A stretch of DNA of 64,000 bases from Candidatus Nanopelagicales bacterium. GTDB lineage: Bacteria > Actinomycetota > Actinomycetes > S36-B12 > UBA5976. Below the pieces are notes generated by a model. That model was not told the DNA's origin. It saw only the letters and a program-made list of their open reading frames with translations, and made no database searches. Of the stretch, positions 1 to 64,000 are shown piece by piece; positions within the stretch are counted from its first letter, which is position 1; each line of letters begins with the position of its first letter. The position numbers were made by a program, and so were the translations under genes. The DNA lies in contig JALQVI010000001.1 in the NCBI GenBank assembly GCA_023260395.1, positions 3,692 through 67,691 of the forward strand. The letters are read 5' to 3'.

Positions 1-2
1 AC

Positions 3-107
3 GCTCAGTTGTTGCAGTCTGGCGATGAAGGTGTGGCTGAATTCTTGGACCTCGAGCGCGTAAAGCCCAACACTTTGGGCAACACCCGCATGCTCAAGCA
101 CCTATAG
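3..107 (+). CDS. 3' end of an unidentified upstream gene (partial, runs off the left edge)
   Basis: Frame 3 is open from the window edge to TAG at 105-107 and reads AQLLQSGDEGVAEFLDLERVKPNTLGNTRMLKHL*. It is the only protein-like frame. No family recognised. Confidence 0.3.
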   Translation, partial: AQLLQSGDEGVAEFLDLERVKPNTLGNTRMLKHL

Positions 108-154
108 GTTTCGGCGGTTTCTTAGGGGCAACGTCTCTGCCCTAAAATAGGAAA

Positions 155-1420
155 GTGAAAATCCTCGTAATCGGCAGTGGTGCGAGAGAACACGCGCTAG
201 TGAGGACCTTGCAGCGCGATTCGGGCGTCGAAGTATCGTGTGCCCCAGGTAATGCCGGAATTGCGCAAGATGCGCCGACCTATCCAATTAATGCCACAGA
301 TGGCCCGGCTGTTGTTGCCTTGGCAAAAGAACTTGCTGCGGACCTAGTTGTTATTGGTCCCGAGGCGCCGTTGGTCGCTGGAGTTTCTGATGATCTACGC
401 GCTGCAGGAATTCCAGTTTTTGGCCCATCATCCGCGGCCGCACAACTCGAGGGAAGCAAAGCTTTCGCCAAGCAAGTGATGAACGACGCCGGTGTACCGA
501 CCGCCCGCGCGCATTTGTGCACGACCGTTGATCAGGCCGCCGCAGCACTTGATGATTTTGGTCCGACTTACGTAGTTAAAGACGACGGTCTTGCCGCAGG
601 TAAGGGCGTTGTTGTCACCGATGATCGCCAGGCTGCGCTTGATCACGCTCAGGCATGCATCGAAGGTCGTCCCGACGGTGCTGTTGTCATCGAAGAGTTC
701 CTCGATGGTCCCGAAGTTAGCTTGTTCGGCGTCACTGATGGCACGACCGTTGTTCCATTAAGCCCTGCTCAAGATTTCAAGCGCGTTGCTAACAACGACT
801 TGGGTCCCAACACCGGCGGCATGGGTGCTTATACTCCGTTGCCGTGGGCACCTGCTGGTCTCACCGAAGAAGTTGTCGCCAAGGTGTTGCAACCAACTGT
901 GGACGAGATGGCCGAGCGTGGCACTCCGTTCAGTGGCTTGCTGTATGCAGGACTTGCACTAACGTCACGCGGCACACGTGTCATCGAATTCAATGCGCGT
1001 TTCGGTGATCCTGAAACCCAAGTTGTTCTTACACGCCTTGATTCGCCATTGAGCGAGTTGCTCTTTGCATCTGCAACCGGAACGTTGGCGTCGCTTCCAG
1101 AACTGAAATGGAAGAACGAAAGTGTTGTCACAGTGGTTATGGCTGCCGAGGGTTACCCAGAGTCTCCTGTAACTGGCGCTGTGATTACTGGATTGAACGA
1201 CGTCACTGACGCAACGGTTTTCCACGCAGGCACACGTAACAACGATGGCGACATTGTTGTGAGTGGTGGTCGCGTACTCACTGTCACAGCAAGTGGCGCG
1301 GATTTGCATGAAGCACGCGCCAATGCCTACAACGGCGTAAACCACATCAAGTTTTCCGGTGAACATCACCGCACCGACATTGCCGAACGCGCAGCCAACG
1401 GAGAGGTCCACGTTCCATGA
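155..1420 (+). CDS. purD: phosphoribosylamine--glycine ligase
   Basis: 421-aa ORF with a GTG start after AGGAAAG. N-terminus is MKILVIGSGAREHAL. ATP-grasp PurD motifs are present (VVKDDGLAAGKGV, NARFGDPETQ). Stop overlaps the purB start (ATGA). Confidence 0.95.
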   Translation: MKILVIGSGAREHALVRTLQRDSGVEVSCAPGNAGIAQDAPTYPINATDGPAVVALAKELAADLVVIGPEAPLVAGVSDDLRAAGIPVFGPSSAAAQLEGSKAFAKQVMNDAGVPTARAHLCTTVDQAAAALDDFGPTYVVKDDGLAAGKGVVVTDDRQAALDHAQACIEGRPDGAVVIEEFLDGPEVSLFGVTDGTTVVPLSPAQDFKRVANNDLGPNTGGMGAYTPLPWAPAGLTEEVVAKVLQPTVDEMAERGTPFSGLLYAGLALTSRGTRVIEFNARFGDPETQVVLTRLDSPLSELLFASATGTLASLPELKWKNESVVTVVMAAEGYPESPVTGAVITGLNDVTDATVFHAGTRNNDGDIVVSGGRVLTVTASGADLHEARANAYNGVNHIKFSGEHHRTDIAERAANGEVHVP

Positions 1421-2850
1421 GTAAGCCTTATCTACCGAATGTTCTTGCATCACGTTATGCATCCACAGCAGTTGCCGAAATTTGGTCGCCAGCAAACAAG
1501 ATTGTTCTGGAACGCGGTTTGTGGATTGCAGTCCTCAAGGCCCAAAAGGAACTTGGTATCGATGTTCCTGATGGCGTTATCGAAGCCTATGAAGCTGTTA
1601 TCAATGATGTAAATCTCGAGAGCATTGCAGAACGCGAACGCGTAACGCGTCACGATGTGAAGGCTCGCATCGAAGAGTTCTGCGACCTTGCTGGTCACGA
1701 ACACATTCACAAAGGCATGACAAGCCGCGATCTCACCGAAAATGTTGAACAACTTCAGGTTGTTGCATCGCTTCAGGTTATGCACATGAAGGCTGTTGCA
1801 ACTGCCCGCGTGATTTCTGAACTCGCTGTTCGCTACAGCGATGTTGCGCTGACCGGTCGTAGTCATAACGTTGCAGCCCAGACCACAACACTAGGTAAGC
1901 GATTTGCCTCGGCAGCCGACGAATTGATGGTCGCGATTGCGCGTCTCGAAGATTTGATCGCACGCTACCCACTGCGTGGAATTAAAGGGCCCGTTGGCAC
2001 TGCGCAAGACATGCTCGATCTCTTGGGTGGCGATGCTTCAAAGCTCGCGGACCTCGAGTCACGCATTGCATCGCACTTGGGCTTCGACAACGTGTTCACC
2101 AGCGTCGGCCAGGTTTACCCACGTTCGGTTGATTACGACACCGTGACTGCGCTTGTTCAATTAGCAAGTGGTCCAAGCAGCCTTGCCACAACAATCCGTT
2201 TGATGGCTGGCAATGAACTCGTCACCGAAGGCTTTAAAGAAGGCCAAGTTGGCTCCAGCGCAATGCCACACAAGATGAACACTCGTTCGTGCGAGCGCAT
2301 CAATGGTTTTGCTGTCATTCTTCGAGGCTATGCATCCATGGCCGGCGAACTTTCAGGCAGTCAGTGGAACGAAGGCGATGTCTTCTGCTCAGTCGTTCGT
2401 CGCGTTGCATTGCCTGATGCATTCTTTGCCATGGACGGCTTGCTTGAAACAACTCTGACCGTGCTCGAAGAATTTGGCGCATTCCCAGCAGTTATCGAAC
2501 GAGAACTTCAGCGTTACTTGCCGTTCCTCGCAACGACAAAGATTTTGATGGCCGCCGTGCGCAAGGGCGTTGGTCGCGAAATCGCACACGAAGTCATCAA
2601 GGAGCATGCTGTTGCAGTCGCACTCGACATGCGTGGCCCAGACGGTGGTGGCGGCGAAGTGCTTCTCGACCGCTTAGCAACCGATGGTCGTCTCGAACTG
2701 ACTCTTGATGAACTCAAGGCATTGATTTCACAACCACTCGAGTTCACTGGCGCTGCGCAGGCCCAAGTTGCCGCCGTTGCCCAACAAGTTTCTGCGCTGG
2801 TCGCACGAACCCCGCAAGCCGATACCTACCGTCCGGAGCCAATCCTGTGA
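1417..2850 (+). CDS. purB: adenylosuccinate lyase
   Basis: 477 aa. Carries the fumarate-lyase family signature GSSAMPHKMNTRSCE. Translationally coupled to purD and purC. Confidence 0.95.
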   Translation: MSKPYLPNVLASRYASTAVAEIWSPANKIVLERGLWIAVLKAQKELGIDVPDGVIEAYEAVINDVNLESIAERERVTRHDVKARIEEFCDLAGHEHIHKGMTSRDLTENVEQLQVVASLQVMHMKAVATARVISELAVRYSDVALTGRSHNVAAQTTTLGKRFASAADELMVAIARLEDLIARYPLRGIKGPVGTAQDMLDLLGGDASKLADLESRIASHLGFDNVFTSVGQVYPRSVDYDTVTALVQLASGPSSLATTIRLMAGNELVTEGFKEGQVGSSAMPHKMNTRSCERINGFAVILRGYASMAGELSGSQWNEGDVFCSVVRRVALPDAFFAMDGLLETTLTVLEEFGAFPAVIERELQRYLPFLATTKILMAAVRKGVGREIAHEVIKEHAVAVALDMRGPDGGGGEVLLDRLATDGRLELTLDELKALISQPLEFTGAAQAQVAAVAQQVSALVARTPQADTYRPEPIL

Positions 2851-3740
2851 TCATCGAACCATCCGAATACAACCTGCCAGGTTTTACTCACGTTTATTCC
2901 GGCAAAGTTCGCGACTTGTACGAAGCTGAAGACGGACGTTTGCTTTTCGTCGCAAGCGATCGCATCTCGGCATTCGACTGGGTATTGCCATCTGTCATTC
3001 CAGACAAAGGCCGCATCCTGACCGCAATGTCATTGTGGTGGTTTGATCGTCTCGAAGACATCGTGCCGAATCACATTTTGTCGACAAATGTTCCAGCACC
3101 TGTTGCCGGTCGTGCGACTTACTGCGAGCGCTTGGACATGTTGCCTGTTGAGTGTGTTGCTCGCGGTTACCTGACTGGTTCGGGACTTGTTGACTACAAG
3201 GCCAATGGAAATATCTGTGGCGTTGGTTTGCCGCCGGGTCTAGTCGATGGTTCGAAACTTCCAAAGCCAATCTTTACGCCAGCGACCAAAGCTGCAATCG
3301 GTGATCACGACGAAAACGTTACGTTCGACGAAGTCATGGCGACCATCGGTGGGGAAGAAGCTCAACAGCTTCGTCGACTGACCCTTGCCGTTTATGAAAC
3401 CGCTACGCGTATCGCAGGTGGTCGCGGAATTATTCTCGCGGACACCAAACTCGAGTTTGGTTTCGGTTTGCGTGGCACGCACAAGGATCAAATCGTTCTT
3501 GCTGACGAAGTTCTCACCCCGGACTCATCACGTTTCTGGCCAGCGGAATCATGGAAGCCAGGTCAACAACAGCCTTCGTATGACAAGCAGTTCGTGCGTG
3601 ACTGGTTGCTGTCGCCTGAATCAGGTTGGGACAAGAACTCGGGCGAAGCTCCACCGGCGTTGCCAGATGAAGTTATTGAAAAGACTCGCGAACGTTATGT
3701 CGCCGCTTACGAGCAACTGACAGGCAAGCGTTTTCAGTAA
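2847..3740 (+). CDS. purC: phosphoribosylaminoimidazole-succinocarboxamide (SAICAR) synthase
   Basis: 297 aa, long actinobacterial form. Motifs YSGKVRDLY, ILADTKLEFG and DKQFVRDWL. GTGA overlap with purB. Confidence 0.93.
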   Translation: MIIEPSEYNLPGFTHVYSGKVRDLYEAEDGRLLFVASDRISAFDWVLPSVIPDKGRILTAMSLWWFDRLEDIVPNHILSTNVPAPVAGRATYCERLDMLPVECVARGYLTGSGLVDYKANGNICGVGLPPGLVDGSKLPKPIFTPATKAAIGDHDENVTFDEVMATIGGEEAQQLRRLTLAVYETATRIAGGRGIILADTKLEFGFGLRGTHKDQIVLADEVLTPDSSRFWPAESWKPGQQQPSYDKQFVRDWLLSPESGWDKNSGEAPPALPDEVIEKTRERYVAAYEQLTGKRFQ

Positions 3741-4054
3741 TGAAGTTTGAGCCGCCATACATCGCCGTTGTTTTCACGAGCACTCGCACACTGGGTGACG
3801 AAGGATACGGCGATATGAGCGATCACATGGTCGACCTCGTTAATCAGGTCGATGGATTCCTCGGCATGGAGAGTGTTCGCGGCGCAGATGGTCGTGGAAT
3901 TACCGTCGGTTATTTCCGTGACGATGAGGCCTTAAAAACTTGGCGCGAAAATCTCGAGCATCGTGAAGCCATGCAACTCGGTCGGGAAAAGTGGTACGAC
4001 GAATACTCGTTACACATTTCGCGCGTCGAACGCAGCTACACCTGGAAGCGTTAA
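3740..4054 (+). CDS. small ABM (antibiotic-biosynthesis-monooxygenase)-fold protein
   Basis: 104 aa. Size and pattern (IAVVFTS...GFLGMESVR...GITVGYFRDDEALKTWRENLEHREAMQLG) are typical of the dimeric alpha/beta-barrel ABM family. TAATG coupling to purC. Confidence 0.6.
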   Translation: MKFEPPYIAVVFTSTRTLGDEGYGDMSDHMVDLVNQVDGFLGMESVRGADGRGITVGYFRDDEALKTWRENLEHREAMQLGREKWYDEYSLHISRVERSYTWKR

Positions 4055-4103
4055 ACTTTGAGTGGTTCGTTAAACCGGATTGAGCATTCGATCTGTTTGT
4101 TTG

Positions 4104-4135
4104 AAAAAGGCTTCCGATAAACCGGAAGCCTTTTT
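4104..4135. terminator. bidirectional rho-independent terminator between convergent genes
   Basis: 8-bp stem GGCTTCCG/CGGAAGCC (4109-4116 and 4123-4130) with a 6-nt loop. An A5 run lies on the left and a T5 run on the right. Confidence 0.75.
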
Positions 4136-4149
4136 CGATTGCCAAACAG

Positions 4150-5784
4150 TTATTCGTTCCAGCGCGGGCTAGTGCTCTTGGGCGGGTAAAGCTTTTCGCG
4201 CAGCAAGATGATTCCTGGTTGCTTCAGGTCAAGGGCGTCGCCCAAATCTTCGAGCGTGGTTTCAGTGAACGATAAGCCATAAGCCTGTGCAAGCACTGCC
4301 CAATCTGGCGAGAACAAATCAACGCCGCGTTCAGGATGACCCATCACAATCTGGTCGAAGCGAAGCATTCCGTATCCACCGTCGTCAACGATGAGCAGCG
4401 TGTACGGCAAATTCTCTTGACGGATAGTGGCAAGCTCACCAACTGCAAACGCGACGCCACCGTCACCACAAATTGCAAGTGTCTGTTGACCCGCAGCAGC
4501 TGGACCAATCGCAGCCGGTAAACCAAAGCCAAGTGTGCCCCAACCTACGGGGTAGGCAAGACGTCGTGGTCGTGGCTGGTTTCCGTAAACACCGTTCCAG
4601 TAACCAGCAACCGCCATGTCACACACAATCGCGCCATCGGCTGGCCAATGCTCTTCGATGATTTCAACCATCTGAATTCCGCGCGCAGACTTTTCATCAT
4701 TCTTCAAACGATGGCGAATCACTCGATTCAAAGTCGACACATCAACCCATTCATTGTGTGGCTTTGTGTCGCCAATTAAGTGCGTCGCGACTTCAGCAAT
4801 ATCATTCGCAATAAGCACTGCAGTTGGATCAATGTTGCGCATCGCGACAGTTGGTTCAACGTCAACCAGCACCACTGTCGATGGCCAAGGCAAATTCCAG
4901 TTCTTAGTATTCATGCCATCAAGCTGGCTACCGAAAACGACGAGAGCATCAGCCGCGCCAAGCACTTGCTCAACCTCAGGTTCGTGAATCGGCGCGCGAA
5001 GTGTATATGGCGAATCAGCTGCGATTCCACGACCCGCAAACGACGTCAAAATCGGAGCATTCCAATGCGCGGCCAACGCTGCGATTTCCTGGCTGCCATC
5101 AACCGCGCCACCGCCGGCCCAAATCACAATCTTGTTCGCATCTTTGAGTGCTGCAACTGTTGCGGCAGTATCAACCGAGATTCGTTCTTGTCCCATTTCC
5201 ACAGTCGGCATTGCCGAAGTAAATGGCTGTGACAACACATCCGCCGGAATGCCGAGGTAGCCAGCGCCAGCCGGAGCGCGCAGCAAATCACGAATCATCT
5301 CAGCAGCAACATCGACGGCAGTTACGCCATCGGTCACACTCACGGCCATTGCTACACCATGAAGTTTCTTCGCAAGCGGCGCGAATAACGCAGCTTGGTC
5401 ATCCATCTCGTGCAACATGCCGCGCGTGCCTTCAGGCGAGCGCTTACCGATAGGTGCCTCGGAAGAAATAACAAACACGGGTGAACCCGATACCGCCGCT
5501 TCACCAAAAGCTGCAATCGTGTTTGCGGCTCCTGGCCCAGTTGTGGTCAATGCCACAGAGATCTGACCGGTCGTTCGAGCCAACCCATCGGCGGCGTACG
5601 CACACGTCTGTTCATGGCGAACACCCACAATTGACGGGCGATTTTCAGCGAGGGCGTCCCAAAATGCCAGGTTGTGCACGCCCGGAATGCCGAACGTAAC
5701 TCGCACGCCTGCCTGCCACAATAAATCTAAGATGGCTCCGGCCACAGTTGGCGTATTTGGTGCGTCATACTGAGTCATACACAC
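4150..5784 (-). CDS. thiamine-pyrophosphate-dependent enzyme, acetolactate-synthase-like family (specific reaction unknown)
   Basis: 544 aa with an N-terminal TPP Pyr domain (GIPGVHNLAFWDAL...HEQTCAYAADGLAR). C-terminal TPP motif is GDGGVAFAVGELATIRQENLPYTLLIVDDGGYGML. The start could be 5784 or 5778. Confidence 0.8.
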   Translation of the reverse strand: MCMTQYDAPNTPTVAGAILDLLWQAGVRVTFGIPGVHNLAFWDALAENRPSIVGVRHEQTCAYAADGLARTTGQISVALTTTGPGAANTIAAFGEAAVSGSPVFVISSEAPIGKRSPEGTRGMLHEMDDQAALFAPLAKKLHGVAMAVSVTDGVTAVDVAAEMIRDLLRAPAGAGYLGIPADVLSQPFTSAMPTVEMGQERISVDTAATVAALKDANKIVIWAGGGAVDGSQEIAALAAHWNAPILTSFAGRGIAADSPYTLRAPIHEPEVEQVLGAADALVVFGSQLDGMNTKNWNLPWPSTVVLVDVEPTVAMRNIDPTAVLIANDIAEVATHLIGDTKPHNEWVDVSTLNRVIRHRLKNDEKSARGIQMVEIIEEHWPADGAIVCDMAVAGYWNGVYGNQPRPRRLAYPVGWGTLGFGLPAAIGPAAAGQQTLAICGDGGVAFAVGELATIRQENLPYTLLIVDDGGYGMLRFDQIVMGHPERGVDLFSPDWAVLAQAYGLSFTETTLEDLGDALDLKQPGIILLREKLYPPKSTSPRWNE

Positions 5785-5822
5785 ACTTTAGCGAGCAAAG
5801 AAGAGGCAAAAGGTAAATCGCA

Positions 5823-6989
5823 ATGGCTAATCTTCCAGAACAAGTCGACGTTGTAGTTGTGGGCGGCGGCGTCATGGGTGCATCCGCTGCATTCCACCTT
5901 GCCGAGGCCGGCGTGAGCGTATTGCTCGTTGAAAAGAATGAACTTGCTAGCGGTTCAACATCAAAGGCTGCAGGCGGCGTTCGTGCGAACTTCTCCGATG
6001 AACTCAACGTCGCAATCGGTGCACGTTCACTCGGCTTGCTCGCCGACTTCAACACTCGTCCAGGTCAAGAAATCGACCTCCATCGTCCTGGCTACATGTT
6101 CGCATTGACCCGTCCCGAGGACGTTGCACTTTTCGAACGTTCAATGGCGATTCATCATCAGTTCGGCGTTCGTTCCGAAATGCTGACGCCTGAACAAGCT
6201 CATGCCAAGAACCCAATCTTGAACGTCGAAGACGTTCTGGCTGCACACATCACGCCTGACGATGGTTACTGCACACCAGAATCCGTCGTAATGGGTTACG
6301 CCTCGGGCGCCCGTCGTCACGGTGCAACTGTGCTGACAAATGTTGAAGCAACAGGCGTCACTGTTGTTGGTGGCGAAATCACTGCAGTTCAAACATCTGC
6401 CGGCGAAGTCAAGACCAGCGCAGTCATCAACTGTGCCGGTGCTTGGTCGCCTGCAATTGGCGCAATGGTTGGCCTCGACCTTCCAGTAAAGCCACTCAAG
6501 CGCGAGCTCCTCATCACCGAACCACTCGGCGCTGACTTTGATGACGTACCTGCTGACATGCCGATGACAATCGATTACGCGACTTCGTTGTACTGGCACC
6601 GCGAAGGCAAGGGTCTGTTGATGGGCTTCTCGGACAAGTCAACGGATTACGGCTGGGACCTCACGCGCGATCCAGCATTCCCAGAAAAGCTTGCTGAACT
6701 GGCTTACCACCGCGCACCTCGATTGCTCGAAGTTGGCGTTGGTCGTGGTTGGGCTGGCTATTACGACGTGGCTCCAGACCACAACGCAATCCTTGGCGAA
6801 TACTCCGGGGTATCACGCATGTTGTACGCAACAGGTTTCAGCGGCCACGGATTCCTGCAAGGTCCAGCCATCGGCGAAATCTTGCGCGATCTCTACCTTG
6901 GTGAAAAGCCGTTCGTCGATATCTCGCCAATGAGTGCCGATCGTTTTGCAAACGGTGGCCAGCTTCGCCCCGAAGCCAACATCGTTTAA
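5823..6989 (+). CDS. FAD-dependent oxidoreductase (DAO / sarcosine-oxidase-beta-like family)
   Basis: 388 aa with an N-terminal dinucleotide fold, VDVVVVGGGVMGASAAFHLAEAGVSVLLVEK. C-terminal GFSGHGFLQGPAIGE is typical of the DAO family. Confidence 0.8.
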   Translation: MANLPEQVDVVVVGGGVMGASAAFHLAEAGVSVLLVEKNELASGSTSKAAGGVRANFSDELNVAIGARSLGLLADFNTRPGQEIDLHRPGYMFALTRPEDVALFERSMAIHHQFGVRSEMLTPEQAHAKNPILNVEDVLAAHITPDDGYCTPESVVMGYASGARRHGATVLTNVEATGVTVVGGEITAVQTSAGEVKTSAVINCAGAWSPAIGAMVGLDLPVKPLKRELLITEPLGADFDDVPADMPMTIDYATSLYWHREGKGLLMGFSDKSTDYGWDLTRDPAFPEKLAELAYHRAPRLLEVGVGRGWAGYYDVAPDHNAILGEYSGVSRMLYATGFSGHGFLQGPAIGEILRDLYLGEKPFVDISPMSADRFANGGQLRPEANIV

Positions 6990-6993
6990 TTGC

Positions 6994-7683
6994 ATGAGTA
7001 AATTTCTCGATTGGATTCGTCCGGCCCTTACAGTCCCCGTGACTCCATGGGGTGCGGGCGAATCCAATTGGAAAGCTGGTCCAAAAACTCTGTTCGTACT
7101 TATCGCGGGCCTCTGGCTTTTCGGCACCGGTGAAGCTGCATTTGTTGCATCCAATATTGGTGTTTCACCATGGGTAGTTTTTGCCCAAGGTATTTCGAAA
7201 CTCACTGGCCTGTCCATCGGATGGTCAACGTTCTATATTTCGTGTTCCGTTCTGTTGTTGTGGATTCCACTTAAGCGACGACCAGGTCTTGGAACTGTCA
7301 TGAACATCATCGTGATTGCGCTTGCACTCCAGGTCATGATTCCGGTTTTCCCAACGCCAACGAATCTCGGTCTACAAATTGCCGAAGACTTGTTCGGCAT
7401 CATCTTGGTGGGTTTTGGTAGCGCTCTCTACATCACGAGCAACCTCGGTCCAGGTCCACGTGATGGCCTTATGACCGGACTTCACTATAAAACTGGCATT
7501 CGCATTGGTCGCGTGCGCACAATGATTGAAATTGTTGTTCTTTCGATTGGTTGGGCCATGGGCGGCACGGTTGGAATCGGCACCTTGCTCTTTGCTGGTC
7601 TAATTGGCCAAAGCATCGCCATGGCCTTTGGAATCATCAGTCGCGTTGCGCCTCAACCGACACCTGAGATTGCGTCAGCTTAA
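6994..7683 (+). CDS. YczE/YitT-like integral membrane protein
   Basis: The ATG at 6994 (MSKFLDW) avoids overlap with the upstream gene; the ORF-track start at 6934 lies inside it. About 6 TM segments. Repeated motifs SNIGVSPWVVF and SNLGPGPRDGLMTG. Confidence 0.65.
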   Translation: MSKFLDWIRPALTVPVTPWGAGESNWKAGPKTLFVLIAGLWLFGTGEAAFVASNIGVSPWVVFAQGISKLTGLSIGWSTFYISCSVLLLWIPLKRRPGLGTVMNIIVIALALQVMIPVFPTPTNLGLQIAEDLFGIILVGFGSALYITSNLGPGPRDGLMTGLHYKTGIRIGRVRTMIEIVVLSIGWAMGGTVGIGTLLFAGLIGQSIAMAFGIISRVAPQPTPEIASA

Positions 7684-7684
7684 G

Positions 7685-8674
7685 TTAAACCGCTTCGCTA
7701 ACTTCCGACGAGACAACTACGTGCTCGTTGTCGTCGCCACTATGTTCACGCGCATTCTCCGCGATATAAACGCCAGCCAAAATAACTATGCCACCGAGAA
7801 TCTGAATCAAGCTCAACGCTTCGCCTAACACAATCCATGCTACGACTGCGGCAATCGGCGGTTCAGTGATGCCCATGATGCTTGCGCCGGCTCCACCGAT
7901 GTGACGAATCGAATTGATAACCAAAATATATGGCGCCACGGTTCCAAACAACACCATGTACATAAAGAATGGCCAGATTGGATATTGGAAATGGCTACCT
8001 TCAAAAGGTGTGACAGTTGCGCTTAGTGACGACCAGGGGAAGCTTCCCCATGAACGCATGATGCCAAAGAACAGCGCCGAAAAAGTAAACGCCCACATCA
8101 ACAGTGAAATCGGATCGCGACGCTGACTTGCTTTATCGCCAATTAGATACATGACAATGAGGCAGGACATCGAGCCCATTGCAAAAAATAATCCGACCTT
8201 GTTGAGCGTGACGCCGTTCCAGACTTCTTGAACTAATGCCAGACCGGCAATTGCAAGTGCAAGCCCAATCCACACGGTTGAACGCACCGGCTGATGCCAT
8301 ACGAAACGCACAAACAGCACCACAAAAATTGGCGCCATAAATTCAATGAGCAAACTTACCGTGATTGGGATGCGCGAAATTGATTCAAAGTAAAACCATT
8401 GACACATTGCCACGCCAATGATGCCGTAAGCAGCGAGCATCAAAGCTTCTTTAACCGTGATCCGGAAAGCGTTTCGGTTCGTTGCGGCAACCCACACAAT
8501 CAGAACTAGCGCCGTTGCCGTTCCACGAAATTGCGAAACTCGAAGTGGGTCGCCAACTTCCTGCAGTACGACTTTAGAAACTGTGCCATTCACGGCCCAC
8601 AATGTTGCAGCGCCGAGATAGAGCAGATAGCCGAGCTTGGGATTCTTAACGTGTTCCGCTTGATGCCGAGCCAT
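7685..8674 (-). CDS. EamA/DMT-family transporter
   Basis: 10-TM protein with duplicated EamA-like halves. The start is taken at Met15 of the ORF (8674), which still overlaps the glgA 3' end by 29 nt. Confidence 0.75.
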   Translation of the reverse strand: MARHQAEHVKNPKLGYLLYLGAATLWAVNGTVSKVVLQEVGDPLRVSQFRGTATALVLIVWVAATNRNAFRITVKEALMLAAYGIIGVAMCQWFYFESISRIPITVSLLIEFMAPIFVVLFVRFVWHQPVRSTVWIGLALAIAGLALVQEVWNGVTLNKVGLFFAMGSMSCLIVMYLIGDKASQRRDPISLLMWAFTFSALFFGIMRSWGSFPWSSLSATVTPFEGSHFQYPIWPFFMYMVLFGTVAPYILVINSIRHIGGAGASIMGITEPPIAAVVAWIVLGEALSLIQILGGIVILAGVYIAENAREHSGDDNEHVVVSSEVSEAV

Positions 8675-9827
8675 CTGAGATCGCTTTCTGATAAATCGCA
8701 ATTGTTTCTTTTGCAATCCGATCCCAGCCGAATTCAGTTACAGCTCGTTCTCGGCCCGCTTGACCCATGCGCTGACCCAATGCTGGGTCTGTAACTACAA
8801 GACTAAGAGCAGCAGCAATCCCATTCTCAAACGATTCAGTGTCATTTTGGTCATAGTGAACTAATGTTCCTGTAACCCCGTCGACAACAACCTCAGGAAT
8901 GCCGCCGACGTCGGATGCAACGACAGGAACTTCGCAAGCCATTGCCTCGAGGTTGACGATGCCAAGCGGTTCATAAATCGAGGGGCAAGCAAATACCGCC
9001 GCATGTGAAAGCACCTGAACAAGTTCCGGTCGAGGTAATTGGTCTTTGAGCCAATGGATGCCCGTTCGCGTCGAAGAAAGTTTTGAGATTTGATCAGATA
9101 CTTCTTGGCCAAGTTCCGGTGTATCAGGCGAAGAGGCACACAAAACGAGAGCAACTTCAGGTGGCAATTGCTCAGCTGCGCGCAATAGATGCATGATGCC
9201 TTTTTGGCGAGTGATTCGACCAACAAATAGCACGTAAGGTCGTTGCGGATCGATTCCATGCTTCACGAGCGCCGAATTGTCGGAAACGCGCGAAATCGCA
9301 TCAGTATCGATGCCGTTGTAGACAACGTGCACCTTGGCGGGGTCTACTTCTGGGTAGCAATCCAAAATGTCGTTGCGCATTCCGTTGCTCACGGCGATGA
9401 TTGCATCCGCGGCCAGGTAAGCCGTCTTTTCGGCCCAACTTGAAATCCGATATCCGCCACCGAGTTGTTCGGCTTTCCACGGTCGACGAGGTTCAAGTGA
9501 GTGCGCGGTCAAAACGTGTGGGATGCCGTGGAGCATTGAACCGATGTGCCCAGCCATGTTGGCATACCAAGTGTGAGAGTGAACAACGTCTGCTTGGGCA
9601 AAATCTCGAACCATTTCAAGGTTAATTCCAAGGGTTTGGACTGCTGGATTGGCTGTTTCCAACTCAGTTGGCGTCTCGTAAGACTTGGCACCTTCTTTTG
9701 GTTCGCCAAAGGCGTGGACGTCGACATCCACCAGTTTGCGCAACTCTGCAACTAAGTGTTCAACATGAACGCCAGCACCGCCATAGATCTCGGGCGGCCA
9801 TTCTTTTGAAACAATTGAGATTTTCAC
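8646..9827 (-). CDS. glgA: glycogen synthase (GT4, actinobacterial GlgA type)
   Basis: 393 aa with N-terminus [26 protein letters not shown]-terminal GT-B motif is [29 protein letters not shown]. Divergent from glgC, as in mycobacteria. Confidence 0.88.
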
Positions 9828-9862
9828 AACTTAAGACTAGGGCTTTTGAGTACTGTTGGAGG

Positions 9863-11086
9863 GTGGCAAGACGCGCAAATGTGCTGAGTATTGTTCTCGC
9901 CGGTGGCGAGGGCAAGCGACTTATGCCCTTAACTACAGATCGCGCAAAACCGGCTGTTCCGTTCGGCGGCTCATATCGCCTCGTCGACTTTGTACTTTCT
10001 AACTTGGTGAACGCTGGTTTTCACCGAATTTGTGTCTTGACGCAATACAAATCTCATTCTCTCGATCAGCACATCACCACCACGTGGCAAATGGGCAACT
10101 TGCTCGGAAACTTCGTCACGCCGGTTCCTGCACAACAGCGTCTAGGTCCACGTTGGTACACAGGTTCAGCAGATGCAATTTTCCAAAGTTTGAATTTGGT
10201 TTATGACGCCGATCCTGATTACGTTTTCGTTTTTGGTGCCGACCACGTGTACCGCATGGACCCGGCCCAAATGCTAGAACAACACATCGCATCTGGCGCA
10301 GCTGTCACTGTCGCTGGTATTCGCGTTCCAAAAGCTGAAGCTGGTGGTTTCGGAATTATCGAAACTGATGCTTCGGGTAAAAAGATTGAACGCTTCCTCG
10401 AAAAACCTGTTGATCCACCAACGATTCCAGGTTTCCCTGATGAATGTTTTGCCTCGATGGGTAATTACATTTTTACTCGTGAAGCCCTCATCGCTGCGTT
10501 GAAAGAAGATGCTAAAGATCCGGCATCAATTCACGATATGGGAACAAATATCATTCCAATGTTGACCGAACGCGGCGAAGCTGTGGTCTACGACTTTGCC
10601 GAAAACGAAGTGCCTGGTGCCACAGAACGCGATCGTGGCTACTGGCGCGATGTGGGTTCGCTTGATTCCTATCACGATGCCCACATGGATCTCGTATCCG
10701 TTCATCCAATTTTCAACTTGTACAACGATGACTGGCGCATCCTGACAACGCTGCCACCGCTTGCTCCGGCGAAGTTCGTCCAAGGTGGCAATGCGCACGA
10801 TTCGATTGTGGGAACCGGTTCGATCATTTCTGGCGCGCACGTTCGCTCGTCCGTCGTCGCTCACGCAGTACGCGTTGATGACGGTGCGTATGTTGACGGT
10901 TCAGTCTTGATGCCAGGTGCACGCGTAGGTCGAGGTGCGGTAGTTCGACGTGCCATTATCGACAAGAACGTTGTTGTCCCGGACGGCGCACAAATCGGCG
11001 TAGACCTTGATAGTGACCGTCAGAAATACACCGTCAGCGAAGGCGGAATCGTCGTTATTGGCAAAGGCCAAATAATCGAAGCGTGA
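9863..11086 (+). CDS. glgC: glucose-1-phosphate adenylyltransferase
   Basis: Motifs [23 protein letters not shown] and a C-terminal left-handed beta-helix. The GTG at 9863 gives an N-terminus of the same length as mycobacterial GlgC. GTG at 9881 is an alternative. The 9668 extension overlaps glgA and is rejected. Confidence 0.9.
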
Positions 11087-11087
11087 T

Positions 11088-11867
11088 TTACCCGAAACGA
11101 CCCGAGATGTAATCTTCGGTTGCCTTTTCGTGTGGTGCTGAAAAGACCTGGTCAGTCGGGTTGATTTCAACGAGGCGGCCCGGTTCGCCTGTTGCAGCCA
11201 AGTTGAAGAATGCGGTCGATGAACTCACGCGCGCAGCTTGCTGCATGTTGTGAGTCACGATGACGATTGTGTATTCATTCTTAAGTTCGTGAATCAAGTC
11301 TTCGATTGCGATGGTTGAAATCGGGTCAAGTGCTGAACATGGTTCATCCATCAATAACACATCGGGCTGAACCGCAATCGCACGAGCGATACAGAGACGC
11401 TGTTGCTGACCACCCGAAAGTCCAGCACCTGGGCGATCAAGGCGGTCCTTAACTTCATTCCACAAGTTTGCGCCTTTGAGGGAACGCTCAACAATTTCAG
11501 CTAGTTCAGTCTTGGACTTGCGGCCAGTATCGAGCTTGATGCCGGCAAGAACGTTTTCTTGAATCGACATTGTTGGGAATGGGTTAGGCCGCTGGAACAC
11601 CATGCCGATTGTTCGACGAACGTTCACTGGATCAACGCCAGCACCGTAAATGTTTTCGCCATCAAGTTCAACGCTTCCTTCGATGCGTGCGCCTGGAATG
11701 ACTTCGTGCATACGGTTCAATGAACGAAGAACTGTTGACTTGCCGCAGCCCGATGGACCAATGAAGGCTGTGACGGAACGTGGCTCGATTGTGAGTGACA
11801 CGTCGGCCACGGCACGGAAGTTGCCATAGAACGCATTCAGATTATTGACGTCAATTCGCTTTGCCAT
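11088..11867 (-). CDS. pstB: phosphate ABC transporter ATP-binding protein
   Basis: Start at [15 protein letters not shown]. Walker A is GPSGCGKST, signature LSGGQQQRL, Walker [12 protein letters not shown]. The stop lies 1 nt from the convergent glgC stop. Confidence 0.95.
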
Positions 11868-11869
11868 GT

Positions 11870-12898
11870 TTATGCCTTCGGTGCGTAGTAGCGAGCAATG
11901 AGTTTTGCGGTTCCATAGAAAACCATGATGAGCAAGATCAGTGTGAGTGCGCCTGCCCAAGCGCGATCCAGCGATGCTGGAGTTGCGCTGGAAATTTGAT
12001 CCCAAATGAAAGTTGGAATTGCAGCTTGTGGACCAGCGAATGGATTTTGATTAATCGACTGGGACAAGAACGTGGTGAGCAACAGTGGAGCAGTTTCGCC
12101 AGCAACACGAGCAACGGCAAGCATGACACCAGTGATAATTCCACCGATTGCTGTTGGCAACACAATGCGCAAAATGGTTTTCCATTTCGGAATGCCAAGT
12201 GCCAAAGATGCTTCACGCAAATCCGCGGGAACAATTTTGAGCATTTCTTCGGTCGCGCGAACGATAACGGGAAGCATCAAAATCGTCAGGGCGAGTGCGG
12301 CAGCAAAGCCAGAACGATCAAACCCAAACGTGAGAACGAACGCGGTGTAGATAAACAAACCAGCCACAATCGATGGCACGCCAGTCATCACATCGACGAA
12401 GAAGCTGATGGCTTTGGCCAAACGCCCACCGCGTGCGTACTCAACGAGATAAAGCGCTGTCAGAATGCCAATCGGGACTGCAATAAGTGTTGCGATACCG
12501 ACTTGTTCCAAAGTGCCAAGCAGCGCGTGATACACACCGCCACCAGGCTTTGATGGACTGACCGAGCGCATTGAGTGGCTCAAGAAATTCATGTCGAGTT
12601 CCTTGATGCCTTTACTCACCACGGTCCAAATCAACGTGGCCAATGGCAATGCGGCGATAACGAATGATGAATACATCAGCGTTGCAAACAAACGGTCAAT
12701 CGCATGACGACGACCTTCGACTGTGAAGCTCCATGTGGTCTGTAGGACCAAGTACAACAACACTGCCAACGTGATTGTGCCGCCGACACCAGCAACACTT
12801 GTGGTGCGCTCGATCATTACGGCAGAGCCAATCGATAAACCGGCAAGAGCAACGGCGAACCACTTAGGAAGAATGCTTCCGCGAAGTTGTGTACTCAT
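11870..12898 (-). CDS. pstA: phosphate ABC transporter permease
   Basis: 342 aa, 6 TM. Permease loop is [21 protein letters not shown]. Sits in pstSCAB order. Confidence 0.92.
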
Positions 12899-13869
12899 TA
12901 CTGTGCCCCTGAGAAATCTTTACGGCGAGCAATAATGCCACGAGCTACCGAGTTCACTCCCAGAGTGATCAAGAACAGAACCAAGCCTGAAGCAATCAGC
13001 GCTGATAGGCCGTTAGGGCCGGCTTCGTTCCACTTGAGTGCGATGTTCGCAGCAAATGTGTTGCCACCAGGCTCGGTGATGTGTGGATTGACCTCAAAGA
13101 CCGCAGAAAGAATAAGTGCGACCGCAATCGTTTCACCAAGTGCGCGACCAAGACCAAGCATCGAGGCACTGATGATGCCAGGACGACCGAATGGCAATAC
13201 GGCCATGCGCACCATTTCCCAACGAGTCGCGCCAAGTGCAAGTGCAGCTTCAACGTGACTGCGAGGAACTTGGTTAAACACTTCACGACTGATGGCACTG
13301 ATGGTTGGCAAAATCATGATTGCCAAAACGATTCCAGCAATCAGCAAACTCTTTGTGTAGAGGTCAGTACGGTTCTGGAAAATTGGAATGAAACCGAGAT
13401 AGCGATCGAGCCAGCGAGCGACACCTTCGCTATGTGGCATGAGGAACTGCAGGCCCCATAAACCAAAAATGATAGAAGGAACTGCGGCCAACAAGTCGAT
13501 AAAGAATGCCATTACGCCAGCGAGTTTCTTCGGTGCGTAAAAAGTGATGAAGAGTGAAGTGCCAATACCGGTTGGCATAGCAAGCAACATTGCGATGATC
13601 GCAGCAACAAATGTGCCGAACGCTAATGCTGCAATTCCGAAAATCGGTGTGTCTTGATCAGGGAACCACTGTGATTCGGTGAAGAAGTTTGAACTGTTGT
13701 GTGAAAACGATGGCAATGCTTTCCAAGTAAGGAAAATGCCGATGCTTGTCATCACCAACAAAATAAGAAGTCCAGATCCAACGGTAATACCGCGGAATAT
13801 CTGGTCACCACGTCGCACAGCGCTACCGCTGATTGATGATTTCGGTGGGTCGATCAGGCCCTGAGTCAT
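12898..13869 (-). CDS. pstC: phosphate ABC transporter permease
   Basis: 323 aa. Permease loop is VEAALALGATRWEMVRMAVLP. TAATG junction with pstA. Confidence 0.92.
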   Translation of the reverse strand: MTQGLIDPPKSSISGSAVRRGDQIFRGITVGSGLLILLVMTSIGIFLTWKALPSFSHNSSNFFTESQWFPDQDTPIFGIAALAFGTFVAAIIAMLLAMPTGIGTSLFITFYAPKKLAGVMAFFIDLLAAVPSIIFGLWGLQFLMPHSEGVARWLDRYLGFIPIFQNRTDLYTKSLLIAGIVLAIMILPTISAISREVFNQVPRSHVEAALALGATRWEMVRMAVLPFGRPGIISASMLGLGRALGETIAVALILSAVFEVNPHITEPGGNTFAANIALKWNEAGPNGLSALIASGLVLFLITLGVNSVARGIIARRKDFSGAQ

Positions 13870-13942
13870 GGCTCTAGTGTCTCACTTTGAGTGCTTCTGG
13901 GTGACATGCAGCCCAGGATTTTTGTTCGTCAGTGGCAGGAAA

Positions 13943-13974
13943 ATGGGGCGCCCGCATTTCTGCTGACGCCCCAT
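13943..13974 (-). terminator. intra-operon hairpin just downstream of pstS (partial terminator or mRNA-stabilising element)
   Basis: On the minus strand, ATGGGGCG-(16 nt)-CGCCCCAT followed by TTTTCC. It starts 15 nt after the pstS stop codon, inside the 119-nt pstS-pstC gap. Confidence 0.55.
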
Positions 13975-13988
13975 CCCGCGGGTCGTAA

Positions 13989-15071
13989 TTAGGAGATTGC
14001 TGCGACCGAGGCGCGAACCTTGGTCAGCAAGTCACCTGTGATTGGCACGTAGCCAGCACCTGAAAGCGCACCCTGAGCCTCATCTGATGATGTGTAGGTT
14101 AGGAATGACTTTACGAGTGCAGCCTGAGCTGCATCCAAGCCCTTTTCGCAAGTGATTTCGTAGGTCACAAGAACGATTGGGTATGAAGCGCCGTCAGCCA
14201 CGGTGCGGTCGATGTTAAGAGCAAGGTCATTGCCGGTGCCCTTAACGGTTGCTGCTGCGATGGTCTTTGCTGCTGCATCCGAAGTTGCTTCAACTGCGCC
14301 GCCGCCATTGTCGATCTTTGCAGCCTTGAGGTTCTGGGTTTGTACGAATGACAATTCCATGTAACCGATTGAGTTCTTGGTTGATGCAACTGATGAGGCA
14401 ACGCCGTCGGAACCCTTAGCTCCTTGTCCACCTGGAGCAACCCAATCCTTGCCACCTGCGAGGGTGTAAGTATCTGGAGTTGTAGCGATGAGCCACTTGG
14501 TGAAGTTGTCGGTGGTGCCTGATGAATCGCTGCGGTGGAATGAAGCGATTGTGGCAGCTGGCAAAGCTACGCCAGCGTTAAGTGCAGCAATTGCTGGATC
14601 GTTCCACTTGGTGATTTTGCCGGTGAAAATGCCAGCAGTTGTCTTTGGATCAAGCACGAGTGAATCAACGCCATCAATGTTGTAAGCAAGAGCAATTGCT
14701 CCGCCAACCATTGGGATGTCGATTGCATTGTTACCTGCACAGCGAGCTGCTGCGCCAGCAACTTCTTCTGGCTTCAGTGCTGAGTCAGAGCCAGCGAAGT
14801 CAGTCTGTGCGTTGATGAAGTCTTGTACGCCTGCGCCTGAACCATTTGCTTGGTAGTCGATGGTCGCGCCGGGATTAGCAGTCTGGAATGCGTTGACCCA
14901 TTCGGCCATTGCGTTCTTCTGTGCTGAAGAGCCTGATGCCTTCAGTGCACCTGTTACGCCACCAGCTGGAGCTGATGCCGAGCTGCTTGCATTGTTGTCG
15001 CTGCCACATGCAGTTAGCGACAGGGTGGTTGCGATTGCAACGGTTGCAATTGCGATTCGGGTGATTTTCAC
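13989..15071 (-). CDS. pstS: phosphate-binding lipoprotein
   Basis: 360 aa. Signal peptide with lipobox LSLTAC|GS. PstS/PBP motifs GSSAQ, GSGAG, SDS and RSDSSGTT. Confidence 0.93.
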   Translation of the reverse strand: MKITRIAIATVAIATTLSLTACGSDNNASSSASAPAGGVTGALKASGSSAQKNAMAEWVNAFQTANPGATIDYQANGSGAGVQDFINAQTDFAGSDSALKPEEVAGAAARCAGNNAIDIPMVGGAIALAYNIDGVDSLVLDPKTTAGIFTGKITKWNDPAIAALNAGVALPAATIASFHRSDSSGTTDNFTKWLIATTPDTYTLAGGKDWVAPGGQGAKGSDGVASSVASTKNSIGYMELSFVQTQNLKAAKIDNGGGAVEATSDAAAKTIAAATVKGTGNDLALNIDRTVADGASYPIVLVTYEITCEKGLDAAQAALVKSFLTYTSSDEAQGALSGAGYVPITGDLLTKVRASVAAIS

Positions 15072-15143
15072 CGCGGTCCTCCTATGGATGGTCCTTCGTT
15101 ATGTCTTGAAGGTAAACAGTGGGGGGAAACGCAGGTTTATCGG

Positions 15144-15273
15144 AAAGTTAACAATAGGTGAATTAATATTTTGGCCTTTTTCAAAGTTGTTAACCTTTGG
15201 AAAATACCCATTGTTTTGGGGGTTTGTATCCTAAACAACTCGTGAACAAGGTTAATTTGGGTTGTTAACCTTT
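15144..15273 (-). promoter_or_regulatory. cluster of TTAACA-core repeats upstream of pstS (candidate Pho boxes)
   Basis: The 13-mer AAAGGTTAACAAC occurs twice in pstS orientation (reverse complement of 15186-15198 and 15261-15273). An inverted shortened copy, AAAGTTAACAAT, is at 15144-15155. Hexamers TTAACC (rc 15250-15255) and TTCACG (rc 15241-15246) lie 13 and 9 nt from the distal TTAACA. Confidence 0.45.
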
Positions 15274-15329
15274 CGCGGGTTTCACGTGTGTTGGCCCCCT
15301 AAAAGTTTGGCAGCGTAACTCGGCTAGAA

Positions 15330-16256
15330 CTAGTGAATGTGGCGTTCCACGGCATAAACAACCGCTGGGTTCTGGGCGTCGCGGTGGAAAATGACCATCG
15401 ACCCAGGGGTCAAGGCAGGATCAAAATCGCGCTTACCAACATTGCGAACCTCGAGTTGTTCAGTCAAGGCCTGCATCACCGTCGGCATGACCGGGCGATG
15501 CGTGCACAGCAATGTGGGGCTCGCGCTGCCTGCAATTTCGGTCACGCGATTCTGGGCCCGAGTTGGATCAATCAGATGCTGCTCCTCGCTCAACGATTCT
15601 TCGAGAGTGATCGCCAAGCTGCGGGCTCCTGCGTAAGGACCCACGGTGTCGCGACAACGTCGAGAGTCCGATGAGTGCAAATTGCTAATACCAAAAGCGG
15701 CAATCGCAGGAACCAGGCCGCTTGCTTGCATGCGTCCAACTGCAGTGAGCGGACGACTCGAATCAACTTGCGCCAGCGCATCTTCGGCAACGGCCCATTC
15801 AGCGCGCTTGGTTGCTTGGGTGTGACGCAAAATAATGAGCGCGGTAGTCACAGGCGCAGCAGCTGCAGCATCGAGAACATCACGATCATGCGGGTACGTC
15901 ATCAGCTTCACAGCTTGCTTGTACGTCACCCAACGAATTTCATCGACCTCGTCATTGGCAACGAATTCACCTGACAAATATGTGGCAAACCAATAATGCG
16001 AAAACTTGTCACGGCCTTTGACCGAATACGACTGGGTTGGAAGAGGCACGCCAAGCATGATTGCAAAACCAGTTTCTTCACGCACTTCGCGAATTGCCGC
16101 AGCAATGATGTGTTCGCCTGGATCAACTTTGCCTTTCGGGAATGTCCAGTCATTGCGATACCCACGATGAATAAGTAAGTACTCACGTTCAGATGCGCCT
16201 TCGCGGGTGACAACTGCTCCGGCAGCAATGATTGCGTTATCGGGCACGGAAACCAA
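15330..16256 (-). CDS. mutT1: Nudix hydrolase fused to a histidine-phosphatase (SixA-like) domain, MutT1 type
   Basis: Nudix box is [24 protein letters not shown]-terminal half has [12 protein letters not shown] (RHG-phosphatase motif). TTG at 16256 or GTG at 16247 as start; either overlaps the ppk stop. Adjacent to ppk, as in mycobacteria and Streptomyces. Confidence 0.8.
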
Positions 16257-18393
16257 CTCGATTCAAAATGTTGTCGAGCATGCGTGGCATGGCAACATCA
16301 GCCGCAGGCTTAGCGACTGGATGGCTTCGAATCAAGAACTCTTGGTAATCCTCGAGTGGTTCGTCATTGTCATCAAGTTGTTTGCGAACCCAGTTTCCAT
16401 CCGAGTGCAAGTGCCAGGCAGATGTTGTGTCAGCGAACGCAACATCGATGGTTTCGGTAATTGCTGCGCCATCGCTATCGCCAAGACGGACCAAAGCTTC
16501 GACACGTCGATCCAGATTGCGGTGCATCATGTCAGCCGAACCAATCCAGACTTCACGCTTGCCGGCATTGCCAAATTCATACACACGACTGTGTTCAAGG
16601 AAGCGACCCAAAATGCTGCGCACTTCAATGTTTTCACTCAGCCCTTGGACCCCAGGACGCAAAGCGCAAATGCCACGAATCAACAACTGAACTTTCACGC
16701 CAGCCTGTGATGCCCGATACAGCGAATCAATGACAGTTTCATCCACGATCGCATTGCTCTTCATGCGAATGAATCCCGCGTGACCATTGCGAACGTTTTC
16801 AATTTCGCGTTCGACCTTGGCAACTAGTTCGCTGCGCATTTCCTTTGGCGCAACGATGAGACGTTGGTAATCGCCTTGCACCGAGTAACCGGACAGGTGG
16901 TTGAACAAACTCGCGACATCTTCACCAATGGCTGGGTCAGTCGTCAAAAGTCCGTAATCTTCATACGCTCTTGCGGTTTTCGGATTGTAGTTACCCGTTC
17001 CGATGTGGACGTACCGACGTAAGCGACCGCCATCGGAACGAACGACCATCGACAACTTCGCATGAGTCTTTAAACCAACAACGCCATACACAACATGGAC
17101 GCCGGCCTCTTCGAGTTTGTGTGCCCAATCAATGTTGTTCTGCTCATCGAAGCGAGCTTTAATTTCAACAACAGCGAGAACTTGTTTGCCCCATTCGGCG
17201 GCATTGATCAAAGCATCAACAATCGGCGAGTCTCCCGATGTGCGATACAAAGTCTGTTTGATTGCGAGCACGTTGGGATCTTCGGATGCTTGTTCGAGGA
17301 ACAGCTGCACACTCGTTGAAAACGAATCGTATGGATGGTGCAACACAACATCGCGATGACGCATGATGTCGATCACGTCAGGTGGAGTAGACGTTTCAAC
17401 TTCGGCAAGGGTCGCATTTGTGCGGGCCACAAATGGCGGTGACTTCAAGTCGTCGCGATTGAGTTTTGCGACTTCGTCGAGTGAACGTAAATCGAGTGGA
17501 CCAGTTAAACGGAATACCTCGTTTTCAGTAACACCTAGTTCGCTAATCAACAGATTAAGAACATAAGGATCCATCGAATTTTCAACTTCGAGTCGAACTG
17601 GTGGACCAAAACGACGACGCATCAATTCGCGTTCGAGCGCTTGCAATAAGTTTTCGGCGTCGTCTTCTTCGACATCTAGATCTTCGTTACGTGTCACACG
17701 AAATGTGTGGTTCTGAACAATCTCCATGCCAGGGAACAGCATGTCCAAGTGACCAGCGATGACGTCTTCGAGTGGCACAAATCGCTGTGACGAAACTTCG
17801 ATGAATCGCGGCAATGATGGTGGAACTTTTACGCGGGCAAAAAGTTCATTGTCGGTTCCAGGATGACGAACGACGACAGCAAGGTTCAGCGATAAACCAG
17901 AGATGTATGGGAATGGGTGCGAGGGATCAACAGCGAGGGGAGTAAGCACGGGAAACACTTGCTCTTCGAACAGTGTTGTCATCGCAGTACGTTCTTCGAC
18001 CGTCAGTTCTTCCCAACGCAGCAAGATGATTCCGTTGGCCACGAGCGCCGGCAGCACAGCCTGGTTGAAGCAATCTGAATGCTGCTTCATGGTTTCGTAG
18101 CTCTGTGCCAACACGTTGTCGTGAACTTCGCGCGGCAGCAAACCGCTTGCAGCTTTGACGGCAATACCGGTTGCAATGCGACGCTTTAATCCTGCGACGC
18201 GCACCATAAAGAATTCATCCAAGTTACTGGCAAAAATCGACAAGTACTTGACTCGTTCGAGCAGCTCAAGATTTTCATCTTGTGCCAATTCCAATACGCG
18301 CTGATTAAACGCAAGCCATGACAGCTCTCGATCAAGGAAGCGATCTGCAGGCAGGTTTGCGGCGATGTTCTCGGATGGCACATTCGTGGACAT
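16237..18393 (-). CDS. ppk: polyphosphate kinase 1
   Basis: Motifs [35 protein letters not shown] and [14 protein letters not shown]. Start chosen at MSTNVPSE (18393). The upstream ATG at 18423 would place the Pho-like motif inside the CDS. Confidence 0.93.
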
Positions 18394-18413
18394 ATCGAAA
18401 GCCTTGCATAGCG

Positions 18414-18433
18414 AGGTTAACAACGTCTAACAG
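18414..18433 (+). promoter_or_regulatory. third copy of the AGGTTAACAAC motif plus a CTAACA repeat in the ppk / S51-like divergent region
   Basis: Sequence is AGGTTAACAACGTCTAACAG. TTAACA (18417-18422) and CTAACA (18427-18432) lie 10 nt apart. The motif is 21 nt upstream of the ppk ATG, on the opposite strand to ppk, and 50 nt upstream of the ATG at 18483, in that gene's orientation. Confidence 0.4.
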
Positions 18434-18482
18434 ATTGCTTTCCCAAGATGAATAAAGGGGAATTCGGTGGGATGATGAAGCA

Positions 18483-19640
18483 ATGAGCAGGCAAATAGTT
18501 GTAATGGGTAGTGGCGAAACGAGCCCGACGATGGTCACCCCACACCAGCGGATTCTGGCGGATGTGCCTGCAACTGGCCGAATTGTGCTCGATACACCCT
18601 TTGGTTTCCAGGAGAATGCCGATGAGCTCACGACTCGGCTCGAGGATTATTTCGCCAATTCGGTGGGCACCAACACAACCGCAGTGTCTTTGCGAACGAC
18701 CGAACTTTCAGCTGGCGAAATTGCCTCAGCCGTCGCGAAAGTCCATTCGGCGAACTGGGTGTTTGCTGGACCGGGTTCCCCTTCATATGCATTGAAAGTT
18801 TGGCGCGAAACCGGAATTGCACCGCACTTTGATGAAGTGCTGCAGCGCGGCGTCATCGTGCTGGCTTCTGCCGCGGCGTTAACAGCCGGTGCCTACACAA
18901 TTCCGGTGTATGAAATTTACAAAGTCGGTCAAGATCCATTCTGGAATGAAGGCCTGAACTTACTTGGTCGTCACACTGGTTTGAATGCTGTGGTGATCCC
19001 GCACTTCGACAACAGTGAAGGTGGCACGCACGACACTCGTTTCTGTTACATGGGCGAGCGTCGATTGCGCATGCTCGAAGCGCAGTTGCCTGCTGATGTT
19101 TTCGTGCTCGGTGTTGATGAACACACAGGCGTAAGTTTTGATCTCGATACACACGTCGTTCGAGTCTTCGGTCGCGGTTCAATGACAGTGCGCAAGGGCG
19201 ACCATGTGTGGCAGGTCAAGAGTGGCGATGAAACCACAATCGAAGAAATCGCAAAGCAAGCCGATGTCGAACGCGTCATCACAGAAACAACAGAGCCGTT
19301 GTTCGTTGCGGCCGATCAAGTTGAAGAGTTACTAGAAACAGGCAATGTGTTGGCGGCTGTTGATGCGTTGCTTGAACTCGATGAAATGGATCGCGACATC
19401 GATACGCGCGCGACAGTTCACGCGCTCATCACACGGCTGGGCCAGCTCGCAGCATCACCTCGTGTTGACCTGCAATCAGTCGTAGGCCCATACATTGAGG
19501 CACTTTTACAGGCTCGTAACGCTGCTCGCTCTGGCGGTCGATGGGACGAAGCTGATGCCATTCGCGATCAACTCACGTCACTGCAAGTAACCATCAAAGA
19601 CACTGCTGATGGTTCCCAATGGGACATTCAAAGTTCCTGA
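18483..19640 (+). CDS. S51 (cyanophycinase/PepE)-like domain protein with a CysRS/MshC-like C-terminal helical tail
   Basis: 385 aa. N-terminus VVMGSGETSP, then LASAAALTAGAY at the nucleophile-elbow position, IPHFDN and VLGVDEHTGV. C-terminal part (LLETGNVLAAVDALLELDE...LLQARNAARSGGRWDEADAIRDQLTSLQVTIKDTADGSQW) resembles the C-terminus of cysteinyl-tRNA synthetase. No HIGH/KMSKS motifs. Confidence 0.55.
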   Translation: MSRQIVVMGSGETSPTMVTPHQRILADVPATGRIVLDTPFGFQENADELTTRLEDYFANSVGTNTTAVSLRTTELSAGEIASAVAKVHSANWVFAGPGSPSYALKVWRETGIAPHFDEVLQRGVIVLASAAALTAGAYTIPVYEIYKVGQDPFWNEGLNLLGRHTGLNAVVIPHFDNSEGGTHDTRFCYMGERRLRMLEAQLPADVFVLGVDEHTGVSFDLDTHVVRVFGRGSMTVRKGDHVWQVKSGDETTIEEIAKQADVERVITETTEPLFVAADQVEELLETGNVLAAVDALLELDEMDRDIDTRATVHALITRLGQLAASPRVDLQSVVGPYIEALLQARNAARSGGRWDEADAIRDQLTSLQVTIKDTADGSQWDIQSS

Positions 19641-19658
19641 TTTCAAACGCGTATAGAT

Positions 19659-20369
19659 ATGTCACATCAACCTGGTCCCATCGCACTTGTCGGTTCCGGC
19701 GAATACTTGCCGGTCATGCAAGAACTCGAAGCTGAACTCATTCGCGATCGCAATCCGATCTATGTTCAGCTGCCGACTGCAGCGGCGCCTGAAGGTGACG
19801 AGTCATTGCGTCGTTGGATTGAACTTGGCAAGAAGCAAGCAGAGCGCATTGGCGTCACTCAAGTTCCGGTTGTCGTTCGCGATAACAACGACGCAAACGA
19901 TCCACACTTCGCTGCTCTTGTCAACGATGCAGGCCTGATTTATTTATCGGGAGGTAACCCTCACTTTTTGGCGGACACATTGCGCGACTCGTTGGTGTGG
20001 AAGGCGATTCATGATGCGCGGCAGTCAGGAGCTGCGCTTGCTGGATGTTCGGCCGGTGCGATGGCGATTGCCGATCACATTCCAGCGCTTCGATTGCACT
20101 CGCCGCGAGAGTCACGGGGACTCGGTGTGCTACCTCATATAAGAGTCTTGCCACATTTCGACAAGATGTTTGGCTGGGTACCAGATTTAGCCTTGCGAAT
20201 GCTGGAAGTTCCCGATGGAGTCCACGTTGTTGGCATTGATGAAGAGACAGCGCTTGTCGGCGGCCCGTTTGAGTGGGAAGTTCGTGGCCGACAATCGGTA
20301 TGGATAGTACAAAACGGACATCGCCAGGAATTCACTTCCGGGTCAAAAATATTTCTTTCTGGAATTTAA
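19659..20369 (+). CDS. S51 peptidase-like (cyanophycinase/dipeptidase E family) protein
   Basis: 236 aa. Motifs LVGSGEYLP, YLSGGNPHFL, LAGCSAGAMA (GxSAG nucleophile motif), LPHFD and VVGIDEETALV. Confidence 0.65.
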   Translation: MSHQPGPIALVGSGEYLPVMQELEAELIRDRNPIYVQLPTAAAPEGDESLRRWIELGKKQAERIGVTQVPVVVRDNNDANDPHFAALVNDAGLIYLSGGNPHFLADTLRDSLVWKAIHDARQSGAALAGCSAGAMAIADHIPALRLHSPRESRGLGVLPHIRVLPHFDKMFGWVPDLALRMLEVPDGVHVVGIDEETALVGGPFEWEVRGRQSVWIVQNGHRQEFTSGSKIFLSGI

Positions 20370-20504
20370 GGGGCTACCCCCTCATTTTTGTCATCGCGAC
20401 AAAAATGGCGCGTTTATTGGTTCAAAGCATCACTTTTCATGAGGTTTACTAGTTAAGTCTGACTCGGGTCAGACCATTGTTTGGTTATCCAAAAGGAAAG
20501 TGTT

Positions 20505-23500
20505 GTGACGAAGTTGTCCACAAAGTTTGCCCATGTTTCAAAGCGTGCAGTTGCACTCGTTAGTTCCCTTGCGATCGCAGTAACTGGCCTGGTTGCCGGT
20601 GTTGCTGCTCCAGCAAGTGCGTCTGTCCCTGACGCGCGCCAGTTAACCGTTGGCAAGTCCTTCGGCACTACGCTCTCCAGCCCAGAGATGGCAATCTCTA
20701 ACGGTTTCGCGTATGTGCTTTCCAAGTACGGTTACAACTCGGATTATTCGGGCTACAAGCTGTACCGCAAGCCTGTGGCCGATATTAACTCGACCCCGAC
20801 AGTTATTTTGGATGCAACTAATGCGACTCTTTGCGGTGCCACTGGTTCTAACACCTTAGGCGCGACCATCAACGGCATTGATGATGTCGATCAGATGGCA
20901 GTTTCCGGCAATAATCTTTACCTACTCGAATGCTCTGGAAATGGAAGCAACATTCGTGTTGTGAAATTTGATATCTCAGACACGACTGCGACTTCCTTGA
21001 CCGGAACCGTTGTGGCTAACGCAACTTCACTTTCAGCGCGTCGCAACTCCCGTATCGCGGTTGACTCCAACCTGAACTTGTACAACATGTCGTCAAACAA
21101 CGTTTTCAAGATTGCAGTTAATGGCAGCGGCTACTACTCCGCCGCAACAACGACTCCATTGGCTTCGTTGCCAAGCTCTGCATCGATCTACAGCGGACAC
21201 ATGGATTCGCAGGGTTCGCTCGTGCTGATGTCGCAGGTGCAAGCTAGCCCTCAGACAATCGCTGCTACCTTCACATCGGTCAACACCTCAACTGGCGCGC
21301 TAACGACATTGAAGGATGTTCCAGGGACCTCCAGTTTGTACCCATACGACTTCAGTATTGATCCCGCAACGGACGATATCCTTTATATGGATACCCAGAC
21401 TGCGCCTTACCGCGTCCGTCGAATCGTCAAGGGCACTAACTCGGATTACGCCACAATCGTGGACGCGGTAAAGCCTGGTCTCAAGGTTGTACAAATCAGC
21501 CACGAGGCGATTGTTGCTGGCTCAAGTAACCAAGTAGTTTCAATTACAACCTCAGCTGATGCCCCGGTGGCACTAGGCGACACAGTTCAAAATACTTTGC
21601 CAACGGGCAGTTCGTTCTATTACACCGGTGTTGTAAGTGAAATTACCGACGCCCGAAATTTCAAAGTTAAATTAAACAATCCGCTTTACGGCTCGTTAGC
21701 GGCCGATAACACCGAGTCGCTTGCGATCTACAAAAAATTCAATAGCCTTCAAGCAATTGCCGTAAGCGCTGACGGCATTTTCACGTTGGACAATCATGCG
21801 AACATCGTGAGTGGAGCAACTACAAACCAGACGTTCTTTATGGGGACAGAAGCCGCATCTCCGTTGTTTACGATTCCAGCACAGTTCGTTACGATTCGTG
21901 CTTTCCATCGTGGCTTGACCGCAAGCTGGTCTGCGCCGGCAAACATTCCAGATTTAACGGGAATGGAAGCCCAAATTTGGGCCGGCGCTACTCAAGCTGA
22001 TGCGCTAACCGCAGCAGCAACCGGTACAAACCCAACAGTGACGTGTGTTCCGGACTCGATCACCTCTAGCCCATTCTCGTGTCCGATTTATTCGGGAGTT
22101 GAAGTAGGCAAGTTCTACGCCATCCGTGTGAAGTTGTCGACGGCAGCGACTAGCCAGCTGAGTGCAAACCCCGTAGCTCCTCCAGCTAACGCTCCTTCAA
22201 ACAATGCCAACGTGGTTCAAGCTGTCGACTCAGCAATGTCAGCCTCGCTCGCGAGCGATGCTCCGACGGGCACCGGCCCAGGTTACGCACACGTTGGCAC
22301 AAGCACAGGTTCTGCCATAACGCTCATTCGCAGTGCTGCTCCTCGCGAGTCCGCGAGCGATGGTGTGGGGGGTAAGTTTTTCGCCATCTCAACGGGAAAT
22401 AACAAACTTGCTGAGTACAAGTTGATTCACGTTAAGGGTGATGGATCAGTTGATTCAACTTTTGGTACCGCTGGCGTGCAGACAGTTGCCAATCAATTCT
22501 CAACTGGTACCCGCAACATCAAGCTAGGTTGGTACGGCGAATCAAAGTGGTTCATGCTCGATTCTTCGTACACAAATTCAGGTACAAATTATCGCTTGAC
22601 GTACCAAACCGGTGCTACAACGACGAATTCGTACACATTTACAGACGCTACGTTGCGCGCAAATTGCGCGTCGTCATTCACTCATGACAACACCACAAAT
22701 GGTCAGTGGATTAGCACTGTGACTACAGTTTCGGCAGCATCAAGTGCGCCGCTGCTCAATGTTCCATGTGGTGTGCAGTATCTGACTTCGCAGAGCGCGG
22801 CTCGACTCAGCAACTTACCGATTTTGGTGACAGTGACAGGGGATAACTCAACATCCGTGTTCTCAAAGCCAATCGGCGATCCAACAATGGCAGATGTCAT
22901 TGCGCCGAATAGCACGTATTGCTTGAACGCTGCGGGTGTTAACCCAGCCGACACCTCGGTGACATCGGGTGGAACATTGGTCACCTTGATGTACAACGGA
23001 TACACCGCTATCAATAACCAGGGTTGCATGAGTGCCAATAGCGCAGTTGGAATCGCATTCCAAATTGCAGCTGATGGAACACCAACTCGTGTTGTTACCG
23101 GTGCATCTTCGGCGTCGTACTCGGATGCGTTCGCTGCAGGTAACGGTGTCTTCTACCTAACTTCACAAAACAACATGGGCATGACTCCGACGATTACGGT
23201 TTCGCGTTTGTTAGCCAACGGAACAATTGATTCAACATTTGGCTCAGCTGGATCAATGAATGTCTCAGGTCCATCGTGTACAGGTTCACCTACCCAGATT
23301 TGGGGACTTGTTAATGGTTCACAGAGTCGTAAATACCTTGCGTTCCTATCGATTAAGTCGACGCCTTACAGCCCACAAAATCCAAATCCAAGTACATCGG
23401 CAATTCCTGCTGCGATGCTGGTTGATGCCGGACAGTCGACCGATCGTGTTGGCTCATCATTGATGGGTGTTGGCGCGTCGCTTGCGAAATACTCCAGCTC

Positions 23501-26249
23501 GGTGTTCGGTTTTGGCGCCTCAGGTGGTGGATCGGTATTCGCAACTTCAGGAATGGATTCCAGCACTGGGGCTATGTCGTTTGCGTTCTTCAAGAACGAC
23601 TCAGATGGCCTAGGTCGCATCACGTGGGATTCTTTCGCAACTGCGTTGCCAGCCGGTGACGATGCAATTGAATGTCCAGCTCTACCGTTTGTGGCTTCCA
23701 CAAACTCAATGTCTGGAAGTTACTCACGCGGATTCCGCACAGTGAAACTAACGAACGGCAAGTTCTTCCTGTTCGGCAATAGTGGAATGTCGCAATCGTC
23801 TGCTAACAAGTCAGAAATTCTTGACCTTGGAAGTAACCCAGTGGATGGAACATTCTCGTGGACATCCGCCATCCCAACTACGGGTGGATTGAACGGACTT
23901 CCGAGTGGTGCGTCACTTGCTGCACTTGCCGATAACAAGGTGCTTATTGCAGGTGGTTCGTACTACGACGCCGTCGTCACCCATACGTCAGCTAACCAGC
24001 TGGTCGCAGCAGTTTATGACGCAGTTACAAACACCTACACAGCAACCGGCGCGCTGACCAAGGCACGTTGTAATGCCAATACACAGTCTCTGTCCAATGG
24101 CAAGGTCTTGATTTTCGGTGGCGACAATTGCAACACGGGCTTGACGGTGACTTACACTGACGCAGAAATTTATGACCCAACAGCAGGAACGTTTACTGCT
24201 GTAACAGGTGATCTAGGTGCCTCATTTAGCAACATCGTGGCTCTGGGTGGTGGCAAGCACATGATTCTTGGTACGCCACTTCCTAGCGGCTTTGGTAGCG
24301 GTCAAGTTACAGGCAGCTCAGTGACAAAGATCTACGATGAGGTAACTAACTCCTTCTCGGATGGTCCAGCACTAACATCTGCTCGTGTTGCTCCTGTTGT
24401 TGTTGCACTTCCCGCCGGCAAGGTTTTCGTTGCGGGCGGTTTGCAAATGGGACCGGGATCTCCAAACTCGGCTCCATCCACGATGACTGGCGAAATCTAT
24501 ACTCCTGGTACAGGTGGCGCGATTGGAACGTTTACTGCAGTTGCAGCTACCGCACCATCATCAATCGTTGGTGCCTCGGGCGTTATCTTGCCTAGCGGTA
24601 AGGTCATGATTCTGCTCGGTAGCAGCAACATGATGTACGGCCAGGCATCCACACAAAGCATCAAATTCAATCCTGCGAACAACTCATGGGCTGCAGGCGA
24701 TGAACGTGGAACTGCAACTGCTGGTGCGATTCCATTTGCAGTCGGTACAAAGATCGTGATGCTTGGTGAGACAACTAATATGTCTCCAACTGTGCAGACA
24801 CACTTCACCGTCTACACCGAACCAGCTGAAGCACAGGCTGCAATCACGAGCACTGCACCTCGCGTTGTGAAGGGCACGACAGGCTTGACCGGCAAGGTAA
24901 CTTACACAGTTCCTACCGCGTTAAATCCTGTTGCGGGCAAGACCCAGGTTGTCTTTTCGAACGCATCTGGATCAAATGCCCTGACCACAACCGTTACATG
25001 GAACACAGCGAGCAAGGTTGTTCTATCGAACAACAACTTGTCCGTCACGGTTTCATTGCCAACAGCTGCGCAAGCTGCAAATGCTGGTGCAGTGACTGTG
25101 ACTATCAAGTCGGGTGCAACTGGCACTGACGTCATCGGAACAACAACGTTGACCTACTTGGCCACCGCCGATGTTCCAACAATTACGAGCCAAGCTGCAA
25201 CCGCCTTGAACGGCCATGCGAATGCCGCAGTTACTTCGGTGCCGCTAGCAGCAACTTCGCTACTCAGCCCGAATCAGCCAGGCTCAGGTCTGACTTACAC
25301 ATCGGCAACAGCTGCTGTATGTACTGTGAATGCAACTGGTGTTGTCACTCGCGTCTCGCGAGGCATCTGCACAATCAATGTCAAGCAGCCAAAGGGTGAA
25401 GGCAGTTCTGAAAAGACTCAAGCATTCACCTGGGAGTTTGATAAGTCAGCTCAAACGATTACGTATGCAGATGCAAATCCAACAACGTTGCCATTGACTG
25501 AAGACGGCACAACATTGGCTGCGACGGCATCATCAGGACTTGCTCTCGATTTCGAAGCAACCACAGATGACATCTGTGCCGTTGATGATGCAGGTGTTCT
25601 CACAACACTTGCGCTGGGAACCTGCACAATCACGGTTGACCAGGCTGGCGATGGAACGTATCTCGCAGCACCGCAGGTAACCAAGACAATCACAATCGCT
25701 AACCCGGTGACCCCACCCGTTGACGTACCGAACGCCCCAATTGGCGACGGTGTGTTTGGTGATACACCGGCAGGTGACACGATGGCCTCGGTGGTTTCAA
25801 CCCAGCGTTTCACGGTTGCAAAGAACATCAACTTTGGTCGCGGTTTCAAGGTTCAATACACGCCAACTGTTAAGTCAGGCAACGTTACAACCTTGACGCT
25901 TAACCCAACGATTACGTCCAACTACATGGGCCCAATCACAACGGTGTTCTCGATTCCAAAGGCTGCGTCAAAGACAACTCCAACGGGTTGGACCTTGCCA
26001 AAGAACGGTACGGCTTACACCTGCACTGTTACTTATGGTGTGACCAAGAAACTAGCTAACAACGCTCGTGCCAAGACGGTGGTGTACAAGCCTGCAAAGC
26101 CTTGTACTCTCGCAATCTCGCCGAAGGTTCCAGCTGGCACTGTAGTCACAGTGAAGAACTCATGGGATCGTCGTAATGCGAAGACTTACTTAGCTATCGC
26201 AGGCGGCATCCAAAAGCGCACAGCAACAATTACGTTGAGTGCAAACTAA
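20505..26249 (+). CDS. giant secreted multi-domain protein (propeller-like, FN3-like, delta-60-like repeats, Kelch repeats, IPT/TIG-like and Big_2-like Ig domains)
   Basis: GTG at 20505 lies 5-8 nt after AAAGGAAAG; the ORF track starts at TTG 20481. The signal peptide ends in AAPASA|SV. Kelch-like strands include NKVLIAGGS, GKVLIFGGD, GKVFVAGG and GKVMILLGS. Ig-like modules include CTVNATGVVTRVSRGICTINV and GVLTTLALGTCTITVDQAGDGTY. No LPXTG motif and no C-terminal TM segment. Confidence 0.8.
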   Translation: MTKLSTKFAHVSKRAVALVSSLAIAVTGLVAGVAAPASASVPDARQLTVGKSFGTTLSSPEMAISNGFAYVLSKYGYNSDYSGYKLYRKPVADINSTPTVILDATNATLCGATGSNTLGATINGIDDVDQMAVSGNNLYLLECSGNGSNIRVVKFDISDTTATSLTGTVVANATSLSARRNSRIAVDSNLNLYNMSSNNVFKIAVNGSGYYSAATTTPLASLPSSASIYSGHMDSQGSLVLMSQVQASPQTIAATFTSVNTSTGALTTLKDVPGTSSLYPYDFSIDPATDDILYMDTQTAPYRVRRIVKGTNSDYATIVDAVKPGLKVVQISHEAIVAGSSNQVVSITTSADAPVALGDTVQNTLPTGSSFYYTGVVSEITDARNFKVKLNNPLYGSLAADNTESLAIYKKFNSLQAIAVSADGIFTLDNHANIVSGATTNQTFFMGTEAASPLFTIPAQFVTIRAFHRGLTASWSAPANIPDLTGMEAQIWAGATQADALTAAATGTNPTVTCVPDSITSSPFSCPIYSGVEVGKFYAIRVKLSTAATSQLSANPVAPPANAPSNNANVVQAVDSAMSASLASDAPTGTGPGYAHVGTSTGSAITLIRSAAPRESASDGVGGKFFAISTGNNKLAEYKLIHVKGDGSVDSTFGTAGVQTVANQFSTGTRNIKLGWYGESKWFMLDSSYTNSGTNYRLTYQTGATTTNSYTFTDATLRANCASSFTHDNTTNGQWISTVTTVSAASSAPLLNVPCGVQYLTSQSAARLSNLPILVTVTGDNSTSVFSKPIGDPTMADVIAPNSTYCLNAAGVNPADTSVTSGGTLVTLMYNGYTAINNQGCMSANSAVGIAFQIAADGTPTRVVTGASSASYSDAFAAGNGVFYLTSQNNMGMTPTITVSRLLANGTIDSTFGSAGSMNVSGPSCTGSPTQIWGLVNGSQSRKYLAFLSIKSTPYSPQNPNPSTSAIPAAMLVDAGQSTDRVGSSLMGVGASLAKYSSSVFGFGASGGGSVFATSGMDSSTGAMSFAFFKNDSDGLGRITWDSFATALPAGDDAIECPALPFVASTNSMSGSYSRGFRTVKLTNGKFFLFGNSGMSQSSANKSEILDLGSNPVDGTFSWTSAIPTTGGLNGLPSGASLAALADNKVLIAGGSYYDAVVTHTSANQLVAAVYDAVTNTYTATGALTKARCNANTQSLSNGKVLIFGGDNCNTGLTVTYTDAEIYDPTAGTFTAVTGDLGASFSNIVALGGGKHMILGTPLPSGFGSGQVTGSSVTKIYDEVTNSFSDGPALTSARVAPVVVALPAGKVFVAGGLQMGPGSPNSAPSTMTGEIYTPGTGGAIGTFTAVAATAPSSIVGASGVILPSGKVMILLGSSNMMYGQASTQSIKFNPANNSWAAGDERGTATAGAIPFAVGTKIVMLGETTNMSPTVQTHFTVYTEPAEAQAAITSTAPRVVKGTTGLTGKVTYTVPTALNPVAGKTQVVFSNASGSNALTTTVTWNTASKVVLSNNNLSVTVSLPTAAQAANAGAVTVTIKSGATGTDVIGTTTLTYLATADVPTITSQAATALNGHANAAVTSVPLAATSLLSPNQPGSGLTYTSATAAVCTVNATGVVTRVSRGICTINVKQPKGEGSSEKTQAFTWEFDKSAQTITYADANPTTLPLTEDGTTLAATASSGLALDFEATTDDICAVDDAGVLTTLALGTCTITVDQAGDGTYLAAPQVTKTITIANPVTPPVDVPNAPIGDGVFGDTPAGDTMASVVSTQRFTVAKNINFGRGFKVQYTPTVKSGNVTTLTLNPTITSNYMGPITTVFSIPKAASKTTPTGWTLPKNGTAYTCTVTYGVTKKLANNARAKTVVYKPAKPCTLAISPKVPAGTVVTVKNSWDRRNAKTYLAIAGGIQKRTATITLSAN

Positions 26250-26261
26250 GTACTAACAAAT

Positions 26262-26294
26262 AAGTCAGGGTCACCTTCGGGTGGCCCTGACTTA
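26262..26294. terminator. strong hairpin terminator after the giant gene (probably also serves convergent mshD)
   Basis: AAGTCAGGGTCACC-TTCG-GGTGGCCCTGACTT, a 14-bp stem with one G-U pair and a TTCG tetraloop. T-rich sequence follows on both strands (TATTTG / TATTTGTT). Confidence 0.8.
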
Positions 26295-26393
26295 TTTGCT
26301 GTGAAAACTATTTTTGTGAAGCAGCAGGGTTATCGCTTCAAACGACATGGACGTATTTCTATCGTGTTGTGTTACTACGAAACAACGTTGTAA

Positions 26394-27314
26394 TTAAGCG
26401 CGAGTAAACATGACGTCGGTGTCCCAATGCATGAAACCGATTGATTCGTATAAGTGTTTTGCCGAATCATTGTCGGCATCGACGTAAAGCATCGCAGCGC
26501 CTAAGCCTTCGTCGCGCAAGTATTCCAAACCTTTTAGGCTTAGGGCCTTGGATAAGCCTGTACCACGTTCGGATGGCGCAACGCCTAGAACATAGATTTC
26601 GCCGATTTCAGGATGATCATGTCCACCGCCACGACGTCCACCGTGAATCTTGGTCCAGTGGAATCCAACGAGCTTGTCGCCCTTGCACGCAAGTAAGAAT
26701 CCGGATGGATCAAACCAGCCCTCGGACATGCGCACATCTAAATCGTTACGAGAGAGCTGACCTTGTTCAGGATGTTCCGCAAACACTTCAGCGTTGAGAG
26801 CAAGCCAGGCTTCTTCATCTTGGCCAGGAACAAAACTTCGAATTGTGATTCCCGTAGGCACGTCGTATTTCGGCATCGCAGAAAAAAGTGAGCGGCGCAT
26901 TTGCCACAGTTCGCGCGTCTTTTTGAACCCTAAGTTGGAAGCCAATGCGTAAGCCATTGCAAGTTCGCCGTGTGCCCACAGGCGCAAGCGATCATCGCCT
27001 GCGCGTTCCGTCGCAGCATGAACCAGAGCGCGACCAACTCCCATGCGACGGTGGCGAGGATGAACAACGAGTTCAACAACGGGACCAGCAACTTCGTCCG
27101 TTTGATCCAGATGCAAATAACCAATCACGATGCCATCGGTAGAGCGAGCGACAATGTGTTCGTCATGTTCATCGCCACCGTGATTTAGATGAATCAATAC
27201 GTGTTCAGACAGTGGAGCAAGGTCATCTTGAACTGTTGCAGACTGGATTAATTCTTTGATGCGCGCGATGTCATTATCGTCAAGATGCGCAAGCGCCGAA
27301 ACGGTAAAGGACAT
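26394..27314 (-). CDS. mshD: mycothiol synthase (tandem GNAT domains)
   Basis: 306 aa with two GNAT folds. Conserved stretches VVHPRHRRMGVGRAL, RLWAHGELAMAYALASNLGF, RELWQMRRSL and YVLGVAPSERGTGLSKAL. Confidence 0.88.
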   Translation of the reverse strand: MSFTVSALAHLDDNDIARIKELIQSATVQDDLAPLSEHVLIHLNHGGDEHDEHIVARSTDGIVIGYLHLDQTDEVAGPVVELVVHPRHRRMGVGRALVHAATERAGDDRLRLWAHGELAMAYALASNLGFKKTRELWQMRRSLFSAMPKYDVPTGITIRSFVPGQDEEAWLALNAEVFAEHPEQGQLSRNDLDVRMSEGWFDPSGFLLACKGDKLVGFHWTKIHGGRRGGGHDHPEIGEIYVLGVAPSERGTGLSKALSLKGLEYLRDEGLGAAMLYVDADNDSAKHLYESIGFMHWDTDVMFTRA

Positions 27315-27316
27315 TA

Positions 27317-28024
27317 TTAAGCGAGGACTTCGTGGGTTTCACGATTCGAAACAGGAGCCGACACATAGCGGTAACCAACATTGCGTACCGTGCCGATGAG
27401 CGATTCATTTTCAGGCCCGAGCTTCGCGCGCAATCGACGCACATGAACATCGACCGTTCGCGTTCCACCGAAGTAGTCATAACCCCAGACTTCTTGCAAC
27501 AAATGTTCGCGACTAAAAACGCGTCCAGGATGTTGAGCAAGAAACTTCAGTAATTCGAATTCTTTGAAAGTTAAGTCGAGCGTTCGACCGCGAAGTTTTG
27601 CTGAGTAACTATCTTCGTCAATCGATAGTTCACCAGCACGAATTTCGCCAGTGGCAACGGCTGCAAATTCTTGCTGTTGGCGACCAACGGCCAGGCGAAT
27701 GCGAGCTTCGATTTCAGCAGGGCTCGAAGACTCGACAATGACGTCAGTCAAACCCCACTCGTGATTGACGGCGGCAAGCCCACCTTCGGTGGTGATCAAA
27801 ATCAACGGAGTTGTGTTGCCGGTCGTTTCCATGAAACGGCAGAGCCCGCGAATGGCAGGTAAGTCCGAACGACCATCAATAAAGATGACATCGCACGCAG
27901 GCGCCGTAATCAACGCAGTGGGCTCAGGGCTCATGACTTTGATCTGGTGGCTGAGCAATTCCAGACCTGGCAGGACGCTACTCGAAGGAGTAAGCGCACG
28001 GGTGAGCAAAAGGACCGAAGCCAT
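27317..28024 (-). CDS. glnR: GlnR-type orphan OmpR-family response regulator (atypical receiver)
   Basis: 235 aa. The N-terminus [23 protein letters not shown] lacks the acidic DD pocket. Also [23 protein letters not shown], and a winged-helix C-terminus ([52 protein letters not shown]). Sits next to mshD, as I recall for mycobacteria. No kinase is adjacent. Confidence 0.7.
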
Positions 28025-28121
28025 GTCTCACCTACCTAGCATTTGCAATCCCTTAATCGTACCGAAACCCTTGAAATACGCCAGATTCTTCTCAAACTGG
28101 ACTATTGAGGGGGCCAGATAC

Positions 28122-28538
28122 TTATTTATTAAGGACTTTGTCCAAAGCGGACGTTAAATCCTCGCGCTTCGGTAGGCCTTCGGCACGGTATTCGATGTGG
28201 CCATTGCCATCAACCAGAACTGTTGTCGGCGTGCGCAAAACCTTGAATTGATTGACCAAATCCAAATGGTCAGCCACTTGCAGGTCCACATGTGCCACAC
28301 CATGGCGATCGGCAACCACCTCACCAATGAGGCGCTCTGTGGCCTTGCACGGCTGGCAATACGGCGATGAGAACTGGATGAAGGTTGCCTGACTACCCAT
28401 GTCATGGCCTAGTTCCGCAGCCGTCACAAACGAGCCAGCCGTCGGAGTTTTCACAGCGCCATCAAAACGCTTGCGATAGGCACCAAACGCCGAGGACACC
28501 AAAATGACACCAATCAGAAGCATTATCTCTGCAGACAT
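28122..28538 (-). CDS. membrane-anchored thioredoxin-like protein (ThiX-like)
   Basis: 138 aa with an N-terminal TM helix and a thioredoxin fold carrying the CxxC motif SSPYCQPCKAT. Confidence 0.75.
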   Translation of the reverse strand: MSAEIMLLIGVILVSSAFGAYRKRFDGAVKTPTAGSFVTAAELGHDMGSQATFIQFSSPYCQPCKATERLIGEVVADRHGVAHVDLQVADHLDLVNQFKVLRTPTTVLVDGNGHIEYRAEGLPKREDLTSALDKVLNK

Positions 28539-28660
28539 GTTTCCTCCTTCTGATGTGTCAACGCCTCCAGACTAGAACTCATTCCCGCAATAGTCATATG
28601 CGTGTTTGGCCCGTGATAGACAAGGAGAGTCACTTTCACAGAATCGTTGGTTTACCTTAA

Positions 28661-29641
28661 ATGTCGCAGAGCACTTCATCGCCTACTGAAACGCATCACG
28701 TGAAGTTCAGCCACATCGCGTTGACGTTCGTAGCATCGGTAATCGTTAGCGCTCAATCCAGCGTGAACGCCGAGATGAATAAGCTGACAAACAACCCGCT
28801 TGTTACATCCTTGACAGTATTTGTTACGGGACTCGTAGTTTTGCTTGTCGTTATGGCGACCAAGAAATCAATTCGCACAGCATTCGCGTCTGTCCCAGGA
28901 CTCGTTCGAGCTGGTGAATTGAAATGGTGGTACTTGCTCGGTGGACTTTCCGGCGCAACATTCGTGGCTGTGCAAAGCAAACTGGTCGAAGCTACTGGCG
29001 TAGCGATTTTCACCGTTGCTGCTGTCGCTGGACAAACCTCGGGCGCATTGTTCGTGGACAAGTTCGGCATTGGTCCAGCCGGCAAACAAGCCATCACGTT
29101 AGGTCGCATCGCCTCCGCGGCACTTGGTGTCATCGGTGTGGTGATTTCAGTTTCTGGATCGTCGTCCAATAACGGAATTGCGATTGGTGGAATCATCGCA
29201 ACATTTGGTGCTGGACTTTTTGTTTCAACTCAGCCTGCGCTCAATGGCCAAGTCGCAATGAAGAGCGGCGAACCTGTTGCAGCGACAACGATCAACTTCA
29301 TTGTTGGTCTTTCGTTGATCACTGTTGTTTTTGTCGCAACCATGATTTTGGGTACCAGCGAATATTCGATGCCGCCTGCACCGTGGCAGAACCCACTCGT
29401 ATGGCTTGGTGGACCTGCAGGTGTGTTCTTTGTCTTGACCGCGGCCAAAATGGCTCGCGCACTTGGAGTTTTTGTTTTCACCTTGACCTCGGTGTTGGGA
29501 CAACTCAGCGGCGCAATTTTGTTGGACGTTCTTTTCCCGACCGCGGCCACGGACCTCTCGTGGCAGCTTTTCCTGGGCGTTGCGATTACTGGCTCGGCCG
29601 TTGTGATGGCGAGCCTGACGTCAAAACCTCGCTCAAAATAG
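28661..29641 (+). CDS. DMT-superfamily transporter with duplicated DUF606 (YdcZ-like) halves
   Basis: 326 aa, 10 TM. Repeated motifs AVAGQTSGALFVDKFG and SVLGQLSGAILLDVLF. Confidence 0.65.
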   Translation: MSQSTSSPTETHHVKFSHIALTFVASVIVSAQSSVNAEMNKLTNNPLVTSLTVFVTGLVVLLVVMATKKSIRTAFASVPGLVRAGELKWWYLLGGLSGATFVAVQSKLVEATGVAIFTVAAVAGQTSGALFVDKFGIGPAGKQAITLGRIASAALGVIGVVISVSGSSSNNGIAIGGIIATFGAGLFVSTQPALNGQVAMKSGEPVAATTINFIVGLSLITVVFVATMILGTSEYSMPPAPWQNPLVWLGGPAGVFFVLTAAKMARALGVFVFTLTSVLGQLSGAILLDVLFPTAATDLSWQLFLGVAITGSAVVMASLTSKPRSK

Positions 29642-29745
29642 GCTTTTTTCGAACAATCTGAGTCCACTGCACACCAAGATGCAAACGACTTGCAATTAGT
29701 CCTACGCGCCTTTTTTAATGCGTCCAACTCCATTACTTTTGCTAC

Positions 29746-29832
29746 ATGTCCCGCGGATCACTTCTGACTAAGCGCCGAGTCGTTGACTTTGGCCGCATGT
29801 CGTCGTCATCCATGTGTCGTCGTACTAACTAA
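29746..29832 (+). CDS. 28-codon sORF, candidate leader peptide of the downstream sulfur operon
   Basis: Translates to MSRGSLLTKRRVVDFGRMSSSSMCRRTN*. TACTTT (TANNNT) ends 6 nt before the ATG, so it looks leaderless. It lies 50 nt upstream of the DUF4395 start inside a 240-nt gap. No homology check was possible. Confidence 0.35.
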   Translation: MSRGSLLTKRRVVDFGRMSSSSMCRRTN

Positions 29833-29882
29833 TAGTGCAATCGGTGCGCCAGGCGCGGACCCCAGACGACAAAAGGAAATCC

Positions 29883-30308
29883 ATGAGCAAGCAAATTGAC
29901 CCACGTGGCCCACGCTTTGGCGCTGCCATTACAACTGTGGTGCTCGCTGTAATTTTGCTGACCATTCCAACGTCGATAGCAACTGTTTTGCTCGCAATTC
30001 AAACCGCGGTGTTTGGTATCGGTGCGTTCGTTGGATTACATGCTCATCCATACGGCTTGATCTACAAAAAGTTCGTTGCTTCTCGCTTGCAGCCACCAAC
30101 TGAACTCGAAGCCGTTGAGCCGCCAACATTCGCGCAGCTCGTTGGATTTCTTTTCGCAGTCACTGGACTCATTGCACTACTTGCTGGCGCGAACCTCGTT
30201 GCCACGATCGCCGTTGGCTTTGCACTTGCCGCCGCTTTCTTGAATGCCGCATTCGGCATTTGCTTGGGCTGCGAAATGTATGTCATCGGCAAGCGAATCT
30301 TTTCGTAA
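29883..30308 (+). CDS. DUF4395-family membrane protein
   Basis: ATG at 29883 follows AAAGGAAA. Sequence begins MSKQIDPRGPRFGAAITTVVL, has 4 TM segments and ends in FGICLGCEMY. Typical partner of actinobacterial rhodanese genes. Confidence 0.7.
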   Translation: MSKQIDPRGPRFGAAITTVVLAVILLTIPTSIATVLLAIQTAVFGIGAFVGLHAHPYGLIYKKFVASRLQPPTELEAVEPPTFAQLVGFLFAVTGLIALLAGANLVATIAVGFALAAAFLNAAFGICLGCEMYVIGKRIFS

Positions 30309-30347
30309 CACCACAACTACTTAAAAACACATAACAAGGAGAAACAC

Positions 30348-31196
30348 ATGAGCCGCAACGAAGTACTCGTTGACTCGGAATGGGCATTAGCTCACCTCGA
30401 TGACCCAAAGGTCGTTTTCGTTGAAGTTGACGAAGATGCAGATGCCTATAGCGTCAACCACATTCGTGGTGCAGTTGGTCTGAACTGGCGCGTTGATTTG
30501 CAGGACGGCCTTCGCCGCGACGTCATCAGCAAGGCTGGTCTTGAAAAGCTTCTTTCCGAAAAGGGCATCAGCAACGATGACACCATCGTTCTATACGGTG
30601 GCAACAACAACTGGTTTGCTGCATATGCCTATTGGTACCTCAAGCTTTACGGTCACCAGGATGTTCGTTTGCTCGATGGTGGTCGCAAGAAGTGGGAACT
30701 CGATGGACTAGAACTAGTCAGCGATGCAACCGTTCGTCCAGCAACAACATATGTTGCCAAGGAACAAGATCGTTCACTTCGCGCATTCCGCGATGACGTC
30801 GTTAACGCCATTGGTGTACAGAACCTCGTTGACGTTCGCTCCCCAGATGAGTACGCCGGCCGCCTATTGGCACCAGCACACTTGCCACAGGAAACTTCAC
30901 AGGTTCCGGGCCACATCCCAACCGCAGCGAGCATCCCATGGAGCAAGGCTGCTAACGAAGATGGCACCTTCAAGTCTGACGAAGAACTCAAGGCACTTTA
31001 CGAAGGCGCTGGCGTTGACCTGAACAAGGACACCATTGCGTACTGCCGTATCGGTGAGCGTTCATCACACTCATGGTTCGTCCTTCGCGAACTCTTGGGC
31101 ATCAAGAACGTACGCAACTACGACGGTTCATGGACCGAATATGGTTCATTGATCGGTGTTCCAGTTGCTCTCGGTGATGAGCCAGGCACAGCATGA
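30348..31196 (+). CDS. sseA: thiosulfate/3-mercaptopyruvate sulfurtransferase (two rhodanese domains)
   Basis: 282 aa. Active-site loop is YCRIGERSSHSWFVL, and NYDGSWTEYG lies near the C-terminus. Equivalent to mycobacterial CysA2/SseA. Confidence 0.88.
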   Translation: MSRNEVLVDSEWALAHLDDPKVVFVEVDEDADAYSVNHIRGAVGLNWRVDLQDGLRRDVISKAGLEKLLSEKGISNDDTIVLYGGNNNWFAAYAYWYLKLYGHQDVRLLDGGRKKWELDGLELVSDATVRPATTYVAKEQDRSLRAFRDDVVNAIGVQNLVDVRSPDEYAGRLLAPAHLPQETSQVPGHIPTAASIPWSKAANEDGTFKSDEELKALYEGAGVDLNKDTIAYCRIGERSSHSWFVLRELLGIKNVRNYDGSWTEYGSLIGVPVALGDEPGTA

Positions 31197-31495
31197 GTAG
31201 CTGTGGCGCAGTAGTCGGCGGTGTATCGCTGGACAACGTAGATGTAACAACTCAGGCTGTCATCCAGGGCGTTGTGACCAAAGGTGGCCAGCCAGCCAAC
31301 ATTGGCTACAACCGTCTTCATGACCGCAATGATGAGTTCGTCGCTGAAGTGCCACTGAACTCAAAGGGCGAATTCCGCTTCTTTGCCGGCCCTGGCGACT
31401 GGATTGTGGTCACGTTGGTGCCCGGTGGGGTAGTTCGCACTCAGGTCTCTGCCGAACTTGGCAAGATCGCGGACTTGGACATCTCGGTCGACTAG
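31193..31495 (+). CDS. DUF1416 protein (SseC-like)
   Basis: 100 aa. ATGA overlap with the rhodanese gene. GEFRFFAGPGDWIVVTL resembles mycobacterial SseC2. Confidence 0.75.
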   Translation: MSSCGAVVGGVSLDNVDVTTQAVIQGVVTKGGQPANIGYNRLHDRNDEFVAEVPLNSKGEFRFFAGPGDWIVVTLVPGGVVRTQVSAELGKIADLDISVD

Positions 31496-31521
31496 ATCGC
31501 AATCAAAACCTCTCATTCTTT

Positions 31522-31560
31522 GGGGGCTGGCATCTGTGCGGTGCCAGCCCCCATCGTTTT
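31522..31560 (+). terminator. rho-independent terminator of the sulfur operon
   Basis: Perfect 11-bp stem GGGGGCTGGCA/TGCCAGCCCCC (31522-31532 and 31542-31552) with a 9-nt loop, followed by ATCGTTTT. Confidence 0.85.
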
Positions 31561-31663
31561 GCCATCCGGCAACATTGGGCCGGTCAATATCTGGCACAAT
31601 AGGAACGCGGGCAACGGCGCCCTAAGCCCTCTCTAGCCCATCTCTTAAAGGAGTCGACAGGCC

Positions 31664-32689
<1,026 letters not shown>

Positions 32690-32709
32690 TCATTCACAAA
32701 ACTAGGTAA

Positions 32710-34011
<1,302 letters not shown>

Positions 34012-34030
34012 TCTGCGCTAGCGTTGGCTC

Positions 34031-34792
34031 ATGCATATGGACTTTGAGCTCAATGACCTTGGTGACCCTGTTGGCTTGCCGATGGAACCTCGTGATACGC
34101 CGCGTTTGCCAGACCGTGCTGTAGTTCTCGAAGGCAATTACTGCCGTCTAGAACCGCTCGATGCCGACAAGCATGTTGCAGACCTGTTCGCTGGATACCA
34201 GTTGGATACCACCGGACAATTGTGGACCTACATTCCTAATGGCCCGTACTCAAACGAAGCCGAGTTAATGGAATGGGCGAAAAACGCACAGAGCAAGTCG
34301 GATCCGTTCTTTTACGCGATCATCGACAAGAAGACTGGCAAAGCCGTTGGAATCGCGTCGTATTTGCGCATCGATCCTGTCAATCATTCAATTGAAGTTG
34401 GTTGGATTACTTACACGCCATTGATGCAACGCTCGCCGATTTCGACAGAGGCTATGTATTTGATGATGGCTCATGCATTCGCGATGGGTTACCGCCGTTA
34501 CGAATGGAAGTGCAATGCACTTAATCAACCATCGATCAATGCTGCAATGCGTTTGGGAATGACCTTCGAAGGATTCTTCCGTCAAATGGCCATGCCAAAG
34601 GGTCGCAATCGCGACACCGCATGGTTCGCCATCATCGATAAGGATTGGCCGACTGCAAAGGCAGCCTTTGAAACGTGGCTCGCGCCAGAAAACTTCGATT
34701 CCGAAGGCAATCAAAAGCAGCGTCTTTCTGATTTAACCGCTCCTGTGGTTTACGACCGCTGGCCAACATTGACAGTCCGAACTAGCAATTAA
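34031..34792 (+). CDS. GNAT-family N-acetyltransferase (RimJ/RimL-like)
   Basis: 253 aa. GNAT core is IEVGWITYTPLMQRSPISTEAMYLMMAHAFAMGYRRYEWKCNALNQPSINAAMRLGMTFEG. The start could be 34031 or 34037. Confidence 0.7.
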   Translation: MHMDFELNDLGDPVGLPMEPRDTPRLPDRAVVLEGNYCRLEPLDADKHVADLFAGYQLDTTGQLWTYIPNGPYSNEAELMEWAKNAQSKSDPFFYAIIDKKTGKAVGIASYLRIDPVNHSIEVGWITYTPLMQRSPISTEAMYLMMAHAFAMGYRRYEWKCNALNQPSINAAMRLGMTFEGFFRQMAMPKGRNRDTAWFAIIDKDWPTAKAAFETWLAPENFDSEGNQKQRLSDLTAPVVYDRWPTLTVRTSN

Positions 34793-34799
34793 TCGACTC

Positions 34800-34848
34800 A
34801 TCGCTGTGGGGTTTCTCGTGCTACGAGAGGCCCCACAGCGATTTTGTT
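34800..34848 (+). terminator. rho-independent terminator
   Basis: ATCGCTGTGGGG...CCCCACAGCGAT forms a 12-bp outer stem (34800-34811 and 34831-34842). An inner TCTCG/CGAGA stem lies within it. Followed by TTTTGTT. Confidence 0.85.
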
Positions 34849-34947
34849 ATATGAGTTACACGCGAGATTGCTTGTTCCCCAGACTGCCGCCACAGATTGT
34901 CTGACAAGGCGTAACATTGGGCTATTAACGTCGAAGGAGACTTTGCC

Positions 34948-36294
34948 ATGTTCACACCAGATCCAGCTCGCGGCCAAGAGGTATACGACCTCGACCGCGC
35001 TCACGTATTCCATTCATGGAGTGCACAAGCTGCATTAAAGCCATTCAACCCAGCAGGTGCTGAAGGCTCATATGTATGGGATTGGGAAGGCAAGCGTTAC
35101 CTCGATTTCTCAAGCCAGTTGGTAAACACCAACATTGGCCACCAGCACCCTAAGGTCATTGCTGCAATTCAGGAGCAGGCTGGCAAGCTAGCCACGATTG
35201 CACCACAGCATGCCAACGAAGCTCGTGGCGAAGCTGCAAAGCGCATCGTGGAAATCGCTCCAGACGGTTTCAACAAGGTGTTCTTTACCAACGGTGGCGC
35301 GGATGCAATTGAAAACGCCATTCGTATGGCTCGTTTGCACACAGGCAAAAACAAGATTCTTTCGTTCTACCGTTCGTACCATGGCAACACCGGTTCAGCC
35401 ATTGTGGCAACTGGTGATCCACGTCGTTGGCCAAACGAGCATTCCGATGGCCACGTGCACTTCTTTGGACCACACCTTTACCGTTCCAGCTTCTGGTCAG
35501 AAACTCAAGAACAAGAATCCGAGCGCGCGCTTGCTCACCTCGGTGAAGTAATCAAGTACGAAGGCGGCACAACCATCGCCGCAATCTTGATCGAATCAGT
35601 CGTTGGTACCGCCGGTGTTCTGGTTCCACCACCGGGCTACATGCAAGGTCTTCGCGAACTCTGCGACAAGAACGGCATCATGTTGATTCTTGACGAAGTT
35701 ATGTCGGGCTTTGGCCGCACAGGTGAATGGCTTGCGCTTGATCACTTTGGTGTGAAGCCAGACTTGATCACTTTCGCCAAGGGTTCAAACAGCGGCTATG
35801 TTCCAGTTGGTGGCGTCATCATCAGCGACCCAATCGCAGCAACTTTCGATGAGCGCGTATTCCCAGGTGGACTCACATACTCAGGTCACCCATTAGCCGC
35901 AGCATCAATTGTTGCCACCATCGACACCATGCGTGAAGAGAAGGTTGTTGAAAACTCCAAGCACATTGGCGAAACCATTCTTGGTCCTGGCCTTGCTGCA
36001 TTGCAGGAACGTCACCAAATCATCGGTGAAGTTCGTGGCCTTGGAACTTTCTGGGCAGTTGATTTGGTCAGCGATCGCGCTACCAAGGAAATGCTTGCAC
36101 CTTACGGTGGCACATCGCCAGCCATGACTGAATTGGTTACGGAATGCCGCAAGCGTGGCTTGTTGCCATTTACAAACTACAACCGCATCCACGTTGTCCC
36201 ACCGTGCAACGTTTCTGAGGCAGATGCCAAGGAAGGCCTTGCAATTTTGGACGAAGTATTTGCCGGACTCGGCAAGTACTACACCGGCAAGTAA
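34948..36294 (+). CDS. class-III (omega) aminotransferase
   Basis: 448 aa. Motifs LILDEVMSGFGRTG and the PLP-lysine context DLITFAKGSNSGYVP. Substrate unknown. Confidence 0.85.
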   Translation: MFTPDPARGQEVYDLDRAHVFHSWSAQAALKPFNPAGAEGSYVWDWEGKRYLDFSSQLVNTNIGHQHPKVIAAIQEQAGKLATIAPQHANEARGEAAKRIVEIAPDGFNKVFFTNGGADAIENAIRMARLHTGKNKILSFYRSYHGNTGSAIVATGDPRRWPNEHSDGHVHFFGPHLYRSSFWSETQEQESERALAHLGEVIKYEGGTTIAAILIESVVGTAGVLVPPPGYMQGLRELCDKNGIMLILDEVMSGFGRTGEWLALDHFGVKPDLITFAKGSNSGYVPVGGVIISDPIAATFDERVFPGGLTYSGHPLAAASIVATIDTMREEKVVENSKHIGETILGPGLAALQERHQIIGEVRGLGTFWAVDLVSDRATKEMLAPYGGTSPAMTELVTECRKRGLLPFTNYNRIHVVPPCNVSEADAKEGLAILDEVFAGLGKYYTGK

Positions 36295-36536
36295 TGTCGG
36301 CGTTTCTTAGCTACACGCTCGCGCGTCTAGGACTTTTGGTCCTAGCGCTCGGGCTTGGCTATGTCGCTGGGTTACGCGGACCATTGCTGCTCGTCTTGGC
36401 GTTCTTGGGTTCAGGTGTGATTTCTTTTTTCATGTTGAACAAACAACGCTCCAACATGGGTGGCAAAGTCGCAGGTTTCTTCACTTCGATTAACAATCGA
36501 ATTGATGCAAACACTCGAAAAGAAGACGTGGACTAA
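36294..36536 (+). CDS. DUF4229-like small membrane protein
   Basis: 80 aa with two TM helices (LARLGLLVLALGLGYVAG, LLLVLAFLGSGVISFFML). TAATG coupling to the aminotransferase. Confidence 0.55.
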   Translation: MSAFLSYTLARLGLLVLALGLGYVAGLRGPLLLVLAFLGSGVISFFMLNKQRSNMGGKVAGFFTSINNRIDANTRKEDVD

Positions 36537-36551
36537 CTCAATTCACTCTTG

Positions 36552-36583
36552 AGAAGGCGCTGACCGTTTGGTCAGCGCCTTCT
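36552..36583 (+). terminator. rho-independent terminator between convergent genes
   Basis: Perfect 14-bp stem AGAAGGCGCTGACC/GGTCAGCGCCTTCT with a GTTT loop, followed by TATTT. The right arm touches the menA stop codon. Confidence 0.85.
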
Positions 36584-37473
36584 TATTTGATTGGGCTTGC
36601 GCTGATTCCAACGGCCAATGACAGTGAAAAGAGCAACAGCATTTTTCCTGTGGCTGCAAGTACCGGAATCAGGTCTGGGCCCGTTGCGCCATTTTGAACG
36701 GCCATCAATGGTCGACGTGCAGTCAAAAGGGTAGCTAGCGAAATGTAGGCAAACTCAGGTCCGTCGGCTAGCGAAGACAAAATTACTGGCATTGCGTAGG
36801 CGATGAGGATGAGCGTGCGATACAACTCGCGAGTACCGCGATCACCTAATCGAACTGCGAGTGTCTTTTTGCCAACAAGTTCATCGCCGGCACGGTCACG
36901 TAAATTATTCGTCACCAAAATTGCGCATGACAATGCGCCACACGAAATGCCACCCAGCAATGCAAACAGTGAAATGTTTCCGGTTTGACTTGCGGTGGTT
37001 CCAACGACGGCAACTAAACCAAAAAAAACGAAAACGAAAATTTCGCCAAAGCCTTTGTAGCCGTAAGGATTCTTGCCACCGGTATAGAACCAACCTGCGG
37101 CAACAGATGCGATTCCTACTGGGATGAGTAGCCAAAAACCAGAGATAACGACCATGAGCAATCCGGCAACAGCACCTGTTGCATAGGAAAGTAGAGCAGC
37201 GCGCTTAACGGCGTCTGGCGATGCCAGTCCTTGGCCGACCAAGCGAATTGGGCCAACGCGTTCTGCATCAGTGCCGCGAATCCCGTCGCTGTAGTCATTT
37301 GAATAATTCACGCCGATTTGAAATGCCAAAGCCACAATGAGGGCCATCAATGCGACGACTGGGCGAAAGCTCTGCTCGTAATAGGCGATTGATGTTCCAA
37401 CGACAACCGGTGCAACAGCCGCAGGTAACGTCTTGGGGCGTGCGCCGGCAATCCACTCTTCACGTGATGTCAT
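36583..37473 (-). CDS. menA: 1,4-dihydroxy-2-naphthoate polyprenyltransferase
   Basis: 296 aa UbiA-family membrane protein. Motifs NYSNDYSDGIRGTD and NNLRDRAGD. Confidence 0.9.
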   Translation of the reverse strand: MTSREEWIAGARPKTLPAAVAPVVVGTSIAYYEQSFRPVVALMALIVALAFQIGVNYSNDYSDGIRGTDAERVGPIRLVGQGLASPDAVKRAALLSYATGAVAGLLMVVISGFWLLIPVGIASVAAGWFYTGGKNPYGYKGFGEIFVFVFFGLVAVVGTTASQTGNISLFALLGGISCGALSCAILVTNNLRDRAGDELVGKKTLAVRLGDRGTRELYRTLILIAYAMPVILSSLADGPEFAYISLATLLTARRPLMAVQNGATGPDLIPVLAATGKMLLLFSLSLAVGISASPIK

Positions 37474-37481
37474 GAAAATTC

Positions 37482-38777
37482 CTATTCAGCATTTCCAGGG
37501 TGGCGTACGCGCCCCTGTTCAATATCTTTTGCAGCTTGTAGCCGCAAACTTAGACGGTCAATCTTCCCACTATCGAGCATAGGAAGTTGATCAACGTAAT
37601 GAACGCTGCGTGGCGTTGCTGCTTTGCCGATGCGGTTCGAGACGACATCTTTGATTTGCATGGTTAACGCGTCGGTATCGGTATCTATCGAGCGAAGCAC
37701 AACATAAGCAAGTGGTAATGAACCCCACAGCGGGTCAGTAACGTCAATGACAGCTACATCTTCAATCAAAGGATGATGGCGAATTGCGGCTTCGACAGCG
37801 GATAGGGCAACGTTCACGCCACCGACAATCACAATGTCATCGAGGCGACCGAGAACATGCAGTAAACCTGAACTGTCTAACTTGCCGACATCATGCGTCA
37901 TCATGCGGCCATCGATAAATGTGAGTGCATCCAGGTCAGGGCGAAGTCGGTAGCCGGAAGCAAGTACAGGACCGGAAATCGAAATTCGGCCAGGTTCAAT
38001 ATCGTCTTGAGTGCCCAGTGAAATCGAAACATTATCGAGCGGTAAACCATCAAAGGAAACGCCACCACAGGTTTCGCTCATGCCATAGGACACAACAACG
38101 TTGATGCCGTACGAACGAAGTTGCTCGAGTAGTGGCTGTGGTGTTGCCGCCGCTCCACTGAGAACGACTTCGTATGACTGCAAAGCTTCGATGCCGACGC
38201 TACCTGCTTCGAGTAGGCGGGCAATTTGAGTGGGGACGAGCGACACCATCAGCGGTCGACCGTCGGCATCACTTTGTCGCTTTGCTTTCAATGTGGTCGC
38301 AGCAAAAGTTGGCGCCGTGAATTGACGCGCACCGCCTGTCGAAGGATCAACCTCAAATGGATTGCCATAAAGGTGTGCGCGAACCAAAACCATAATTCCA
38401 GCAATGCGATGCATCGGCATCGACACAACCCAACGTGCATCTGTTCCAAATCGGTTGGCGAATGCCGTCGCGCTTGCGTGCAGTGCTTGCTGTGACAACA
38501 ACACTCCACGAGGTGCACCGGTTGAACCCGAGGTGGAAACTACGAGCGCGATGTCATTGGATTCAAGCGGGAGCGACGAGTCATCAGGCTTGATGGACTC
38601 CAAGAGGGAAGCGACAAGCTGTGGTGGGCCTTCGGGAAATGGCGCGATTGCTGGGCCGGAGCCATCTAGCGCTGCCGGCAAGGCAGATTGCATTCGGCTT
38701 ACGCCACCAAGCCCCGCAGGGATGGTTAATGCTGTAAGAGTGCGCGGAATTGCGCCAAGTGTGTCGAATGCAGTCAT
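37482..38777 (-). CDS. menE: o-succinylbenzoate--CoA ligase
   Basis: 431 aa. AMP-binding motif is VSTSGSTGAPRGV, with SYGMSETCGG also present. Context is between menA and menB. Confidence 0.8.
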   Translation of the reverse strand: MTAFDTLGAIPRTLTALTIPAGLGGVSRMQSALPAALDGSGPAIAPFPEGPPQLVASLLESIKPDDSSLPLESNDIALVVSTSGSTGAPRGVLLSQQALHASATAFANRFGTDARWVVSMPMHRIAGIMVLVRAHLYGNPFEVDPSTGGARQFTAPTFAATTLKAKRQSDADGRPLMVSLVPTQIARLLEAGSVGIEALQSYEVVLSGAAATPQPLLEQLRSYGINVVVSYGMSETCGGVSFDGLPLDNVSISLGTQDDIEPGRISISGPVLASGYRLRPDLDALTFIDGRMMTHDVGKLDSSGLLHVLGRLDDIVIVGGVNVALSAVEAAIRHHPLIEDVAVIDVTDPLWGSLPLAYVVLRSIDTDTDALTMQIKDVVSNRIGKAATPRSVHYVDQLPMLDSGKIDRLSLRLQAAKDIEQGRVRHPGNAE

Positions 38778-38829
38778 CGCTACTAGCCTAGAACCCTAAT
38801 AGCAATGCCCACTTCACGTAAGGTCTGTT

Positions 38830-39762
38830 ATGGATACCCGAAACCGTTACCCGCTCCCTCCCGTTGTGGCCGAAGACAGCCCAGCATTCAAGGATCCGAG
38901 CCATTCATCGATTACACCTGCCTGTGAGTGGGTCAATATCGGTGACTACGGCGACATCAAACTTGAGCTTTCGGCCGGTGATGATGCAGGCATCGCAAAA
39001 ATCACGATTAACCGTCCAGAAAAGCGCAATGCTTTCCGTCCGCAGACCGTCAAAGAGATGCTGCACGCTTTTGATGTTGTGCGTGACGATCCAGCTATTG
39101 GCGCGGTCATTCTTACTGGCCAGGGCGATTGGGCCTTCTGCAGCGGCGGCGACCAAATGATTCGTGGCGATGACGGTTACATCGGTGATGACGCTGTGGC
39201 CGAAGCTGGCGTTGGTCGTTTGAACGTGCTTGATCTACAGATTGCTATTCGTCGAATTCCAAAGCCAGTTGTTGCGATGGTTGCCGGCTACTCAATCGGC
39301 GGCGGTCACGTATTGCACGTCGTGTGTGACCTTTCTATTGCGGCCGATAACGCTCGCTTTGGTCAGACCGGACCTAAGGTCGGTTCCTTCGATGGTGGTT
39401 ACGGTTCTGGTCTACTTGCCCGCACAATTGGCCAGAAGCGCTCACGTGAAGTGTGGTACTTGTGTGAGCAGTACGGCGCGGAACAGGCATACGACTGGGG
39501 CTTGGTCAACCAAGTCGTGCCAATCGAAGATCTTGAAATTGAAACTGTTCGCTGGTGCAATCGCATGTTGTCGTTGTCGCCACTCGCGCTTCGTATGTTG
39601 AAGGCTTCGCACAACGCTGCCGATGACGGCCTTGCTGGTGTACAGCAACTTGCTGGCGATGCAACGCTGTTGTTCTACATGTCCGAAGAAGGACAAGAAG
39701 GACGCAACGCATACAAGGAACGTCGCGCTCCGGATTTCTCGAAGTATCCAAAGCGTCCGTAA
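38830..39762 (+). CDS. menB: 1,4-dihydroxy-2-naphthoyl-CoA synthase
   Basis: 310 aa crotonase fold. Motifs [23 protein letters not shown] and [11 protein letters not shown]. Confidence 0.93.
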
Positions 39763-39774
39763 CTTTTCATTCAC

Positions 39775-49291: not shown

Positions 49292-50554
49292 CTATGCAAG
49301 GGCATCGCGCATTGCGCCGAATTTTGCATTTGATTCAGCAACTTCAGATTCGCTAGTAGAACCGGCAACGATGCCACATCCGGCGTACAAGCGCAGCGAT
49401 GTGCGTTCTGTGTTTTCAATTAACGCGCAGCGCAAAGCGATTCCAAACTCGCCATCACCATGGTTATCGAACCAACCGACAGGACCGGAATAGCGTCCTC
49501 GATCTAACCCTTCGATTTCCTTGATGACTTGCTTGGCGCGCTCGGTAGGTGTGCCGCACACGGCAGCAGTTGGATGTAGCGATGCAGCCAATGCCAAAGC
49601 GGGAGTGGCATCTGCCAATTCGCCAGTCACATCAGTCGCTAAGTGTTGGACATTGGCTAATCGCAAAATAAACGGTTCGTCTGGAACGTCCATATCTGTG
49701 CAATGGTTAGCGAGCGCTTCAGCAACTGATTGAACTGCGTATGAGTGTTCTTCTTGGTCCTTATCGGAACCGAGGAGCGCGGCAGCAAGAGCGCCATCAC
49801 GGTCTTCGTCACTACTTCGGCGAACGGTTCCAGCAAGCACACGACTTGTGACTCGCTCACCTTGTCGACGGATAAGCAATTCCGGTGTAGCGCCGACTAA
49901 TCCATCAACACTAAATGTCCAACATTCTGGAAAACGATCATTGAGGCGAGACAGCAATGAGGCAACATCTAGTGACTCGCTCAACGTTGCCTCGATGTCG
50001 CGCGCCAAAACCACTTTGTCGAGCTCGCCGGAATTGATACGAGTGATGGCTTCATCTACTGCTGATTGCCACTCTTCAAGGGATCGCGACCCATCAGTGT
50101 AAGTGACTTCGAGATTTTGTTGATTACGAATGTGACGCCCGGCAATCTTGTCCTGTGCGGCTTGAGTGAGTTCCTCAAGCTGTTCACTCGGTGCGATAAC
50201 TGTCAAGGTTGTTTCGTGGTTCACTCGGCGCACTGAGACCTGCGGGACAATCACAACAGATTTTGCCGGACCGGTGGCGAATGCAAACGAAGCAAAGGCA
50301 ATTGGATCATCGCCGGTGGCACGACCACACCAAGTGGACCACCAACGTTGAGCTCGGCTAACGCGTTCTGGTCCATCAGCTTCTAGTCGATCTATTTCGC
50401 CCCAGCCAACGATTCCGGATTGGTCGTGTGATGGGCCAGTTACCCACGAAAGACCGCCAACTTGATCGAGTAACGACAAAAGATTTGGGATGTCTGGAAT
50501 TGAAACGGTTTGTACGACATAGGTGTTATCTGTCGTGGTTGATTCAATTGACAT
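49292..50554 (-). CDS. menF: isochorismate synthase
   Basis: 420 aa chorismate-binding fold. Motifs LHPTAAVCGTPT, RGRYSGPVGWF and GIALRCA...YAGCGIVAGS. Confidence 0.88.
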   Translation of the reverse strand: MSIESTTTDNTYVVQTVSIPDIPNLLSLLDQVGGLSWVTGPSHDQSGIVGWGEIDRLEADGPERVSRAQRWWSTWCGRATGDDPIAFASFAFATGPAKSVVIVPQVSVRRVNHETTLTVIAPSEQLEELTQAAQDKIAGRHIRNQQNLEVTYTDGSRSLEEWQSAVDEAITRINSGELDKVVLARDIEATLSESLDVASLLSRLNDRFPECWTFSVDGLVGATPELLIRRQGERVTSRVLAGTVRRSSDEDRDGALAAALLGSDKDQEEHSYAVQSVAEALANHCTDMDVPDEPFILRLANVQHLATDVTGELADATPALALAASLHPTAAVCGTPTERAKQVIKEIEGLDRGRYSGPVGWFDNHGDGEFGIALRCALIENTERTSLRLYAGCGIVAGSTSESEVAESNAKFGAMRDALA

Positions 50555-50629
50555 AGCCTCTCAAGCCTAGACCGAATTGCGTCATCGTGAAGTTCGGAAA
50601 CCTTGGGCGCAAGTTCGTAGACTCACATC

Positions 50630-52003
50630 GTGCGCGATTTTTCATCAATCTTCCGAAACATTGTGGGACCGCGCACATTTACCTGGCAGGGTGCGCTGGC
50701 TTTCACACTCATTGCAACTGTCGGTTCCATCGTTCTTTATGGCAATCAAGCCGATGCACATTTGAATTTGTATCTAATGATTTTTCTCATTGCTCAGGTC
50801 TGTGCACTTTTCGTCTATGTAATTTCTGGAATGATTTTTTCTCGCATTGCGCCTTTTAATGGCCGAGTTGTTTTCGTCATTATCAGTTACGTAGTTCTGT
50901 GTTTCGTGCGCGCGTATGTGGCCGAGAAGCTTTTATGGCGTACTCAGGAAATTTCACAGGATTTGTTAGTGTGGCGGTTTCGTTCAAACCTCATTGTGAA
51001 TTTACCGGTATTTGCTGGAACCGCTTGGGTGATGAACACCCGTGAAGAATCGAAAACTCGACTCCGCAAACTCCGTGCTGATGGTGATGAACTTTCCAAA
51101 GAACTTGAACAACTTTCAATGGTGTATTCCGAGCAACGTTCATATGGCGAACGTGAATTGGCACTTGAAGTTTCTAGTGCCAGGCAATTGCTCGATGCAC
51201 TACTGAACAATAAAGATGTGATGTCGAAATATGAGTCACTCGTCGCGCAATTACAAGCCTCGGTACATCATGCGAGTCAAGCCATTAAAGCAATGCCTCA
51301 AGGTGAAATTGCGCAACGCTATTCGATTCCACCTATTCCGACTCCGTTTTCTATGGTGGTAATCCTCGATCGCATTACGCGTGTGCGTGGCATTTCCCCT
51401 TGGACTGCAAGCGCGACAGCGTTCTTCTTCTCATTTGCCTATGCGCAGTACCACGAGTCAAGCAGCCCGCCCTTCATCTCCACATTGGGCATGGCTGCTG
51501 TCATGTTGATGATCTTGTATTTCAATCGCCGCGTCATTATTCCAAGAATTCGTCATTGGGAATTATGGGCTCGAATTGTTGTTTTTGAAATTGTCGCGAC
51601 CACTGTCAATGTTTGGCTTTCACTTTTTATTACACGTTTTATTTTGAAAGCACCCTTGCCGCTAGGAATTACGATTACTGCTGCGTTAACGAGTTGGCTC
51701 ATTATGAACGTAGTTGTTTTTATGCAGGGTGTGTTTGATCAGCGTGCTGACTATTGCCAGTTACTTGCTGCTCGCAACGAGCACATTGCACAGGCGATTA
51801 ACGAAACTCGACAGATGATGTCGCTTGAAGAATCCACCTGGAAGCAAATGTTTGTTGGTGACATTGGACGAACTCCAACAGCTGCCAACGTGATGTTAAA
51901 GAACATTAGTGATGGCGTTCACGTTCGTGATGTTCAAGAACAGCTCGCAGTTATCAACGACATATGGCGCCTCGTTTTGGCACAGTTACGTATCGTCACC
52001 TAA
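50630..52003 (+). CDS. unknown polytopic membrane protein with a central coiled coil (A+T-rich gene)
   Basis: 457 aa; the GTG start is uncertain. About 4-5 TM segments, then a charged coiled coil ([19 protein letters not shown]), about 5 more TM segments, and a roughly 90-aa soluble tail. Hand counts of two 100-nt samples gave 33 and 37 G+C, against 53 in neighbouring menF. Confidence 0.6.
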
Positions 52004-52040
52004 TTGGGCTAGAGATTCGATTCAGTGGCACACTAGAGAG

Positions 52041-52739
52041 GTGACTCGACCTGACCTCAATAAGCAGCCTGAAGAAGTCGCGGCCATGTTTGACAAGGTC
52101 GCTGCAAAATACGACATCACCAATGACGTGTTGTCGATGGGACGTACTAAGTCCTGGCGAAAAGCCGTAGTTGCTGCTGTTGACCCCAAGCCAGGCGAGC
52201 GAATCTTGGATTTGGCCGCGGGAACCGGAACGAGCACCGTTCCATTCCACAAAATCGGCGCTGACGCCGTTGCCTGCGATTTCAGCCCCGGAATGATTGA
52301 AGTGGGTCGCAAGCAGTACCCATTTTTGACCTTTGTCCAGGGCGATGCGCTCAATTTACCCTTTAAAGACAACGAATTTGACGCTGTCACCATGTCATTT
52401 GGGCTGCGTAACGTTCATGACACGCTAAAGGCGCTTTCTGAGCTCTATCGGGTCACAAAACCCGGTGGCCGCATGGTTATTTGCGAATTTAGCCACCCAA
52501 CCTGGGCTCCATTTCGCAAGGTTTACATGGAATATCTGATGAAAGCCCTGCCTGCTGTGGCTACAAAGGTCTCTAGCGACCCCGAGGCTTACGTATATTT
52601 GGCCGATTCTATTCGCGAATGGCCTGATCAGGAGGCACTTTTGGCTCTGATTATGCAGGCTGGATGGGACGCCTGCGAGTGGCGCGATTTAACCGGTGGC
52701 ATTGTGGCCCTACATCGGGCTATAAAAGCTGAAAAGTAG
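52041..52739 (+). CDS. menG: demethylmenaquinone methyltransferase
   Basis: GTG at 52041 avoids overlap with the upstream gene (the ORF track starts at 51909). Motifs [23 protein letters not shown] motif ILDLAAGTG, and FGLRNV. Confidence 0.88.
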
Positions 52740-52790
52740 CATTTCGCACCCTGCAGTTACTTCCAGGGCTTTAGTAGACTGCAATCGCAT

Positions 52791-52808
52791 TAGTGAAAAC
52801 TTTCACAA
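52791..52808. promoter_or_regulatory. Rex (redox-sensing repressor) operator-like inverted repeat upstream of nuoA
   Basis: TAGTGAAAACTTTCACAA matches TTGTGAA-N4-TTCACAA at 13 of 14 specified positions. It lies 149 nt upstream of the nuoA ATG. Confidence 0.55.
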
Positions 52809-52956
52809 ATGCACAAAGCCCTGAATTTACAAGAGGTTTTGGGCTCTAGGATTGGTTTGCAGATCACCGCGGATCTAGCGCAGAAAATGCAACATCAAGC
52901 CGGCGCCTAAAAGAGGAAATTCTTTAACGGCAACTGGTTAGCGAGAGGTGGCACAC

Positions 52957-53325
52957 ATGGGTCAGGGGCACGTTTACTTCCCGATCCTTTTCTTGGGATT
53001 ACTTGCGTTCGGATTTGCAGCTTTCTCAGTTGCGATTGCCTCCATCACGGGCCCGAAGCGCTACAACCGAGCAAAGCTTGAGCCTTACGAATGTGGCATC
53101 CAGCCAACACCTCATGCAACCGATGGTGGACGCTTCCCGGTGAAGTACTACCTGACGGCAATGCTCTTCATCATTTTCGACATCGAAATCGTGTTCATGT
53201 ACCCATGGGCAGTGACCTTTGATGCACTTGGCCTATTCGGCCTCGTTGAAATGATCATCTTCATGCTCACAGTTTTCGCAGCGTACGCATTCGTGTGGCG
53301 CCGCGGTGGACTTGAGTGGGACTAA
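52957..53325 (+). CDS. nuoA: NADH-quinone oxidoreductase subunit A
   Basis: ATG at 52957 lies 8 nt after GCGAGAGG; GTG at 52948 is an alternative. Motifs LEPYECG and FIIFDIEIVFMYPW. Confidence 0.9.
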   Translation: MGQGHVYFPILFLGLLAFGFAAFSVAIASITGPKRYNRAKLEPYECGIQPTPHATDGGRFPVKYYLTAMLFIIFDIEIVFMYPWAVTFDALGLFGLVEMIIFMLTVFAAYAFVWRRGGLEWD

Positions 53326-53345
53326 GGAATTAGGGACAACGAAAA

Positions 53346-53900
53346 ATGGGTCTTGAAGAAAAACTTCCTAGTGGCGTTCTGCTAACAACAGTCGAAGGTC
53401 TAGCGGGCTATGCGCGAAAGAACTCGCTGTGGCCAGCGACGTTCGGTCTTGCTTGCTGCGCTATCGAAATGATGGCCTCGGGTGCCGGTCGTTACGACCT
53501 CGCTCGCTTTGGCATGGAAGTGTTCCGCGCTTCGCCACGTCAGGCTGACCTCATGATTGTTGCCGGTCGTGTGAGCCAGAAAATGGCGCCAGTTGTTCGA
53601 CAGATTTACGATCAAATGCCTGGACCAAAGTGGGTTCTTGCCATGGGTGCATGTGCATCTTCTGGCGGTATGTTCAACAACTACGCAGTAGTTCAAGGTG
53701 TTGACCACATCGTTCCTGTCGATATGTACTTGCCAGGTTGCCCACCACGTCCTGAAATGTTGATCGATGCACTTTTGAAATTGCACGACAAGATCGATGA
53801 AACCCCATTGGGTTCAAATCGCAAGCGCGAAATTATCCAGCTTGAACAAGATGCTCTTGCGGCAGTTCCAACTCATGCACAGAAGGGACTCATGCGATGA
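53346..53900 (+). CDS. nuoB: NADH-quinone oxidoreductase subunit B
   Basis: 184 aa. N2-cluster cysteines are in [17 protein letters not shown] and LPGCPP. Confidence 0.96.
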
Positions 53901-54592
53901 GCGAAGACGTCGTTCCAGCCGGTCAACCACTTCTGGAAGTAACCACAGTTCGTGAAGGTATGTTCGGCGCATCAGGTTCCGGTGACACCTCAGGCTTCGG
54001 TGGACTTGTTTCAGTCGTTCCTATTCCGGCAGCATCCGAACGCCCTTACGGTGGCTACTTCGACATCGTTGCAGATGAACTTCAAGCCGCACTCGTTGAC
54101 TTTGGCACCACACCTGAAAAGGCCGTTGAAAAAGTTGTCGTCGCCGACGGTGAAATTACTTTCCACGTTAACCGCGACGAGCTTGTTGCATTTGTGCGCG
54201 CATTGCGTGACGAACCTGGTCTTCGTTTCGAATTGTGCCTCGGCGTTAGTGGCGTTCACTACCCGAATCACACAAATAAAGAACTTCATGCGGTTTACCA
54301 CTTCCGTTCAATCACGCACAATCGCGTGATTCGCGTTGAAGTATCCGTTCCGGATTCAGATCCTCGCGTTCCATCAATCGTCTCGGTTTATCCAACAAAT
54401 GATTGGCACGAGCGCGAAACATTCGACTTCTTCGGAATTGTTTTCGAATCCCACCCACACTTGACCCGAATCCTGATGCCAGACGATTGGCAGGGTCACC
54501 CCCAGCGCAAGGACTACCCACTCGGCGGCGTGCCTGTCGAATACAAGGGTGCAACTGTCCCTGCTCCTGATGAGCGGAGGTCATACAACTAA
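53897..54592 (+). CDS. nuoC: NADH-quinone oxidoreductase subunit C
   Basis: 231 aa. Motif [16 protein letters not shown]. Operon position fits. Confidence 0.93.
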
Positions 54593-55911
54593 TGACTGAT
54601 ACATACGCAGATACATACGAGACCACAACTGGTCGCGTGTACACAGTCCAGGGTCAGGACTGGGACACCATCCCAGGTCTTGCCGAAGGCGAGCAAGAGC
54701 GCATCACAGTGAACATGGGTCCACAGCACCCATCGACTCACGGTGTACTTCGTCTGATCCTTGAACTCGAAGGCGAAACCGTTACCGAAGCTCGTGCAGG
54801 CATTGGCTACCTTCACACCGGTATCGAAAAGAACATGGAATACCGTTCTTGGACGCAGGGCGTTACGTACGTAACGCGCATGGACTACCTTTCGCCGTTT
54901 TTTAACGAAGCTGCTTATTGCCTCGGTCTAGAAAAACTTCTCGGAATCACCGAGCAAATTCCAGAACGCGCGCAAGTCATCCGCGTGATGATGATGGAAC
55001 TCAACCGCATTTCCTCGCACCTAGTTGCGCTTGCAACCGGCGGCATGGAACTCGGTGCATTGACCGCAATGATCTTTGGTTTCCGCGAGCGCGAAACAAT
55101 TCTTGACTTGTTCGAACTCGTCACCGGTCTTCGCATGAACAGCGCCTACATCCGCCCAGGTGGTGTTGCGCAGGATCTTCCAGCTGATGCTGAAGCAAAG
55201 ATTCGCGAGGCTGTCATGGCATTGCCGCGTCGCCTCAAGGACACCAGCGATATGTTGGTCGACAACTCAATTTGGATGGGTCGCACCAAGGACATTGGCT
55301 ACTTGGATTTGGCTGGCTGTATGGCGTTGGGCATTACTGGTCCAGTGCTTCGCGCAACAGGTTTGCCACATGACCTTCGTAAGTCCAACCCATACTCAGG
55401 TTACGAAAACTACGAGTTCGAGGTTTGCACCCAGAACACTTCTGATGCATACGGTCGCTTCTTGATCCGTCTTGCTGAAATGGAACAGTCACTCAACATT
55501 GTTGAACAGTGCCTCGATCGTTTGCAGCCAGGTCCAGTCATGGTCGAAGACAAGAAGATTGCGTGGCCTTCACAGCTATCAATCGGTTCCGATGGCCAGG
55601 GCAACTCGCTCCAGCACATCCGCCACATCATGGGCGAATCAATGGAAGCGTTGATTCACCACTTCAAGCTCGTGACCGAAGGCTTCAACGTTCCTGCCGG
55701 ACAGGTGTACAGCGCAATCGAATCACCTCGTGGCGAACTCGGCGTGCACATCGTTTCCGATGGTGGAACTCGTCCATATCGCGTGCACTACCGCGACCCA
55801 TCATTTACAAATCTTCAAGCAACCGCAGCAATGTGCGAAGGCGGCCAAATCGCAGACGTGATCGCCGCTGTCGCTTCGATTGACCCAGTAATGGGCGGAG
55901 TGGATCGATAG
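54592..55911 (+). CDS. nuoD: NADH-quinone oxidoreductase subunit D
   Basis: 439 aa. Motifs [19 protein letters not shown] and ESPRGELG. Confidence 0.96.
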
Positions 55912-56559
55912 ATGTCATTCTCAGAACAGACACGTGAAAAGGCGCGCGACATTATTTCGCGCTATCCACAGTCACGTTCCGCACTACTTCCAATGCTGCA
56001 TCTCGTGCAGAGCGAAGAAGGTTACGTCAGTGCTGACGGCATTGCATTCTGCGCCGAAGAACTCGCGCTCACAACTGCCGACGTTGCAGCTGTTGCAACG
56101 TTCTACACGATGTACCACCGCAAGCCAGTCGGCGAGTACCACATCGGTGTTTGCATCAACCCAGGTTGTGGCATCCTCGGTGGCGACACAATTTGGTCAA
56201 CACTGTGCGAACGTCTTGGCATCGGAAACGATGAAGTAACCGAAGACGGCAAGATCTCACTCGAGCGCATTGAATGCCAGGCAGCTTGCACGCATGCACC
56301 TGTCATGACTGCGAACTGGGAATTCCTCGACAACATGACACCTGAGTCAGCGATTGATGCAGTTGAAAAGTTGCGTCGTGGCGAAGAAGTGAAGAGCACA
56401 CGCGGTCCACGCATCCGTACCTTCAAAGAAAATGAACTCACACTGGCTGGCTTCGACGATGGTCTTGCAGGCGAAGGCGGCAACGCTGACGAATCCATGC
56501 TTGCTGGCCTAAAGCGCGCTAAAGAACTTGGTCAGTCCGCACCGGAGGTAAAGAAGTGA
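55912..56559 (+). CDS. nuoE: NADH-quinone oxidoreductase subunit E
   Basis: 215 aa. 2Fe-2S cysteines lie in GVCINPGC and CQAACTHAP. Confidence 0.93.
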   Translation: MSFSEQTREKARDIISRYPQSRSALLPMLHLVQSEEGYVSADGIAFCAEELALTTADVAAVATFYTMYHRKPVGEYHIGVCINPGCGILGGDTIWSTLCERLGIGNDEVTEDGKISLERIECQAACTHAPVMTANWEFLDNMTPESAIDAVEKLRRGEEVKSTRGPRIRTFKENELTLAGFDDGLAGEGGNADESMLAGLKRAKELGQSAPEVKK

Positions 56560-57857
56560 CTCTAACTCCCGTACTTTCCGCTCACTGGGACGAAGCAGAT
56601 TCGTTCACCATCGGTGGCTACATGCGCCATGGCGGATACACAGCTTTCAAAAAGGCATTCGCAACTGGCCCAGATGACATCATCAACACGGTCAAAGATT
56701 CCGGACTTCGCGGCCGTGGTGGCGCAGGCTTCCCAACCGGCATGAAGTGGTCATTCGTTCCGCAAAACGATGGCAAGCCGCACTACCTCGTAGTCAACGC
56801 CGACGAATCAGAGCCAGGTGCTTGCAAGGACATCCCATTGATGCTTGCAAACCCACATGCACTTATCGAAGGCATGATCATCGCTGCCTATGCAATGCGT
56901 TGTAACCATGCATTCATTTACCTGCGTGGCGAAGTTCCTCACGTATTCCGTCGAGTGAATGCTGCAATCCGCGAGGCATACACCGCTGGTTACCTTGGCA
57001 AAAACATTATGGGTTCAGGTTTTGATCTCGAGATTGTTTTGCACGCAGGCGCCGGCGCTTACATCTGTGGTGAAGAAACTGCCCTTCTTGATTCACTCGA
57101 AGGCCGTCGCGGTCAGCCACGTTTGAAGCCACCGTTCCCAGCTGTTGCTGGTCTCTACGCATCACCATCGTGTGTAAACAACGTTGAGACAATCGCCAAC
57201 ATTCCTTACATCGTGAACAACGGCGTTGAGTGGTTCCGTTCATTCGGTACCGAAAAGTCACCTGGCTTTAAGTTGTTCGCTGTTTCAGGTCACGTCAAGA
57301 ACCCTGGCATCTACGAAGCGCCACTTGGTATTACCGCACGCGAGCTCATTGAGCACGCAGGTGGCGTTCGTGATGGTCATGAAATTAAGTTCTGGCTCCC
57401 AGGTGGATCTTCGGTTCCAATGTTGACCCCAGACTTGCTCGATACTCCGATGACATACGAAGACATCGCTGCTGCTGGTTCCATGCTTGGCACCGGTACG
57501 CCGATGGTCTTTGATGACAGCACTTCGGTTGTTCGCGCTGTTGCCGGATGGCTTGCCTTCTACAAGCACGAATCATGTGGCAAGTGCACACCATGTCGTG
57601 AAGGTACGTACTGGATCAGCGACTTGTTGCATCGTCTCGAAAACGGCGAGGGTCAAGAATCGGATCTCGACAAGATTGTCGAACTGTGCGCCCAGATTTC
57701 AGGCCGTTCATTCTGTGCACTTGGCGATGCTGCTTCGACACCGTTCCCTGCAGCAATCAAGCACTTCCGCGACGAATTTGTTACAGCAACATCGACCCCT
57801 GCGAATGATTCATTCGATCCATTTGCAGCCACGGTATTCGCAGGAGCTACACGATGA
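56556..57857 (+). CDS. nuoF: NADH-quinone oxidoreductase subunit F
   Basis: 433 aa. Motifs [24 protein letters not shown] and [12 protein letters not shown]. Confidence 0.96.
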
Positions 57858-60070
57858 CCGTCACAACGCAAACCGTTACCGTCACAGTTGACGGCGTTGC
57901 AGTAGAAGTTCCTGCTGGCACGCTGATCATTCGTGTCGCTGAAATGCTTGGAACTGCGATTCCACGTTTCTGTGATCATCCACTTCTTTCACCAGTCGCC
58001 GCTTGCCGTGCTTGCTTGGTGGAGATCGAAGGTCAAGGAAAGCCGCAACCTGCTTGTGCGATTCCAGTTGCCGACGGCATGGTTGTTAAGACACAGCACA
58101 CCAGCGAAATGGCTGAAAAAGCTCAAGCCGGTGTGATGGAATTCTTGCTCATCAACCACCCACTTGATTGCCCAGTCTGCGACAAGGGTGGCGAGTGCCC
58201 GCTGCAAAACCAGGCAATGGCAAATGGTCGTTCGGAAACCCGCTTCAACGGAACCAAGCGCACATTCCCCAAGCCAATCAACGTCAGCGCACAGGTACTG
58301 CTTGACCGCGAGCGTTGTGTTTCGTGTGCTCGTTGTACTCGCTTCGCCGAACAAATTGCTGGTGACCAGTTCATTGCATTGCTTGAACGTGGTGCAAAGC
58401 AGCAGGTTGGAACTTCAGAAGATCAGCCGTTTGATTCGTACTTCTCGGGTAACACCATCCAAATCTGTCCGGTTGGTGCGTTGACTTCTGCTAAGTACCG
58501 CTTCCGCTCTCGTCCATTCGATTTGGTGTCATCGCCAAGTGCGTGTGAACACTGTGCAAGTGGTTGTGCGATTCGTACCGATGTTCGTCGTAGTTCAGTC
58601 ATGCGTCGTCTTGCTTGGGACGCACCTGAAGTTAACGAAGAGTGGAACTGCGACAAGGGTCGCTTTGCGTTCCCGTATCTTTCCGAAGGTCGTCTTACGA
58701 CTCCACTCGTTCGCGACGAAGACGGCAACCTCGTTGCTGCATCTTGGCCAGAAGCACTTCGCGTCGCAGCTGCAGGTCTCAAGAAGTCCGGCGCAGCAAC
58801 TGGCGTTCTCACTGGTGGCCGCGTAACTGTCGAAGACGCCAAGGCTTATGCATCATTCGCTCGTGAAGTTCTTGGAACTAACGATGTTGATTTCCGTGCT
58901 CGCGCACTGAGCAACGAAGAAACTGCATTCCTTGCAACACACGTTGCAGGCAAGCCAATCGACGTTACTTATGGTGACCTCGAAGTTGCACCTTCTGTTC
59001 TCTTGGTTGATTTCGATCCAGAAGATGAATCTCCAATCGTGTTCTTGCGTCTTCGCAAGGCTGCATTGCAGAACCGCACCAAGGTGTTCTCAGTTGCTCC
59101 GTACATGACTGCAGGTCTTGCCAAGATGAAGGGCACGCTCATTGCAGCTGGTCCCCTCGAAGCTGCTGCTGCAATCGCAGGTGCTGCCGACCACGTGAAG
59201 GCCGCCGGTTCGATCATCCTTGTTGGTGAACGTGCTGCAACTTCACCTGGCGCACTCAAGGCTGCTGCTGATCTTGCTGCTTCAACTGGCGCTCGTCTTG
59301 CATGGATTCCACGTCGCGCAGGCGACCGCGGTGCTGTTGATGCAGGTTTGCTGCCAATCAATGGTCGCGACACCGGCGCTATTTTGGCCGAAGCTGGCAA
59401 GGCCGTTAAGGGTCTGCTCATTGGCGGCGTTTCGGCAAGCGATGTTGACGGCAACCTTGTTGCAGCAATCGACAATGCAGAATTCGTGGTCTCGCTCGAA
59501 ACACGTCACACCGATGTAACCGAGCGCGCCGATGTTGTATTGCCAGTTTCTGTTGTTACTGAAAAGTCGGGCACATTCCGCAACTGGGAAGGTCGCGATC
59601 GTTCGTTCAACGTTGCAATCCCAACCGCAGGTGCGCTTAGCGACGCAGCAGTTCTCGAAGAACTTGCTCGCGAACTTGGCAGTGAACTAAGTGACACAAA
59701 CTTTTGGGCATCGGCTGCAAAGCCAGAGCTCGTCGCTGGTTCATACAACGCATCAGTTGGTGCTGGTCAAGCAGTACTTTCTACCTGGAAGCACCTGCTC
59801 GACAAGGGCTCGTTGCAAGAAGGCGAACCGTACCTGGCAGCAACCGCTCGCGTTGCAGTCATCCGCGTCAGCCCAGCAACTGCTCGCAGCTTGAATCTGA
59901 CTGACGGCAGCCAAGCAACCGTCGAATGCTGTGGCAACAAAGCAACTGCACCTGTCATCGAAACGCCAGGAATGGTCGATGGCGTTGTATGGATTCCAAC
60001 TAACAGCGAAGGCGCAGCACTGAACCTTCCAAGCGGATGTGTTGTAAACGTTTCGGGAGGTGCCGCATGA
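57854..60070 (+). CDS. nuoG: NADH-quinone oxidoreductase subunit G
   Basis: 738 aa. Motifs [39 protein letters not shown] and [10 protein letters not shown]. Confidence 0.95.
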
Positions 60071-61386
60071 ACATCTACGCAGATGCACAAGGTGACCTAG
60101 CAATCTTTGGCAATGACCCAATCGGTGTCATTTTGCTCAAGGTAGTTGGCATCTTCGCAATCATGGTGTTGATGACACTGCTGACCATTTGGGCAGAACG
60201 TCGCGTCGTTGGTCGTATGCAGATGCGTATCGGTCCTAACCGCGTTGGTCCATTCGGTTTGCTGCAGTCTTTGATGGATGGCATCAAGCTCGCGCTTAAA
60301 GAAGAGATCATTCCTAAAGGCGTGCACATCGCGGTCTACTGCATTGCCCCAGTAATTTCGGCGACAACTGCATTCCTTACTTTCGCAGTAATCCCACTTG
60401 GTCCAGAGGTTTCAATCTTTGGTCACGTCACCCCGTTGCAGCTCACTGACTTCCCAGTCTCTGTGCTTTATGTTTTGGCGATTGCATCAATTGGTATTTA
60501 CGGCATCGTGCTTGCTGGTTGGGCTTCTGGCTCGACCTACCCACTTCTTGGTGGTCTGCGTTCCAGCGCCCAGATGATCAGCTACGAAATCGCAATGGGT
60601 CTTTCATTCGTTGCAGTATTTATGTACGCGCAATCAATGTCGACTTCACAGATCGTTGCCGGCCAAGAACACCTCTGGTACATCGTGTTGCTGTTGCCAT
60701 CATTCGTGATTTACACAATCGCGATGGTTGGCGAAACGAACCGTGCACCTTTCGACCTTCCAGAAGCCGAAGGCGAACTCGTTGGTGGTTTCCACACCGA
60801 GTACTCGTCACTCAAGTTCGCACTGTTCTTCCTTGCTGAATACGTCAACATGGTGACCGTTTCGGCGATGGCAACGACATTGTTCCTCGGTGGATGGCGT
60901 GCGCCGTACCCAATCTCGATGTGGGCTTCGGCAAACACTGGCTGGTGGCCAATGTTGTGGTTCTTCGCCAAGGTCTTTGTATTCCTCTTCGTATTCATTT
61001 GGCTGCGTGGAACTCTTCCACGTATGCGCTACGACCAGTTCATGAAGTTCGGCTGGAAGGTTTTGATCCCTGTTTCCTTGGTGTGGATCATGATCGTTGG
61101 CGCTGCCCGTCAATTGAAGTCCGATGAATCAGTACCAACTCGCACGTTGCTCATCGTCGCAGCAATTTTGTTAGTCATTGGTGTTGGTATTTCTTACATC
61201 TTTGAACTTCGCGCACAAAAGCGTGCTGACATCGAGCAAGCTCGCGAAGAACTCGAAGCATCAACAGAATTCGATCCATTCGCCGGCGGTTTCCCTGTGC
61301 CTCCAATGCCAGGTCAAACGCCACAAGCATCACGACGTATCCCAGTAACACTGGCAAGTTCGCCAGTAACAGGGGAGGAGCAGTAA
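60067..61386 (+). CDS. nuoH: NADH-quinone oxidoreductase subunit H
   Basis: ATG at 60067 forms an ATGA overlap with the nuoG stop (the ORF track starts at 60037). Motifs [20 protein letters not shown] and [19 protein letters not shown]. Confidence 0.95.

Positions 61387-64000: not shown

Follow-up and report, generated by a model that had tools for sequence, protein, structure and literature searches.

Why would a peptidase-like protein end in part of a cysteinyl-tRNA synthetase (CysRS), and what might such a protein do? The question arises from two open reading frames, A and B, of a Nanopelagicales genome, which lie in the same orientation and, by the ORF list, 18 nt apart in the window, that is, the whole stretch of 64,000 nucleotides that was analysed (Table 1). 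The original prediction, made from the letters of the sequence, had described them as tandem S51 paralogues between ppk and a giant surface-protein gene, about 6 kb from mshD. Both reading frames and these neighbours were borne out by annotation.

Table 1. Features of the A-B locus and its neighbours (positions in the window; 48/48 refers to the alignment of diverse A homologues)
Feature	Position	Strand	Basis or detail
ppk	16237..18423	-	NCBIfam, 1154 bits
ORF A, S51-fold hydrolase domain + CysRS-derived anticodon-binding module	18483..19640	+	385 aa
A residues 1-262, S51 / class-I-glutamine-amidotransferase-like hydrolase domain	18483..19268	+	AF2, Foldseek, family profile
S129 codon, predicted nucleophile (ASAAA elbow)	18867..18869	+	Aligned to GCSAGAM Ser of 6NQC
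H174 codon (PHFD), predicted triad histidine	19002..19004	+	Aligned to 6NQC PHF
E213 codon (GVDEHT), predicted triad acid	19119..19121	+	48/48
A residues 263-329, variable linker and helical region resembling CysRS helical-bundle domain	19269..19469	+	Profile and NCBIfam cysS alignments
A residues 330-385, CysS_C anticodon-binding domain (two helices + beta-hairpin)	19470..19637	+	Pfam PF23493
R345, R349, W354, A357, D358, R361, D373 codons, G34-pocket counterparts	19515..19601	+	phmmer-alignment mapping
ORF B, stand-alone S51 hydrolase, 6NQC homologue	19659..20369	+	236 aa, predicted triad S131/H166/E195
Terminator-like hairpin then T-run	20369..20392	+	Directly 3' of B stop; consensus scan, pattern match
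Kelch/Big-like protein	20481..26249		1922 aa
mshD	26394..27314	-	TIGR03448, 337 bits vs cutoff 163

The S51 motif layout that had been predicted for both proteins (GSGE, a nucleophile elbow, PHFD and GVDE[HE]T) is present in each. In A, GSGE is found at residue 9, SAAA at 129 (within LASAAALTAG), PHFD at 173 and GVDEHT at 210, and the corresponding motifs of B are GSGE at 12, GCSAGAMA with S131, PHFD at 165 and GIDEET at 192. The Pfam Peptidase_S51 model (PF03575, cutoff 23.9 bits) scores B at 56 bits and A at 19.7 bits, slightly under the cutoff, and precomputed matches to it are present in several A homologues. Structural comparison assigns A to the same fold: its AlphaFold model (AF2), with pLDDT mostly 80-96 over residues 1-260, matched 20 S51 chains of the PDB by Foldseek at E<=4e-6, with TM-scores on the target of 0.65-0.78. 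The best of these was 6NQC (E 2.5e-14), with PepE at 8e-12 and cyanophycinase at 1e-9, and 6NQC was also the best match of the A family profile in this domain (E 5.5e-12). The two paralogues share 25% identity over 265 aa (BLASTP, E 1e-10).

The fold and the Ser-His-Glu layout of A and B are those of PepE and the cyanophycinases (CphB/CphE) of family S51, but both proteins fall far under the equivalog cutoffs for these enzymes. The NCBIfam cyanophycinase model (TIGR02069) gave 20.7 bits for A and 55.2 bits for B against a cutoff of 126.6, and the PepE model (NF003642) gave 27.2 bits for B against a cutoff of 156, with A not among the matches listed. Furthermore, the A family has invariant motifs of its own, GSGETSPTM, DTPFGFQEN, GPGSP and HDTRxCY, which characterised S51 enzymes do not share. 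No obvious signal peptide was seen by eye in A or B, as the first strand begins within 10 residues of the N-terminus.

In A, the glycines that flank the serine of the GxSxG elbow are replaced (LASAAA), and it had been proposed that A may be a catalytically inactive S51 protein, joined in a heteromer with B as the active paralogue. The alignment of the A family profile with 6NQC, however, sets S129, H174 and E213 on the triad of that structure; the pairwise BLAST alignment of A with B is shifted by one residue relative to this register. In the AF2 model, S129 is located where strand 124-128 passes into helix 129-134. Each of the three residues is invariant (48/48) in an alignment of 48 diverse A homologues of 36-57% identity, spanning Actinomycetota, Chloroflexota and one Rokubacteria MAG. 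Among 41 close relatives of A, S129 and H174 are each retained in all 41 and E213 is replaced by Gly in six; the mean column identity of this second alignment is 65%, a stronger conservation than would be expected of a scaffold. The degenerate elbow is thus not upheld as a sign of inactivity, A as a pseudo-enzyme is rejected, and the alignments indicate that A is apparently an active peptidase-type Ser-His-Glu hydrolase rather than a degenerate partner.

The companion gene encodes a more familiar protein. B matches 6NQC over 230 aa (phmmer, E 1.5e-61) and its S131, H166 and E195 align with the triad of that structure. 6NQC is the solved structure of a "cyanophycinase-like exopeptidase" from an acI-B1 actinobacterium, a close homologue of B, and a full-text literature search found no paper describing the protein. 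B scores under the TIGR02069 cutoff and is, on our best reading, no bona fide cyanophycinase; judged by sequence, it is an ordinary S51 hydrolase that stands alone and resembles 6NQC, and a clade-specific companion of A.

The case for a heteromer of A and B draws on their adjacency. A consensus scan found a terminator-like hairpin after B but not in the gap that separates it from A, consistent with a bicistron; the same kind of scan found no sigma-70-like promoter at the A-B locus, and there was no Rfam match (RNA leader or riboswitch) around the two genes at E<=1. In two other loci (L086 and L088), the stop and start codons of A and B overlap by 4 nt, and Nanopelagicales-like lineages whose A proteins share as little as 44-48% identity still have the tandem. 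B may therefore be co-transcribed with A in the Nanopelagicales-like clade, but only there: the tandem occurs in 12 of 89 loci, all Nanopelagicales-like, and B is not beside A in the remaining 77, among them Ca. Planktophila-type loci and all those of Acidimicrobiia, Chloroflexota and other actinomycetes. This synteny rules out A and B as an obligate pair and, together with the invariant triad and the strong conservation of A, makes a dead A in a heteromer with B highly improbable. The fusion itself proved widespread across Actinomycetota and Chloroflexota, whereas the co-conservation of the pair ends with one clade. Similarly, the role in mycothiol metabolism raised by the nearby mshD is positional only; the mshD gene is genuine, but the ppk-A-mshD order is confined to the window's clade and provides no functional evidence for such a link, which was set aside.

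The A family is large and broadly distributed. A word-index search recovered more than 8000 homologues, which form 432 clusters at 50% identity (E<=1e-30) and occur in at least 598 species, with hundreds across Actinomycetota and Chloroflexota. Ca. Planktophila-type genomes, described in the literature as streamlined (PMC12817590), retain A with at least 60% identity. In public databases these proteins have no other names than "hypothetical protein", "cyanophycinase-like exopeptidase" and "peptidase E". Full-text searches of the literature, combining cyanophycinase-like with CysRS, Peptidase_S51 with tRNA, and covering 6NQC and PF23493/CysS_C, turned up no paper on this architecture, in agreement with the earlier statement that no characterised protein has it; the fusion of an S51 domain with a CysRS tail is an uncharacterised architecture.

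Several lines of sequence comparison identify the origin of the tail. Residues 338-380 of A score 39.1 bits with Pfam CysS_C (PF23493; cutoff 23), and a precomputed match to this model is present in all 120 A homologues listed. The NCBIfam cysS models cover A only through their last ~75-110 positions, with positions 381-488 of NF011108 corresponding to A 279-381. Searching the PDB sequences with A by phmmer retrieved the CysRS 3TQO at E 6e-6, and the A family profile gave alignments of up to 140 residues with the CysRS chains 8QHP, 3TQO, 6UJD and 1LI5 (E between 1.9e-12 and 5e-11), including residues 321-460 of 1LI5 and 362-486 of 8QHP. Seven residues (L341, R345, R349, D358, R361, L364 and D373) are identical in A and four solved CysRS, and the models give a helix-helix-hairpin at the C-terminal end of A. 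By these alignments, the last ~105-140 residues of A are homologous to the helical bundle and C-terminal anticodon-binding domain of CysRS. The tail had been called CysRS/MshC-like, of which the first half stands and the second does not, since A and its profile matched CysRS chains only and no MshC chain among PDB sequences (E<=1).

The tail is modelled with low confidence. The segment 263-329 has pLDDT below 50 and, across the family, the linker and helical segment varies in length from 55 to 131 aa; the tail is nonetheless retained by nearly all full-length homologues. Foldseek with the isolated tail model (pLDDT 70, pTM 0.38) retrieved no CysRS structure and only TPR-like noise, so the homology stands on sequence and profile evidence and not on a fold match. 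Additionally, A is acidic, with a pI of 4.7 for the whole protein and 4.4 for the tail. As had been predicted, the class-I catalytic motifs are missing: neither HIGH nor KMSK(S) is present in A or B, and A has no Pfam match to tRNA-synt_1e.

In comparison with the CysRS C-terminal module (E. coli residues ~321-461; 1LI5/1U0B, 3TQO, 6UJD and 8QHP), the homologous region of A (~260-385) shares the helix-helix-hairpin end and the G34-contacting residues. Unlike CysRS, A has no Rossmann catalytic domain, HIGH/KMSKS motifs, CP domain or stem-contact domain, and its module is joined to a hydrolase where CysRS has its synthetase core. The tail is also more acidic than its CysRS counterpart and does not end in the basic RRK of the E. 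coli enzyme. The mycothiol cysteine ligase MshC offers a contrast within Actinomycetota, as this CysRS paralogue keeps the catalytic core and is not known to have the C-terminal anticodon domain; A retains only the part of CysRS that MshC lost.

Conservation of the anticodon pocket, here compared over the residues that contact G34, bears on whether the tail still binds RNA. In 1U0B, the complex of E. coli CysRS with tRNA-Cys, the anticodon base G34 is surrounded by R423, R427, W432, A435, D436, R439 and D451 (PMC12684709 Table S2; PMC13449415). The phmmer alignment equates these with R345, R349, W354, A357, D358, R361 and D373 of A, respectively. Among the 48 diverse homologues, R345, D358, R361 and D373 are present in all 48 and R349 in 47, position 354 is aromatic in 47, and position 357 is A, S or G in all 48. 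By alignment, then, all seven G34-surrounding residues of CysRS are conserved in A, counting any aromatic at 354 and any small residue at 357. Had the tail been co-opted for a purpose other than RNA binding, these residues would be expected to drift, and their conservation counts for an RNA-binding reading. The same residues are also central to the signature of the CysS_C fold, and part of their conservation could therefore be structural.

These observations suggest a mechanism in which A would be a Ser-His-Glu S51 hydrolase, or an acyl-transferase working through an acyl-enzyme intermediate, with a putatively complete CysRS anticodon-binding module (helical bundle plus alpha/beta domain) at its C-terminus. 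The tail would most likely still dock on the anticodon loop of a tRNA, presumably tRNA-Cys (GCA) or at minimum a G34 tRNA. Docking would thus bring the S51 domain to bear on an acyl, aminoacyl or peptidyl group attached to the tRNA, which would be either removed by deacylation or used as an acyl donor. In favor of docking are the independent domain models, the seven pocket residues retained down to 36% identity, the invariant triad, the near-universal retention of the tail in full-length homologues, and the persistence of A in streamlined Ca. Planktophila-type genomes. Against it stand the acidic protein and tail without a terminal RRK, the low-confidence tail model that found no CysRS by Foldseek and, for a docked hydrolase, the E213G replacement in six of the 41 close relatives. 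We know of no S51 enzyme that acts on a tRNA ester, which also counts against a role on tRNA. A hydrolase or acyl-transferase docked to tRNA through the anticodon is accordingly a possibility that we put forward tentatively; in less specific terms, A may be an enzyme working on, or sensing, a tRNA.

Gene neighborhoods weigh on the other side. An alpha/beta-fold hydrolase gene lies immediately upstream of A in 57 of 80 reference loci, and the other conserved neighbor outside the window's clade is a Gfo/Idh/MocA oxidoreductase; both accompany A in Acidimicrobiia and Chloroflexota, and neither has a homologue in the window. These neighbors look like small-molecule metabolism rather than translation. 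Genomic linkage of A to tRNA-Cys was ruled out, with no such gene near A in the window or in 85 loci. Both the hydrolase and oxidoreductase neighbors and the missing linkage argue against tRNA docking and fit instead an ordinary cytoplasmic S51 exopeptidase or dipeptidase, in which the tail no longer binds RNA and is re-used for structure, oligomerisation or docking of a partner such as the upstream alpha/beta hydrolase. The S51 fold with its intact triad, the acidity of the tail and the TPR-like noise of its Foldseek search are also in keeping with this explanation. On the other hand, seven pocket residues that are invariant or nearly so across phyla are hard to explain without the original ligand, and the window's clade has kept the tail without having the alpha/beta hydrolase as a partner. 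The scores of A far under the PepE and cyanophycinase models and its private invariant motifs also sit poorly with an ordinary exopeptidase, which we consider somewhat unlikely.

The same anatomy and pocket residues would serve a peptidase that is switched by tRNA. Much as the HisRS-like domain does in GCN2, the tail would sense charged or uncharged tRNA-Cys, so that the freeing of amino acids from peptides would be tied to the supply of cysteine, and the flexible linker of variable length would give the tail room to move against the hydrolase domain. By itself, however, an anticodon-binding domain is unable to distinguish charged from uncharged tRNA, no regulatory precedent is known among S51 enzymes or with the anticodon domain of CysRS, and gene context outside the window's clade gives no pointer to cysteine metabolism. 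We regard such a switch as improbable.

Synthetase pieces re-used to direct an activity to a specific tRNA are familiar from other aaRS-derived modules, namely the trans-editing deacylases YbaK/ProX and AlaX, GluQRS/YadB and the HisRS-like sensor of GCN2. The likeness of A to these is one of concept, drawn by analogy, as they use editing or catalytic-core domains, and to our knowledge none of them joins a CysRS anticodon-binding domain to an S51 hydrolase. With 6NQC, its nearest structural relative, A shares only ~22% identity; it differs in having extra invariant motifs, a conserved insert of 18 residues that follows the His, and the tail from CysRS. GSGE near the N-terminus is common to A, B and 6NQC.

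Extended to the whole family, the tRNA-docking reading would make the A proteins a previously unrecognised class of tRNA-directed enzymes: S51 hydrolases or acyl-transferases that an anticodon-binding module captured from CysRS guides to tRNA-Cys or a different G34 tRNA, acting as new trans-acting deacylases that police the esterified group or as aminoacyl-tRNA-dependent transferases. This broader proposal is speculative and, in our estimate, rather unlikely as it stands. In its transferase variant, A would contribute to a small-molecule pathway in Acidimicrobiia and Chloroflexota, jointly with the alpha/beta hydrolase and Gfo/Idh/MocA oxidoreductase found beside it there.

As an address label, the anticodon-binding module of a synthetase is highly specific, and here it is found intact on a different enzyme. 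With the G34 residues conserved over two phyla and at least 598 species, it gives a large family without an assigned function a concrete hypothesis that can be tested at the bench. For the organisms themselves, the acI lineage has been credited with a "cyanophycinase" in genome papers (PMC3526179, PMC5574706); as A and B, both of the COG4242 type, fail the cyanophycinase model and look cytoplasmic, this inferred niche trait deserves re-examination. If the tRNA-directed reading of A is true, a new fold would be added to the short list of enzymes acting on charged tRNAs.

The genes A, encoding an S51-fold domain with a tail derived from cysteinyl-tRNA synthetase (CysRS), and B, encoding a stand-alone S51 protein, lie exactly where the original prediction placed them, 18 nt apart and with all of the quoted motifs present. 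The flanking ppk, giant protein gene and mshD were also borne out, the last being a true mshD by TIGR03448 (337 bits, cutoff 163). As a terminator-like hairpin occurs only after B and none lies between A and B, the pair fits a bicistron. A search of 18200..20700 gave no sigma-70-like promoter, no Rfam family matched at E<=1 in 18000..20800, and there is no tRNA gene in the whole window. Many database homologues of A begin at an internal methionine (MGSGETS..., 378 aa). The longer start used here is MSRQIVVMGSGE; in the AF2 model residues 4-8 (QIVVM) form the first beta-strand, so this start is probably the right one and the 378-aa calls are truncated. The slot between B and mshD, filled by a Kelch/Big-like protein in the window, holds a 769-aa protein without a Pfam match in an 88%-identical relative and is empty in relatives at 70-76% identity (compare loci L086 and L088); it resembles a hypervariable insertion site for surface proteins.

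Coordinates of features in the window and in loci (L numbers) with an A-family gene from other genomes
Feature	Location	Positions	Strand	Remarks
ppk	window	16237..18423	-	
ORF A	window	18483..19640	+	385 aa
A start site	window	18483-18506		
Post-His insert of A	window	19011-19064		residues 177-194
Codon 213 of A	window	19119-19121		
ORF B	window	19659..20369	+	236 aa
Terminator-like hairpin + T-run	window	~20369-20382		directly after B
Kelch/Big-like protein	window	20481..26249		1922 aa, putative surface protein
mshD	window	26394..27314	-	
Protein in B-mshD slot	L084	10961-13270		
Alpha/beta hydrolase (examples, L011-L083)	L054; L027; L053	5093-5965; 5009-5989; 5159-5998		
Gfo/Idh/MocA oxidoreductase (examples, among others)	L054; L066; L082	4029-4970; 4053-5069; 4001-4936		
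tRNA genes after A (six of 17 loci)	L011; L012; L014	7239-7312; 2813-3063; 7340-7580		
	L047; L054; L066	7305-7543; 7294-7367; 7312-7614		

B is clearly an S51 protein (Pfam S51, 56 bits; cutoff 23.9) with the triad S131/H166/E195. It is closely homologous to PDB 6NQC (E 1.5e-61), a 'cyanophycinase-like exopeptidase' of an acI-B1 actinobacterium (PDB entry), and is a member of an already known, structurally solved kind. A scores slightly below the same cutoff (19.7 bits). Its AlphaFold model, confident over residues 1-260, is matched by 20 PDB chains of S51 proteins; 6NQC is the best match (E 2.5e-14) and PepE and cyanophycinase come next, so that the S51 layout foreseen for both genes holds for B by Pfam and for A by model. 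A and B share 25% identity over 265 aa (E 1e-10, pairwise BLAST), and an A-family profile matches 6NQC alone among S51 structures (E 5.5e-12); they are therefore distant paralogues within a 'GSGE' sub-branch of S51.

In the pairwise BLAST register, S129 of A stands opposite C130 of B and A130 opposite S131, which is why the elbow of A looks degenerate, as had been proposed. However, the profile-to-sequence alignment with 6NQC sets the A-family 'aSAAaltlG' opposite 'CSAGAMVLS', with S129 at the nucleophile position, H174 at PHF and E213 at the Glu of IDE. Each of the three is invariant (48/48) in a diverse alignment of homologues at 36-57% identity to the query, the replacement in GxSxG is confined to the flanking glycines, and the model places S129 where strand 124-128 meets helix 129-134. 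The 6NQC register, the invariant triad and the strand-helix position of S129 speak against a catalytically dead A, whose S51 domain is, from alignment and model, apparently an active Ser-His-Glu hydrolase. Glycine occupies position 213 (GVDGHTG) in 6/41 close, Planktophila-like homologues (P0067, P0110 and four others), while D212 is invariant in the same alignment; either the triad acid would be dispensable or the chemistry of this sub-lineage altered.

The A family also has invariant motifs of its own (GSGE(T)SPTM, DTPFGFQEN, GPGSP and PVYEIYK) and an insert after the histidine, N177-x2-G180-x2-H183-D184-T185-R186-x-C188-Y189, with G191 and R194 also conserved. This insert, nearly invariant across phyla and modelled in part (179-185) at low confidence, is without counterpart in B or 6NQC and may serve as a lid, as a substrate loop or as a metal site. 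Together, motifs and insert point to a substrate unlike those of the S51 enzymes that have been characterised.

The tail matches Pfam CysS_C (39.1 bits, cutoff 23) over residues 338-380, NCBIfam cysS models align to 279-381, and phmmer finds CysRS 3TQO at E 6e-6. The A-family profile matches the solved CysRS 8QHP, 3TQO, 6UJD and 1LI5 (E 1.9e-12 to 5e-11), the match spanning as many as ~140 residues (E. coli CysRS 321-460). Agreement of several independent models identifies the tail, by homology, as the whole CysRS anticodon-binding module, helical bundle and C-terminal domain. A contains no HIGH or KMSK motif, and the synthetase catalytic core is absent. The predicted CysRS-like tail without a core was thus recovered; its MshC-like label was not, as PDB searches with the A sequence and the A-family profile matched CysRS chains and no MshC chain.

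The residues around G34 in the E. coli CysRS-tRNA-Cys complex (1U0B) are Arg423, Arg427, Trp432, Ala435, Asp436, Arg439 and Asp451 (PMC12684709, Table S2), among which Arg427, Trp432, Asp436 and Arg439 have been mutated for anticodon re-targeting (PMC13449415). Their counterparts in A, from the phmmer alignment with CysRS, are R345, R349, W354, A357, D358, R361 and D373. In the diverse alignment R345, D358, R361 and D373 are each found in 48/48 homologues and R349 in 47/48, position 354 is aromatic in 47/48, and position 357 is A, S or G in all 48. A equals all four solved CysRS tails at L341, R345, R349, D358, R361, L364 and D373. At the level of sequence, these comparisons show retention of the G34 pocket in A, covering G34 only and not full GCA specificity.

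A word-index search returned at least 8000 matches, the best 120 of which share 60-97% identity and all have a precomputed PF23493 match. An exhaustive search of cluster representatives gave 1481 matches at E<=1e-3, of which 432 reach E<=1e-30. Identity falls to ~38% among matches over the full length, and most lengths lie between 370 and 460 aa, as the linker before the tail varies. Relatives occur in at least 598 loci of species-representative genomes, from Nanopelagicales including Ca. Planktophila, Acidimicrobiia including cultured Ferrithrix, Micromonosporaceae including Dactylosporangium, Kineosporia, Angustibacter, Pseudonocardiales and Mycobacteriales to Chloroflexia, Limnocylindrales, Anaerolineaceae and one Rokubacteria MAG. 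Both parts of A are shown to be under strong purifying selection over this very wide phylogenetic span. Public sources name these proteins only 'hypothetical protein', 'cyanophycinase-like exopeptidase' or 'peptidase E', and full-text literature searches yielded no paper that describes this architecture; the S51-CysRS fusion is real, ancient and uncharacterised. Neither protein reaches the NCBIfam cyanophycinase equivalog cutoff of 126.6 (A 20.7, B 55.2), and for PepE (cutoff 156) B scores only 27 and A is not listed. According to genome papers, the acI lineage has a 'cyanophycinase' with which it feeds on the cyanophycin of cyanobacteria (PMC3526179, PMC5574706). A and B are of COG4242 type, far below the cyanophycinase cutoff and without an obvious signal peptide; should the papers have had these two genes in mind, the trait is not established.

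In the window's clade (A at >=70% identity) the order is mutT1-ppk, divergent A, B, and convergent mshD-glnR-thioredoxin; in L086 and L088 the stop codon of A and start codon of B overlap by 4 nt. The tandem recurs in more distant Nanopelagicales-like genomes with A 44-62% identical (L004, L007, L009, L010, L019, L026) and is absent from L001, L002/L003, L005, L006 and all loci outside that clade, giving 12/89 loci in total. The pairing is a clade-specific feature and not the co-conserved one originally envisaged. With A not degenerate and the pairing not general, a pseudo-enzyme in a heteromer with B is a very improbable account of A; the original interpretation, with the fusion borne out, is partly supported.

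Outside the clade, the gene directly upstream of A on the same strand encodes an alpha/beta-fold serine hydrolase in 57/80 reference loci (Acidimicrobiia, Chloroflexota, Micromonosporaceae, Kineosporia and a Rokubacteria MAG). The hydrolase is ~285-300 aa long, matches Pfam Abhydrolase_1/6 and Hydrolase_4 and no NCBIfam equivalog, and carries HGLxSN, GQSWGG (the elbow) and HDxHAQ. It is absent from all Nanopelagicales-like loci, the only ones with a B-type gene after A, and the two may represent a swap of partner. Mainly in Acidimicrobiia, and in some other lineages, a Gfo/Idh/MocA oxidoreductase precedes the hydrolase in the same orientation, frequently with an overlap between the two genes (21/47 assessable loci by clustering, ~12 by a stricter search), forming a three-gene cluster with A; it is weakly similar, below cutoffs, to xylose and inositol dehydrogenases. 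The window has no homologue of either gene. In 17 loci tRNA-Glu(UUC) starts 15-100 nt after the A-family stop on the same strand, followed in 10 of the 17 by tRNA-Asp(GUC) and tRNA-Phe(GAA). The last two have G34 in common with tRNA-Cys. Only Acidimicrobiia-like genomes show this pattern, which may simply reflect synteny.

Given the retained pocket, the tail of A may still dock on a tRNA anticodon, with tRNA-Cys as the simplest candidate, and the docked hydrolase would act on a group esterified to that tRNA or take an acyl group from it. This reading is held tentatively. The tail is acidic (pI 4.4), without the basic C-terminus of E. coli CysRS, A's neighbours outside the clade look metabolic, and A-family loci show no tRNA-Cys linkage, with no tRNA-Cys near A in any of the 85 loci examined. 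The conserved pocket residues are also a fold signature, so that their conservation may be partly structural; that A is an ordinary peptidase whose tail no longer binds RNA is nearly as probable as docking, and a sensing variant, in which tRNA binding would regulate A as a peptidase, is decidedly less probable. There is a realistic chance that A represents a new type of tRNA-directed enzyme.

Follow-up and report, generated by a model that had tools for sequence, protein, structure and literature searches.

The window, that is the whole stretch of 64,000 nucleotides analysed, stems from a freshwater actinobacterium and contains a giant gene on the forward strand (20505..26249) of 1,914 codons, with a GTG start and a TAA stop. 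In the list of open reading frames, the frame runs uninterrupted from 20481 to 26249, and the in-frame GTG at 20505 is preceded by AAGGAAAG, the ribosome-binding site at 20493-20500. The product comprises 1,914 aa and is 100% identical to a database copy (P0001) of equal length and start. Covering 5,745 of the 64,000 bases, the gene accounts for 9.0% of the window, in agreement with the share of about 9% given in a preliminary description of this DNA. The same description took the gene to be real and intact, with about 1914 codons, which is borne out by the ribosome-binding site, the full-length frame, purifying selection and the existence of orthologues; the motifs it quoted are all present where it placed them. 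Rfam and tRNA scans of the window returned no match.

The left neighbour is a gene for an S51 (cyanophycinase-like) peptidase (19659..20369, forward strand; Pfam Peptidase_S51, E = 5.7e-15), which shows 65–87% identity across 17 relatives and adjoins mshD in 15 of them. On the right, and convergent with the giant gene, lies mshD itself, encoding mycothiol synthase (26394..27314, reverse strand), whose earlier identification is upheld by synteny and by a TIGR03448 score of 337 bits against a cutoff of 163. A direct neighbourhood with ppk had also been proposed and proved mistaken, as ppk is found two genes further left, beyond the S51 peptidase gene. The ORF between ppk and the S51 peptidase gene is not mshC.

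In composition, the giant gene resembles the remainder of the window (GC 0.512, GC3 0.498, Nc 48), so the host-like character noticed initially extends to all three measures, and a reading of the gene as foreign DNA is ruled out by its composition and codon usage. Its codon bias is ordinary when compared with PstS, a rhodanese-domain protein and fructose-bisphosphate aldolase from the same window (Nc 35–37), which argues against very high expression. Comparison with the orthologue from locus L085, which is 85% identical, gives a dN/dS of 0.115 overall and of 0.07–0.18 in each 150-codon window, with values of 0.03–0.04 for the flanking genes. The gene is under purifying selection along its entire length, and the suggestion that it might be hypervariable, or contain a hypervariable region, is contradicted by the low ratio in every one of these windows.

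The gene is enclosed by elements which together form an expression frame. Just past the stop codon of the S51 peptidase gene, a terminator scan identified a short G+C hairpin followed by a T-run (20369..20382, forward strand), which is kept in L005, L007, L085, L086 and L003, while a comparable GGGG-TA-CCCC hairpin is also located 5' of the Rhodoluna-type copy. This hairpin is likely to be either the terminator of the S51 peptidase gene or the left edge of the insert. The 5' part of the frame (20410..20504, forward strand) consists of a promoter-like region, a 7-bp stem and the above mentioned ribosome-binding site, and is common to two unrelated cargo genes at the same position in L005 and L007, with 77–93% identity to these against a background of 40–55% within the cargo. 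Shuffled sequences match the stability of the stem (20457-20474; z = -0.5), and the 5' hairpins claimed at first are accordingly weak and not significant. The strong terminator claimed alongside them is real: the 3' part of the frame (26257..26297, forward strand), again common to the L005 and L007 cargo genes, is a bidirectional intrinsic terminator with a 19-bp stem of -33.8 kcal/mol (z = -7.2 against shuffles).

The interval between the S51 peptidase gene and mshD behaves as a slot, empty in 15 of the 17 relatives with a gap of only 0–36 bp, which substantiates the view of the gene as an insertion in a housekeeping block. Only three filled variants were seen. Besides the giant gene, these are the genes for a 696-aa exported protein in L005 and a 753-aa exported protein in L007, both unrelated to the giant protein but sharing with its gene the promoter region, start region, signal peptide and terminator. 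Across cargo types the frame keeps its 77–93% identity, whereas the cargo bodies stand at background level. The start region is 90–100% conserved, synonymous positions included, and the signal peptide is better kept than the mature N terminus. Among 167 loci compared, the frame motifs, including the terminator core, are present solely at slot loci. With conserved flanks, content that is non-homologous or absent, and homology only at the borders, the locus is a replacement islet. Given unrelated cargo in a shared frame, the conservation pattern suggests that cargo is probably swapped by homologous recombination within that frame. Synonymous divergence is lower in the giant gene (pS 0.469) than in four flanking genes (0.615; bootstrap interval of the difference 0.09–0.20), which fits a more recent exchange of the cassette.

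As a DNA pattern, the start region gave 0 matches to metagenome contigs, and the lineage seems to be missing from that collection.

The encoded protein belongs to a family of ca. 1,900 aa whose members align collinearly over their whole length even at 27% identity. What had been described as a mosaic is therefore one old family, and not a recent shuffle. All members derive from actinobacterial or unclassified metagenome records, and the family amounts to 5 clusters among 1.84 billion representative proteins, a rarity so extreme that these bacteria cannot carry it as a rule. Orthologues of 85% and 75% identity occupy the same slot. A relative of 41% identity, the cluster of which includes the Rhodoluna sp. 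protein WP_296647555.1, follows a tRNA-Ser(GCU) gene in a different context, and another of 28% identity is placed in a third context on a 928-kb contig, in favour of mobility. No neighbouring gene is common to all three contexts, and no ligand or partner is indicated.

A gene inserted at a site that most relatives keep empty, with one family member next to a tRNA gene, could be regarded as a relic or mobile-element gene without host function, for instance a phage gene of the tail or fibre-like type, or an insertion in decay. Phage fibres often contain beta-rich proteins with Ig domains, and the giant protein is of this nature. Such an origin is nevertheless hardly credible in view of the purifying selection over the full length, the host-like composition and an architecture maintained down to 27% identity. 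Furthermore, neither an integrase nor a phage gene lies beside the gene in any of the three contexts, and a scan of viral contigs produced a single short match confined to Kelch sequence; on these two grounds a prophage origin was rejected.

The protein begins with a Sec-type signal peptide (aa 1–39; 20505..20621, forward strand), which forms part of the conserved frame. It has a K/K/R n-region, a hydrophobic core and A-S-A|S-V at aa 37–41, the site named in the preliminary description, and cleavage is predicted at ASA|SV. With 55–60% identity to the leaders of the cargo proteins in L005 and L007, it is the sole part that these two share with the giant protein. A profile built from the signal peptide only scored nothing against a set of 5.8 billion proteins, because the query is too short and biased in composition. 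The statement that the protein has no recognisable anchor also holds: in 7 family members there is neither an LPXTG-type motif near the C terminus nor a hydrophobic segment outside the signal peptide, and Pfam and NCBIfam gave no match to an SLH or similar S-layer anchor or to another known wall-binding domain.

The C-terminal orphan domain (aa 1764–1914, 151 residues; 25794..26246, forward strand) is a candidate for non-covalent attachment to the wall. It has a pI of 10.6, with 21 K+R and 1 D+E, compared to an overall acidic to neutral remainder of the protein, and contains one conserved Cys pair. It is also the best-conserved module of the family, at 42–55% identity in distant members, in which the N-terminal region falls to 21–31%, the lowest in the family. 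The cargo proteins of L005 and L007 likewise carry basic tails of 150 residues (pI 9.6 and 10.0, respectively). The domain matches no known family in Pfam, wall-binding families included, and its profile finds no match in the PDB at E <= 10. A joint profile of the N-terminal and C-terminal parts recovered, among 8,000 candidates scored, only the four known orthologues, which implies that the C-terminal domain is not seen in other proteins. Basic charge and conservation together suggest a non-covalent wall attachment, and a wall-binding role read from these two properties is a guess.

The modules that lie between the two ends differ in how clearly they can be assigned. The N-terminal orphan region (aa 40–467; 20622..21905, forward strand) is all-beta, possibly propeller-like, and the least conserved part of the protein; it has no Pfam match and no PDB sequence match. 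Its structure model has a pLDDT of ca. 40 and yields weak Foldseek matches to generic propellers (GH43 and prolyl-oligopeptidase; TM ca. 0.15–0.2). The propeller that had been read here is a weak assignment, drawn from this model and from matches with a TM of ca. 0.2. The following stretch (aa 468–566; 21906..22202, forward strand) does contain the motifs LTASWSAP ... FYAIRVKL, on which an FN3-like module had been based, but neither Pfam (PF00041, aa 465–575) at E <= 10 nor PDB sequences provide a match. Within the middle region (aa 571–1010; 22215..23534, forward strand), D/NG[ST][VI]DSTFG motifs at aa 646 and 905 mark two units resembling delta-60 or DUF5122 (aa 608–668, 22326-22508; aa 874–926, 23124-23282; both forward strand). 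An HMM built from the family detects exactly two such units, 266 residues apart and without a consecutive array. The likeness noticed at the outset is retained to this extent, although both curated cutoffs are missed (TIGR02608 25.4 bits vs 76.5; DUF5122 17.5 vs 27, E = 0.005).

The clearest assignment is a seven-blade Kelch beta-propeller (aa 1076–1432; 23730..24800, forward strand), identified by Pfam, PDB profile, Foldseek and blade motifs. Four Kelch models exceed their cutoffs, namely Kelch_6 (44.9 bits, cutoff 25.3, 3 stretches), Kelch_2 (31.3, cutoff 21.3), Kelch_4 (26.5, cutoff 21.6) and Kelch_1 (21.0, cutoff 20.1), and seven blade motifs of the form G-K-hydrophobic-G-G extend over aa 1085–1415, confirming the initial count of about seven blades. 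The family profile matches the propellers of GlxA and galactose oxidase in the PDB (5lqi, 4unm) with E = 5e-10 over aa 1140–1390. Foldseek retrieves AA5 oxidases and Kelch domains with E = 1e-13, but at an rmsd of ca. 17 Å and from a model with a pLDDT of ca. 49. The copper site of these oxidases comprises an axial Tyr and His dyad, a second His and a Tyr-Cys cross-link. In the giant protein, Ile-Val stands opposite the Tyr-His dyad of GlxA, and no family member has conserved the dyad. The invariant columns of aa 1100–1440 include no His or Cys, and the sole Tyr (Y1171) lies well away from the residues opposite the dyad. With the copper ligands missing, the Kelch domain as a copper oxidase is ruled out.

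The propeller is followed by a beta-rich region (aa 1441–1592; 24825..25280, forward strand) with a pI of 9.6, which had been considered TIG-like. Foldseek alignments run beyond the propeller into the Ig-like domain of galactose oxidase and GlxA at the same rmsd of ca. 17 Å; the Ig-like fold and the TIG assignment are tentative, with no Pfam match (IPT/TIG, PF01833, aa 1436–1595) at E <= 10 and no PDB sequence match. Two bacterial Ig-like domains (Big-like, PF22359; aa 1593–1763; 25281..25793, forward strand) are, on the other hand, well established, with two stretches and a score of 34.3 bits (cutoff 27), so the pair of Big-type modules described beforehand was correct, with Big_2 itself reaching only 16.2 against 22.8. 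The Big-like pair is also found in many unrelated giant secreted proteins. Overall, ca. 60% of the giant protein is without a fold assignment; neither ca. 1,000 residues at the N terminus nor the C-terminal domain of 151 residues could be placed in a known family. An all-against-all comparison of eight modules by hhalign detected no internal homology (all probabilities < 5%). AlphaFold models of the two halves, from an alignment of 4 sequences, are poor (mean pLDDT 40 and 49), and fold matches are meaningful for the Kelch part alone.

A protein with a signal peptide, no recognisable anchor and a Kelch propeller closest to secreted copper radical oxidases may be freely released rather than wall-bound, for example as a glycan-binding scavenger or a polymer-acting enzyme. 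The low-confidence N-terminal model, weakly similar to GH43 and prolyl-oligopeptidase propellers, points in the same direction. This reading is unlikely, as the family has not kept the copper ligands, searches at every threshold failed to match a glycoside hydrolase or any other catalytic family, and the N-terminal fold matches have the low TM and pLDDT given above. In addition, the loss of a 195-kDa protein to open water would be costly for a very small genome, and the basic, conserved C-terminal domain would be left without explanation.

A further explanation is that the giant protein is the subunit of an S-layer-like surface coat, with a new basic wall-binding domain, and that the slot is a dedicated expression site for alternative, interchangeable coat proteins. 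Such a coat would account for the S-layer reported in freshwater planktonic Actinobacteria and for their reported size-independent resistance to grazing; PMC7669872 and PMC12817590 cite S-layers and grazing resistance of planktonic Actinobacteria with reference to Tarao et al. 2009. The slot, where start region and signal peptide are conserved, the cargo changes and the terminator is very strong, resembles S-layer gene variation in other bacteria. The protein fits in being large and all-beta, rich in T/S/A/G and low in Glu and Arg, with a basic tail and no covalent anchor, and one family member clusters with a Rhodoluna sp. protein. S-layer proteins usually contain few Cys, however, and the giant protein has 18, several of them invariant. 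It also lacks SLH or any other known S-layer anchor, its codon bias is not that of a highly expressed gene, 15 of the 17 relatives have an empty slot and public data contain extremely few members of the family. These features render an S-layer-like subunit in a dedicated coat site quite improbable; if it were true, the site would represent a genetic basis for the reported S-layer-dependent grazing resistance and for phage evasion. Literature searches that combined Rhodoluna with S-layer, or Nanopelagicales with Kelch, found nothing useful.

The preferred reading, to which we assign a probability of roughly 0.55, is that of a large, exported, all-beta protein, most likely a cell-surface binding or coat protein, encoded in a small replacement islet. 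The protein would be exported by Sec and cut by signal peptidase I after ASA at aa 39, leaving a mature protein of ca. 195 kDa. The basic C-terminal domain may then hold it non-covalently on the anionic wall, with three or four Ig-like modules, two of them confirmed, serving as a putative stalk. The non-catalytic seven-blade Kelch propeller and ca. 1,000 orphan, beta-rich residues would face outwards and might serve to bind glycans, particles or other ligands, or to protect the cell. Through swapping of cargo, cell surfaces would come to differ between strains, a type of variation commonly ascribed to pressure from phages and grazers.

In lakes, freshwater planktonic Actinobacteria rank with the most abundant bacteria, yet hardly any of their surface proteins have been characterised, and the literature ties their success to cell-surface microdiversity and to resistance against grazers and phages. 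The family described here is rare, strictly collinear over ca. 1,900 residues and exported, with an orphan basic C-terminal domain that may be a wall-binding module. The one-gene replacement site has a shared frame, which makes cargo variants easy to find in metagenomes. Genome-editing tools have been published for Rhodoluna, the genus of one relative (PMC11577799). Knock-out, grazing and phage-adsorption tests look feasible for that relative if a carrier strain grows. Should the protein be merely one more strain-specific adhesin, it would be of local interest only.

The one-gene surface-protein slot is of interest for strain-level surface variation and is not a new kind of system; several known systems share part of its features. 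The AA5 oxidases (GlxA of Streptomyces lividans and galactose oxidase; 4unm, 5lqi, 1gof) are likewise secreted, are of actinobacterial or fungal origin, and consist of a seven-blade Kelch propeller, as here, followed by a beta-sandwich, which the giant protein may share; they provide the best profile and fold matches for aa 1105–1440. Unlike these enzymes, the giant family has no invariant metal ligand, identity is only 13–18% and no more than a fifth of the giant protein is propeller. Giant Kelch/Big/FN3 secreted or adhesin-like proteins (partial matches P0005-P0022) are also large, possess signal peptides and share the Kelch part (aa ca. 1010–1410) and the Big-like pair (aa 1593–1763) at 30–55% identity. 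They share nothing else, the first 1,000 residues and the C-terminal domain being confined to the collinear ca. 1,900-aa family.

With regard to the arrangement of the locus, S-layer variants of Campylobacter fetus and variable surface protein genes of Mycoplasma combine a conserved 5' end with a variable body, and the slot likewise joins a conserved upstream region and signal peptide to unrelated exported bodies. It differs from these in that variation occurs between genomes, no single genome showing signs of silent copies, inversion or phase switching, and in that the conserved part is without an anchor domain. Replacement islands for cell-surface features are described in Nanopelagicales (PMC12817590), as is a “giant gene region” replacement island in Polynucleobacter (PMC5644125). 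GI1 of Planktophila (PMC12817590) and the Polynucleobacter asymbioticus region (PMC5644125) likewise have a fixed position, conserved housekeeping flanks, non-homologous or no content in relatives and very large exported cargo, together with homology confined to the borders, as expected for homologous recombination. In contrast to those islands, the slot is a single-gene islet, in another lineage and with another protein family, and its borders are the gene's own promoter region, start region, signal peptide and terminator instead of neighbouring genes.

The giant gene lies in a single open frame spanning 20481–26249 of the window in the ORF listing, in which an in-frame GTG start at 20505, preceded by AAGGAAAG, gives a product of 1,914 residues (20505–26249, + strand). 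A protein of the same length and sequence (P0001) is present in NCBI, ENA and Logan assemblies, and every motif quoted in the preliminary description was located at its given position; the observation as a whole is confirmed. The N terminus bears the hallmarks of a classical Sec signal peptide, from which export is predicted: a K/K/R n-region, then a hydrophobic core, then A-S-A followed by S-V at residues 37–41. The composition is host-like, as previously proposed, with GC (0.512), GC3 (0.498) and Nc (48) all matching the rest of the window. The strong 3′ terminator is likewise borne out (19-bp stem, −33.8 kcal/mol, z = −7.2 against shuffles); of the proposed 5′ hairpins, the stem at 20457–20474 is not more stable than shuffled sequence.

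Full-length orthologues, P0002 (85% identity) and P0003 (75%), occupy the same genomic position on other metagenome contigs. Comparison with the 85% orthologue gives an overall dN/dS of 0.115, with every 150-codon window falling at 0.07–0.18; purifying selection therefore acts over the whole length of what is a real gene, and no hypervariable segment exists. For the S51 peptidase gene and mshD on either side, the corresponding dN/dS values are 0.03–0.04, and the protein-level evolution of the giant gene is about twice as fast as that of its neighbours.

The position in question, here termed the slot, is the junction between the S51 peptidase gene (19659–20369) and mshD (26394–27314, − strand). 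Among related genomes retrieved via mshD, the nearest are freshwater actinobacterial metagenome-assembled genomes, followed by Candidatus Nanopelagicales at ca. 63% identity. All relatives retrieved keep the gene order ppk, 385-aa gene, S51 peptidase, mshD, GlnR-like regulator, thioredoxin, and in 15 of the 17 that cover the junction the S51 peptidase gene lies 0–36 bp from mshD or overlaps it, in keeping with the proposed insertion into a housekeeping block. The 385-aa gene of this order (18483–19640, + strand), located between ppk and the peptidase, is not mshC. It is an odd fusion adjoining a second S51-type gene, with a weakly cyanophycinase-like N-terminal part and a C-terminal CysS-type anticodon-binding domain, and is 59–92% identical in every relative whose contig extends that far. 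Elsewhere in the window, a 983-aa fusion (44527–47478, − strand) combines three domains, an APH-type phosphotransferase, Peptidase_M23 and a class-III aminotransferase.

The giant gene fills the slot in the window and in two related loci, L085 and L086. Two further loci, L005 (mshD 85% identical) and L007 (mshD 68% identical), carry secreted proteins of 696 and 753 residues there, respectively, neither with family matches and neither genuinely similar, past the first 40 residues, to the other or to the giant protein. T/S/A/G residues are abundant in each of the three cargo proteins, and each terminates in a basic tail. The content of the slot differs between genomes within a common frame, composed of upstream region, start region, signal peptide and terminator. 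The first three of these share 77–93% DNA identity between cargo types, with a maximum at the ribosome-binding site and initial codons; identity drops to background exactly where the signal peptide ends and resumes ca. 10 nt past the stop codon. Among 167 loci compared, the frame motifs are confined to these slot loci. A 457-aa ORF at 50630–52003 (+ strand), with hydrophobic segments, the lowest GC of the window (0.454) and no Pfam match, may represent a further flexible gene.

At 20490–20549, the ribosome-binding site plus ca. 15 initial codons match the 85% orthologue (L085) at 100% identity and the unrelated cargo genes of L005 and L007 at 90–93%, exceeding the conservation of the flanking housekeeping genes, which suggests that the mRNA start region itself is under selection. 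Between window 20505–26249 and L085 1424–7156 the giant gene has a synonymous divergence (pS) of 0.469, significantly below the 0.615 of four flanking genes (bootstrap interval of the difference, 0.09–0.20). Translational selection does operate in the small genome and is usable as a proxy for expression, since PstS (13989–15071, − strand), a rhodanese-domain protein (30348–31196, + strand) and fructose-bisphosphate aldolase (31664–32689, + strand) have Nc values of 35–37, a codon bias clearly stronger than in the rest of the window. Because the codon bias of the giant gene is ordinary, its lower pS fits a more recent cassette exchange better than selection on codons, neither being proven; a recent exchange between lineages is possible.

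The protein had been described as a mosaic; it is instead a member of a new, uncharacterised and rare family, collinear from end to end. Partial matches from a large protein search cover only the Kelch region (aa ca. 1010–1410) and the Big-like pair, and an exhaustive HMMER search with residues 38–1015 against 1.84 billion representative proteins returned five clusters only, all of 1,750–1,940 residues and aligning end to end at 27–38% identity. One includes Rhodoluna sp. WP_296647555.1, another MEY4349257.1 from an Actinomycetota metagenome-assembled genome. In distant members identity is highest in the C-terminal domain (42–55%) and Big pair (38–58%) and lowest in the N-terminal 440 residues (21–31%). 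The Rhodoluna-type copy (41% identity) retains a related start region and lies directly downstream of tRNA-Ser(GCU) (L003 9695–9786, L087 36–127), with unrelated genes on both sides; such a tRNA gene is a typical island insertion point. A 1,944-aa member (28% identity; L089 9533–15367, on a 928-kb metagenome contig) has a third, unrelated housekeeping context, between an endonuclease/exonuclease/phosphatase-family gene and a phosphoribosyltransferase gene. No neighbour is common to the three contexts, therefore a dedicated partner is not evident.

A segment-by-segment Pfam scan supports the Kelch module (aa 1076–1432), with Kelch_6 (44.9 bits, cutoff 25.3), Kelch_2 (31.3, 21.3), Kelch_4 (26.5, 21.6) and Kelch_1 (21.0, 20.1), and the two Big-type Ig modules (aa 1593–1763; Big-like PF22359, 34.3, cutoff 27, two stretches). 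The N-terminal region (aa 40–467) has no significant match, and the FN3 and TIG calls are unconfirmed: aa 468–566 have no match at E ≤ 10, and aa 1441–1592 no meaningful one (best E ca. 0.06) and none to TIG/IPT. For the delta-60 claim, a family-built HMM finds exactly two delta-60-like units (aa 608–668 and 874–926); in the middle region (aa 571–1010) DUF5122 (17.5 bits, cutoff 27) and TIGR02608 (25.4, cutoff 76.5) remain below cutoff. No internal homology was detected between the eight modules, and the predicted secondary structure is nearly all beta. AlphaFold models of both halves, built from four sequences, are poor (mean pLDDT 40 and 49); Foldseek again matches the C-terminal half (model mean pLDDT <50) to AA5 oxidases and Kelch domains, and gives the N-terminal half only weak generic propeller matches (TM ca. 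0.15–0.2). PDB matches to the seven-member family profile are Kelch propellers only, led by Streptomyces GlxA (5lqi, 4unm; E = 5e-10) and galactose-oxidase-like enzymes. The Tyr-His copper dyad of GlxA aligns with Ile-Val in the giant protein and no metal ligand is invariant across the family, therefore the propeller is most likely non-catalytic.

As previously noted for the giant protein, an LPXTG-type motif, a hydrophobic C-terminal segment and known wall-binding domains are absent from every family member examined. The C-terminal 151 residues have a pI of 10.6 (21 K+R, 1 D+E) versus 6.5 for the whole mature protein, and carry the invariant motifs GRG, P-GW, VKN-W-R and Q-RT with one conserved Cys pair. 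Big_8 is not significant in this region (aa 1764–1914; 15.8 bits, cutoff 22.9), no relatives were found in the PDB, and a joint N- and C-terminal profile search with 8,000 scored candidates did not find the domain in other proteins. Its conservation and charge make this domain the leading candidate for a non-covalent link to anionic wall polymers.

The best-supported reading is that of an exported surface protein that varies between strains and is encoded in a replacement islet of a single gene; the earlier interpretation is supported in part. The protein would attach to the wall via its basic C-terminal domain and may have an outward-facing binding or shielding role, with cargo exchanged through recombination within the frame and phage or grazer pressure as the putative driver. 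It is tempting to regard it as an S-layer-like coat protein, and an S-layer linked to grazing resistance is reported for planktonic Actinobacteria (PMC7669872 and PMC12817590, both referring to Tarao et al. 2009); the coat reading is weakened by the ordinary codon bias, the slot being empty in most relatives and the great rarity of the family. Compared with known systems, the surface-protein islet resembles the replacement islands for surface features described in Nanopelagicales (PMC12817590) and the “giant gene region” of Polynucleobacter (PMC5644125), and amounts to a small, tidy variation on a known locus type rather than a new kind of system.

Follow-up and report, generated by a model that had tools for sequence, protein, structure and literature searches.

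A divergent, unannotated Ms5788A-type leader ORF before the sulfurtransferase operon of a freshwater actinobacterium

The window, i.e. the whole stretch of 64,000 nucleotides analysed here, carries a 28-codon ORF (sORF; 29746 to 29832, plus strand, ATG start) encoding the peptide MSRGSLLTKRRVVDFGRMSSSSMCRRTN, within the gap that precedes a DUF4395-rhodanese-DUF1416 sulfurtransferase operon. Judged by its place and its peptide sequence, it is a genuine conserved leader ORF, orthologous to Ms5788A and to the family annotated as 'putative leader peptide'; it belongs to a known attenuator family, of which it is a divergent and so far unannotated variant, and does not represent a novel type of element. 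Most of our confidence, with a good deal of reserve, goes to the reading that it acts as a divergent Ms5788A-type leader, in which ribosome occupancy would control the masking of the Shine-Dalgarno (SD) sequence of the DUF4395 gene and the single Cys codon would be the slow step. The cysteine attenuator appears not to be peculiar to mycobacteria: the leader precedes the sulfurtransferase operon across Actinomycetota, streamlined freshwater lineages included.

The reference system, Ms5788A, is a leaderless sORF of 90 nt in M. smegmatis; it has eight C-terminal Cys codons, which base-pair with the region of the Ms5788 SD (bioRxiv 10.1101/834739), and it makes the Ms5788-cysA2-Ms5790 operon cysteine-responsive by translational attenuation (bioRxiv 10.1101/834739 = Mol Microbiol 2020, Canestrari et al. 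2020). In M. tuberculosis, the annotation now includes its orthologue, Rv0815A (PMC13096801). Like both of them, the window sORF is followed by genes for DUF4395, a cysA2-type rhodanese and DUF1416, shows a leaderless start geometry and the peptide core LTKRRxVD, and has a 3' end predicted to pair with the stretch just 5' of, and including, the SD sequence of the next gene. It differs from them by having one Cys codon versus 7-9 in mycobacteria, Gly at the first conserved Cys position (D+2), an extra residue between the core and the Cys, a pairing of the (GUC)n:GACGAC type versus the mycobacterial (UGY)n:ACAACA, and a spacer of 50 nt versus about 90-97 nt.

The leader ORF, its operon and its family

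The gap follows a gene for a DMT/YdcZ exporter and extends for 241 nt up to the DUF4395 gene. It had been described as unusually long in the initial annotation, and in a crude ORF call it is in fact in the top 8 of 52 gaps by size, the median intergenic gap of the window (G+C 51.7%) being 26 nt in the same type of call. The proposed order of the downstream genes was borne out by Pfam matches for all three, located on the plus strand: a DUF4395 membrane protein, the first regulated gene (29883-30308, ATG at 29883; PF14340, E = 1e-40), a tandem-rhodanese sulfurtransferase of the CysA2/SseA type (30348-31196; PF00581 in two stretches, E = 3e-32), and a DUF1416 protein of the SseC type (31193-31495; PF07210, E = 1.6e-28). 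The rhodanese is 68-76% identical to its actinobacterial orthologues. The leader motif has no second copy elsewhere in the window, and no tRNA genes were found in it. Searches against Rfam gave nothing at gathering score across the whole window, and a permissive search for cis-regulatory families in 29500-30000 gave only a noise match (E = 9). Gaps of 408-783 nt are present at 9260-9667, 11087-11869 and 52394-52947, according to the crude ORF call; they contain neither an Rfam family nor a tRNA gene.

Homology to the mycobacterial cysteine-responsive leaderless attenuators, suggested by the initial annotation, is supported by the presence of the same operon and by the best NCBIfam match of the peptide. 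The search of leader-peptide HMMs that had been proposed there returned, as the only NCBIfam match, NF042933 ('Ms5788A family Cys-rich leader peptide'; 18.4 bits, E = 0.0013, residues 4-18), well below the curated cut-off of 45 bits. Apart from the score, the sORF has the core of this family, LTKRRVVD, at codons 7-14 (29764-29787), within an ORF of the 25-35 codon range, and lies directly before the DUF4395, cysA2-type rhodanese and DUF1416 genes; in place of a Cys-rich C-terminal tract, it has a single Cys codon (29815-29817). The actinobacterial 'putative leader peptide' family, mentioned in the initial annotation, is NF042934 (class cis_reg_atten, cut-off 27 bits), which is matched by typical relatives. 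With the general form of this model, xLTKRRAVDxCRVxxxLCRxx, the window peptide has in common the core, a Cys fixed in place downstream of it, and a position before the rhodanese operon. It differs by having no reportable NF042934 score in its native form; when G16C and M18V are introduced by hand, the score rises to 20.9 bits, still below 27.

Typical family members match both models, NF042934 scores being 23-40 bits for those of Streptomyces, Micromonospora and Nocardioides. Sister freshwater peptides score 17-27 bits with NF042933, and the freshwater clade, window included, stays below the cut-offs of both NF042933 and NF042934 throughout. Freshwater leaders would therefore remain unannotated: current NCBIfam models miss them, and annotation pipelines omit them.

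Related loci were collected in three sets: 80 loci retrieved via the rhodanese protein, with one genome per species; 51 freshwater metagenome loci retrieved via the DUF4395 protein; and the closest relatives, found by exact-protein look-ups. The sORF is present at 124 of 132 related loci, and at least four of the 8 loci lacking it have almost no upstream sequence in the retrieved stretch. The family consensus is L-T-K-R-R-[AV]-V-D-x-[CG]-R-[VL]-x-x-x-[LM]-C-x-x-x-stop. Over 87 unique peptides, the residues of the core are found with the following counts: L 86, T 82, K 74, R 87, R 86, [AV] 83, V 83 and D 87.

Comparison of synonymous and non-synonymous changes in the upstream regions of relatives, also proposed in the initial annotation, established that the sORF is under coding selection, the frame being kept at the loci counted above. 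The sORF frame has a pooled pN/pS of 0.22, compared with about 1.6 for the two remaining forward frames. Variation is concentrated at third codon positions, with entropies of 0.49, 0.32 and 1.38 bits at positions 1, 2 and 3, respectively (12 core codons, 108 unique DNA versions), and the sORF frame has zero stop codons across the family test. Conservation at 124/132 loci, together with this codon-periodic variation, rules out a chance ORF; nucleotide-level constraint, which the mycobacterial authors had raised as another cause of the conserved non-Cys residues, is excluded by the codon analysis. The antisense frame which shares the wobble position has a pN/pS of 0.37, and an antisense ORF was ruled out by the stop codons found in 30 of 100 sequences.

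Two short ORFs overlap the sORF: one of 23 aa in antisense orientation (29742-29813, minus strand) and one of 38 aa in a different forward frame (29783-29899, plus strand). Both were rejected as conserved genes, on account of family stop codons and high pN/pS in those frames.

The window form of the peptide is itself maintained. Relatives whose DUF4395 proteins are 94% and 87% identical carry MSRGSLLTKRRVVDFGRMSSSSMCRRTN and a version ending in MCRHH; in these relatives the first 24 sORF codons vary only synonymously, and the promoter-proximal DNA and the spacer have diverged. Since close relatives keep the peptide, the one-Cys, Ser-rich form is maintained in a small subclade and is no sequencing oddity.

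Promoter geometry and upstream palindrome

The hexamer TACTTT (29734-29739, plus strand), a -10-like element of the TANNNT type, ends 6 nt before the ATG of the sORF, as the initial annotation had pointed out, and no SD sequence precedes this ATG. A generic sigma-70 scan of the leader found no full promoter; the -10-only geometry was therefore tested family-wide. At 108 of 120 unique loci, an in-frame ATG or GTG is preceded by a TANNNT hexamer whose end lies 6-8 nt away from it, against a background rate of 0.0025 per position, so that the leaderless geometry is conserved across the family. Transcription most likely begins at, or next to, the ATG of the sORF, which would then be translated without a leader. 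A terminator scan found no intrinsic terminator in the leader.

Further upstream, the window contains a palindrome, TGCAA-ACGAC-TTGCA (29680-29694), whose centre lies some 59 nt before the start of the sORF. The motif TGCRA-N5-TYGCA has a single occurrence in the window. Each of the 38 unique loci of the freshwater clade, window included, has it with its first base at -66 or -67 relative to the sORF start (palindrome-bearing loci are L081-L121, L130, L134 and L135, plus the window). At this distance, it is absent from all loci outside the freshwater clade, two of which have a match further upstream (-84 and -89). Among loci, the arms stay conserved and the centre changes, the pattern expected for a dimeric transcription-factor site, and the palindrome is probably a transcription-factor operator. 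Its constant distance would lend independent support to a fixed transcription start. A clade-specific candidate operator beside the promoter suggests that this sulfur-handling operon is under both transcriptional and translational control.

The ORF tail and its pairing with the Shine-Dalgarno region

Two Cys codons per peptide are the family mode (56 of 87 unique peptides); six peptides have one, and mycobacterial members, to which polycysteine is confined, have 7-9. A Cys is found at D+9 in 86/87 unique peptides, usually with the stop codon three codons after it; the sole exception is the window, where an extra Ser moves it to D+10. The window tail, MCRR, differs from the MCMC, MCCC and MCCS of sister clades by T-to-C changes at first codon positions and two one-codon insertions. 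The near-tandem duplication reported for this region exists as a 9-nt repeat, TGTCGTCGT, at 29798-29806 (copy 1) and 29815-29823 (copy 2) of the plus strand. Both copies are complementary to the sequence GACGACA, located beside the SD, and they are read in different frames: copy 1 is part of Met-Ser-Ser-Ser, while copy 2, conserved in loci L134-L138, supplies the Cys codon UGU (29815-29817) and two Arg codons. Short units repeated in tandem also make up other tails: mycobacteria have (TGY)n, and the main freshwater clade has ATGTGT-ATGTGC.

The complementarity between TGTCGTC (29815-29821) and GACGACA (29865-29871), the latter abutting the AAAGGA SD of the DUF4395 gene (29872-29877, 5 nt before the ATG at 29883), had been described as a weak interaction of 7 bp. 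The 7-bp pairing stands, and recurs in the closest relatives; its weakness does not, as the helix closes a predicted three-way junction in which the triplet UCC (29809-29811), i.e. the fourth Ser codon, also pairs with GGA of the SD. The pairing probability is 0.98 for UGUCGUC-GACGACA, formed by copy 2 of the repeat, and, in the free leader, 0.72 for UCC with GGA, which is found in MFE structures as well. The remaining two arms, found by local folds, are the hairpin H1 (29822-29838; GUACUA/UAGUGC), whose loop contains the stop codon UAA of the sORF, and the G+C-rich hairpin H2 (29843-29861).

The reliability of the structure was evaluated by using shuffled sequences. The local fold bounded by the last Ser codons and the start of DUF4395 (29806-29888, 83 nt) has an energy of -27 kcal/mol and a z-score of -2.9, none of 200 shuffles being as stable; the full-length leader is not more stable than its shuffles (z = -0.27). 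When the spacer is shuffled, 0.7% of the versions have a perfect 7-bp match to the complement of the sORF tail in the 10 nt next to the SD, and 4.7% have one at any place along the 39 nt of the spacer. The level of SD pairing predicted for the 3' window of the sORF is matched by 20 of 200 shuffles. As a positive control, the same tools paired the polyCys tracts of Mycolicibacterium with ACAACAGGAG, as published.

The junction is also predicted for loci L134, L135 and L137, with z-scores of -3.4, -2.7 and -2.2, respectively. In L135 and L137 the place of H2 is taken by a hairpin of different sequence, GGCCG...CGGCC, and the spacing between GACGACA and the SD is not constant across the three loci and the window. 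Conserved blocks of the spacer are AGUGCAA (3' strand of H1), GACGACA and the SD, the rest being diverged; GACGACA is kept as such a block in L134-L138, with different flanking spacer. In L135, where 7 nt separate GACGACA from GGA, the predicted SD pairing is low (0.11). The closing helix is invariant among the three lineages compared, so that it shows no covariation by which it could be confirmed. RNAalifold, run on a mixed freshwater alignment, gave no consensus structure, because clades use different anti-SD sequences and GACGACA was misaligned by MAFFT.

The effect of a translating ribosome was modelled by constraint folding. In the free leader, the SD triplet GGA is unpaired with a probability of 0.11; the value rises to 0.45 when the Cys codon occupies the A site of a ribosome, and is 0.25 when the ribosome is on the stop codon. 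In the last case, copy 1 of TGTCGTCGT pairs with GACGACA with a probability of 0.48.

A different anti-SD sequence is used in the main freshwater clade (L081-L121), where the stop codon and UUCC/UCCU pair with GGAAUU, and the probability of the SD pairing with the 3' window of the sORF is mostly 0.6-0.78. In the first 20-30 nt past the sORF stop of these loci, the anti-SD is followed by a hairpin, GCAGUC...GGCUGC, which is absent from the window subclade. This hairpin covaries, GCAGUC/GGCUGC being replaced by CGCAAC/GUUGCG in L100, and L113 has an unrelated 10-bp stem. In the predicted folds, masking of the SD by the 3' end of the sORF is kept between freshwater clades and the masking sequence differs. 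Taken by clade, the masking sequence is (UGY)n, UAAUUCC or (GUC)n, and the locus illustrates how a putative SD-masking helix is rebuilt from different short tandem repeats in each clade, the overall design being kept.

This design is not universal in the family, since the pairing statistic, which works for the freshwater clade, fails for Streptomyces and Micromonospora, with spacers of about 200 nt. For these two genera and Kitasatospora, pairing of the SD with the sORF tail is not predicted, and the read-out of the leader may be different. Streptomyces, Kitasatospora and Micromonospora carry the leader ORF directly before the rhodanese gene, without a DUF4395 gene and with a spacer of about 140-235 nt (L001-L080; e.g. 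2237-2293 in L022 and 2237-2296 in L005).

Proposed mechanism and alternatives

In the favoured model, the free RNA would pair UCC and UGUCGUC with GACGACA-AAA-GGA, closing the three-way junction and burying the SD of the DUF4395 gene. A ribosome on the last third of the sORF would melt the helix and expose the SD, so that a longer dwell would result in more translation of DUF4395, rhodanese and DUF1416. The likeliest cause of a long dwell would be the wait for Cys-tRNA at the single UGU; behind a terminating ribosome, the other copy of the UGUCGUC motif, copy 1, could pair again with GACGACA. Cysteine sensing through a single UGU is plausible, because the Cys it encodes is the one invariant residue in the tail of the family. 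In Ms5788A, four residual Cys codons suffice, and the paper is silent on one (bioRxiv 10.1101/834739). The extra Ser and the longer tail of the window count against the model, as they break spacings strictly kept in the rest of the family.

The trpL, hisL and pheL leaders likewise consist of a short upstream ORF with codons for pathway-related amino acids, where the position of the ribosome picks the RNA pairing. Unlike them, the window leader would control translation initiation by SD masking, and not an intrinsic terminator, its mRNA is probably leaderless, and its non-regulatory residues are strongly conserved.

The main conservative alternative, to which we would give only a minor chance, is that of a constitutive coupling device, or decayed sensor, where translation of the sORF still opens the SD helix and cysteine sensing has been lost. 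Two tail Cys codons would have been converted to Arg by TGY-to-CGY transitions, and the output of the operon would follow sORF translation and the upstream operator, not the charging of Cys-tRNA. This agrees with the MCRR or MCRHH tails found in place of the MCMC, MCCC and MCCS of sister clades, with the window peptide having the minimum number of Cys codons and being alone among the 87 peptides in breaking the D+9 spacing, and with the conserved candidate operator, which suggests that regulation can be transcriptional. However, the Cys that is retained is exactly the one invariant in the family, the peptide is under purifying selection within the subclade, and five other lineages also manage with one Cys.

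A codon-starvation model leaves three observations unexplained: the near-invariant non-Cys core, the fixed distance between core and Cys, and the two-Cys majority. All three fit a contribution of the nascent peptide. Given the two-Cys majority, the one-Cys window and the selection acting on the core at peptide level, the 'hungry polycysteine tract' model is arguably incomplete, and a role of the nascent peptide, one that can be tested, suggests itself. A sensor assisted in this way, where the core LTKRRxVD would act in the exit tunnel like an arrest peptide, and one Cys codon would be enough, is a tentative proposal that we hold to be rather improbable. The core would sensitise elongation at the fixed Cys codon to Cys-tRNA; alternatively, the signal could be free cysteine or a sulfur metabolite. 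Such a role is consistent with a core kept at peptide level across the phylum, synonymous variation being free, with a Cys placed at D+9 in nearly all peptides and a stop usually three codons on, and with the presence of only 2 Cys codons in most members. The mycobacterial study likewise lists interaction with the ribosome as one possible explanation of the conserved non-Cys residues (bioRxiv 10.1101/834739). Against it, the argument for the core is one of sequence conservation, the window subclade tolerates a one-residue change of spacing, and the core has no established likeness to a known arrest motif. Metabolite-sensing arrest peptides, such as TnaC and SpeFL, have conserved residues at a fixed distance from a stalling site near the C-terminus; the likeness of the window leader to them lies in the conservation pattern alone.

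Extended to the phylum, the same reasoning leads to a conjecture that we regard as doubtful: LTKRRxVD could be an exit-tunnel element, making one precisely placed Cys codon a sufficient sensor of cysteine or tRNA-Cys status. The mycobacterial polycysteine tract would then be a late elaboration, and the freshwater one-Cys forms would be the minimal working unit, coupled to an SD-masking helix of drifting sequence.

It is quite improbable that the 28-aa peptide is a stable small protein acting in trans, for instance on DUF4395, on the rhodanese or as a thiol or metal ligand, its upstream place being a mere matter of operon organisation. Purifying selection on the amino-acid sequence, and the C-x6-C spacing of the two Cys present in most members, would suit such a protein. 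In M. smegmatis, however, deletion or frameshift of the sORF gives cis effects explained by attenuation (bioRxiv 10.1101/834739), and leader peptides are considered likely to be unstable (PMC13096801). In addition, the freshwater clade has Gly for the first of the two Cys.

Serine sensing, or dual Ser/Cys sensing, through the charging of Ser-tRNA at four consecutive Ser codons, as contemplated in the initial annotation, is hardly credible: SSSS does lie directly before Met-Cys, its codons are identical in the three available lineages, and serine is the carbon precursor of cysteine, but the corresponding positions vary in the family (A/R/G/S, S/A/T, A/S/C/M; GSS, SSA or SSS in sister clades), three different Ser codons are used (TCG, TCG, TCA, TCC), and the run, being the in-frame reading of copy 1 of TGTCGTCGT, which complements GACGACA, is best explained at RNA level.

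A last observation concerns the residues following the core. Gly in place of Cys at D+2 is accompanied by Met or Leu in place of Val at D+4 (GRM/GRL versus CRV; 29791-29799 in the window), and this pattern is found in separate lineages, namely a Propionibacteriaceae MAG (L060), an unclassified Actinomycetota MAG (L055), one Streptomyces (L067) and the freshwater clade.
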